From: Octopus vulgaris
Lineage: Eukaryota
NCBI GenBank assembly: GCA_951406725.2
Contig: OX597833.1
Coordinates: 26,598,001 to 26,662,000 of the forward strand
DNA: 64,000 bases
Reading direction: 5' to 3'
Shown here: positions 1 through 64,000 of the stretch, one piece after another
Numbering within the stretch: position 1 is the first letter of the stretch
Layout of the letters: each line of letters begins with the position of its first letter
Position numbers and translations under genes: made by a program
The notes under the pieces: model-generated
What the model saw: the letters and a program-made list of their open reading frames with translations, nothing else
Databases searched by the model: none
What the model was told of the DNA's origin: nothing

Positions 1-32
1 GTGTGTACGTATATATATATATACATATAACG

Positions 33-40
33 AGAAGAAG

Positions 41-72
<32 letters not shown>

Positions 73-73
73 G

Positions 74-105
<32 letters not shown>

Positions 106-168
106 GAAGAAGAAGAAGAAGAAGAAGAAGAAGAAGAAGAAGAAGAAGAAGAAGAAGAAGAAGAAGAA
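33..168. repeat. (GAA)n microsatellite
   Basis: Direct; explains the poly-Arg ORF 3..302. Confidence 0.95.
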
Positions 169-727
169 ATACAATATGGCGAAGGAGAAATATGTTTACA
201 TGGGAAAAAAATTTATATATACAAATGAGTTCAAAGAAGCTATACAGGGATGAAAGGAAAGAAATAATTAAAAACAGAAGTAAAAGAAAAGGCAGGGAAT
301 AGAAACATTCAGTGCTCACAAGACAGAGATATAATGTGAAGGAGAAAGGAAGGGAAGGGAAGATGGGAGTGGAGGAAGGCTAAATAAACAAAAGATTGTT
401 TCATTGATGAAATGTAGAGAGAGATTACAACGAACTTTGTACTATTAATACTTCCCTTATTTCAAATGAATTCCTCTTTAAAAATAAAATTTCAAATGAA
501 GAGAGTGGTGGACAAATATTCTTATCATCTGTGTTCCCACAACTATCTCTTTAACAATGCTTATTAATATATTAAATTAACACCGCATTATTTGCATATA
601 ATTGAAAGTTTTGTTTTGTCCGTTAATATATTTGTCTCCAAAGTATTGGGTTTTTATGTCCCTCCCACTACCCAAAGTAATTATTTTCCTTACATTTATC
701 ATCATCTTCATCATCATTGTTATTATT

Positions 728-950
728 AAGGCGGCAGAATTGTTAGCTGGCAAAATCGTTAGCAATCCGGGCGAAATGCCTGATGGCATTTCGTCGGTCT
801 TCACGTTCTAAATCCTAATTCTGCCGAGCTCGACTTTGCATTTCATACTTCCGGGGTCAATAAATTAAATACCAATGAAACACTGGGGTCGATATAATCA
901 AGTAGCCCACCTCCATAAAAATTCCACGCTTTGTGCCTTTAGTAGAAAGG
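728..950 (+). mobile_element. tRNA-derived SINE, family A (head AAGGCGGCGAGCTGGCAGAA, central TTTCATCCTTTCGGGGTCGATAAA domain), diverged copy
   Basis: Matches many other copies in the window (e.g. 45910, 63297), whose heads carry box-B-like GAGTTCAAATTCC. Confidence 0.8.
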
Positions 951-1343
951 ATTATTATTGTTGTTGATAGTGGTAATGTTACGTTGTTATTCTTCTTGCT
1001 GTTGTTCTTTTCTCTGAATGCTCAGATTTCCAAGAATTAGAAGAACTATTTTTGTCAGTATAAGAAAATATTTAGTTTTGATTTAAATCAACACAGACCT
1101 TCAGGTTCGCTTTATATATTCATATTTTTGGCAAACATCAAATTTCATTCGTTTATATGGTTCAGTGAAGTTAGGTCTAATTCAACAGAAAGAGGTACAA
1201 TCTACAAGGACGGTAGGAGTAAAACACTCAAAAAAGCAGTTTAAAATTTTAAACTACAAGAAAATGTTAACCAAACAAAAAAAAAAAAGCACGCTTCAAA
1301 CACAAAGGTGCATCATTGACAAAAATACTCCAAATTAAATGGC

Positions 1344-1490
1344 GGTGCAGGCGTAATTTAATTAACTATCCAACCACAAGTTCAGTCCCAGTGGGTGACG
1401 CCTTGGGCAAGTGTCTTCTACTACAGTATCGGGTTGACGAAAGACATGTGAGTGAATTTGGTAGACGGAAACTGAGAGAAGCCCGTCGTA
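1344..1490 (+). mobile_element. SINE family B (CORE-like), degenerate 5' part
   Basis: GTTCAGTCCCA...CCTTGGGCAAGTGTCTTCTACTA...GGTAGACGGAAACTGAGAGAAGCCCGTCG, as in the copy at 47008. Confidence 0.75.
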
Positions 1491-1877
1491 TATATGTGTG
1501 TGTGTGAATCAGTTGAAGGAATGCATTATGGTAGCATGGCAAAATATGTCAAAAAAGTAGTGCTTCCAAAGAATGAGCTAGAAATTTTAAGAAACTCTGG
1601 ACAATTTGTGGCGTGAAATATATTTCATCGAAAGGTCCAGAACCATATAAAAGCATCTGTTCATAATTTTACTCGCGTCTATATCTTAGTAGAAACTGAT
1701 GGTTAAAGAACTTAAACTGCATAAACAAATTTACTCTTAAATAACACTAACATATTCAGTAATACTAATAACTTCAATTTACCCTTGACAATTTTTAGTC
1801 TTACTAATTTTGAATATATCATTCCTGTTTAAAATCTCTTACCTACTTGACAATTGCATTTCCATGACAACCACTGG

Positions 1878-2087
1878 GATCGATCTGGTAACGGATAAGG
1901 ATTCTGGATTATTTTCCGGTTTTTAACTTAATTTTTGAGAGCGGCCGGGTTCATTTTTAGTATTCTCGTTTGTGAGAGCAGTCGAGTTTATTTCAGATAT
2001 TCTCATTCTAAAAATCATCTCCGGCTAATCGATGAGAGGTCCTAAGTGCTGCCTTGGCAAAGGTTTGCGCTCTCTGGATGCTCTTGC
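1878..2087 (+). mobile_element. Probable 3' fragment of a Helentron-associated (HINE/DINE-like) non-autonomous element
   Basis: Ends CCTTGGCAAAGGTTTGCGCTCTCTGGATGCTCTTG, resembling the CCTTGGCGGAGGT..GCGCTCT..GAGTGC 3' end I recall for such elements; not verified. Confidence 0.45.
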
Positions 2088-2199
2088 TCTTGTTCTTAAA
2101 ATTACGAGGACGACTGGAAATATTGGCACGGACTTTCATTGGCTTGTCGTTAGGTCTTCGCAATAATTTGAATTATTAGAACAAAATCATGTACATTTT

Positions 2200-2663
2200 G
2201 TTGTCGACCTCGGTGGAATTTGAACTCAGGACGTAAAGACAGACGAAATACCTGTTTATTACTACCCACAAGGGGCTAAACACAGAGAGGACAAACAAGG
2301 ACAGACAAACGGATTAAGTCGATTATATGGGCCCCAGTGCGAAACTGAGACTTATTTAATCGACCCCGAAAGGATGAAAGGCAAAGTCGACCTCAGGGGA
2401 ATTTGAATTCAGAATATAGCGGCAGACGAAATACCTATTTCTTTACTACCCACAAGGGGCCAAACACAGAGAGGACAAACAGGGACAGATATACGGATTT
2501 AGTAGATTATATCGACCCCAGTGTGTAACTGGTACTTAATTTATCGACCGCGAAAGGATGAAAGGCAAAGGCGACCTCGGCGGTATTTGAACTCAGAATG
2601 TAGTGGCAGACGAAATACTGCTACGCATTTCGCCTGGCGTGCTAACGATTCTGCCAGCTCACC
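2200..2663 (-). mobile_element. SINE family A tandem multimer (about 2.5 units)
   Basis: Repeated ~180 bp unit ACTACCCACAAGGGGC...GAAAGGATGAAAGGCAAAG...GACGAAATAC; full head only at the 2663 end. Confidence 0.85.
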
Positions 2664-2762
2664 TGACTTACATTCTGATATATTAATTTATGTTTTTTTT
2701 GTTATCCTTTTTTTATATGTCGTGTCTGGTATGATTGCCTTCGCGTAGTTTATAGTGTGTGA

Positions 2763-2823
<61 letters not shown>

Positions 2824-2902
2824 TGTGTGTGTGTGTTGAAGTATGTATCACAGCGAGTGTACTGTATCCGTGTGTGCTGTGTCCGTGTGTGTTGTATCCG
2901 CA

Positions 2903-2976
2903 ACCCCTTGTGGGTAGTAAAAAATAGGTATTTCGTCTGTCTGTAGGTCCTGAGTTCAAATTCCGCCGAGGTCGAC
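2903..2976 (+). mobile_element. SINE family A tail-to-body junction fragment
   Basis: CCCCTTGTGGGTAGTAAAAAATAGGTATTTCGTC...GAGTTCAAATTCCGCCGAGGTCGAC. Confidence 0.75.
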
Positions 2977-3412
2977 AACAAACAAGATGTATCTGCGTGT
3001 GTATGTGTGTGTGTGTGTGCCTGTGCCTGTGCGTTAAATGTGTGCTTGGGAATTGAATACAAAGGAGATTTAACATAAATAAATAGGATACAGTAGGAAG
3101 GAAATATTAAACAAGGGAAGAAATGAAAGGAAGGAATGAACAGGCGGAAGGAAGGATGGGGGGAAGAAAGGTAAGCAGGAAGAAAAGAAGGAAGTATGAA
3201 TGTTGTATGACAGACAGAAAAGAATACTGGAAAGGAATCGAAAAATCCCAAAATGAGTCGTATGTTACAAAGCTAAATGAAGTAAGCATTTGAATATTGA
3301 GAGAAGGAAACGATAGAAATTAAGTATATGAAAGAATAGAGGGGGAAGAGAAATACGAGACAGTGTAAGTAAGACGTAGGGGAAAGATAGAAAGATAGAT
3401 ATTACTTCGATT

Positions 3413-3455
<43 letters not shown>

Positions 3456-3735
3456 ATATATATTTCTGCGATGGTTTTTGGTAAGCAGCGTAGGTTTATA
3501 CTTCAAGAGACAGACACTTAAGCGATCACCGTGCAATGATTATTTTTTCTGTCGGGGGCTTATATGTTCCATTGCTAGACTAGTTAGTTTCTCTAGTCAT
3601 TGCATGGTGATCGCTTATAAGCTTATAAAATACTAATATATATATATACAGAGAGAGAGAAAGAAGGAGAAAAGATAGATGTCGACATAGTGCGTGTATA
3701 TATATTTATATATATATATGTGTGTGTGTATATCT

Positions 3736-4131
3736 CTCTTTACTCTTTTACTTGTTTCAGTCATTTGACTGCGGCCATGCTGGAGCATCGCCTTTAATCG
3801 AGCAACTTGACCCCGGGACTTATTCTTTTGTAAGCCCAGTACTTATTCTATCGGTCTCTTTTGCCGAAACGCTAAGTAAGGGGACATAAACACACCAGCA
3901 TCGGTTGTCAAGCAATGCTAGGGGGACAAATACAGACACACAAACACACACACGCATATATATATATACATATATATACGACGGGCTTCTTTCAGTTTCC
4001 GTCTACCAAATCCACTCACAAGGCCCGAGGCTATAGTAGAAGACACTTGCACAAGGTTCCACGCAGTGGGACTGAACCCGGAACCATATGGTTGGTGAAC
4101 AAGCTACTTACCCCACAGCCACTCCTGCGCC
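3736..4131 (-). mobile_element. SINE family B (tRNA head, CORE-like domain, internal TA/TG tract, AGTAAAAG tail)
   Basis: Reverse complement of the copy at 47008-47412. Confidence 0.9.
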
Positions 4132-4163
<32 letters not shown>

Positions 4164-4674
4164 AAAGCGAAGAAGAAAGCGAGAGAAAAATACACAGGGA
4201 AGTAGAGCAGAACAGGTAAGATTTTCATGACGTAAATGACGTAACTTAATATTCTACACGTCTGTGCTGTAGTTTCCTTTCGCTCTGCGTTCTGTACACT
4301 GTGACCCATCCAACCGCGGAGCCCAAAGAATTGCAACTCGTATTATAAAAATGAAAGCTTCTAATGGTCTTTGTAATAAACAAAATTACACAGGGATATC
4401 TAAATGCTTATCTGTCGCGTATCTTTCAGATTATTACAAGCTTCACACAATACGGTTTCGAATTAAACGTCGCTTAGTAGACTTCTTTGATCGATGTGCA
4501 TCTAAGCATAATGACATCCGATTAAGGGGATATATTCTTTATATTAAAAATGCTTATGCAATGTAATCTTTTATGTTTTTATACCAAATATTTTTTCTGA
4601 CATGCATGTAGCTTGATCTTATACACACACATGCATGATTATAATATATGTATTTACACACACACATTTACATG

Positions 4675-4726
<52 letters not shown>

Positions 4727-4779
4727 AAATACTAAATTTCTAAATCTCTCGTAGAGACATGTACGGTGGTGGGGCGATA

Positions 4780-5047
4780 GAATGGTTGCATACTGTCAAT
4801 CTAACACGAACGTGACAGTAGGGGGGTACACCACCGCTGTATAGCCCTAGGAAGCATCGACGCCTCCTGATGGCTTTGACACATTTTTCCCTGTGTCCTT
4901 ATATACATAAATGTAAATAAATGTATATAAAGACACAGGGGAAAATGTGTCAAAGCCATCAGGAGGCGTCGATGCTCCTAGGGCTATACAGCGGTGGTGT
5001 ACGCCCCTACTGTCACGTTCGTGTTAGATTGACAGTATACAACCATT

Positions 5048-5048
<1 letters not shown>
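4780..5048. repeat. Near-perfect inverted repeat, ~128 bp arms, 12 bp spacer
   Basis: 4780-4908 is the reverse complement of 4921-5048 with few mismatches. Confidence 0.92.
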
Positions 5049-5085
<37 letters not shown>

Positions 5086-5189
5086 TTACATAGATTAGGG
5101 TATATATATTATATATTAATTCACATATATATGCATACATGCATATGTGTTTAGAGATAAATGTATACATATACATACATACATGTACG

Positions 5190-5239
<50 letters not shown>

Positions 5240-6188
5240 TGTATATGTACATACATATGCACTTATAGACATGCATATGTGCGCATCTGTATATATTAAC
5301 AGCAAGAGAGGGGGAAATTTATAGAAATATAAGGAGGGAACCAACAACCTGTCAAAAACACAAAATGATTTTTAAAGTTGTCACAAACTCCCATCTCTGA
5401 TATGTTTTCGGATAAATAACGCTTGTAACTAATTCGGTTACTATGCATCGGTAAGTGAATATCTGACGTCATATGTACTGTGGGTAAATCTCTGCATTTT
5501 GTCAAAATCATTGAATATATTAAAGGATGACGTAACTCACTAGACCACCAAAATGCTTGCAACTCAATGGACATCTAAAACTAGGCATTGGTGTTACAAT
5601 GAGTTAACGTAGAAGCTTCTGATGGAAATGGTGGGAGAGTTACAAGGGAAAGTAGACAAAAACGGGAAAATTTTGTATGAATTGCACTGCAGAATGTGAG
5701 AGGTAGAACGAAAAGCTAGTTAAAATAACAGAATAACAAGAAACTCAACAACAACAACAACAACAAAACAATGATGTTGACTTTCATCATTAGCTTTCGG
5801 ACAAAATAAAGACAAAGGACGATGGGGATTTGCATAAACACAGGGAAACAATGAAAACCAAACCATAAACACATTTCCTGTTTTGACCCATAAACATCCG
5901 ACCTTTTCAAACAAAACACTACGCTTAAATATATGCATCCTAATCCTCCAAAGAAGTTTTTCCATGGTCTAATATTGAACTCTAAAAGCATAAAGATACT
6001 ACAATGTATTGGTATACTTATTTATTAATTTTTGTATATATTTAATATTATTTTGAAAAAAAAAACATTGTAATTTTCTTATTGTTGTATTTGGGGCCAG
6101 TTTAGCCAATAAAAACAAATTCACGATATATTTGGTGTTACTTTGTTTCAGCGTTATTTATTTTTTACATTAATCTTAATCTTATTTC

Positions 6189-6233
6189 GGCCAGAGTTCT
6201 TTCGTCACACTCCTGTGACCGCATCAGTGGTCC
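6189..6233 (-). ncRNA. Hammerhead-ribozyme-like motif (type I, variant core CUGAUGCG)
   Basis: Minus strand GGACCA-CTGATGCG-GTCAC aggagt GTGAC-GAAA-GAAC-TC-TGGCC. Confidence 0.5.
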
Positions 6234-6468
6234 TTTGCTTTCTTCTTTCTTATTTGTGTCTCTCCTTACTAACGGTCAGTCATTTTGTATTTTGTAGTTC
6301 TATTGTATGTCTTCATTTGCGCATGCGTATACCTCTATGTGTGTCTATGTTTAGGTAGTGTGTGTGGGGGGAAGTACATGTAATATTTGTATCTCCTGTT
6401 TATATACGTTCGTGTAATTTGTTTTTGTTTTTGTTTATTTTTATTTTGTTCATGTGTTTACACCTACC

Positions 6469-6473
6469 TATTA

Positions 6474-6540
<67 letters not shown>

Positions 6541-6564
6541 CATTATTATTATTATGTATGTATG

Positions 6565-6622
<58 letters not shown>
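6469..6622. repeat. (TAT)n followed by (AAT)n, an inverted microsatellite pair
   Basis: Direct. Confidence 0.9.
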
Positions 6623-6625
<3 letters not shown>

Positions 6626-6922
6626 TATTTAAAAATAAAGAAATTTTAAAAATAATTATAAAAATGTATATAGTTATTTACTTCCATTTGTTTATTTATC
6701 TGTGTATTTTATTTTACTTCCTCAATTTAAAAAAAAATTCCCCTTCCAAATTTGGAAAATTTGCCTTGCAATGTATGTACTAGCTATGTTTGGATATGAC
6801 CGAAATATATATATATATATAATTATATATTTATATAAATAAGGATAAGATCGTTATTTAAAATACCAATCATATCAAGTGGCTAGCATGGGAATAACAA
6901 CCTCATAGGTAATAATTATTAT

Positions 6923-7201
6923 TAAAATTAAAATTAAGGGTATTTAAAAGATACCATCATGCTAGATATAGCAGTCAAACCTTGAGTCTAAAACCTCATC
7001 AAATATCTATACAGCACCAGAACAGAAAACAAAGAGACGAAAGAAACTAGCTAAAACATATCCAATAATATTTTGCTAGTTTATTTTGACTTTGTCTTCT
7101 CTCCTGGTGCTGTATGAACATTTAGTGTGGTTTTAGAGTCCAGTTTTGTCTACTATCTCTAGCATGATGGTATCTTTTAGATACCCTTAATTATAATTTT
7201 A
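6923..7201. repeat. Imperfect inverted repeat, ~135 bp arms
   Basis: AATTAAGGGTATTTAAAAGATACCATCATGCTAG... versus ...CTAGCATGATGGTATCTTTTAGATACCCTTAATT. Confidence 0.85.
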
Positions 7202-7229
7202 TATTATTATATATTTACACATTTTTTAA

Positions 7230-8060
7230 TGAAATACATTGTGGGAATTCGTGCATTAGTTAGGAGACATTTTTCTGTATTTTTGAGGGAACGATCGGAT
7301 CAATTAGCCATTAACTGTAAAGAATGAAATAAAAGTTTAATCTCTTGACGATTGTTAGTACATTTTCTGGTATAAAGCCCTATCCTCCTTTCTGTTGGCA
7401 TTTCAATGTACCTGCAGATATATTTCCTTTGTCTAAGACAGGGCAATCTGAAACAATATCATTAATAGTTTCTTCCTGACTTCCAATTATTCAAAAGTTA
7501 TTTAGTGTCCTACTTTGATAAGTTGCATTGTTCGTTTTTAGTAAAAAGTTTAAGATGCTCTGCCGTGTCCAAGCATCTTTCAGTCTCAGGTGTTCTTAAC
7601 CACTGCTGAAATATTTCATTAACTATCGCCATCCTATTCAGTGTTGACTACTGCTTTAAAATGTTACTCATTTTTTAACTTAGCTTTTAGCTTCTTTTGT
7701 AATTTCTATAATGCTTTCTCTTTTCTTTCCACAACATTCAATCATCTCTTCCACTTTTTTTATTCATGTCTCCATGATGACAGGAAACATTTTATTGTTG
7801 TATGCATATTGAGTAGCCATTTGCATTAGGTTTTCGTTATTCTTTAGTGGATATTTCTGTATTCCTATACTGAATATTTGACAATAGATTTTCTCGTATA
7901 AGGCTCCAGATATCTGTATTTATGGTAAATATGATATCATAGACAGATTTTGGATTGTGTAATCTAAATGGAGTCCAGATTGAGATTAATGTATCTACTC
8001 TACATTATCCAATTCATTCTTCTGTACATATACCTGTAAAGATTATATTCATGTATATCT
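7230..8060 (-). mobile_element. Highly degenerate R4/Dong-type non-LTR retrotransposon fragment
   Basis: Minus-strand pieces translate to LHNPKS, QQWLRTPETE and ETINDIVSDCPVL, collinear with the intact copy at 23628. Confidence 0.6.
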
Positions 8061-8316
8061 TGCTGATAGCTCCAGCAGTGCTGCTAGTCATACTATCTAA
8101 TATATATATGGTCTATAACATATATCAATGTGCGTGATTCAAATTATGTAATACATTATATATAATATTTAATATCAATATACATACATACATACATACA
8201 TACATGCATGTATATATATATATTAAACGTAGTATATAATATATATGTATAGAAATATATATACATATTTATGTATTATATATATACACACATATACTTC
8301 TATATCTATATATTAT

Positions 8317-9457
<1,141 letters not shown>

Positions 9458-9811
9458 TACATATATATATATTTATATAAATAGTAATAATATATATATA
9501 TATGTATATATATATATTGGTTCTTGGCTGAAGAGCTACAAATGGATTATTGTAAGTAATATTACATATATATATTGTCCCAAAATAATCTGTATATATA
9601 TATATATATATATATATAGAGATATATAGTGACCTCTTTATATTTTTATATATATATGTTATAAAATATATAATAATCCAGGTTTCTCGTAGCACTAGGC
9701 ACTTGGTGTGGACACCCTTATTAATTAATTATATATATATATATATACAAATATATACGTATATATATACATACATATTTGTGTATATATGTATATATAT
9801 GTATACATACC

Positions 9812-10055
9812 TAAGGAGGAGGAGACTCCCTTAGGTCATGAATGACCATGGGATTGCACCTGGAAAGTTACCTTCCGAGGCACAAGTCCGGGCAAGTTTG
9901 TTTATAGAAGACCAGCAGTTGCCTATACATATCAGCCTCCCCTCTCCACACCAGTGATTTTATCCAAATAAAGGCAACGGCCGATACAGCTTGGCACCAG
10001 TGATGTCGCAACTTATTTCTAAAGCTGAGTGAACTGGAGTAACGTGAAATAAATA
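9812..10055 (-). mobile_element. SINE fragment (central domain TTATTTCACGTTACTCCAGTTCACTCAGC plus distinct tail), head missing
   Basis: Central domain resembles 45790-45830; tail CAATCCCATGGTCATTCATGACC. Confidence 0.6.
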
Positions 10056-10083
10056 CACACGTACACACACAAAACGGATGAAA

Positions 10084-10396
10084 ACGAAGTACGATCAATG
10101 CTAGAAATGGTAGCGCCGTAAACAGGCAGATATGTAGTAGATATTTTAAAATTTGGACGTCAATGGTAGACTGAACTGGAGATAAGCAATCGGATTCACG
10201 CTCACGCATGCTATTCGAAACGTTTGAAACTGCAGAATTGACTTATCTTCATTTCTATTACAGTCTCCATAGCGGTAAGACAGAATTTTCCTATATTCAC
10301 CGCCCGCAAACTTTTCTGCCTGTAAATATTCAGTCAAACTCTACATAGTACCGCTAACTTACCGGCCTGCTATTTCTAGCAATGAACATACTTAGT
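10084..10396. mobile_element. Candidate MITE with ~38 bp imperfect TIRs
   Basis: ACGAAGTACGATCAATGCTAGAAATGGTAGCGCCGTAA versus reverse complement of the right end ACTAAGTATGTTCATTGCTAGAAATAGCAGGCCGGTAA. Confidence 0.5.
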
Positions 10397-10486
10397 GTAC
10401 ATCCACTTTGTATATTTATAATTCTACCTTTTATGGTGTCTTATTTTTGTTGGATAATAATATATTTTTAATAATATTTATGTTTC

Positions 10487-10545
<59 letters not shown>

Positions 10546-10738
10546 AGTAATTGAATAAATTATCTTATTAAGGATAATTCGAAAGATAACCGATACCTGG
10601 GTAGCAAATTCACATCAGAAAGAACACGGTTGCAGCTACGTCACTAGGGCATAGACTACGTGTCTTCGTGCGTGTCGAGAATAAAGGATATTTGTTAACT
10701 AGTCGTTCAACTCCATTCTTTCATATACTTATAATTTT

Positions 10739-10797
<59 letters not shown>

Positions 10798-10810
10798 GTA
10801 TATATATGTC

Positions 10811-10841
<31 letters not shown>

Positions 10842-11560
10842 ATGTATGTATGTATGTATGTATGTATGAATGTATGTATGTATGTATGTATGTATGTATG
10901 TATGTATGTATGGTATATATGCGTGTATATATATACATTAGAACATGTCTTATACATAGATATATGTTCTGCATGAGTCTGACGCATAAAGCCGGTAGGC
11001 GTTCAATGGAACTGCTATAAATTTACACCTACCATCTTAGAAACGGAAGGACACGTTAAACGATACAGTTTTTGATGTATAAATCAGAAAAGACAATTGT
11101 TCGAGGCTGAAACCGTTTTTAACAAGTTCCTGTACAATGAAGGCCAAACTACCACAAAACAACAACCAAATCCGGAAGACTCGCCATATTATTGATATAT
11201 AATACATAGTGTACAATGTCATGTAAGAGTAATAAATCTCGAATCAAGAATCAGAGACGCTTAGTTGCTGTCGTGAGAAGAGCCTTGGGGGAATCATCTG
11301 CATTCGGAAGCTGATTGACACCGGGTATCAGGTGTGACCTAATGACATGTATAGGAAGAATAGTCTCAATAATACCATTTCAGAGATATATTGATAAAAT
11401 GACACACTTCAGAGATGTCCGGGTAAAGTCATGCTCTCATAGATCACAGTAATGATACTGAGCGTCACACTTTTGCGAACAGATTCATCCATAAAATATA
11501 TCGTGTATAACTGCGCATTGCATCCACAAACATTCGACAGATACATATACATGTGAGTGC

Positions 11561-11609
<49 letters not shown>

Positions 11610-11620
11610 CGCGCGCATGT

Positions 11621-11814
11621 CGGTTAGCATGCCAGGCGAAATGCTTAGCGGTTTTTCCTCTGCCTTTAGGTTCTGAGTTCAAATTCTGCTGAGGTCGACT
11701 TTGCATTTCATCATTTCGGGGTCAATAAATTATTTACCAGTTGCATACTGCGGTCGATCTAATCGACTGGCCCCCTCCCTCAAATCTTTCGGGCCATGTG
11801 CCTAGAGTAGAAAA
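11621..11814 (+). mobile_element. SINE family A (GTGCCTAGAGTAGAAAAG tail)
   Basis: GTTAGCATGCCAGGCGAAATGCTTAGCGG...GAGTTCAAATTC...GGGGTCAATAAAT. Confidence 0.85.
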
Positions 11815-11832
11815 GTATATATATGTGTGTGA

Positions 11833-11867
<35 letters not shown>

Positions 11868-11880
11868 CGTGTGTGTAGAC

Positions 11881-11920
<40 letters not shown>

Positions 11921-12311
11921 ATACATATGTGTGTATGTGTGTATGTGTGCATGTGTGTGTTTTGTCTATATATGTGTGCGTGTATGTTTTGTGTTTATGT
12001 ACAAGTTTGTGAAGGTGCGGGGCCTACTCGTTAGAGTGTAATATTCATAATTGCTAGATAATTCTATTCCCAGTGAGGGTGGCGTTTGAGTTCTTGAGAA
12101 AATCACTTCATTTCCTGTTGCTTTACAATTATTTCGACATCAGACCATTTGATGTGATGAATAAGCGAATGTAGAGCACCACATGCATTTAATCACTATA
12201 AGCCAATCATATATGCAGGCCGATCAGCAAAATGTGAACATCCATACGTCGTCTTCTATGGGATATATATTTATGTTTACATGAATGTGTGTATATGCAT
12301 ATATACATATA

Positions 12312-13127
12312 CAAGGTCTGATCAACAGGTATCCGGACTGTTGGCATAGTAACGAAGCTAAAGCACGCAGAGTAAAGCTGATTGGCAAAGATTGACCATG
12401 AACTCTCCTGTGCATGTGCACTGTTTTAACGTTCTAGCGCAATCCCAATGTTTACTGCAGTGCTTGGAATGAAGGTGTGTATGACAGAGAAAGTTGTGAT
12501 GGCGAAACTTGCTTAAGACCTATATAATGTTGCAGAGAGTGTATGGAGAGGATCGTATGGACCGTACCCAAATGTAATTTTCAGGTTCAGTATAATAAAG
12601 AACGTTTCCAAGATGGCTAAAAACATATCGATATTGATGATATTGAGACCCGCAACCAGCAGAACTGAGAAAAATATCGCAGATGTACGTGCAGCTGTGA
12701 GGGGAAATCGTCGGATCACCATCCATAAGTTATCAGGTGATAATTCGGGTATGAGAAGATTCGGGTATGAGAAATGTGTCTGCCAAGATTGCTTTCAGCT
12801 GACCAAAAAGACACTTGGGTTTCAGTTGCACAATATCTTGATTGTGTCGAGAATGATGAAAAATTTTGAAAACTTGGTGTAGGCTTCTGAGCAGGTATTG
12901 GCAAGCTTTTGGCAAAATATTATGCAGATTCTCTGCTTACCTTTCTCTGTCATGCAGAATGCGACGATCACATGCTATAAGTCTTCCGTCCAAGCACTGC
13001 TGAAAACAGCGGAAGTGAGTTAGAACGTTAAAACTTTGCGCGAATGAAGAGCAGAGTTCAAGATCAGTATGTGACAAGCGGCTTTTCTCTGCGTTACTAT
13101 GTTTGGATACTTATTGATCAGACCATG
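12312..13127 (+). mobile_element. Internally deleted, degenerate mariner (Tc1/mariner) DNA transposon
   Basis: TIRs CAAGGTCTGATCAACAGGTATCC and GGATACTTATTGATCAGACCATG, each flanked by TA; internal peptide RPATSRTEKNIADVRAAVRGNRRITIHKLS resembles the mariner linker and second HTH. Confidence 0.8.
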
Positions 13128-13175
13128 TATATATACATACATATCTTCCCTTCTCTGGATCTTTCCTTTTCCTAT

Positions 13176-13210
13176 GTTTCTGACGAAGCGCTCCGCTCGA
13201 AACGTTAAAC
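13176..13210 (+). ncRNA. Minimal hammerhead-like motif (Penelope-type) in a short TA-flanked element (~13143-13315)
   Basis: GTTT-CTGACGA-AGCGC tcc GCTC-GAA-ACGT-T-AAAC: canonical CUGANGA and GAAA, palindromic ACGU stem III, GUUU/AAAC stem I. Confidence 0.55.
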
Positions 13211-13312
13211 CCTCCTTCTTCCCTTCCTTCCTGAGCGTCCAATAATACAATATTTGTTCCACGTCCTCGCGTTGTTGTGTTTTCTCTTTGTGTTTTCATG
13301 TTTGGATTAACT

Positions 13313-13367
<55 letters not shown>

Positions 13368-13368
<1 letters not shown>

Positions 13369-13440
13369 GTGGTCTGATCAATAAATGTCCAGATAGACCC
13401 CGAGCACTGCTCTGCAAGCGCACTAAATTTTAACTTTATA
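13368..13440 (+). mobile_element. Solo mariner-like TIR fragment
   Basis: TA-CGTGGTCTGATCAATAAATGTCC matches the TIRs at 12312 and 13127. Confidence 0.6.
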
Positions 13441-13461
13441 TATATGTGTGTGTATGTGTAA

Positions 13462-13492
<31 letters not shown>

Positions 13493-14023
13493 GAAAGAAA
13501 GAGAGATTTATGTATAAATGTAGATAGATAGATATATAGATAGATAGATAGATAGATACACATACACACGTACATACATGTATATATGTAATTATAAGAT
13601 CCAATAATCTGAGTCTAGGAATTTGTAAGATTCGAGCTTCCTGTGTTAGGTTTAAAAAGACATCGCTCAGCATCACTCACACAATAGCAATTTATTGGCG
13701 TCGATCGTTGTACGCTTTTCCCCTATCGAAGTTCGATAAGCTGAAAACAATCCTTTTATAGCTCACAGTTAGTTACTTGAGATACCATGACTGCGAAAGT
13801 CTATACTCTACACAAACACAGGCACATACACGCACACACATATCACACACGAATACACATACTCACACACACACTGGAAGCAGAGGACTAACGCAAAGAC
13901 GTAGATATCTTTGGAAATGATACACATGATATCACGATAAGAATAATTTTCTTATCAGCGGTATAACACGTGAACACTATACATCAGAGTTTGCATGCCC
14001 TATCATATCATTATATACATATA

Positions 14024-14172
14024 GGCGCAGCTGAATCTGTGTGATAAGGAATTTCCTTCCCAACCATATGTTTCCAGGTTCAGTCCCACTGCGTGGCACA
14101 TTCGGCAGGTATCTTCGGGTTGCGCAAGTTTTGTGAGTGGATTTAGTAGACGGAAATTGAAAGAAGCCCGTA
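14024..14172 (+). mobile_element. SINE family B, 5' half
   Basis: GGCGCAG...GGTTCAGTCCCACTGCGTGGCAC...GTAGACGGAAATTGAAAGAAGCCCG. Confidence 0.8.
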
Positions 14173-14346
14173 CCTATATTTATGTGTGTGCATGTGTGTG
14201 TGCGTGTGCGTGTATGTGCATGCATGTATGTGTGTGCGCGCGTGTGCGTATGTGTGTGTGTGTGTACGCGCGTGTGCGTATGTGTGTATGTGCGCGCGTG
14301 TGAGTATGTGTGCGCGCGTATGCGAATGTGTGTGTGTATGCGCGCG

Positions 14347-14437
14347 AGATATTTGCCCAACTTGCCACGCACTAGGACTGAACCCGGAACCATGTGGTTG
14401 TGAAGCAAACTTCATATCACACATCCACGCCTGCGCC
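14347..14437 (-). mobile_element. SINE family B head, inverted relative to the 14024 copy
   Basis: Reverse complement reads GGCGCAGGCGTGGATGTGTG...CCACATGGTTCCGGGTTCAGTCC. Confidence 0.8.
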
Positions 14438-15568
14438 TATTCTGATCAGAAAATCTCAATTAACTTAGCATGCTTTTACATCAAGAAGCCAAAATATTCA
14501 ATAAGGTGTCTTCAAAACATAAACACAAGAGCCAAGAGCATCAAATAATCAAAATTTCTAAAACTAAATTCGATCTATCTAGTTATTGCTTGTCTCTTCA
14601 AATCAAACTAGTGAAAACAACGTACGTACTTTTATTTCTTTCGAACCCCTTCACGAAGCAGTAAGCACATACACACAGATACCCATACACACACACACAC
14701 ACAAACACACAAACTCTCACACACAACTCTCACACACACAGGTATATGGTTGTTTATAACGTTTTTCTAATTTTTATTAAACTGAACCTGAGAATTTATC
14801 TGGTAACTCGAGATTCACGCCAAAGAAATTTTCTGGCCTGACCTGACGTGAAACTAGACTCCTGAGAAGAACGACATAGTTCAGACCATATCATCTACAA
14901 CCTTTATTGAGCACTCTTTTCCTATTCATTTGACAATAAGTAATGTACCTATACGAAAATATATGTTTGTGAGTGTGTGAGTGTGTGAATTTGTACTTAA
15001 GTATGTACATGTATATATATGTACGTACATATAGGATCGTGGTAGGTCTGTCGTGTCCCTTTCCATGTATAACTAAAGCTGGCAGAGCTAATTCCTTTCC
15101 ACATCTGTGAACACAGAAATTTCTTCCAAAGATTGAAGAAGCGACAACTTGAAGAATCGATTTCTCTATCATCCTAGTACTTTATTTATCGGCCATCGGG
15201 TGGATTTGATACAGGATTTAATCTCAGGGCTGCGGCTTAAATCTCAGAAGAGATCCTAATGATTCTGTCAATTCGTGGGTCTATGAGCTTTTATAAACTT
15301 ATAGGCCATGTATTCAAACGATATCTTATACTACAATTAACATGGCTTTTATTGAAAACGTATTCAAATGATGTTATTAAGATAATATATCCCATAATAT
15401 TTAGTAAACAAACAAATAGTTTCTATTTTTGCTTTTAGCGTTTCTCAGTGTCATATATATATATATACATACACACACATATATACATATATATACATAT
15501 ATACACACACATATATATATATGTATATACATATATATACATATATATACATATATATATACATATAT

Positions 15569-15634
<66 letters not shown>

Positions 15635-15928
15635 TTGATCTGTTTGTTTTGATACTGGTATTACTTTTGAACTCCTTTAATTAATTTGCTGTACTTGATA
15701 TTATCGTCGTTTACATTCCATAAATGGTTGTTTTCATAAGATTGTTATGTAAATATACATATCATTAGACGACTAAATACATACAAAAGAAAAGTAGTGA
15801 TTCATAAAGTCACATACATTCACATACGCTTACACATGCACACACATATGCATACATATGGAAGCATGCAACTACACATAAAAGTCTGTTTCGGTAATAC
15901 GCATAGGCACACACGCATATATAGAAAA

Positions 15929-16044
<116 letters not shown>

Positions 16045-16549
16045 GGCGAGAGAGAGAGAAAGATATGTTCGTGCATGTGCGTTTGTGCGTGTGTATGTAT
16101 GTATATTTGTATGGTTGTATGTATATATGAAGGCAAGACTGGAAATGTCAAAATCACTTTTGATTGATCTTTGAGTAGATTAAAATTGACGAATCAGGCG
16201 AAAACATATTAAGATATTTATATTTAGTTAACATTGTAGCGCAGGAATCGCAGCAACAGCAGCAGTAGCAACAACAACAACATCGAAACGATAGCTATTT
16301 CTAAAACTGAAAAGAAAATATGACATTGTTATAGACAACAACAACAAAAACTATAAAGCCAACATGAAATTAAAGATTATATGATGTTTACGTAAAAATG
16401 AATATTAGCTATAAGGATATCTAAGGAGACAAACACAACGTATAATAATCTTGTGTGATGGGCGTTAAGTTGATTTATTGCTCCCTGGTGCGTGACTGGT
16501 ATTCAATTCATGGAACCCGGAATGACAGAGTCCGTTCATAATAATCATT

Positions 16550-16761
16550 TTTACTAAAGGCACAAGGTCTGAAACCTTTTGAGAGAAGTGATTAGTCGAT
16601 TACATCGACTCCGTTATTTCACTGGTACTTAATTTATGGACCCCAAAAGTATGAAAAACAAAGTCGACCTCGGTGGAATTTGAACCCAGAATGTAAAGAC
16701 GAACGAAATGCTGCTAAACGTTTTTCCCGTCGGGCTAACGACTCTGCCAGCTCGCCGCCTT
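16550..16761 (-). mobile_element. SINE family A
   Basis: ...GTCGACCTCGGTGGAATTTGAACCCAGAA...CTGCCAGCTCGCCGCCTT. Confidence 0.85.
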
Positions 16762-16829
16762 AAACCCATTCATAATAATGACAGTTGTTTTTTAAGGCAT
16801 AATTCTATACGTATCGTCAGAGGGTTTCA

Positions 16830-17100
16830 GTTAATTACATCTAACTGTGTTCTTGACCAGTGCCTTATTTTATCGACTCTGGAATGATAATAGACTAAAT
16901 TGGCTTGGGTGGAATTTGAACTCCGAATATAAGGAGCCTGAATAATGATTTTAAATTTTGACACAAGGCTAGCAATTTCGAGGAGGGGATAAGTCGATTA
17001 CAATGACCCCAGTACTCATCTGGTACTTAATTTTATCAACTCCGAAAGGATGAAAATTACAGTCGATCCCAGTGGAATTTGAACTCCGAACAAAGAGCTC
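16830..17100 (-). mobile_element. Two degenerate SINE family A-related units
   Basis: Repeated GGAATTTGAACTCCGAA and TTTTATC(G/A)ACTC..GAA..ATGA motifs. Confidence 0.65.
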
Positions 17101-18190
17101 GAATAATGATACAAGTTATTTTGTTCCAAGTTATTTAAGGGAGAAGATACATGATTATGTCATGTATCTTCTCCCTTAATTGTTTAAAACTCGTTTGTAA
17201 CATTCTCTAGTGTATCAAACCCGGAGTGGAGAAGGTAACTGTTAATTAAGATGTGATTTAATTCAGAGTGGGACCGGAATAAATACTACTATAAATATCC
17301 TGTTTAACTCATATGCCAGGGACCATTCAAAAGTACTATAGAGATATGAATACAAAACCTTACGAGGATGTACATCGCAACTGAACAACGCCGGGAAAAT
17401 CAGACGAGTTCCACATTTACAATACACCAACAGAAGATTTGTTTTTTAATTTAAAACAAATTTCTTCTGAATACCACTCTTAGTCACTTACACATTCACA
17501 ACCTGCCGAAAGTCTTCCACAAAATTATATGACATTACTAATTTTATTGACGATAAACCTTATATTTCTTTGACTTATGAATTATAACATAAATCTTGGC
17601 ACATATATGTGATGCATCTGCCTGTCCTTTCACTCCAGAAAACAAGATACACACTCCTAAAGCCTCCCTCTGAACTATAAAGAAGATATCAGTTTACTCA
17701 TTGGCGATTTTAATTGTTGTTTGGAACCCAAAATGAAATTTAGTCTGCTTTTGATAGCGAAGAGAAATGTAATCTTTCTCTAGTCTCGTTCACGAATAAA
17801 ACATCCTGGGAATTATTCACTAATATTTGTTATTAAAAATCTGCCATAGATTCTACCTGTTGTTGGCAGCGCTAGCGAATGAGGCGTTTATGTATTTTTT
17901 TACCAAAAGAATATTTGAATGTATTGGCATTGTTGATGTTGTTTATTTTAGGTCTGTAAACTTTTTAGCTATTAGAATATATTTCCGTTAAATTTCTCTG
18001 CAGCTGCATTCGACTGTATTTTTTGAGTGGCAGATAATCCATGGGAATTTCACGGTACGTGGCGTTGTTGATGTCATAATTAAATGTTACAGAAAGGATT
18101 CTGTGATTATATATAAAAGAATCTATGCTTATGATGAAACCAAATTAGGCAGTGCAATAACTAGCACCTATTTCTACCTCAGCCACAGGC

Positions 18191-18264
<74 letters not shown>
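18191..18264. repeat. (AAT)n microsatellite
   Basis: Direct. Confidence 0.95.
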
Positions 18265-18266
<2 letters not shown>

Positions 18267-18317
18267 GTTTCAAATTATTCCACAAGGGCAGCAATTTGGG
18301 GGAGGGGATAAGTCCAT

Positions 18318-19564
18318 TACACCCTAAGGCAGATATATAACATCTCTATCTGCAAAGAAAAGAGGGAGGCTGTGGACTTGTACAACTGGAATTAACAATA
18401 AGGATTTCCACAATTGGCCTATAGACACCTACCTGAAACACACTGATTACTGGATGTTAAAACTTGTCTCCAAGCATGCAAACAAGAAAGCATCATATTC
18501 ACTAACAAAACAGGCAAAGGAATATCTAAGTGAATTCCAAATATTACAAATTCCAGAATTTGTCGTACTACAAACAAGCAAAGAGAAAGCTAAGCATATC
18601 AAAACCCGTGCTAAAACTGGCTCCTTAGATATTCTGACTGATAAATGGCAAGAAAGATCCTCTCAATGGCAAATATCCATAGAGAGCTAATAGTGCCGAT
18701 GTTGACAAAGCCCTTATCTGTCAATGGTTAGTGGCTCCTGGCTTAAAATCAGAAACACAAGGGTTTATCATAGCAGCCCAAGATCAATGTCTATCTACAA
18801 GAAACTACCAGGCCAACATATTAAAGAACAGCAACTGCCCAACATGTCGTGTTTGTCAACAACAAAATGAAACCATTGATCACGTTGTCTTCAAGTGCAG
18901 TCTTCTTGCGCCTACAGAGTATATCAACCGGCATGATATATTCCCTGGGTAATTTGCCAAAACCTGGACATGCCCCATGATAAAAACTGATTGGGACACA
19001 CCACCTCCAGTGCCTGAAAATGATCACATCTCACTCCTCCGGAACTTCCCCATTCAAACTAACAGAAAGATAGATGCAAATACGGCAGACATTATATCGA
19101 AAGACTTCGGAGAAAAATCATGCCTCCTCTGTCCCAATCGATATAAACGTATCTGTCAAGACCTACCAAAAACTGAGCAAGTATAAAGATTTTGAAATAG
19201 TAACTGGCAAAATATGGAACCTGAAGAATAAAAAAATACCTGTTGTCATAGGTACCCTAGAAAAGGGGCTGATTGCTACCTAGCTCAGATACCAGCAAAC
19301 CCTAAAATGGCAGAAATTCAAAAGATAGCGTTCATAGGGCTACCCATATCCTACGAAAAATACTGTCTATGTAATCTCAAGTTTTAAAACAAACTCAAAA
19401 TGTTCATGTTTTCTTTAAAATTCTCTAGAAAAATACTTTGTGCAAAACCAAATATATGACACCCTAGGCATAACACCAAAATGATCTTCTAACTTGTTGT
19501 CTCTTGAGGTGTCTGGGTGAGACTTGGAGCCAACTTGTACAAATACAAATCAAAAATCAAACAT
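18318..19564 (+). mobile_element. R4/Dong-type non-LTR retrotransposon, 5'-truncated and frameshifted (3' UTR type D2)
   Basis: HPKAD..LYLQRKEGG, GLKSETQGFIIAAQDQ, CRVC-x8-H-x4-C knuckle, RHD, KLSKYKD, PVVIGTL; 3' UTR ends CAAAAATCAAACAT before a GAT/AAT tract. Confidence 0.88.
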
Positions 19565-19617
19565 GAGGATGATGATGATAAAGATTATAATAACATAATA
19601 ATAATAACGACGACGAC

Positions 19618-19658
<41 letters not shown>

Positions 19659-21205
19659 CGACGACGACGACGATGCTGATGATGATGATGATGCTGATGA
19701 TAATGATGATGATAATGATGATGATTTCATCTCAATGCGAAGGTTCTTTCATAGGTCCATACTAACAATGTCATGTGAATGACTTCCTTCGACGGGAACT
19801 ATATATATTCCGACAACGTCTTCCTTGTAAATCGTTTTTACAATTTGCTACCATATATTATCGATTGCAGTAACCTGTCTAAGAGATGAAGCAAAGGAAT
19901 ACAAAATTCAGGCTGCAAGTTTATCTCTCATAAAATCAAGCTCTTTATGTTACGTAAATAGCTCTATACTGGTCGTATAGAACCTTTATGGATCATACGG
20001 CAGAGCGAGTTTAACACTAATATTTGTCAGAGCAGCAACTTAAACAGTAATTTTGTCGCATGTCAGTGTGTATGAATATGTGTTAATGTGTGTGTTCGTG
20101 TATTTCTATTGCTGTTATTGTTGATTGAGCAGACCTTTGATCAAAAGTGTTACATCTTTAACAATTCCTATTCAAGTATAAATAGCTACGAATATGTAAT
20201 CCAATGTGTGCGTTTCCTGTGTTTAAGGCGGAAGGTCGTAATTTAAGGGAAATTTAAAGCAATATCCAAGAGGCCATATAGCTACATAAAGGCTCTTTCA
20301 TTACTTCAAATATTATTTTCATGTTAAGTTGTACACGTGTGCTAATGTCTTGCAGAGTAAATATTTACTAACTACACGGGGTTCAGCTAACATTTCAACG
20401 AAGATATAGTTTTTTTAAATAATTAGTAAAGAGTGAAGTTATTATGTTTAACATTACAAAGAGTTCGTATTTTATGACATCTGGGAGATCGATGCATATT
20501 CTCGCACGAGTTATAAGTTTTCTGTACCAATGCCATCTGGCATATACAAACGCACATGAACAAAAATGTATCATGCAAACGTCTACGTTGTAGAATAAGG
20601 CGCTTCAGAATATCTCTACAATTCTTAAAGATGAATTTTTCTGTTGCAGCTCTCATAAATCATATTTCAAAACCTTCATCAATATTCTGTATTTTCTCTT
20701 CTTTGCAGGCTTGGTATCACTTGGCAGCACCGGCGATGTAGCATGTAGAAAATTCTGCATTTGGCAATTCAGTAATTACATTTTTCAACGTATTGATCGA
20801 AAACTGATGTGTTTATAACTGAACCTATAAAGTGCGCTTTGAAGTAAATAAAATAGTTTTTTTCGAAATAACGTTTATTTTTAAAGAATGTTCAGTTACG
20901 TATATATATATTCATAACTAATTAGAATCAGTGAAAATATGTTGTGACTGAAAATATCACTATGATCCTATGACAAGGAAATATAACAAGGCAAATCCAA
21001 ATAGTTCTAGTTTAAAATTTAAGCATGTAGATCTCAAAGTATTACCATTAACCGATTATTTCATCAATATACATATATACAAGTACTATACACATACATT
21101 CACACACACAAACTCATATATGTGTGTGTGTGTGATGTGCGTAAATATAGACATATACACATACATACTCATATCTATATATACAAAATATATATGATAA
21201 ATATC

Positions 21206-21245
<40 letters not shown>

Positions 21246-21263
21246 ATGCGCAGTGGGGCTGTG

Positions 21264-21322
<59 letters not shown>

Positions 21323-21421
21323 GAATATATATATATGCATGTACATATATATAGATAGATAGATGAATAATGTACATGTAAATGGACTAAGCGGAGCAAG
21401 AGCATACACGAGGACGGAACG

Positions 21422-21465
21422 TGTCGCTGAAGCGGTCTCAGGTGTGGACGAAAGACTTCCGGACA
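21422..21465 (+). ncRNA. Hammerhead-ribozyme-like motif (variant core CUGAAGCG) in a short microsatellite-flanked element (~21365-21585)
   Basis: TGTCG-CTGAAGCG-GTC tcaggtgtg GAC-GAAA-GACT-TC-CGGACA. Confidence 0.5.
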
Positions 21466-21580
21466 ATGGACATGAGTTAGAATGAGAACAATAATAATAA
21501 ATGAGTGAAGAACGAATATATAATGTGTGTATGTAGCTGGCAAAGAAAAATGATAATAATAATAATGACCATACTGAAAT

Positions 21581-21620
<40 letters not shown>

Positions 21621-21621
<1 letters not shown>

Positions 21622-21949
21622 TGACATTTCGCTGGTTACGACGACGAGCGTTCCAGTTGATCCGATCAATGGAACAACCTGCTCGTGAAATTAACGTGCA
21701 AGTGACTGAGCACTCCACAGAATGTAGTTCTCAGGGAGATTCAGCGTGACACACAGTGTCCAGTTTGGCCTTATGAAATACAGATACAACGGAAACAGGA
21801 AGAAAAAATGAGAGACAGTTGTGGTGAAAACAGCGTGGAGCTTTAGATATTTTCGCTCAATAAATACTCGCAACCTCCGGTCTGGGAATCGAAACCGCGA
21901 TCCTATGACTGTGAGTCCGCTGCCCTAACCACTGGGCCATTGCGCCTCC
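21621..21949 (-). mobile_element. SINE family C (tRNA head GGAGGCGCAATGGCCCAGTGGTTAGGGCAG)
   Basis: Box A TGGCCCAGTGG and box B GGTTTCGATTCC; homologous to 26020-26313. Confidence 0.85.
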
Positions 21950-22635
21950 ACACACACGCACACGCACATATGGATGGAAGTATGCATTTATGCATGTATA
22001 TATGTATTGTATGGATACATGCTGTCGAAGGCTCAGACTGTTTCTCGGCGGTCTACATAAACTTGTATTATTTAAGACTCAACCGTCAAAATAACTCTTC
22101 ACGGGTGTATTTAAGATTATTATTCGCTAAAACGTACGTCATTTGGGCAAACACATATTTGAACTAAACTGCCGCTTATTCTATCGCTGATGTATGTATG
22201 GGTATGAGTGTGTACATGTTTAATTTCCGATAAAAGTTTTATACATTTATTTTTTTCTAAATACTCACATTAGAAACTACTCTTTGTGAGTACTTTTATA
22301 TATATGTAAAATTTTGTGCATGAAATTTATTTATGTGAGAATGTTTTTGTGCGTTTACCGTTGTAATGAGAAGAAACTGGATCAATTTTGAATCGATTCA
22401 AATTACACGGTGCATTGAAATGGAATCTAAAACGGTTGTAAATTCTTTGCTCAATGGTTGATCTCATGTAAATGACAATTTCCATATAATTTGATTTTGA
22501 TGCAGGTTGCTGAATGTGAGCAGCATGATAATTTGCAGTCTCCAAACAGCAGTCTTTCTTTACATTTAACAGTAGGGCACTAACTTACACTTTAACATCA
22601 ACACAACCATACTTTTCAATCTTTCGCAATCCACT

Positions 22636-22803
22636 TTTAAACTAGGCCCCACCTGCAAGGTCATGCACTGTCTATCTTGATATGAGATCACCATGTCGCG
22701 CACATGTATTTGTGATGCATACGCCTGGTGTACACTTATCAGACGGGCAGTCATGATGGGTATATCAGGCTTCGTATATTTTTACCCCAGTGTCACTTTG
22801 ATA
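22636..22803 (+). mobile_element. Non-coding element E, short form (3' tip missing)
   Basis: GGCCCCACCTGCAAGGTCATGC...CCCCAGTGTCACTTTGAT, homologous to 28186-28731. Confidence 0.8.
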
Positions 22804-22809
22804 GCAGGT

Positions 22810-23275
22810 GCTTGAATAAGTATTCAAGATGTGGGCATGTAGGTAAAAACAATACCTATTTTAATTGGAGCATTGAGCATGATAAAAATAAACATGAATA
22901 AAAGGTAGAAACTATAACTGGATCCTCAACACTACACAATGTCCAAAAAATAGCCCTGCTTGGAACTACCCCACAGCATACGCAAGACACACTCAATCCA
23001 ATAATACAACCTAAACAAAACAACCCGCCAGCACAAGACGCAATTATCGCAATTATCCAGTGAAATAAACTTCCACCAACAATTTGTATAACCATTGCAT
23101 TACACACACGCAACATACTAGACAAGCAGTAACACAACAAAAGCCTACACAACACCTAAGAAAAAATCTAACACACACCCAACAGCAGAAAAAAAACAAA
23201 CAATGCTGCACACATCCTAGCAAAACGGATGCTGTAGAAATTTGCTTCAACCTAACAAATGTTGAACAGTTATAC
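22810..23275 (+). mobile_element. Old R4/Dong-type 3' fragment with 3' UTR (type D5)
   Basis: VKTIPILIGALSMIK and TLHNVQKIALLGT match the Dong C-terminus; followed by (TAA)n; UTR extent inferred. Confidence 0.65.
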
Positions 23276-23288
23276 TATAATAATAATC

Positions 23289-23611
23289 ATTGATGTAGCC
23301 ATACCAAATGATATGAATGTTGTGAGTAAAGAGGTTGAAAAAAATCAAGCACTTCGAAGTGGAAGTGGTACTGGCAAGACTGCATACAATGCAAGAGGGT
23401 AATGCAAAACTGACACCAGTGGTCATCAGTGCGTTGGATTCAAGACTTCTTAAGGCAACTAGAAATTCCATGCAAGATTGATGTATTGCAAAATGCAGCC
23501 TTATTGGGTACAGTGCACATCTTAAGGGAAGTATATTCTGTCTGAGGCCCTTGTGACTTGACAGATGACTAAAGACTCCGGTCCATTTTTACCTAAACTG
23601 TGTTACGAAGG
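23289..23611 (+). mobile_element. R4/Dong-type 3' fragment (type D4)
   Basis: IDVAIPNDMNVVSKEVEK, TPVVISAL, QNAALLGTVHILREV; (TAA)n on both sides. Confidence 0.75.
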
Positions 23612-23627
23612 AATAATAATAATAATA

Positions 23628-24563
23628 GATGAAGAAGAAACAACAAAAGCTATAAAACAAATGAAATCCAAACTAAAAATAGAACAGCAACGAGCCATGA
23701 TAAAACGATGGCAAGAAAAGCCCCTTCATGGTAAATACTGCACTAAACGCAAAAGAAATAGACAAAGAAAAATCCCAGCAATGGTTGAGAAGCTCAGGAC
23801 TCAAAGCAGAAACAGAGGGATTTTTAATTGCAGCACAAGACCAAAGACTCCCCACCAGAAATTACCAAAAACATGTAATGAAAAGAAATATTACAAGTAA
23901 CTGCAGAATATGTGGAGATGGACAAGAAACAATAAATCATATTATCTCTAGCTGCCCAGTCCTGGCTAAGAAGGAATATATTCACAGACATGACAGAGTT
24001 GGAACCTACATACATTGGAAGCTATGCCAACATTATGGAATAACAACAGAAAAAAGATGGTATAGGCACACACCAGAAAAGGTCACAGAAAACGAGAAAG
24101 CAACCATACTCCGGATATGCCGATACACACAGATAGAGAAATTAAGGCCAACAGACCAGATATAGTTGTCAGAGATCATGAAGAAAAAAATGCTTTCTAA
24201 TTGATGTATCACTACCGCCAGATGACAACGTGTCTCTAAAAAAAATGGAGAAACTCTCAAAATACAAAGACCTGGAAATAGAGGTAACTAGAATGTGGAA
24301 CCTGAAAACAGAAACAATTCCTATCATAGTAGGTGCATTAGGCATGATAAAAAAATATTCAGACGAATACATAACAAAAACACCAGGACTTACAAACACA
24401 TATAACATACAGAAAATTGCACTACTAGGCACTGCACACATCCTACGCAGAACACTTTCCATACAATAACCATCAGAGCATCACAACAAATCACAGCACA
24501 TACCCAAGGCACACAGAGCTGTGCTCGGTAGTGAAGTGAAAGCACGCTATAAAAATAAAACTT

Positions 24564-24566
<3 letters not shown>
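23628..24566 (+). mobile_element. R4/Dong-type non-LTR retrotransposon, 5'-truncated (3' UTR type D1)
   Basis: WQEKPLHGKY, WLRSSGLKAETEGFLIAAQDQ, CRIC-x8-H-x4-C, RHDRVG, RPDIVV..D, EKLSKYKDL, GTAHILRRTLSIQ*; flanked by (TAA)n. Confidence 0.92.
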
Positions 24567-24643
<77 letters not shown>

Positions 24644-24682
24644 CAACGATAATAATGATCATGATCATGATCATGATAATTA

Positions 24683-24863
24683 GGACCACACCTGCAAGTT
24701 CATGCGCTATTTGTGTTGATATGTGATCACCATGTCGCGCACATATGGATGTGATGCATGTGCCTGGTCTACCCTTATCAGACGGGTAGTCATGATGGGT
24801 TATTGGGCTTCGTATATTTATACCCCATGTGTCACTTTCATGGCATACACTGTTCTCTCACTC
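24683..24863 (+). mobile_element. Element E, short form, ending CTCTCACTC-(AAT)n
   Basis: Homology to other E copies. Confidence 0.85.
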
Positions 24864-24933
24864 AATAATAATAATAATAATGATGATGATGATGATGATG
24901 ATGATGATGTTGATGATGATAATGATGATACTC

Positions 24934-25108
24934 AGGACCCCACCTGCAAGGTCATGCGCTGTTCATCTTGATATCAGATCGCTACGTCACGCACGCATGG
25001 ATGTGATGCATGTACTTGGTGTACACTTATCAGACGGGTAGTCATAATGGGTTATAGGGCTTCGTATATTTATACCCCAGTGTCACTCTGATGGCATACG
25101 TTGCTCTC
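24934..25108 (+). mobile_element. Element E, short form
   Basis: Homology to 24683-24863. Confidence 0.82.
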
Positions 25109-25402
25109 TGTCTCTCTCTGTCTCTCTCTCTCTCTTTCTCTCTTTCTCAATCAATCAATCAATCAATCAATAATAAAAATAACAATTATGATATTATATA
25201 CTGCTTATTAATTAGGTATGTAACAATTACTAAAAGTACTATAAGAAAGCAATTATTAAAGAGTTGACCATCTGGAAATACTTATATAAATTCATGTTCT
25301 AAGAAATTTCCTATAATTTCGGATTCTCAAGCTTATTGAATTTTTTGGACTTCAATTTCTCGCAACTTTAAATATTCACTATGTCATGTTCATTACAAAT
25401 TT

Positions 25403-25571
25403 AGGAGGGGTTGTGTAATAAGTAGCTTGCTTACTAACCACATCGTTCCGGACTCAGGCCCACTACGTGGAACCTTGGGCAAGCGTCTTCTATTATAGCC
25501 TCGAGGCGACCAAAGCCATGTCTGTGGAAGTGGTAGACGGAAACTGAAAGAACCCCGTAGTATATATATGT

Positions 25572-25667
<96 letters not shown>

Positions 25668-25910
25668 ATATATATATATATGTATATATGCATGTATGTA
25701 TGTGTGTGTTTGTGTATCTGTGTTTGATCCTCCTCCCATCGTTTGACAATTGATGTTGGTGTGTTTACGTTCCCGTAACCAGCGGTTCGGCAAACGGGAT
25801 CGATAGAATAAGTACTAGGCTTGCAAAGAATAAGTTCTGGGGTGGATGTGTTCGACTAAAGGCGTTGCTCCAACATGGCCGCAGTCAAATGACTGAAGCA
25901 AATAAAAGAA
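25403..25910 (+). mobile_element. SINE family B with expanded internal (TA)n
   Basis: Homology to the 47008 copy. Confidence 0.85.
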
Positions 25911-26019
25911 TTCTTTGCATTCATTGCGCAATATTCCATTTTCATTTCCTAAGACTCTCACTTTCTCTTTTAAGTTTTAATTCGCTATTAATGTATACAT
26001 AATGTAAAAATAGTATTGT

Positions 26020-26313
26020 GGAGGGGCAATGACCCAGTGGTAAGGACAACGGACACGCGGTCGTAGGATCGCGGTTTCGATTCTCTGACCGGGCGTTGTG
26101 AGTGTTCATTGAGCGAAAATACCTAAAGCTCCACGGGACTCCTGCAGGGGCGGTAGCGAACCCTGCTGTACTCTTTCATCACACATTTCTCCCACTCTTT
26201 CTTCCTGTTTCTGTTGTCCCTGTATTTCGAAGGATAGCCTTATCACACGAGCAGGCTATTCCGTTGATCGGATCAACTGGAACCCTCGCCGTCGTAACCG
26301 ACGACGTGTCACA
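26020..26313 (+). mobile_element. SINE family C
   Basis: GGAGGGGCAATGACCCAGTGG...GGTTTCGATTC...GATCGGATCAACTGGAACCCTCG. Confidence 0.85.
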
Positions 26314-27595
26314 ATTTATTGAATGAACATTTTTTTAAATACCAAGATGATTTTTGAACGTGGGATAGCTATGAGAAGAGCCTAGAAAGTTGGGTAATTA
26401 CTATTAGAAGATGGGGAAAAATAAACACAAATGTACTCGAAGTTTGCACATTTTTCACAGTTTCTAAACGCAACTTCAAAAGCAACACACACACACCAAT
26501 ATACACTCGCGCACGCACATAGAGATACACACAAATAAAAGGCAATGAATGCGTGTGTGTGTATATGTATATATGCGTGTTTGAGTGTGTGCGCTGTCCA
26601 CCGACAAAACTTCGTGCTGCATCGGTTTTGTGAAGTTTTGTAAATGAACCGGTCGCGGTTTCAAAGCGGAGAAAATATGTTGACACAAATGAAGTCCTAA
26701 TGTTGAAGTGAAACTAACGGCATTTATGTGCTCTTGAATGGCTTACACACATCCTCCGCGCTGCAATTGTTTTTGTTTCAACATACGATGTCAGATCAAG
26801 TCACTTGCTATGCAAGTACATTTCTGTAATTTTTTTTAATCACTGTGGGTAAATGCCAGCGATGACATTCTCAGGCTCTCCAATATTTTAATTTCTAAGC
26901 AGAAACAATTGGGGATAGGGAGTGGGGTTGCAAAAATTCATAATTTCTCAATTTTTCTTTTTTATAGCATATAAAGGCATTTATGTGGGGAAATATTGAA
27001 AAAAAACCACCAATACATGCGAAAGTGATAAAGAACCAAGGAAGATTGTCTTTGAACGTGCTAGAAACAACAGCCAAATCGCCCTTAAATCACTTTTTCC
27101 TCTGAAAATATTAACAATTCAAAAAATTATTTTTACTGAAAATGCTCTTCCTATGTTTTCGAAGTGCAAAACAACATTTGCCAAAATAGGTTGGGTGGAA
27201 AAAAAAGTTTTCAATATTTTTCAAACAGGGATGCCTCCCCCAACCCCATCATTTCGAAGGCTGTGGTTAAAAAATATGGAGAAAATCCCAGAAAAAAGTT
27301 TCCCCACAAGTTTCTTTATAATCGTTATCTATGCCTTTTCCATAAATCCCTATATACTCTGAAGCCACATCTAAGCGGTATTTATAGAAAATTTTGTTAA
27401 GAAGTATCCATTTTTTAACAAGTCGGGGGCGTGTACATCTGTAGTAATGCCCTTTTAGTCATACGATCTTTTCATTTCATGTTTATTTCATTCATTGTTT
27501 GCAATATTATTTGTCTTTACGTTCTGAGTTCAAATTCTGCCGAGGTCGACTTTGGCTTTCACCTGTCAGGGTCGATGAAATAACTTCCAGCTATT

Positions 27596-28133
27596 GAGTG
27601 AGAGAGCAGAGCATGCCATCGAAAGTGACACTGGTGTAAAATATACAAAGTCCAGTTTACCCATCATGACTAACCGTCTGATAAGAGTACATCAGGTACA
27701 TGAATCCCGACCATATGTGCGCGACATGGTGATCTCTTATCGAGATAAACAGCGCATGACCTTGAAGGTGGGGCCCAGCCAAAATTATCTTCAGGTTGAG
27801 TATCCTATCACACTCAAATGACCCTCGAACAAGGGTTGTTTAAAAATGTTGAACGAAACACCCCGATGTGAATTACTCAAACTTTTTTCAACACATGGCT
27901 ATGATGCTCCCATACTACTTCTGCTCGTGATCAGAGATGCACATATCGTTAGCCTCTAAGGGACATGCTCAACTGGTTAAGGTCAAACAACTGACAAGTA
28001 AATCTGTGGTATTGAGCAGAATATTTGCTGTAGCCCATATTTCATACATAGATATAACAATGTACATGGTAACATTTCCAATCAGTTAAGATCAAAAACT
28101 ATGAATGCCACCACCTTCTACGGCATCAGTGCA
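27596..28133 (-). mobile_element. Element E, long form
   Basis: Near-tandem duplicate of 28186-28731, separated by (TTA)n. Confidence 0.88.
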
Positions 28134-28185
<52 letters not shown>

Positions 28186-28730
28186 GAGTGAGAGAGCAGT
28201 TCATGCCATCAAAGTGACACTGGGGCAAAATATACGAAGCCCAATATACCCATCATGATAAGATGATAATATACCCGTCTGATAAGAGTACACCAGGCAC
28301 ATGCATCACAACCATATGTGCGCGACATACTGATCTCATATCAAGATAAACAGCACATGACCTTGCAGGTGGTGCCCAGTTAGAATTTTCTTCAGGTTGA
28401 GTAGCCCATCCCTCTCAAAAGGTCCCTGAATAAGGGTTATTTAAGGATGTTGAAAGAACCACCCATGTTTCCATAGGTGAATTATTCAAACCCCAAAGAA
28501 TCCCTCTCAACACATTGCTATGATGCTCCTCCACTACTTCTGCTCATGATCAGAGATGCACATATTGTCAGTCATCAAGGGACATGCTCAACTGGTTAAG
28601 GTCAAATAACTGACAAGCAAATCTGCGGTATTGAGCAGAATATTTGCTGTAGCCCATCTTTTATACCAAGACAAAACAATGTACATGATAACACTTCCAA
28701 TCAGTTAAGATCAGAAGCCATGAGAGCCAC

Positions 28731-28731
<1 letters not shown>
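28186..28731 (-). mobile_element. Element E, long form, (TAA)n on both sides
   Basis: Homology to the 27596 and 53285 copies. Confidence 0.88.
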
Positions 28732-28778
<47 letters not shown>

Positions 28779-28964
28779 CATTCCATATATGCACAACTGA
28801 TCAGACTGCTGGAAAAAAATCCTACTATCGCGTAACATGAAACTTTAGATGGAAGAACCTTCGTAAATGTCTTTGCAGTCCCTAATAATACTATTTTCTG
28901 GAGCTGACACTAAACTAGGCTTGCAAAGCCTATATTCTATATTATTAATATAATTATCATCATT

Positions 28965-29015
<51 letters not shown>

Positions 29016-29033
29016 GTCATCATCATCATCATT

Positions 29034-30354
29034 CAGTAGTCTTATTCTTATCATGTGCCTTCACTTCACTACCGAGAGTAGCTCTGTGTGCATCGGGTAT
29101 GTGCTATGGTTTGTGATGCTCTTACTGAGAGTGTTTTACGTAGGATCTGCGCGATGCCTAGTAATGCTATATTCTGTATGTGATACATATATTTGTAAGT
29201 CCTGGTGTTTTTGTTATGTATTTGTCTGGATGTTTTTATCATACTTAATGTACCTATTATGATAGGAATTGTTTCTGTTTTTAGTCTCCACATTCGAGTT
29301 ACTTCTATTTCCATGTCTTTGCATTTTGAATGTTTATCCATTTCTTTTAGAGAAACGCTGTCATCTGTTGGTATTCACACATCGATTAGAGAGCATTTTT
29401 TTTCTTGATGATCTTTGACAATTATATCCTGGCTATTGGCATTAATTTCTCTATATGTGTGTATTGGTATATCCCATAGTATGGTTGCTTTCTCATTTTC
29501 TGTGACCTTTTCAGGAATGTGCTTATACCATCTTTTTTCTGTTGTTATTCCATAGTATTAGCATAGCTTCCAGTGTATGTAGGTCCCAACTCCGCCGTAT
29601 CTGTGAATATATTCCTTTTTAGCCAGGACTGGGCACCCAGAGAAAATATGACTGATTGTTTCGTGTTCATCTCCACATTTTCTGCAATTACTTATGTTTC
29701 TTTCCATTATATATTTTTGGTAATTACTGATGGGGAGGCTTTGATCTTCTGCTGCAATTAATAATCCTTCAGTTTCTACTTAGCTATTGTCGACATTTTG
29801 GTCTGTCTATTTCTTTTGCGTTTAATTTAACTCAGTATTTTCCATGTAGGGGCTTTTCTCCATCGTTTTATCATAACCCGTTTCTATTCCAGTTTTAGTG
29901 TGGGTTTCAGTTGTTTTACAGCTATGGTTTTTCCTCTTTTCCTTCATAATTGTTAGGCAGATTAACTTGTTTTTGTATTTATCAGCTTCCTTAAAGATTG
30001 AAAACAGTTTGTTTTGTTTTGTTCGTGTTTTGAGGCTATTTGTATTAGTTTTGTTTGCTTCTAAAGTAGGTATTTTTTTAGTCCTGTTGTAGTTATTTTG
30101 TAATAGTTTTGTAGCTGTATAAGGCCTCCACCACATTCTATACGTTCTATATATAACCTTTCTATGTCATATTTTGGATGGTGCATCATAAATCTTGTCA
30201 TTTTTCTTCTTTCCTTGTCTATTTTGTTTTGTTCATTTAGTGTCCAGTTACAGATATTGTCGCTATAACATGTGACTGAAACGGCTAGTGTTGATATTAT
30301 TTTTCGCACTGAGCTCTGTTTCCAGTATTAATCTAACTCGTCTAGAGTATTCTA
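29034..30354 (-). mobile_element. R4/Dong-type retrotransposon (D1), longest remnant, reaching the end of the RT region
   Basis: EYSRRVRLILETELSAKN, MHHPKYDIERLYIER..GGGLIQL, KDMEIEVTRMW, IQNIALLGIAQILRKTLS; D1 3' UTR. Confidence 0.88.
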
Positions 30355-30494
<140 letters not shown>

Positions 30495-30495
30495 T

Positions 30496-30990
30496 ATGTT
30501 TGACTTTTGCTTTGTATTTGTACAAGTTGGCTCCGAGTCTCACCAAGACACCCCAAGAGACAATTAGAAGTTGATGTTGGTGTTATGCCTAGGGTGTCAT
30601 ATATTTGGTTTTGCACAAAGTATTGTTCTAGAGAATGTTTAGGAAAACAAGAAAATTATAAGTTTGTTTTAAAATTTGAGATTACATAGACAGTATTTTA
30701 CGTAGGATATGGGCAGTTTCATGGGCACTATCTTCTGAATTTCTGCCATTTTGGGGTTTGCTGGTATCTGAGCTAGGTAGCAATCAACCCCTTTTCTAGA
30801 GCACCTATGACAACAGGTATTGTTTTAGTCTTCAGGTTCCACATTTTGCCAGTTTCTATTTCAAGATCTTTATACTTACTCAGTTTTTGGTAGGTCTTGA
30901 CAGATACGTTTAAATCAATTGGAACAGTTATATCAATGAGGAGGTATTTTTTTCTGAAGTCTTTCAATATAATGTCTTGACTATTGTCTG
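30496..30990 (-). mobile_element. R4/Dong-type 3' fragment (D2)
   Basis: LLIDITVPIDLNVSVKTYQKLSKYKDLEIETGKMW; 3' UTR homologous to 19375-19564; followed by (TAC)n(TAA)n. Confidence 0.88.
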
Positions 30991-31004
30991 AAGTATTTCA
31001 ATAT

Positions 31005-31005
31005 T

Positions 31006-31040
<35 letters not shown>

Positions 31041-31043
31041 TAA

Positions 31044-31135
<92 letters not shown>

Positions 31136-31595
31136 TTATTATTATTAATATTATTATTATTATTATCATTGTTATAATTGTTGTTGTTATTATTATTATC
31201 ATTATTATTATCATTACTATTGTTATTATCACTATTATTATTATTATTATCATCATCATTTTCATTATTATCATTATCATTATTATTATCATTACTATTA
31301 TTGTTATTATTATTATTACCATTATCCTTAATAATAATCACTATGATTATTGTTATCATTATTATTATTGCTATTATTATTATTATTATTATCATTACTA
31401 TTGTTATTATTATCACTATTACTATTATTATCATCATCATCATTTTCATTATTATCATTATCATTATCATTATTATTATCATTACTATTATTGTTATTAT
31501 TATTATTACAATTATCCTTATTAATAATAATCACTATGATTATTGTTATCATTACTATTATTGCTATTATTATTATTATAATTATTATTATTATA
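31005..31595. repeat. Compound AAT/ATT/ATC trinucleotide region with internal ~190 bp duplication
   Basis: ATTATCCTTA at 31321 and 31511 with matching flanks. Confidence 0.85.
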
Positions 31596-32710
31596 CATAT
31601 ATTTAATGTTAAGGACTAATTCATACATACAGTACAAAAATGTAGTCACAGGAGTTACGTAACCCATGGTAATCGACGAAACGTATTATTGTTGTTGTTG
31701 TTGTCGCTTTTGTTGTTGTTGATATTTATAGGTAAACCATGTAACATCATTGCTTCACCGAATTTAGGCTAAGTGTATGCATAAGTACAGACAACTTCAG
31801 AATCACATATGTTTTTGTTAACACCGTGTTACGTGCAATAAAAACTGCAACAAACCTGATGCTACTCTTGTTCTAACTGCTGTTGCTGCTGCCGCGGCAA
31901 CTGATATTTGATGCTGTTGCTAATCCTGGTGTTGCTGTTCTTTTCTACTGTACAATCAGTTGCTGTACTGTTGCTGCTACTAAATGCAACAATGAAATGA
32001 ATACAAACTGCTGTCTCAAACTACTGACGATGTAAAATTTCATTTTATTTGCTATTATGTTTTGTAAGAACGTTTGTGCAGAAAGTGTTGCATGTTTAAG
32101 AGTTTCGCATCGCAACTACGCAATTTGGAGTTCAATCTCAAAGCGCTTCAATTTGAGTAAGTGTTTGGTGCCTTATAGTGTGGGTCGGTCAAAGACTTAC
32201 GATCCAAATTTGAACAGAAGAAACTATATGAAAGTTAATGGAAGAGACATTTCCTCTTGATCGTTGTATTATTTAAACTGTCGCTCGGATTAACAGTACT
32301 AAGCAGCGTGGAATTGCTCTTCATAGGTTATAGATAAATTAAAAAGTTTGAATCAGGTAACTGGTCAAAGGATATCTTCCTCTCTCAAGGATGCATTGCA
32401 AAGGTTTATGGTCGCTGACCTTACTCTGATAAGTCATGTAAAAATAAATGCACGTTTCTATAAAGTTAATGAAAGAGAATCATTAAGGCCAACTTACTCA
32501 AGAGTGAACTAAATAAACTGAAGTAAAAGTAGCATCTTGAATATTTATCTTTTATGACAATTAAATATATTGGTTTCAATAGGGCACAAGATAAGCTCAA
32601 CATTTGATATTAAACAAGATAAAGTTACGGTCCTTCGTTTTAAAATCTCATCGAGGCCAGATTTGGCGCTCAACCTTGCAAAGATCAAGGAAATGTGCAC
32701 CATTAGGATA

Positions 32711-33128
32711 CTCTTTACTCTTTTACTCTTTTACTTGTTTCAGTCATTTGAATGTGGCCATGCTGGAGCACCACCTGTAGTCAAGCAAATCGACCCCAGG
32801 ACTTATTCTTTGTAAGCCTAGTACTTATTCTATTGGCCTCTTTTACCGAACCGCTACTTTACGGGGATGTAAATACACCAACATCGCTTGTCAAGCGATG
32901 TTGGGGCACAAACACAGACATACAAACATATACACACAGGTACATATATACATATATACATATATACAACAGGCTACTTTTAGTTTCGTCGACCAAATCC
33001 ACTCACAAGGCTATGGTCAGCCCGAGGTTATAGTAGAAAACACTCTCCCAAGGTACCATTCAGTGGCACTGAACCCGGAGCCATGTGGTTCGTAAGCAAG
33101 CTACTTACCACGCAGCCACTCCTACGCC
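32711..33128 (-). mobile_element. SINE family B
   Basis: Reverse complement of the family B pattern. Confidence 0.88.
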
Positions 33129-33294
33129 TGAATGGGATATAATCGAACGGGCAAATTTCTACGACAAGAAATTTATATAAATTTTCAGCCATAGGTAGAT
33201 GCTGCTAAATTTCCAAGTTACGATTAAGTAGTTCTTGGTTTGCTTACCTATATCCTAGCAAATGAAGAATATAAATAACAACGACAACAACAGC

Positions 33295-33353
<59 letters not shown>

Positions 33354-34409
33354 GGAAAGCAAAAAATTTGCTATTGATCTCGTGCAGGATACCCAAACTG
33401 AACAACCCAAGGCAACTATTGTTGCAAAGAAGGTGAAAATAATGGCAACGAAAAAAGCGCACGAGCAATTTGCTGATAGGTGGGAGGAGAAACCTCTGCA
33501 CGGCAAATATGTGACCCGCAGCAAACAAGCTGATGTTGACCAGAAGCAAACCCATCAGTGGCTACGGAGCTCAGGGCTAAAAGCAGAGAGCGAAGGTTGC
33601 TCAAGATCAAAGCCTATTAACCCGGAGCTACCAGGCCAATGTGAGGAAAAATGGAGCAGACCCAAAATGCCGATTCTGCAACGACATGATTGAAACAGTG
33701 GACCACCTAATCTCTGGATGTAAAGTCTTAGCACCAATGGAGTATAAATTAAGACATGACAGAGTTGGCCAATATCTCCACTGGCTAATAAGTCGGCATT
33801 ACAATATCAAAACTGCCGACAAGTGGTATAATCACCACCCTGAGGCTGTAACTGAAGGAGAAAATGTAACCATCCTGTTGGACTTTCCAGTACATACAGA
33901 CCGAACCATCAAGGCCAATAAACCAGATATTGTTGTGAAAGACCAAAACAATAAAGTTTGCTTATTGATCGACATGAGCATCCCCTGTGATCATAATATC
34001 TCAGCGAAAGAGTTTGACAAGCTCAGAAAATATAAAGACCTACTCATTGAAATTGAGAAAATGTGGCATCTCAAGGCGGTTACAATACCAGTGATCGTAG
34101 GAGCACTAGGAATGATCAAGAAGGGAACCGAAAATTATATGAGAATGATCCCTGGCTTACCATCCCTGCAAGAAGTGCAAAAGATTGTCTTAACTGGTAC
34201 GTCACACGTATTGAGAAGAGCATTGTCGATGTGAGAACTGTTGCTGCTCATGTATTTTAATTTAACTTAAAAAAAATTTTTTTTTTAAATGAACGAACTA
34301 TTGAGTTTGGTTTAATGGCCTACCAATGTATACTATGAGTTTCTTTGCCCTAGGAGTCAGGAAGACACTCGGCAAGAAATGGAAGCAAATTTGAAAGAAG
34401 AAAAAAAAA

Positions 34410-34410
<1 letters not shown>
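33354..34410 (+). mobile_element. R4/Dong-type retrotransposon, 5'-truncated (3' UTR type D3), with a 197 aa open endonuclease region
   Basis: WEEKPLHGKY, WLRSSGLKAESEG, CRFC-x8-H-x4-C, RHDRVG, KPDIVVKD, LIDMSIP, KLRKYKDL; (TAA)n on both sides. Confidence 0.92.
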
Positions 34411-34454
<44 letters not shown>

Positions 34455-35070
34455 TTGGTTTCAAAATTAGGCAAGAGGCCAGCCATGTTGGAGGAGGAGA
34501 TTTGACGATTACATTGACCCCAGGGCTCAGCTGGCAATTGTTTTATCGACTTCGAAAGGATGAAAGGCAAAGACGATCTTATCCTGTATGCAGACAACAA
34601 TACCTTGCTTATTCACCCGAAGAGATGCACTAATCGGTCAATAAATTCAAAAATATATACAACCGTTTAGCTCTGACAATTAATATCTGAAAGACCAAAA
34701 TACTTCCACGACCTACTCCAAATTTAACCTTCTACATTTCAACATTCGCATCTTTATCACACATATATATATATATATTGAAATTTATATTGTTAACAAA
34801 GAATGTGTCATTGAAATTTGCGTGGAATTTCTTTGCGAAAACATGAAGCTTGAATTGTCGAACTGAATTATAAAGAAAATCATGAAAAATTCACGAATAT
34901 TATTTGCTTTTAAGTCACACATTATTATGTAGATCCACGATCTCAGGCTTATACTACAATTTATATTTTCTCTCGATACAATAGGCACTTAAAACAACTA
35001 ACAATAGCATAGCACATAGTCCCAAGTCATCTTCACTTCCAAGTGACAATCGTACATTTTACGTCATATA

Positions 35071-35252
35071 GTGGCTGTGTGGTAAGAACCTTGCTTTCCA
35101 ACCATATGGTTCCGGGGTCAATCCTACTGCGTGGAAACTTGGGCAAGTGTCTTCTACTATAGCCTCGGGCCGACCAAAGCCATGTGAGTGTATTTGGTAG
35201 AAGAAACTGAAAGAAGCTCGTCGTATATATATATATAGATGTGTGTGTGTGT

Positions 35253-35313
<61 letters not shown>

Positions 35314-35534
35314 TTTGTTTGTGTGTCTGCATTTGCCCACTAACATCTTTTGACCACAAATGCTGGTGTGTTTACGTCCTCGTAAACTAGCGATTCGGCA
35401 AAAGAGACCGGTAGAATAATTATAAGCCTTGCAAAGAATAAGTCCTGGGTTCGATTTGCACGACTAAAGTCGGTGCTCCAGCATGGCCAGAGTCAAATGA
35501 TTGAAAGAAGTAAAAGAATAAAAGAATAAAAGAA
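35071..35534 (+). mobile_element. SINE family B with internal (TG)n
   Basis: Homology to the 47008 copy; AATAAAAG tail repeats. Confidence 0.88.
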
Positions 35535-36139
35535 TGTGTGCGTGTGTGTGTGTGTGTGTGTGCGTGTATGTGTGCGTGTGTGTGTGTGCATGTATTTCAA
35601 GAAAAGAGGCACAATAAAAGTGCGACACTCAACAGATATCAGGATATGCATTTCATCCCTCTCTCTCTCTCTATCTGTCTGACTCTCTCTCCCTCTCTCT
35701 ATCTATCTGTCTCCCTCTCTCTGCCTCTCTCTCTCTCTTTCCCTCCGGTTCAACAGTTTTGGATTTGAATCTAGGGCTGCATTGTTCGGTCAACTTTAAT
35801 ATGAAGCCTTATCTGTCCTCTGCTATTTCTTTGTCATGCGAGGTTGTTAGTATTTTGAGTAATGTCAAAAACGTATATATTTGGATATTCAATATCGATT
35901 ATTCATTTCATTGCCAGACACTGAAGAGGTGTGTGTGTGTGTTTGATTGCATAATGTATCTGTAACCGTAACGTAATTAAATATACCTTTTGCTGAAACG
36001 CGTATATGTCCCATAAGGTATTGGGTATCATCCCTACTTTCTGTTTTATTATAGACATAAGCGCGTACGTACGCACGCACACGGACACTCACAACAAAAT
36101 ATATATCTTTATATATCTCTATATATTTATACGCATATA

Positions 36140-36277
<138 letters not shown>

Positions 36278-36320
36278 CATATATACATACATATATATAT
36301 ATATATATATACACATACCT

Positions 36321-36411
<91 letters not shown>

Positions 36412-36973
36412 TATACATATATATACACCACGTACTTAAAGAATGCATGAATGGCAAACATGGTTTATCGATAGCAGTAAACAATTAAAATATATGAAAA
36501 CAAAGTACAAATTTACGATGAGATTCACTCTAGTTCTACAGTGTAACTACGACAATAATAGTGATTATATATATTTATATACTTACTATGAAAACAACAG
36601 AAATTCTCTTATATGTTGTTATTATAACAACAAGAGTAGTTACCGTGACAACAATAGTGGTTCTATATATATTGTAACTATAGCAACACTGGTGATAATA
36701 TAGGCAATGCTACTACAACAACAATAGAGTGAGATGAATTCCTTACTACACTATTAAGGGACATCACTGGTGTGAAATGGGTTGTGGGCTTCAGGACATT
36801 TTGTGTTCATAGTACTGTGTCAAACAGAAATAAGGTCATGCCTTTACCTCGACATGCGTAGAGACAGAGACGGATTTACCTCACGACAAATACAGATCAA
36901 CGATCGTGTACACAACATATGGCATATTTAAGTTTTCATGGATGTAGCTACCCAACTGATCATATGTACATAT

Positions 36974-37041
<68 letters not shown>

Positions 37042-38977
37042 ACATATATATATATATATATATGTACGTATATATGATATATAAAGAATTCCGAAAACTT
37101 ACATCAAACATGCAAACATAGGTGTGAACATACAACTGTGTATTTTTACCAGCAAGCCCAAGCAGAGATACACATTTTCTATCTGCACACTTGCACGCAT
37201 AGACTGATTAGCTTATACAGGCAAATCTAAACCACATTGTCGTTAGTTCCAGATACCTACAGACTCATGTAGGGCCGGACTAAGACACTCAATACAACAT
37301 CAATGCAAAGTCCAACTATATTCAAATATCAATTATCTTATCCACATTTCATTTGTTGCAATTATACTGCCTAAAGTATAACGCTGTAATTAAGGCGGCG
37401 AACTGGCCGAATTGTTAGCACAGCGATTAAAATACTAAGCGGTATTTCGTTCGTCTTTACGTTGTAAGATCAAATCCTGGCTACGTCAAATTAGAAATCA
37501 ATATTATAGCATAGTTGTACCAGGAGAACTTTCTAGTAGGCAATTAATTCATATGGTGTGTTACGGGATTTTTCTCATACACTGATTGATAATTAATTGC
37601 GTTACACCAGATGATTAATCTGGACATTGGCTATTATATTGAGGTGACCCTGTTTCGTCGCGAATGCAGAATATACACTTCTTTCTAGTTTACACATTTA
37701 ATATGATCTCAAGACAAGGCAGGTGTTACATATTCGTCTTTAGAATTACTTCACATGCTTCATGTTGCGTTTATAATTTCCAATAAAGCTTTCATTACTA
37801 ATCGTACGTCATCAGGCGATTCATTATTGCATTTGTCAGACATATGAACATTCTGGAATATATATAATTGTGTTGTGCTAATTGCAATGAAGTCGTTGGA
37901 ACATATTGAGGTTGATAATTGCGACATTTTTCTTTAGTCTCACGTCTTCTCAAAGGTTTACCAGATCATTATATATATATAAAATGTATGTATATATATA
38001 TGCATTTACATATGTATAAAGATAGATATGTATAAAGATAGATAAGTATAAATATATATATATATATATAACACATATAGTAAGATATACTGAAAAATAT
38101 GTATACGTGTTTGTGTGGCCATCTCAATATTTGCGTATATTTGTTTGTGATTCTTTTTATGCATATATAAATGCGGATATATATGCGTGTGTGTATTTGT
38201 GTGCACCTGAGTCTACGTGAGAGTGTAGGCGTGTGCATTAAAGAAAAATATAAATGTGAACATGCATATATATATACGTTGTTATTGCTTTAAGAAATAT
38301 TGTTGAATTCTATTTGATTATTTATTTAAAATGACCTGAGGAGTGACTATACTTTAAATTGAATTGTTTTTGAAGCGATTAAATTTAAATTTAATTGTAA
38401 TTGGAATTGAAGTTATAGCCACGAAACATACGTAGTCTTTTTACTTCTTATATACTGTTTATTTATTATGTACTTTTTGTGATCTAGATATATGACTGTG
38501 AGAAAGGTATGCTTAGTTCCTGTAGTAATGGCACTACTACAGCAGCAGAATTAGTAGTAGTAGTGGTGGTGGTGGTTGTAGTAGTAGTAGTAGTAGTAGT
38601 AGTAGTAATGTGAGCGACTTTGGAAAATCTACAAGTGCTATTATGAATATCATCACCACCACAACCACGACTACTACGACTACTACTACTACTACTATTA
38701 CTACTAATACTACTACGACTACGACTACTACTACTACTACCTTTACGTACACTAATGATGTTTTGTAGGTCTAAATGAAATACATATATGTTTTTTCTCC
38801 CAAAATCTCGGATGAATAGACTTTCCATAATCATTTTCACTCTCTACTCTTCGTGTCTATCTCTCACTCTCTCTCTCTCTCACTCTCATTCTCTATCGCT
38901 CTTCATCGTGTTTTTCTTTGCTTGGTTCTTCTGTTTCATTTTTTCCTGATTCATTTTTCTCCTATTTCTCTCTCTCT

Positions 38978-39069
<92 letters not shown>

Positions 39070-39165
39070 ATTAATATATATATATATATATACATATATA
39101 TATGCATATATGTATGCATGTATGTATGTATATATCTATATCTATCTACCTATCTATCTATCTAT

Positions 39166-39214
<49 letters not shown>

Positions 39215-39780
39215 GTTGTGTGTGTGTGTAATTGTATGTATATAACTTTCCATATCTTTCCATTTGTTTGTCTGCTTGAATTTTTGGGTTTATCTTTGTC
39301 TATAGTTAGCCTTTGTATGTTTCTAATCATAATAAGCAAAGACATCAATAAGTAACAACCCTGCTTACTGTCGTGTTTGCTATATTTGCTCAGCTGGCGA
39401 CCGAAAAATTTTTTAATAACTAACTTTTATTGCGTAAAAATATGTTTTTCACAAACATGTTTAATGTTGTTCATTGGCTTAATGGCTGTTTTTCCATTTT
39501 TCACGAATGATACACAGGCACGAATATATACGCATGCATATTCCTATACACATACATATATAGACATATCAACACATACGCATATCTATATGCATCAAAT
39601 TCACTTATGTACATGCGTGTATGAGTGTGTGTGTGCGTGTGTGTGTGTGTGTGTGTGCCTCTGTGTGCGTGCATTGGTGTGTGTAAGAGGACATGTCAGC
39701 ACATGTGCAAGCACCTATTAATATACGCGTGGGCATGTCTGTTATTGTCTATGTGTTAGTGATGCTGATTTTAATCTTTT

Positions 39781-40642
39781 AACACAAGGCCTGTAAGTTA
39801 AAGGGAGTGTAAATCGATTATATCGACTCCATTGTTCAACTGGTATTTATTGTATCAACCCGAAAAGATGAAAGAAAAAGTCGAACTCGGCCGAATTCGA
39901 AATCAGAAGGTAGTAGCAGACAAAGTACTACTAAGCATTTCGTCCGACGTGCTAACGATTCTGCCAGCTCAACACCTTAACTTGACTGTATATTCTTTTC
40001 TACTCTAGGCATAAGACGCAAAATTTCGGTGTAGCGGGGCTAGTCGATTAGATCGATCCCAGTACGCAACTGGTACTTGATTTATCGACCCCAAAAGGTT
40101 GAAAGGCAAAGTTGACCTCGGCGGAACTTGAATTCAAAATGTAGCAGCAGATGAAATGCCTATTTCTTTACTACCCACAAGGGGCTAAACACAGAGAGGA
40201 CAAACAAGGACAGACAAAGGAATTAAGTCGATTGTATCGACCCCAGTGCGTAACTGGTACTTTTTTAATCGACCCAGAAAGGATGAAAGGCAAAGTCGAC
40301 CTCGGCGGAATTTGAACTCAGAACGTAGCGGCAGATGAAATTCCGCTAAGCATTTCATCCGGCGTGCTAACGTTTCTGCCGGCTCGCCACATTTAGTTGT
40401 CTATATATTAATTTATTTATTGCTTGTAGGGAACTAAATATAGAGGGAACAAACAAGGACAGATAAAGGAATTAAGTTGATTACGTCGACCCCAGAGTGT
40501 AACCGGTATTTATTTAATCGACTCTGAAAGGATGAAAGGCAAAGTCGACCTCGGCGGAATTTGAACTCAGAACGTAAAGACAGACAAAATACTACTAAGC
40601 ATTTCGCCCGGCGTGCTAACGTTTCTGCCAGCTCGCCGCTTT
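39781..40642 (-). mobile_element. Cluster of four SINE family A units
   Basis: Units ~39781-39978, 39996-40160, 40161-40389 and 40414-40642. Confidence 0.88.
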
Positions 40643-41083
40643 AAACTTGTCGACATACTACAAAATAAATGCAGGTGTTTTATACCTCCTGAAGACAACG
40701 GTGCCATCCTTGACGATTTATTTAAATGAACCTGAAGACTTCACCGTACACAACACCATTAGGCGAACATTTTTCTCGGTTTTTCAAATTAATTATGGAT
40801 ACTGCGAACCGTTCTGTGCATAGTTAATTTTTGAACTCCACGTGCCGTGTAAAACTTTTAATTTCACAGTCAATACTTTTTGAATCTTGCTTTATTTTTG
40901 CTGTTGTTTCTGCTTTTTTTTATATATATATATACATTTCTCCATTGCCTACAATATTAGTTTCCAAACTTATTCCCTATATCCCAGGCTCCCTCTTTCG
41001 CCCGTTCACTTTCCCTCCGTCTTGATTTCTTACGTTCTCTTGCGTGTAATTTATTCATCTTTGTATTTAACAATGTCTCCTTC

Positions 41084-41150
<67 letters not shown>

Positions 41151-41193
41151 ATATATATATATTAGAAGGATTGGAGATGATGTACAGGTATTT

Positions 41194-41402
41194 TATATTA
41201 GAAGAAATGAGGTACTCAGAAAGTCGAATGGCTTTATATTTACAGATATTTATCTGTATATTACATGTTTTTTATACGTCATATAACATATATCATATAT
41301 CATATGATATATGATATATGTTAAATGATGCATAAAAACATGTAATATACAAATAAATATCTATAAATATAAAACCATTCGACTTTCTGATTACCTCATT
41401 TC

Positions 41403-41412
<10 letters not shown>
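41194..41412. repeat. Inverted repeat, ~110 bp arms, essentially no spacer
   Basis: TATATTAGAAGAAATGAGGTACTCAGAAAGTCGAATGG... versus ...CCATTCGACTTTCTGATTACCTCATTTCTTCTAATATA; centre ATCATATGAT near 41303. Confidence 0.9.
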
Positions 41413-41433
<21 letters not shown>

Positions 41434-41589
41434 GCGTGTGTGTATGATATTGTGTGCGTGTGTGTGTGCTTTACACATATGCATATACATGCATGCCTAT
41501 ACATACATGCCATACATACATACGTACATAATACACACATACATGAACACATACAAATTCCACAGACCACGGGTACGACATATTTCTCT

Positions 41590-41945
41590 AAACAGGGCTT
41601 TATACTGGCCTACATACTGCAGGTAACCCTCTTCGTTGCCATGCTGGAGCACACATCTAGCACATCAAATAGTACTGTTTACCGTTGCAAAAATTCAAAC
41701 GGTTAACTGATCAGTCTATCCCGATTAGGAATTAAAATGAATGTTTATGGACTACTCGTAAACGACATATTGTTTACAGATGGCACAACTCTGGCGACAG
41801 ACACATAGGAGCAACTGCAACACCTCAAGGACTAACAAGAGCCTGTGAGCTTCTGTCTCCTGAATCTGAGATCACCAGATGTATTGGAAGAGCAAACCCA
41901 ACATTAGCCGGACTGAAATCGAGAGTCCAAGAGAATAGCAACCTA
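41590..41945 (+). mobile_element. Degenerate RTE-clade LINE reverse transcriptase fragment
   Basis: KQGFILAYIL...NSNG*LISLSRL...LLVNDILFTDGTTLATDT*EQLQHL and ESEITRCIGRA...RVQENSNL resemble RTE/BovB KQGCVLAP...LFADD...EEQLQ...EINKRIGKA. Confidence 0.75.
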
Positions 41946-42011
41946 ATAGCATGTAGGCTCGTGTATCTGTGCGTATGTGTGTGTATGTATGTATGCATGT
42001 ATGCATGAATC

Positions 42012-42044
<33 letters not shown>

Positions 42045-42203
42045 GTATGTCTGTACGTGCGTGTGTGTGTGTGTACACAAACATATATACAGAGAGACGC
42101 AGAAGATTGTGACAGGTGGGGAACAGTAAAAACTCATATATGTATCTACATTTACAAACATATCAGAAAGCATGGAATCATAAATATGAATAAATAAATG
42201 AGA

Positions 42204-42305
<102 letters not shown>

Positions 42306-42773
42306 GCATATATATGTACACATACACTCAAAGGAATATCCGTGTGGTTGTACGCTTGTGTGTGTATGTGTGTGTGTGTGTTGTGTGCGACTGCTTATGT
42401 GTGAGTGTATGTGTGCGCGTCTGGCTATTTGTCTGTCCGTCTGTGTGATCGTGGGTCTATAATATGTAACAGAGGGGCGCAGAACTTGTCTTCGAATGTC
42501 CGAGTCTCCGAAGAGCTAGACGAGAGCTTCAATTGCATCCATGGATGTTTAAACATCATCACAATATCAGTCTACGTGTCACTCAACAAATCCTGCTCCA
42601 ACTATGTATGTCGAGTTATATTTCCATTCACTTCTCAACCGATATTTTATAAATATGTACACGCACATACACACATACATGCACTCACACACACACACAC
42701 ACATTTATGTATGCGCGCGTGTATATATATATATATACACACACACACATATATATAAATATATATATATATA

Positions 42774-42935
<162 letters not shown>

Positions 42936-43026
42936 ATACCCGCATATCGATTTATTCCCCAAAATTAAATTAATATTGACTTTTATAAGATACTTGATAA
43001 AATTTGTTTTCCAAAATTATTTGTAT

Positions 43027-43117
<91 letters not shown>

Positions 43118-43750
43118 ATCTGGTAATGGGTTCGAGGACAAATGCACATGCAGTTATATATGTATGTATATGTGTGTGTGTGCCTATATATCTATTATAA
43201 ATCTCGGGCTATGTCTCTCTCTATATATATACACCTGTTTGTGCGAATTTGCATGTTTTTATGTATGCAGATATATATGAATACATGTATACATAAATAC
43301 ATGCACATTTGTAAAAATCCAAACATACACAACAAAGATGGTGATGCTACATGCATTCATAGAGTCAGAGAATGATCATGACATTTTAGTCATCCGTTTT
43401 CTTTCCCACTTCCTATAGAGTCACGATCATGCTTTTCTTCAACTTCCGCCATCACAGCCAATCTCTCCCTCCCTCTCTCCCTCTCCCTCTCTCTCTCTCT
43501 CTCTTTCTTTGTTTTTACACTTCTTTGCTCTCTTTACCTTTCTTTTATCCGTACCCGTCTTTTTATGTCACAAAAATGAAATCATCATGGCCGTTAAAGG
43601 CAATGTGACTGCTAAGATTGTCATGATCCGTATAATCATGGTCATCATCATCATCATCTTCCCCATTCTGGTCATCATCTCCACCACCACGACCATCGCC
43701 ATAATCCATGAATCATAACCACCATCATCATCATCATCATCACCATCGTC

Positions 43751-43781
<31 letters not shown>

Positions 43782-44098
43782 CCATCATCATTGTCATCAT
43801 CATCGTCGTCGAAACCATCGTCGCTCTCGGCAATCTTCTATGCTCATGCTTTTGTCATTCTATTTCTCTGTCTATCTACGTTTACACGATTTCTTTTCTT
43901 ATGTAATCGTGTGTGTGTGTGTGCGTTTGTGTGAGTATGTGTATGTGTATGTGTGTGCGCGCGCGCGTGTGTGTATGAACCAATGTGGTTCTTTATGCAT
44001 CGAGTTATGCACCCTTCAGTTTTTCTTGCCTTCTCTCTGTATACTTAAATATATACATTATATACACATTATGTATCTATCTATCTGTTTCTCTCCCC

Positions 44099-44131
<33 letters not shown>

Positions 44132-44923
44132 CATGCATACATATATGCATGCATACATGCATACATGCATTAATATATATGTACATACATATATACCCGC
44201 ATAAGTTTACGCGTATATGCATGCATGCATATATACACACATGCATACAGATATATACGTACATCAATAAATATGCACACACACACACACACACACACAA
44301 ATAAACACTAGTCTGTCTCATAATGGTGCTGATGAAGAAAAATGTTGTTGGGAGTGGGTTGGATGGGGGGTAATTTGTGGTTTAACATATGAATGGAAGG
44401 AACGAACACAAGACAACTCACCTGCCCACACACAGCAGCAAGTGCGCTTTAGCACGCCTGTGCATGCTTTTTGATAGTTCTGTGTGGAAAAAGTATGCAG
44501 CTATATGTATATGCATACGGATCTAGAAAAACAACGAGAAGAATATAAACAGAAGTAACAACCAACAGCAGAGGATATTGCTAAATATATTCTGTCTCTA
44601 AACTACCATCAATTGAAATGATCAGGGTTGGGGATTGGAATTTTGCTTTAGTTATTCATGCAACAGTTTGATCACTAGTTTGTTTGTTTGGCATGTATGC
44701 AAGCAAGAAATGTAGTTTTGACTATTTTGTGACTGTTTTCAATCTATAAATCCCTGATTTCTTTCTATGCATCTCAGTCAGCTTATCTATGTATGTAGCT
44801 AGCTAGCTGGCCAGCTACCTCTATTTCTTTCTGTACATCAAGCAATTTATCTTTGTATCTGCGCATATATATGTATGCATGTATGTTTGTATGTATATAT
44901 GTATATGTGCATGTGCATATGTG

Positions 44924-45041
<118 letters not shown>

Positions 45042-45213
45042 ATTTATATATGTGTATATATATAGAGAGAGAGAGAGGGAGAGAGGCAGAGAGAGAAGGC
45101 CGGCATTGTTTATTCCAGACAATGTAAAATACAAGTCTCTATAAGTAGAAATTTCGCAAACTAAACAATGAACCAAAAACTTCCATACATACATAGAGAC
45201 ATACGTATGTACG

Positions 45214-45244
<31 letters not shown>

Positions 45245-45697
45245 GTGCACAGGCACACACATATGGTATGTATGATGGTTTGTATGTATGCTAGTATGTA
45301 TGTATGTGTGTATGTGTACATCCATCCATTACACTTAGATTGTTCCAATGTAAGATCCGTTTCGGCGTCCGACAAAATACGTTTTCGTATTTAATTCCAG
45401 TCGTCCATTTCTACAGATATCACCTTTGCCTTTTAATTTTCCCTGATCTATGAACATTAAAGTTCCCATTAATACTGGTCCTATTTTATCTACTGATGTC
45501 TATTTCTTTTCTTTGTCTCCAAGCTAAAGACTACATCGAGAAATACAGAAAAACCTTTTTCATTTTGCTTCGGTTTTAATCACCGAACATCATGCAAAGA
45601 TCAACGGTCATTCCATACTTCTGAGAAGCAGCGACTTCATGTGCTCTTAGATTAGAATGGCAAAGTCATATGTATCTTATAAAATATCAGAGCCGCG

Positions 45698-46270
45698 AAG
45701 GCGCGTCACTTAGTGGTTACAGTATTCGACTTATGATCGTAAACTCGTGAGTTCGATTCCTAGTGACGCGTAGTGTCCTTGAGCAAGGCACTTTATTTTA
45801 CCGCCGCCTCCCAGTCTATTTAACTGCCAAAACTAAGTTGTACCTTATTTCAAAGGGCCAACTTTGTCGCATTCTGTGTCAAGCCGAATCTTTCTGAGAA
45901 CTACGCTAAAGGCGGCGAGCTGGCAGAAACGTTAGCACGCCGGGCGAAATGCTTAGCAGTATTTCGTCTGCCGTTACGTTCTGAGTTCAAATTTCGCCGA
46001 GGTCGACTTTGTTTTTCATCCTTTCGGGGTCGATAAATTAACTACCTGTTACGCACATTGGTGGATATAATCGACTTAAATCCTTTGTCTGTCCTTGTTT
46101 ATCCCCTCTATGTTTAGCACCTTGTGGACAATAAAGAAATAACAAATAAGATACGTTAAGGGTACACGTATCTGTGGAGTGACCGGCCACTTGCACGTAT
46201 ATTTTACGAGCAGGCTGTTCCATTCATAGGGTCAACAGAAGCACTCGTCGTCGTAACTGACAGAGTGCCA
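45698..46270 (+). mobile_element. SINE with a different head and the family C tail, split by a family A insertion
   Basis: GAGTTCGATTCC box B, GTGTCCTTGAGCAAGGCAC domain; tail resumes at 46152 TACGTTAAGGGTACACG. Confidence 0.75.
45910..46150 (+). mobile_element. SINE family A, full length, nested
   Basis: AGGCGGCGAGCTGGCAGAAACGTTAGCACG...; flanking TACGCTAA/TACGTTAA. Confidence 0.9.
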
Positions 46271-46649
46271 AAACCGTACCAGTGCCACACTGACTCAGAT
46301 GAAACCTCACGATGTACTCAATGGAAAGTAGATGAAGTGTATACCTGACTTGGGATATGTTAAAATAATATCGTCATATAAACACTATTATACAATATTA
46401 ATTCACATATTAATGAATAAAAATATGCATGCGTTTCTATTCATAGTATAGTATTATGAATGTATTATTTAGGTATGCACATAAACACATTTACAGTAAC
46501 ATAGATTCATACAGAAACACCATGGCAAACAAAAAATAACACCTAAGTGCACCGACACGCACACACACGCACTCACACACAAATTTTGTGGGGGCTTAAA
46601 CATGGTTATGCACTTACATCTATATAAAATGGCATTCATACATACATAC

Positions 46650-46720
<71 letters not shown>

Positions 46721-46744
46721 TGTATGTGTGTGTATGTATGTACA

Positions 46745-46893
46745 TTTTTCTCTCCTTGCTTTTTGTGTCCCTTTCTGTAGGAGACCGTAGGCTCGAAATG
46801 TAAAAGCCTTTTTCTATTCCTGAGCGTTATACTAATACATGTCTGTTTTGTACACCACCTGTCTTCGTCTTTTGTTTTTTCGCAAACTCTCCC
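46745..46893 (+). mobile_element. Short TA-flanked element related to 13143-13315, with a decayed hammerhead-like motif
   Basis: CTTT-CTG...GCTCGAAATGTA-AAAG and shared TTCCTGAGCGT...TAATACA downstream. Confidence 0.5.
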
Positions 46894-46970
46894 TATATAT
46901 ATATATATACTTGTAACATTAAGTATATAAAACGTGGTGTAGCCATGTAAGTATGCATGCATGTTCGTAT

Positions 46971-47007
<37 letters not shown>

Positions 47008-47009
<2 letters not shown>

Positions 47010-47411
47010 CGCAGGAGTGGCTGTGTGGTAAGTAGCTAGCTTACCAACCACATGGTTCTGGGTTCAGTCCCACTGTGTGGCATCTTGGGCAAGTGTCTTC
47101 TGCTATAGCCTCGGGCCGACCAAAGCCTTGTGAGTGGATTTGGTAGATGGAAACTGAAAGAAGCCCGTCGTATATATGTATATATATATATGTGTGTGTA
47201 TGTTTGTGTGTCTGTGTTTGTCCCTCCAGCATTGCTTGACAACCGATGCTGGTGTGTTTACGTCCCCGTCACTTAGCGGTTCGGCAAAAGAGACCGATAG
47301 AATAAGTACTGGACTTACAAAGAATAAGTCCTGGGGTCGATTTGCTCGACTGAAGGCGGTGCTCCAGCATGGCCACAGTCAAATGACTGAAACAAGTAAA
47401 AGAGTAAAAGA

Positions 47412-47412
<1 letters not shown>
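47008..47412 (+). mobile_element. SINE family B, well-preserved copy
   Basis: Box A TGGCTGTGTGG, box B GGTTCAGTCCC, CORE-like CTTGGGCAAGTGTCTT, tail (AGTAAAAG)2, inserted in (TA)n. Confidence 0.92.
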
Positions 47413-47465
<53 letters not shown>

Positions 47466-47501
47466 GTATATATATACATACATACATACATACATATATA
47501 T

Positions 47502-47557
<56 letters not shown>

Positions 47558-47639
47558 GGACGAAAGGTTGCTAAGCACTTTGTCGGGCGTTATAAGGGTT
47601 GTAGCGTCTCGCCGCCTTCAATAATAATAATGATGTTTT

Positions 47640-47840
47640 CAAAATTTGGAACAATGCCAGTAATTTCGTGGGAGAAGGTAAGTCGATTACATTGACCCTT
47701 GTGCTCAACTGGTACTCATGTTAACGACCCCGGATGGATGGAAGGTAAAATTCAGCCTCCGTGAAATTTGAACTCAGAGCGTATAGACGGATGAAATACC
47801 GGTAAGCATACTGGCCGGTAAAATGCTGGTCTGTCTTCCA
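47640..47840 (-). mobile_element. Degenerate SINE family A
   Basis: AAGTCGATTACATTGACCC...CTGGTAC...AAATTTGAACTCAGA. Confidence 0.65.
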
Positions 47841-48875
47841 GATAGAAGAAGAAGAAGAAGAAGAAGAAGAAGAAGGAGGTGGGGGAGGATGGGAGGGGAG
47901 GATGAGGGAGAGGGGAGGATGAGGGAGAGGGGAGGATGATGTAGAATGGGTGGTTGACGGGGAGGAGAGTATGAGGGGGAGTTTCTATTTTAAGCACGCG
48001 GCCAGTAAATTTTATGGTGTGAGCTAATTAAACTCATGTTATCGAACCCTGAGGGATGAAGGTCAAAATTGCCTGCGGCAGGATTTTAATCTAGTTTGAA
48101 GAGCCTTAGTTAGATAGCTGCAAGAAACATAGTGGCAAACTTTGGGAAGTGTATGGCCAGTTACTACAATTCAGCTCGTTGTCTGTAGTGATTTCATCGA
48201 TAATCCGTGTCTGAGGGTCAGTTGAGAAGGAATGTCAACCACAAAAGGATTTTATACTGAGAAAACAATGGGCTATATACATATATATTATGGAGACATT
48301 TTCTACTACACCATACTACATCTGCTAAAGATGATAAGGATGATGACGATCAGGTGGAGAGGGAGGAGCAGGAGCAGGATTAGGAGAGGGGAGAAAGAGG
48401 GGAAGGAGTGTTAGGTGTAGGACTTCATTTTATCGCACACCCGGCCAAACGAAAAATAATCCATACCCTCATAGGAATTGAACTCGGGCTAGTTCACAAA
48501 ACTAGCTAGATATTGCAAAAGCTTTTTTCTCTGGAACACTATTATCCATGGCACTTCATTGCCCTTTTAATTAGGTAAATGATAAAACATCCTAATCAGA
48601 ACACTTATTTTTATATATCTATATGGGCTTGCGTGTCTTCGAGTGTGTGTGTGTGTGTGTGTGTCTGTGTGTGTGTGTATAAGTGTAAGTGTAAGTGCGT
48701 GGGCGGAGGAACCATGGTTGCATATATGTCAATATGTTGTACAAGGTTTATCGAACTATTATAGTCGTATGTAATTTTATTACTATAATTTTATTACTAT
48801 TTTATTGGCACTACTGCCTGTACGGCTACTGATGCTGCTGCTACTACCACCACCACCACCACCACCACCACCACC

Positions 48876-48909
<34 letters not shown>

Positions 48910-49939
48910 TAACTACTACTACTACTACTACTACTACTCAGGCGCACGTTGGTCTTCATACACATTCATACATTGAATGCTATCATGAGACGCATAAATG
49001 ATATACGTCGTAATATGTTGTTTCGCAGGGTGTCATTATAATGTCACATAGTAACACAGCATACTACGATTCACAGTTTGATTTGAAAAGTCATAAAAGG
49101 CCTACTTTACTGTGATACAATTCGATCTCTGAATTGATTAAATACGATACAGTTTATGCCAGTAGTTTCCTATCTATTCTCTCCTAGAGATATATTTTAT
49201 ATGAAAGAATCTTTTCTACCACCAGCCATAGAATGATTCCTTTTATAACGAATATCTCCTCAATAAACCGATTTTATCATCTGACAATAAACTTGTTTCC
49301 TCAGTATCCTCGCTCAGCCAAACAAACAGATTATATTTTGCACAGCAGAATTTTTACGATTATGAACAGAGCTTACGGACCCCATGCTACCCATGTGGAT
49401 CTCTCCAGATATATGTAGACACATGAGTATGTGTGTGCTGTATATGTATCTATCGGTGTGTGTGTGTTTGTTTGCGCGTGTGTGTGTGTGTGTGTGCGTG
49501 TTTGTGTGTGCCTGTGTGTCTATTCTCAGAGAAGGAGCGTGGTTAGTCGTGAGAGAGTTCAATAGACTGTCATATTGTCCTGAGTTCAATTCGTGGAATT
49601 GGTGAAGCTTTATTTTCATTGAGCAAAATATTAAATTTCAAATTGGTCCGGTCAGCTTAGTAGAAAACGTGTATCAACTCATTGCTTGTGCACCTCTCTC
49701 ACTCTCCAGGAACTACACCTTTGATGTACCGCTAGTTCAAAGAGTGGGACAGTTGTGATGATGTCTAAATTTACTTGTGACAAGAAAGTCACCTAAAACA
49801 ATTAGCGAAAGCATGATGCATGATACAAAGCCATTTTTATTTACGGTGGACGGTTGTCTTACATTTTATAAGTCAGCATTGAACTAGCGTCTATATGATC
49901 ATATAACTTCTAATTACGTAATATATTCGAGCACCCAAC

Positions 49940-50075
49940 GGCGGCGAGCTGGCAGAATCGTTGCACGCCGAGCAAATGCTTAGCGGCATTTCTTCCGCCT
50001 TAACGTTTATATTCCGCCAACATCGATTCTATGTTTACCATCCTATCGAGGTCGATAAAATAAGTACCATTTGAA
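49940..50075 (+). mobile_element. SINE family A, degenerate
   Basis: GGCGGCGAGCTGGCAGAATCGTT...GGTCGATAAAATAAGTACC. Confidence 0.75.
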
Positions 50076-51569
50076 CACGAAAAACTGGCTTTTTGCCAAA
50101 ATTTTAGACCAGAACGTTCAGACACGCAGTCCAGTATTATATTTTGCAATGTTGAATTTTTTAATAGTTATTTATTTCTTGAAGACATAAGGAGTGCAGT
50201 ATGATGAAAGATTTGGCTATTTCGAAAATCTACGTAGAGTATCGACACGAGTTAGCCTCGGATAAGGCCTTCTAGCAGTGACCAACAAGCTCTTTCAGAA
50301 GTTTCATATCTAGAACAATACAACTGAATGTGTATTTATCTTATACAAGATTGTAGAGACTAATTTAAAAGAAGTTTGTCTGATAATTCTTGGTCCTGCA
50401 ATGATTATATCTGGACCACAACTTTGGTTCCTGTATGAGTATTTATAAGTTTGATTGTGGGAGTGTATGTTTGTAAATCTGAGTGTTTCTTTCAAAATAT
50501 GCTGTTTTTTTTCTTAATTGCTGAGTCTGAAGGTAGGATAAGGCCCTTGGCTTTTGCAGCAAACCCACTACTAGTTGGGTGATAGTGACACCATTAATTA
50601 TAATGTCATAAGTGAAAGCCAGCAGGAAAGACATATGCTGGGAATACTAAGGGGTGGTGATATCATTGGAAATGAATGAACGTAGTGGGTAGCCTGAGGA
50701 CCATCTGGACTTGAACGCGACAAATTGATGGGAGAAGTGAAGACGAATGGGAAAGAATTGCTTCAGTAAATGAGCCTAGTTAGCTTCGAAGAGCTGTGAA
50801 TTTAGCAGCGGTCGAAAAGGAAGAAAGAGGAGGGAGAGAAAAGAGAGGAAAGAGAGGAGAGAGAGTGCATCTCACCCTTAGGCTGGAGTGTGAATTTGCA
50901 CATCTATATTAAGAGAGGATACATATGTTTGTGAGTTTGTGCGTGTTTGCTCCTGCATTAGCACGTTACTCCACATGTATGTATTCAATAATATATATGC
51001 ATTGAGATTGTCCATGCGTGTCTACGAGATGCGGCTTTGTATATTTGTAACGCTCAGAATTGTCAAGTGTCCAACAAGAAGGGTGTCTGCAGGCTGGTGT
51101 GGCATTCTCTATATTGACTTACTGTTGATAAACATACAAACACACGCGTGCACACACGCTCACACACGCACACACACACACACACACAGAACTAAGAGAT
51201 ACTAAGGGTATTATAGATACTTATAAAGTAATATGTTGTCTGTGTGTGTATGCATACGTAAATACATACATACATACATACATACATACATACATACATA
51301 CATACATACATACATACATACGTGAACGCGCTAAGACGCACCAGGTTTAGATATTAGTGAACAATCAATCATTGTCATCGTCGTCATCATCAAGATCATT
51401 ATATCAATTATTAGCTTAATTATGTACACAGTTCCGTGAATGTAATTTTAATTATATCTGACGCTGTGCTTATATGAGATATAATAATGACCACAATCCT
51501 GTCATCGAAGAATAATAATAATAGAAAGGATTCTTCTTCTCCTTATTCTTCTTCTTCTTCTTCTTCTTC

Positions 51570-51750
<181 letters not shown>

Positions 51751-51752
51751 TG

Positions 51753-51940
51753 AAGGCGGTCAGCTGACAGAATCGTTAGCATGCCGGGGAAAACGCTTAG
51801 TGGTATTTCGTACGACTTTACGTTCTGAGTTCAAATTCCGCCGTTCGTCGATAAATTAAGTACCAGTTACATATTGAGGTCGATATAATCGACTAGTCCC
51901 CTCCCCTGAAATTCCAGACATTGTGCATATAGTAGAAACG
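51753..51940 (+). mobile_element. SINE family A between (TTA)n tracts
   Basis: AAGGCGGTCAGCTGACAGAATCGTTAGC...AGTAGAAACG. Confidence 0.85.
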
Positions 51941-52012
<72 letters not shown>

Positions 52013-52015
<3 letters not shown>

Positions 52016-52563
52016 TAGTTTTATTTTTTATAGCGTGCTTTCACTTCACTACCGAGCCCAGCTCTGTGTGCCTTGGGTATGTGCTGTGATTTGTTGTGAT
52101 GCTCTGATGGTTATTGTATGGAAAGTGTTCTGCGTAGGATGTGTGCAGTGCCTAGTAGTGCAATTTTCTGTATGTTATATGTGATTGTAAGTCCTGGTGT
52201 TTTTGTTATGTATTTGTCTGAATATTTTTTTATCATGCCTAATGCACCTACTATGATAGGAATTGTTTCTGTTTTGAGATTCCACATTCTAGTTACCTCT
52301 ATTTCCAGGTCTTTGTATTTTGAGAGTTTCTCCATTTCTTTTAGAGACACGTTGTCATCAGCCGGTATTGATACATCAATTAGAAAGCATTTTTTTTCTT
52401 CATGATCTCTGACAACTATATCTGGTCTGTTGGCCTTAATTTCTCTATCTGTGTGTATCGGCATATCCCAGAGTATGGTTGCTTTCTCGTTTTCTGTGAC
52501 CTTTTCTGGTGTGTGCCTATACCATCTTTTTTCTGTTGTTATTCCATAATGTTGGCATAGCTT
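52013..52563 (-). mobile_element. R4/Dong-type 3' fragment (D1), near-identical to the 3' part of the 23628 copy
   Basis: PIHTDREIKANRPDIVVRDHEEKKCFLIDVSIP...EKLSKYKDL...LSIQ*; (TAA)n on both sides. Confidence 0.92.
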
Positions 52564-53219
52564 TATTATTATTATTATAATTATTATTATTGTTATTACT
52601 ATTATTATTATTATTATATTATTATTATTATCATTTTAATTTTTTTATATTCACATCATTATTGTTTTTGTTGTTGTTGTTGATGTATTATGGCGAAGGA
52701 GGTGGTGTTGGTGATGAGATAGAAAGTCCTACAGACAGATACTTTCCTCTTCGGCCAAGCCCGCTTGAACTTTTTCAAGTTCCACTTGAAATGGAAAGTG
52801 AGGGTAGGGAGGGACGCTCTGCTTTCCCACCACCAACACCACCACCACCATTACTACACCCAGCACGTTTGTTGAAAGATCGGTGACTGTGGAGAGGATG
52901 ATTCGTGTGAATTGATCTATTTGTAAACCGGAGGAATTGAGAAGTGAAGAGTTACTCGCTGAAGCCTACCTGGTGGTCGAACTAACCAGGATGTATAGGG
53001 TTCCTTGGTTGTCCCTGTTAGGAACTCCCCACTTTAGGCAACTTTTATTGTTTAACTTTTTTGTTAATTGTCATTGTTATGATTATATACGACATTGTGC
53101 CAAGATCTTCTTGTCCCTTGTGTTGTATTGCCCCTATTTGTTTTGTGTTCAGCACTTGTAGCCAATAAAAGAAAACATTATTATTACTATTATTATTATC
53201 ATCATCATCATCATCATAT

Positions 53220-53284
<65 letters not shown>

Positions 53285-53286
<2 letters not shown>

Positions 53287-53781
53287 GTGAGAGATTAGTG
53301 CATGCCATCAAAGTTACACTGGGGTAAGATATACGAACCCAGTATAACCATCATGACTACCCGTCTGATAAGAGTACACCAGGCACTCGCATTACAACCA
53401 TGTGTACGCGACATGGTGATCTCATATCAAGATAAACAGCGCATGACCTTGTAGGTGGGGCTCAGTTAAAATTTTCTTCTGGTCGAGTAGCCCAACCCGC
53501 TCAAAAGGTCTTTGAATAATGATTCTTTAAGGATGTTCAACGAACCACCCATGATTCCAAAGGTGAATTATCCAAACCTCCAAGAATTCCGTTCAGCACA
53601 CGGCTATGATACTCCCCAACTACTTCTGCTCATGATCAGAGATGCACATATCGTCAGCCATTAAGGAACATGGTCAGCTGGTTAAGGTCAAACAACTGAC
53701 AAGCAAATCTGTGGTATTGAGCAGAATATTTGCTGTAGCCCATCTTTTATATCAAGACAAAACAATGTACATGATAACACT
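53285..53781 (-). mobile_element. Element E, long form, 5'-truncated, (TAA)n on both sides
   Basis: Homology to 28186-28731. Confidence 0.88.
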
Positions 53782-53800
53782 TATTATTATTATTATTATT

Positions 53801-53833
<33 letters not shown>

Positions 53834-53861
53834 GATATTGTTGTTGTTGTTGTTGTTGTTG

Positions 53862-53913
<52 letters not shown>

Positions 53914-54369
53914 CATTATTATTATTTTTTATTTGTTTGATATCTTCATGCGAATTTCTACTCTATCAGATGAGTTACTTCCGTGGTACCGGTGGCTGTG
54001 CATGAGTCTTACTGTCCTATGCAGTTTAAACTTTCTTGTGGCACTTCTTTTCTCTTTAGTGTTCCCTGTGTTGTGTAAAACATGCGCAACAATGTCTATT
54101 GCGTTGTTTTCTTTCGCAGTGAGTATACTTCCAATGTGTTGGATGAGATGATTGTTCTTATTGCGTTTCACAATCACACAATGATAACCTCCAGTACATA
54201 TTATGGGGCGGATGCTTATGATATATCAAACGAGTTTGTATAGAGTAGCATGTAGTCTACGTTAGTTACTAATGCAGTATTGCCAAGTATCAGTTACATA
54301 AAAATATGTATTGTGTTACACTTTAGACTCTTGATCGAAGTCCGTAATGTATAGAATATGTTATATTAT

Positions 54370-54640
54370 TGGACGTTTATTGTATAAGGAACAAGATGTG
54401 TGCAGTGTGGTTGTAATTGAATTGAAAGGGTAATGATCAGGATGTTGGCCGTGCCCAATATAGCTATTTTTAGGAATATATATATTACATCGTGATCCTT
54501 GCTATGACGCGTATATTTTGGCACATATTTATAATTATACACTGTCTCCTTTATATTATTGGGCATCAGTTCAGTACTAATATATACAATAATATATTCC
54601 CATGTTCTGTATGAAAGTTTATTTCAGTTTCATATTTCTC
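54370..54640 (-). mobile_element. Very old R4/Dong-type C-terminal remnant
   Basis: LKIAILGTANILIITLSIQ resembles QKIALLGTAHILRRTLSIQ. Confidence 0.55.
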
Positions 54641-54704
54641 TAGTTTTGATACTTTCTATTTCCTTTGTTGCAATATATGATGAGAAAAAGGCACACCAGA
54701 CAAA

Positions 54705-54879
54705 ATGCATAGCGGCTTTTGTCAGTGTTTACGTTGAGTTCAAATAACGCCACGGTCGATTGTAGCCTTCATCTTTACGGGGTCGATAAAATAAGTACCA
54801 GTTGAGTACTGGGGTTGATCTAATCGATTTAGCCCGTTCCTTCGAACTTGCTGGCCTTGTGCCAAAATTTGATACCATT
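54705..54879 (+). mobile_element. SINE family A (GCCAAAATTTGA tail)
   Basis: GAGTTCAAAT...GGGGTCGATAAAATAAGTACCAGTTGAGTACTGGGG. Confidence 0.78.
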
Positions 54880-55416
54880 ATTTGATAAGAAAGGAATCAC
54901 GATGCCTATCATCCTGGTATGTATTTTTGTCCAGTACTTGATTATTCTTTCTGGACGGTTTTTCCTTGACCACTTCAACAGTTGAGGTAGGTATGCTCCA
55001 TGCCTCATATGATTGTATTCAGACCATGGACAAATGCCGAGTTTGGTTCCTATTTATACCGAGGATTTGGCATACAGGTGAGTGGCCAATGCTAGTGACT
55101 CAATTGTATTTGTGTAGTTATTGGAAGATGGCAACAGCTAATCAGATAATGATGAAACGGACCATTCTATGGCTTCAATAATCTATATTCATAACATATT
55201 TTAATGGAATTATTTGTGGTTGTATGTAGTTAATTTATGGTCCTGTGCGGCTAGTATCGGATCTATATCTGATATATATTTAGAGCTTTAGATACATTGC
55301 TAGTGGACTTCCTGGGCGATGTGTATTGTGAAAAATTTGCCACTGAGTGGGGTGTTTTCCCTTTATATTATCTTGAACATAGAAAAAATTCATTTTTAGT
55401 GTTGTTGTTGTTGTTG

Positions 55417-55493
<77 letters not shown>

Positions 55494-55680
55494 ATTATCG
55501 TTGTTGCAGCAGCTGTTTTTGCTTCTGTTGCTGTTGCTTGTTGTTAATGGGTGAGTTAAATACAAACAAGAATGACGACTCAATTAATTCAATAATTGCC
55601 TTTCAGAATACTTGGGTGGTGATTCGATATGTGTGTGTCTGTGTGTGTACGTGTATATATAAATCATATGCTATATATGT

Positions 55681-56122
55681 TCTTTTATTCTTTTATTCTT
55701 TTACTCGTTTCAGTCATTTGACTGCAGCCATACTATGGACACGCCTTTAGTTGAACAAACCGACCCCAGGACTTATACTTTGTAAGCTTCTTACTTATCC
55801 CAAGTGTCTCTTTTGCCGAACCGCTAAGTTGCGAGGGATGTAAACCCATCAATATCGGTTGACAAGCAATGGTGGGTAACGAACACAGGCACACAAGCTC
55901 ACACACACACATACATACGCGCGCACACACACACACACACACATGCATATATATATATATATATATATATACAACAGGCTTCATTCAGTTTCCCTCTCTA
56001 CCAAATCCACTCACAAGGTTTTGGTCGACCCGAAGCTATAGTAAGGGTGCCACGCAGTGGGACTGAACACGGAACCATGTGGTTGGGAAGCAAGCTTCTT
56101 ACCACACAGCCGCTCCTGCGCC
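55681..56122 (-). mobile_element. SINE family B
   Basis: Reverse complement of the family B pattern. Confidence 0.88.
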
Positions 56123-56273
56123 TATTTATTATATATGCACATATATGTGTGTGTGTATGTAGAGAAACACACATTTATAACTCGTTCATTTGAAACGTTA
56201 CACGTGTATATGAAAGATAATTTTTTAACTCATTCACCCACCTGAGTGATTTACTTATCTAGTTACAGTTACT

Positions 56274-56331
<58 letters not shown>

Positions 56332-56780
56332 TAATAATGATAATAATAATAATAATAATATTAATAATAACGATGATGAGGATTATGAATTGTAATATAT
56401 GTGTGCTGGTATTTGTGTGTATGTGTGTGTGTGTTTGTGTGTGTGTGTGTGCGAGAGAGAGAGTGTGTGTGTGTGTGTGTGTGTTTGCGTTGTTGCTAAG
56501 CTAAGGAATTGAATTCGACAACAGTTTCTGAAGAAGTCCTGGGACCATCTACAAATTTAGAGTGAGACGCTGGGAAATGAGAAAAATAACTAACTATCTG
56601 CTACTTACCGACCGTGAATCGGAGTTTTACGTTATCAATGCCTACCAGCTGTGTTTGCGGAAATATTTAATAAATTCTATTTGAATCAATTGGAAATAAA
56701 AATATATAAAATACGTTCGCTTTCACACAAGAATTTGGAGAGATTCTTTCAAAACGCATGATTATCATCAGCATCATTAC

Positions 56781-56817
<37 letters not shown>

Positions 56818-56935
56818 TCTTCATTATCACTATCGGCAGTAGCAACAATACTATAGTTAGCCTTACTATTTCAAAACTATATACATATTAACATATTACG
56901 CATATATTCAAACAAAAGAATAATACATACATACA

Positions 56936-56971
<36 letters not shown>

Positions 56972-56989
56972 TATATATATGTGTGTGTG

Positions 56990-57111
<122 letters not shown>

Positions 57112-58277
57112 CGTCCCTAAGTAAAAGAAATGGTTGTTAGTAGAATTGTTGGAGCGTTGGAAAAAGTACCTTGTTCATTCGTTCCCATTGTTTGCATTTT
57201 AAGTTCAAATCCTTTCGATATCAACTTCCCTTTTTATCATTTTGGGTTCGATATAATATGTAACCATTCAAGTACTGACGGTGATATACTCGACTAGATC
57301 CTCTCCACCTATGCATCTGACCTTCTGCCTAATTTGAAATAATTATCATAATTATTTGTAATAGTAGTAGTAGTAGTAGGTGTGGCGGTGGTGATGGTGG
57401 TGGTAGTAGTATTTGCTGCTGCTACTGTAGGTGTAACGACATTGAAATGAGTTTCACGGTCAGCGTTTTTGGTCTACAGTCGTCAAGTTCGAATCCAGAT
57501 ACGTCTTACAAGGCATATAACAAATTTATCATATATTAACATCATGTTAATTAACAATTTCAAAAGTAACACACGCATACACACACTCACGTATGGAAAT
57601 ATATGAACATATATATATAGAGAGAGAGAAAGAACAGACATAGGGAGAGAAAAAGGGAGAGAAAGATGGTGAGAGAGACAGATAGATGGGTACATACATG
57701 AACGTATATAACGCTGTTACATATATACAAACATGCACAGATACAAAAGTAGGCACGTGGATGTCAGTGTTTGTCAGAGAGAGAATGGGAGAGAAAAAAG
57801 CTTTTGTGTACAGTTTTGTGCACATGTGGTCGTGTGTATAAACGTGGACGTTCTTGTGAGGGAGAGCTTGTTATTTATGTCTGAATGTGTTGAAGTGGTG
57901 AGCTAATTGAAGAGAAAACAAGTTAATCTCCTCAAATCATAAATTTACATATATACAGACACACAGACACATACGTACGTATTTATATATATATGTGTAT
58001 ATATGTATGTATGTCTGTATACATATGTATGTCTGTATATATATATATATATACATATAAATACATCCATATATATGTATTTATTTACATATATATATAT
58101 ATGTATATATCTTTATATATATATGTGTGTGTATGCATATATAGTGAGAGATAGATGGATAGGCAGAGAGACAGACATAGATTGAAAAGTGTGTAGCTCT
58201 AGCTCCACCGCATCACATTGCCTCAATCACATGCACACAAGCACATACGTGTGTATATATATATATACATATATATG

Positions 58278-58328
<51 letters not shown>

Positions 58329-58362
58329 GTACATATATATATATACATATATATATATATAC

Positions 58363-58435
<73 letters not shown>

Positions 58436-58487
58436 TTGATAGAAGACAGGTTTGTGTGTATATTTGCTTGTGTGTGTGAGTGTGTGT

Positions 58488-58531
<44 letters not shown>

Positions 58532-59076
58532 ATGCGTGCGTATGAGTGTGTGTGTTGATATACGTTGTGCCGCTTACGAAATAAATAATTCAATAATTTT
58601 TTTTTTTAAAAGTGAAGAAATAAAGAAAACAAAATACCAGAAGCACGCCAATGCTATTGCCGAAGATATATTCAAAAACGCCTACACCGATAACGGTAGA
58701 ACCGCAGCACGCTTCTTGTTGTATTCTATTGAATATTGTAAGGAGAAATCAATCTGTTCAAGAATTCCCTCACATGGTGGCAGCACTAGTGAATTCACTG
58801 TTTTGTCCGCAGCGGAGTAGTTACGACTTGTATTCCATAGTTCTGTAGTTCTTGCACTGCCACATCACTTGTGCTGACAGGCTAAGCATTATGTCCGTCC
58901 GTTTAGCTGTTTGTCTGCGCGATATTTCTTCTGTCTATTATATTTATTTATTCATTTATTTATTTCATTTTTCCTCTAAACATGTCTCGTCTGCTATTCT
59001 GCTTTTTTCATTTTTTTAACACTCTCGTGATTTTTTTTATCTCATCGTTCTCTCCAACACTCATTCCGGCGCACTT

Positions 59077-59177
<101 letters not shown>

Positions 59178-59299
59178 CCAACTCTGTCTCGTTCATATTA
59201 CTTTTCTCTCCCTCTCTCTTTCCTTCCATCTCTCTATCTATCTATATTTCTATTTATCAACACGTATATCTTCAAGTATACACACAGTATATATTCATA

Positions 59300-59337
<38 letters not shown>

Positions 59338-59427
59338 TAATAATAATAATAATAATGATAATAGAAATAATATATATAAATATATAAATATATACATACG
59401 CATATGTACATACATCTATACGTGTAC

Positions 59428-59471
<44 letters not shown>

Positions 59472-59482
59472 GTATAGATGTA

Positions 59483-59920
<438 letters not shown>

Positions 59921-59946
59921 TATATATATATACATGTATATATATT

Positions 59947-60358
59947 AGGAGTGGCTGTGTGGTAAGTAGCTGCTTACGAACCACATAGTTCCGGGTTCAG
60001 TCCCAGTGCGTGGCACATTGGGTAAGTGTCTTCTACTATAGCCTCGGGCCGAGCAAGGCCTTGTGAGTGGATTTGGTAGACGGAAACTGAAAGAAGCCCG
60101 TCATATATATGTATATATGTATATATACATATATATGTATGTGCGTGTTTGTGTGTCTGTGTTTGTCCCCCCAATATCGCTTGACAACCGATGCCGGTGT
60201 ATTTATGTCCACGTAACTTAGCGGTTCGGCAAAAATAGACCGATAAAATAAGTACTAGGCTTACAAAGAATAAGTCCTGGGGTCGATTTGATCGACTAAA
60301 GGCGGTGCTGCAGCATGGCCACAGTCACATGACTGAAACAAGTAAAAGAGTAAAAGAG
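59947..60358 (+). mobile_element. SINE family B
   Basis: Homology to the 47008 copy. Confidence 0.9.
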
Positions 60359-60360
60359 TT

Positions 60361-60469
<109 letters not shown>

Positions 60470-60472
60470 GTA

Positions 60473-60583
60473 AGTATGTACATATACGTATGTATATATG
60501 CATATATATTATTTAAATTATTATACGAATGAATGCCATGCATCCTTTTCCAAGTAAGTTTTATCTATCTATCTTTCTATCTT

Positions 60584-60620
<37 letters not shown>

Positions 60621-60621
60621 G

Positions 60622-60652
<31 letters not shown>

Positions 60653-60712
60653 GTATCTATCTATCTATATATATATAGAGAGAGAGAGAGTGAGAGAAAG
60701 AGAGAGAGAAAG

Positions 60713-60796
<84 letters not shown>

Positions 60797-60948
60797 CATA
60801 CATACATACATACATAGATACATAGATAGATAGATAGATAGATAGAAAAAAGATAGATAAAACTTACTTGGAAGAGGATGCATGGCATTCATTCGTATTA
60901 TAATATAGATAATATATATGCATATATACATACGTATATGTACATACT
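60473..60948. repeat. Large inverted duplication (unique ~90 bp outer arms plus (TATC)n/(GATA)n inner arms)
   Basis: CGAATGAATGCCATGCATCCTTTTCCAAGTAAGTTTTATC versus GATAAAACTTACTTGGAAGAGGATGCATGGCATTCATTCG. Confidence 0.9.
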
Positions 60949-60974
60949 GGTCGGTCATAGTGATCAAAGTGATA

Positions 60975-61010
<36 letters not shown>

Positions 61011-61012
<2 letters not shown>

Positions 61013-61256
61013 ACTTTGATCACTTTGACCGACCAGTCCGTCAGGCGTCCATTTGACACCGCTGGTCACAGCACGCTGTCCACTCCTCTCTGGATCGCGC
61101 CTTTCTCATCCACGTGATCCCAATCGTCCTCTTGAAATCGTCACTCCACCGTCGTGGAGGTCTTCCGGGTGGTCTTTTCCGCTCACGCGGGTACCACTCG
61201 ACAACTGCGTGCGTCCACCGATTATCGGTGAGCCGGGCGACGTGTCCAGCCCATCT
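61011..61256 (-). mobile_element. RTE-clade LINE 3' end
   Basis: [40 protein letters not shown] is a typical RTE C-terminus; short 3' UTR with (CAAAGTGAT)2 tail running into (TA)n. Confidence 0.88.
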
Positions 61257-61348
61257 ATACACAGAAACACATAGGCACTTGCACTCACACACACATGAAT
61301 ACACACATCTAGATATATGTATAAACATACATACATACATGCATATCC

Positions 61349-61393
<45 letters not shown>

Positions 61394-61434
61394 AGTATCT
61401 ATCTATCTCTCTCTCTCTCTATATATATATATAC

Positions 61435-61534
<100 letters not shown>

Positions 61535-61580
61535 TTATATATTTATATATTTATATATATATATATATATATACATACAT

Positions 61581-61633
<53 letters not shown>

Positions 61634-63296
61634 CATTGTTTCACACTTGCCATATGTGTAAATATATGTTTGTGCGTATGTGTATATATAAGAGTATGTT
61701 GTAATTATGTATGAGAATGAATGTTCTCTTGTGTGTGTGTATACTACAAAAGTATCTCACTGACATTTCTAACGCTAAATAAATTATCCAAATTTATTTA
61801 GTCATTCAAAAATGTGTATAGCTTCTATTTAACTGTTTAAGACACGATCTTGTTATTGGCTTTATGTTGAATAACTTGCTATTTTGTAGAATAACTTTCT
61901 AATTTCTATTATTATCAATTCCAACTAAGAAGCCAATGACCAGTAAGTCATTGTCTTTCGGGTTGTATTTAAGGAAAATACTTAAGTTGATAGATTATGA
62001 AGACGAGGCCACCTCTACCAGGCACTGCTATCCCAACATTTACTCCGAGACACCATCAAAATTAAAGACAACAGGAATACGATATACTCAACTAAATACA
62101 GGAAGACTAATCCTGCAATTAAGACCTGCCATCTGCGGTTAATGCTGTAGTTATTCCTTGTTTCGAATTTGCTCATTCCTTTTATCATTTCTGTTTCTTT
62201 TTCCTCAGTAGTGGTTCTTAATTTTTTTACCTGTAGACCCCTTTCATTCTTATTTTACTCTGGTGGACGACCATAGCCATTTGATGTTTAAAGAAATTCT
62301 ATATCTGTATAATTAAATATCATTAGTAATTGTATTTTAAAAAGTATTAAGACATTTTTTGTATTGTAAAAGTATAACCAATTTATTGCAGATAAATTTC
62401 AACAGCAAAACTCATATGGTCCCTCAAGAGCCATGTGGACACCAACTGGGAACCATCCCTGTAAAGGTTCTTGACATCGATTCAGCACTGGTGTTTGTAA
62501 CTCCATTTTTAGGACGGTATTTTATTCCAAAATTCTGTTATGCTTCTATTTTCCCTTCACAATTCTCTATTAAGTTCGTCCCTATTTTTGTTTGTTGTTC
62601 GTTTAAAGGCAGAAAACAACCCTCGGTCATCTTCATGTTTTCTAGCCCTTTGCTTTCATTTTTATTTTTCGATAATTTTGTAATTGTAATGTTTACGTAC
62701 AGTACATATTAAATATTAACATTATTCCAGCACCTTCCTTAATCCCTATATATTAAATATCATATTTTCTGTTAGACGTTAAGCAGGATGTTCTAAATGC
62801 AGTCATTTTTCTTTTCTTTTTCTTGTCTTGCTTTTTTTCATTAATCTATTAAGCTTCATATCTATAAATTATTACTGACATAGCTGTAGGTGTTTATTAC
62901 CATATCCTATGCATGTAATTCTGTCCTGAAAATTAATTTGATGCATCTCAAAAATATTCCTCCCTACTATTTCATATGTCTGTTGTACTTTATATAGTTC
63001 ATTGACTCCTAACGGTTGTGATTGGTTTCACTCCCTTATTTCTATTCATTTATCTAAACATGATGCTTGTGTTTATTTCCCTGATCAGAGCTATTTTGGT
63101 GAATATTTTAATCCAAATCACTCATCAATTCCTCTACTAAATCAGTATACGCTTTGTGGGGAATTTGTTAATCGACTTCAGGGAACAACATGAGATGACC
63201 ATATACAAAAGATGGTTGACTGACTTCCCTAAGTATCTCTGTTCAAGCAACATCTGGATTAACAGGTTAGTTACAGATGCTGTTATATGGTAGAAA

Positions 63297-63526
63297 AGGC
63301 GGCGAGCTAGCAGAAACGTTAGTACGCCGGGCAATATGTTAAGCGCTGTTTCGTCTGCTGTTACGTTCTGATTTCAAATTCCGCCGAAGTCGACTTTGCC
63401 TTTTATCCTTTCGGGGTCTATAAATTAAGTACCAGTTACGTACTGGGGTCGATGTAATCGACTTAATCCGTTTGTCTGTCCTTGTTTGTCCCCTCTATTG
63501 CCCTTGTAGGCAATAAAGAAATAAGA
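63297..63526 (+). mobile_element. SINE family A, near full length
   Basis: AGGCGGCGAGCTAGCAGAAACGTTAG...CCTTGTAGGCAATAAAGAAATAAG. Confidence 0.9.
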
Positions 63527-64000
63527 AAAGGCAAGCGGTTGTCCGAGATGCAGTCCCCTTCATACACTTCCCAAATTCATTTTCTAATCTTTATCTGCAA
63601 ACGCCATCTACTGTTCAATCCCAACCATCCTCACACTTTTTCTTTTTCGTTATGTATTCCTCACTAATAATATTGATGCAGAGGAGTAATTAATCTTTAT
63701 ACATCTATTAGAGTTCCTATTTTTGCTTCTAGTCATTTGGAACTATGCCATTGTTTTCAATATGTGGATGTTTATGCTCTACAATTTTCTTGCATCTAAA
63801 GTTTTGCTAGCTGAAAGAAAAACAAGTTAAAGGTTTGTAGTTTGACGATTTCCCACATCAATAAATATGGCAACTCAGTTTCCCTATTAAATGCGCCAAT
63901 CAGGTACTTTTGTAGTGCCTGGGCTAAATTTTGCGATGATTTAACATTCCATGGTTGATCAAGACCTGCGCATATTGTCCATTCGTCCCTGTGCATTCTA

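What the first reader, a model, noticed from the sequence alone, without database searches (positions are those of the whole stretch)
21422..21465. Second CUGANGCG hammerhead-like fold with different stem sequences (copy 2)
Seen: same architecture as 6189-6233 (CUGANGCG, GUC..GAC stem II, GAAA, 4 nt, UC), but stem I is UGUCG/CGGACA (one bulge) instead of GGACCA/UGGCC and the flanks are largely dissimilar. The odd core is kept while paired sequences change, which is what selection on RNA structure would produce; this is inference from only two copies. I consider it the best candidate here for an undescribed ribozyme-bearing element family.
Basis: partly seen in the sequence, partly recalled or inferred. 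Interest (0 to 1): 0.7.

Follow-up and report, generated by a model that had tools for sequence, protein, structure and literature searches.

The report
Decayed Penelope retrotransposon hammerhead copy
This is a mutated end piece of an old, high-copy repeat, likely a Penelope-type jumping gene, whose other copies carry an already described kind of predicted self-cutting RNA motif; its odd core letter is likely a chance mutation rather than a conserved new design.

Summary
The motif is real, but the inference of a conserved odd core is wrong for this copy. Copy 2 lies in a 205-bp, 5'-truncated terminal repeat of an old Penelope-like element (PLE) family, B. That family's core is canonical: A at position 9 in 651 of 699 genome-wide matches, C in 14, about what background mutation gives (9.7 expected). 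Copy 2 also has three further changes in stems II and III, so it is likely a dead copy. Copy 1 belongs to a different, younger sister family, A, where C9 did spread: about 3,560 matches, against 867 without C. A family-A element has two terminal repeats around a 1,312-codon RT plus GIY-YIG frame. The shared C is likely a coincidence; one clade for all C9 copies is rejected. Minimal hammerheads with an extra nucleotide after position 9 in PLE repeats are published (PMC4209133). What remains of interest is family A's C9, with U17 in its youngest sampled copies. Activity is untested, and a genomic cut-site test was inconclusive. The scan noted altered cores in PLE hammerheads before, on other DNA.

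The parts
21381..21585 (+). 5'-truncated terminal repeat (pLTR) of PLE family B; a solo fragment with no RT or endonuclease remnant next to it
   Evidence: blastn to family-B loci starts at 21381; 161 of 189 positions match the family majority; tblastn with the family-A protein printed no window hit at E<=1e-4
21421..21465 (+). Minimal type I hammerhead motif with 5 differences from its family majority
   Evidence: (5 of 45 columns)
21427..21434 (+). Core C3-G8, position 9 (21433, C here, A in the family) and the extra G between 9 and 10.1 (21434)
   Evidence: contigs of three runs read mostly A at 21433
21435..21449 (+). Stem II and loop 2: 6 bp in the family; here weakened by a substitution at 21438 and a 1-nt deletion after 21446, with a loop change at 21442
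21450..21459 (+). GAAA, minimal self-complementary stem III (symmetry broken at 21456), U16.1 and C17; predicted cut after 21459
   Evidence: family hexamer pairs 6 of 6 with itself (2 wobble), copy 2 hexamer 4 of 6
21565..21585 (+). First seven codons of the element's reading frame, the usual 3' end of these insertions
   Evidence: resembles the start of the family-A frame; the same stretch follows most family-B motifs (listing)
21586..21619 (.). (AT)n microsatellite at the 3' junction, likely the insertion target
   Evidence: similar junctions in family-A loci
6096..6482 (-). Copy 1: terminal repeat of the younger sister PLE family A; hammerhead at 6188-6233 with the family's majority C9 core
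   Evidence: 86% identical to both terminal repeats of the intact element in L143; 51 of 53 diagnostic columns are A-type

Best explanation
Copy 2 is a 5'-truncated, mutated copy of a high-copy repeat family whose core is canonical, likely the terminal repeat of an old Penelope-like retrotransposon, and its C9 likely arose by neutral mutation after insertion. Shown: family membership, the family's A9 core, five differences from the family in 45 nt, RT and endonuclease remnants beside other family members. Inferred: the active ancestor was transcribed from tandem repeats; two neighbouring minimal hammerheads would pair through the self-complementary stem III and cut slowly, probably with help from the element's protein; reverse transcription primed at an (AT)n site stopped after about 205 nt and left this solo copy. 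With a changed A9, a damaged stem II, a broken stem III symmetry and no partner motif nearby, this copy is predicted not to cut. The sister family A fixed the same change independently in an active lineage.
For: Family B: 2,318 candidates, 40 scored, 77-87% identity. Position 9: A 651, C 14, G 14, T 20 (non-A letters counted by eye; the 14 C include copy 2 and one duplicated pair). Background at other conserved A columns: A 5,098, G 223, T 160, C 76, so 9.7 C expected, P(>=14)=0.11. Copy 2 is B-type at 43 and A-type at 3 of 53 diagnostic columns, within the 0-7 range of the other B rows. Tree of 58 rows splits A (23) from B (35) at 100/100; all C9 rows as one clade rejected, p-AU 4e-33; B-C9 rows as one clade rejected, p 0.024. 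L143 holds two same-strand motifs 4.6 kb apart around a 1,312-codon frame with RVT_1 then GIY-YIG matches and Atlas neighbours at 0.96-0.97 carrying HTH_animal, RVT_1 and GIY-YIG. Ten of 90 family-B loci hold RT or endonuclease remnants of this frame, mostly 50-70% identical, six of them upstream on the motif's strand; 15 of 90 hit its first 46 residues.
Against: Holding copy 2 together with family A was not rejected (p-AU 0.23), though that only places it at the base of an unresolved B group. Copy 2 shares two A-type letters inside the motif (C9 and a loop G), and one other B copy, L077, has both; a tiny C9 sub-lineage or a short conversion tract is not excluded. G at position 9 is rarer than the background predicts (14 seen, about 28 expected), so the background model is rough. 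Pfam scores for RT and GIY-YIG lie below the curated cut-offs (E 0.001 and 0.0025), and the full-length protein gave no family. The position-9 column was left in the tree alignment. No activity was measured.
Confidence: 0.9

Rival explanations
1. One reading: CUGANGCG is a conserved variant core kept by selection across unrelated stem contexts, marking an undescribed ribozyme-bearing element family that includes both copies.
For: C9 is the majority state in family A (3,564 pattern matches, against 867 non-C). The named fold is paired in 93.9% of cells over 35 distinct rows, with one compensated pair in stem I. None of 56 published PLE motifs has C9.
Against: C9 is 2% in copy 2's family. The compensated pair is one change between two families, one of which has A9, so it says nothing about C9. 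Stem II shows almost no covariation. The element has the published PLE layout.
Confidence: 0.03
2. Copy 2 took C9 and the loop G from a family-A sequence by a short gene-conversion or template-switch tract, or descends from a very small C9 sub-lineage of family B.
For: Two A-type letters lie 9 nt apart in copy 2; L077 has the same two.
Against: The diagnostic letters just outside (position 7, next loop position) are B-type, and a private change lies between the two (alignment). Three A-type columns of 53 is typical for B rows. B-C9 rows do not form a clade (p 0.024).
Confidence: 0.05
3. Copy 2 is a domesticated solo ribozyme with a host function at this locus.
For: A 95-nt contig identical to 21382-21476 stands in run X18, which carries another organism label.
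Against: 5 of 45 motif columns differ from the family, no fewer than the 15% over the whole copy; the changes hit paired and core positions; identity in a close relative is expected under neutrality.
Confidence: 0.02

Closest known systems
Minimal hammerheads (min-HHRs) in terminal repeats of metazoan Penelope-like elements (Cervera and de la Pena 2014, PMC4209133; read: parts 1-2 of 4 of the text, parts 1-2 of 3 of supplementary file 2)
   Same: Type I layout, short helix I, long helix II opening with G10.1-C11.1, an extra nucleotide between 9 and 10.1, tiny palindromic helix III, thousands of solo copies, opposite-strand pairs 100-700 bp apart, several families per genome.
   Different: Their consensus is CUGANGAH. 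Families A and B have G as the extra nucleotide (seen in 1 of their 56 examples, Nasonia). All 56 have A9; family A has mostly C9. Their search descriptor likely required A9, so this absence is biased.
PLE hammerhead variants with a short palindromic helix III (Drosophila virilis, rotifer, mosquito; same paper) and dimer-cleaving PLE hammerheads (Lunse, Weinberg, Breaker, RNA Biol 14:1499; not held, title seen only in a reference list)
   Same: A 2-bp helix III with a 2-nt loop that would pair between two copies.
   Different: Whether Lunse et al. list position-9 variants could not be checked.
C-terminal EN+ PLEs with a zinc-finger linker, Neptune or Nematis type (Craig et al., 10.1101/2021.04.23.441226; passages and section 11 read)
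   Same: Single frame with RT, then a CX4CX2C linker, then GIY-YIG with candidate CCHH residues (read by eye); tandem and inverted 5'-truncated copies; (TA)n junctions.
   Different: No RT tree was built, so the clade is not fixed. The family-A frame is long (1,312 codons) with an Asn-rich stretch.
Poseidon element of Anolis, PAc (PMC11167929; passages read)
   Same: PLE with a terminal-repeat hammerhead close to the start codon.
   Different: There, cutting needed the element's protein and catalytic mutants did not affect insertion in vitro. Nothing comparable has been measured for families A or B.

Membership tests
Hammerhead ribozyme (type I) | Core CUGANGA and GAAA | tested here: not met
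   Copy 2 has C at position 9. Met by its family: A9 in 651 of 699.
Hammerhead ribozyme (type I) | Three helices around the core, A15.1-U16.1 pair, NUH cut site | tested here: met
   93.9% of cells paired in 35 distinct rows, 22-51% when slid. In copy 2 stem II is damaged and the lone 44-mer does not fold this way by energy alone.
Hammerhead ribozyme (type I) | Match to an Rfam hammerhead model | tested here: not met
   0 matches at E<=10 over 21360-21520.
Hammerhead ribozyme (type I) | Self-cleavage after position 17 | not testable with these tools
   Contigs cannot show RNA ends; the genomic breakpoint proxy was inconclusive.
PLE min-HHR (PMC4209133) | Extra nucleotide between 9 and 10.1, G10.1-C11.1, long helix II | tested here: met
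   Extra G at 21434; 6-bp helix II in both families.
PLE min-HHR (PMC4209133) | Self-complementary minimal helix III | tested here: inconclusive
   Family B 6 of 6 self-pairs; copy 2 and copy 1 4 of 6.
Penelope-like element (EN+) | Single frame, RT plus C-terminal GIY-YIG, between terminal repeats | tested here: met
   Family A, L143 (Pfam scores below cut-off). Family B only as remnants in 10 of 90 loci; none at copy 2.
Penelope-like element (EN+) | Tandem and inverted, 5'-truncated insertions | tested here: met
   Outward-facing pairs among the first 100 matches; tandem in L143; 85 of 100 truncation junctions were called as inversions by a loose matcher.
Neptune or Nematis clade | CX2-5CxxC linker finger and RT phylogeny | tested here: inconclusive
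   Linker motif seen by eye; no tree with reference RTs was built.
Non-LTR retrozyme | Short non-coding tandem units, each with a hammerhead | tested here: not met
   No tandem array at this place; the motif is tied to coding elements.

The most novel reading that the evidence does not exclude
The real variant is in the sister family of copy 1. An active Penelope-like lineage replaced A9 by C, then C17 by U in its youngest sampled copies, and still made thousands of insertions with intact reading frames while keeping the fold. That would be evidence from a living genome that these elements do not need their hammerhead to cut, and keep it as a structural or protein-binding signal.
Probability: 0.35. 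Interest if true: 0.5.

Novelty: new member of a known kind. Interest (0 to 1): 0.2.

Why it matters
Copy 2 itself matters little: it is one decayed copy among thousands. It is a caution that a rare core letter shared by two copies can be coincidence, and that the copy's own family must be counted. The side result is more useful. Family A offers a natural series in one genome (A9/C17 older, C9/C17, then C9/U17) for asking whether PLE hammerheads must cut, which is open: in vitro rates are low (PMC4209133) and catalytic mutants did not block insertion in one in vitro system (PMC11167929).

Tried and rejected
Rfam: no match on the region; the 150 of 383 whole-window rows shown were microsatellite-driven miRNA and one viral UTR model, no hammerhead. 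Single-strand folding gave no support. Cut-site test, idea taken from earlier scan notes: family-A copies that lack the core AAA but keep the downstream part numbered 134 in the 11-nt window around the cut, against 61 and 98 in two control windows. In the 100 of 134 examined, the first matching base peaked at -2 (23) and +3 (18), with 4 at +1 and 6 at -1; most are inversion junctions where T-rich microhomology blurs the point. I treat this as inconclusive. Family B gave only 20 such copies, not analysed further. Expression: no RNA holder listed on record; four runs guessed to be RNA cover the family-A repeat as contigs but cannot show ends. PDB search gave nothing useful. No tRNA in the window. 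Literature: 'hammerhead' + 'A9C' gave 3 irrelevant papers; 'hammerhead ribozyme' + 'octopus' gave 4 listed, none seen to describe this motif; searches gave no measured A9C rate. Lunse et al. was not held. Supplementary file 1 of PMC4209133 could not be searched and part 3 of file 2 was not read; they may bear on the claim that C9 is not in print. Sequence look-ups in earlier findings returned nothing.

Full report
Observation. The pattern occurs twice in the window and in none of 100 shuffles. In the 2.8-Gb genome it occurs 1,764 + 1,800 times against 5 + 0 for the reversed pattern. So it is not chance. It is not supported by energy alone (z +1.05) and has no Rfam match, as expected for a motif with a 2-bp third helix.

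Two families, not one. The first 100 matches listed all have the 28-nt form of copy 1, and the 30 loci fetched share copy 1's flanks: family A. Copy 2's exact core-to-GAAA string stood alone among 11 matches of a pattern tailored to it. A DNA search with copy 2 and its flanks found a second family, B: 2,318 candidates, 40 scored, 77-87% identity. A tree of 58 terminal-repeat rows separates A (23 rows, with copy 1) from B (35 rows, with copy 2) at 100/100. Of 53 columns that tell the families apart, copy 2 is B-type at 43 and A-type at 3; other B rows have 0 to 7 A-type columns. The family majorities are 124 of 186 identical, so the two copies are homologous sisters.

The core of family B is canonical. 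Among 35 nearest relatives, chosen by overall similarity, position 9 is A in 33, G in 2 and C in none. Genome-wide, with the family-B stem I as anchor, it is A in 651 and not A in 48: C 14, G 14, T 20, counted by eye, the C's including copy 2 and a duplicated pair. Other conserved A columns read A 5,098, G 223, T 160, C 76. That predicts 9.7 C (P of 14 or more = 0.11). It also predicts about 28 G where 14 were seen, so the background is rough. Contigs from three public runs read A at 21433 in 148 of 155, 153 of 187 and 1,065 of 1,233 depth units; the fourth run did not cover the place. Forcing all C9 rows into one clade is rejected (p-AU 4e-33), and so is a clade of the 9 family-B C9 rows (p 0.024). 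Forcing copy 2 next to family A is not rejected (p 0.23). Copy 2 and L077 share C9 and a loop G, so a tiny sub-lineage is not excluded.

Copy 2 is decayed. It differs from its family at 5 of 45 motif columns: position 9, a stem II substitution (21438), a loop change (21442), a 1-nt deletion in stem II (after 21446), and a change at 21456 that breaks the self-complementary stem III (6 of 6 self-pairs in the family, 4 of 6 here). Over its whole length it differs at 28 of 189 positions. The motif is thus no better kept than the flanks.

What the element is. In L143 two family-A motifs lie on one strand 4.6 kb apart around a 1,312-codon open frame. Its second half matches RVT_1 (E 0.0013) and then GIY-YIG (E 0.0025), both below Pfam's cut-offs; Atlas neighbours at 0.96-0.97 carry HTH_animal, RVT_1 and GIY-YIG. 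By eye it has YVDD, a CX4CX2C linker and a GIY-YIG motif, the layout that Craig et al. give for Neptune and Nematis PLEs. Of 90 family-B loci, 10 hold RT or endonuclease remnants of this frame, mostly 50-70% identical, six upstream on the motif's strand and four inverted, and 15 hit its first 46 residues. Copy 2 runs from 21381 to 21585, ends in the first codons of the frame and abuts an (AT)n tract. It is the 3' tip of an insertion.

Structure across families. On 35 distinct rows the named fold is paired in 93.9% of cells, against 22-51% when slid. The pair that closes stem I is G-C in B and A-U in A. This is one compensated change inherited by many rows, and the tool warns that its shuffle control ignores relatedness. 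It supports a kept fold in the ancestral elements. It does not support a kept C9, since family B has A9.

Mechanism. Shown: family, layout, decay. From the literature: PLE min-HHRs have an extra nucleotide between 9 and 10.1, long helix II and palindromic helix III; single motifs did not cut, and dimers cut slowly (PMC4209133). In the Anolis element, cutting needed the element's protein and was not required for insertion in vitro (PMC11167929). Core changes mostly lower activity (PMC3088659 section 8; PMC9901934 passages), but I found no measured rate for A9C; that A9 pairs with G12 is recalled. Inferred: the family-B ancestor had a weak, dimer- or protein-dependent hammerhead, and copy 2 is an inactive fossil of it.

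The part worth keeping. In family A, C9 is the majority; 867 matches lack C, of which the first 100 listed are 92 A and 8 T by eye. A9 rows are further from their own majority (median 5.7%, n=8) than C9 rows (2.4%, n=13), and family B is older still (10%, n=23). Twelve of 30 loci, six inverted insertions, also have U at position 17, as do both repeats of the intact element in L143. All 56 motifs in figure S3 of PMC4209133 have A9, one of them with an extra G, but their descriptor likely required A9, and Lunse et al. could not be read. My test for copies starting at the cut site was inconclusive. Earlier notes of this scan report altered cores in other PLE families, in this genome and others; they are unchecked and are not support, but they suggest that such variants are common.

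Other papers seen: PMC6765202 and PMC6155905 (passages), PMC13282606 (passages; 0 occurrences of ribozyme or hammerhead), 10.64898/2026.07.22.740005 and PMC7151607 (abstract and outline).

Verdict. Real motif, known kind of element, decayed copy, coincidental core letter. Novelty: new member of a known kind. Interest 0.2.

Noticed in passing
L014-L030, L143 (family A): A young family-A subfamily combines C9 with U at position 17 (12 of 30 loci, six inverted insertions) and includes an element with an intact 1,312-codon frame.
   Followed up: partly
L162-L281 (family A truncations): 17 of 100 truncated copies share nearly the same fold-back junction between the 3' strand of stem I and an inverted stretch near the start codon (counted by eye), likely a favoured template switch.
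   Followed up: partly
genome-wide, family B position 9: G is rarer than the background predicts (14 seen, about 28 expected) while C and T fit. Unexplained.
   Followed up: no
L143:2513-6448 (-): The family-A protein carries a long Asn/Ser/Gly-rich stretch (about residues 255-510) ahead of the RT.
   Followed up: no
window 4858-4971: Near-perfect 114-nt hairpin with about 45-bp arms, MITE-like (alignments).
   Followed up: no
window 23704-24560, 33581-34234, 52020-52635: Fragments of another retrotransposon family: zf-RVT matches at 23704-24162 (above cut-off) and 33581-34231 (below), and a 377-nt, 97% inverted pair at 24184-24560 and 52020-52396.
   Followed up: partly
window 21620-21945: GC-richer stretch right after the (AT)n tract that looks like one or two short interspersed repeats; not tested.
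   Followed up: no
window 21382-21476: A 95-nt contig of run X18, which bears another organism label, is identical to this stretch, private changes included.
   Followed up: no
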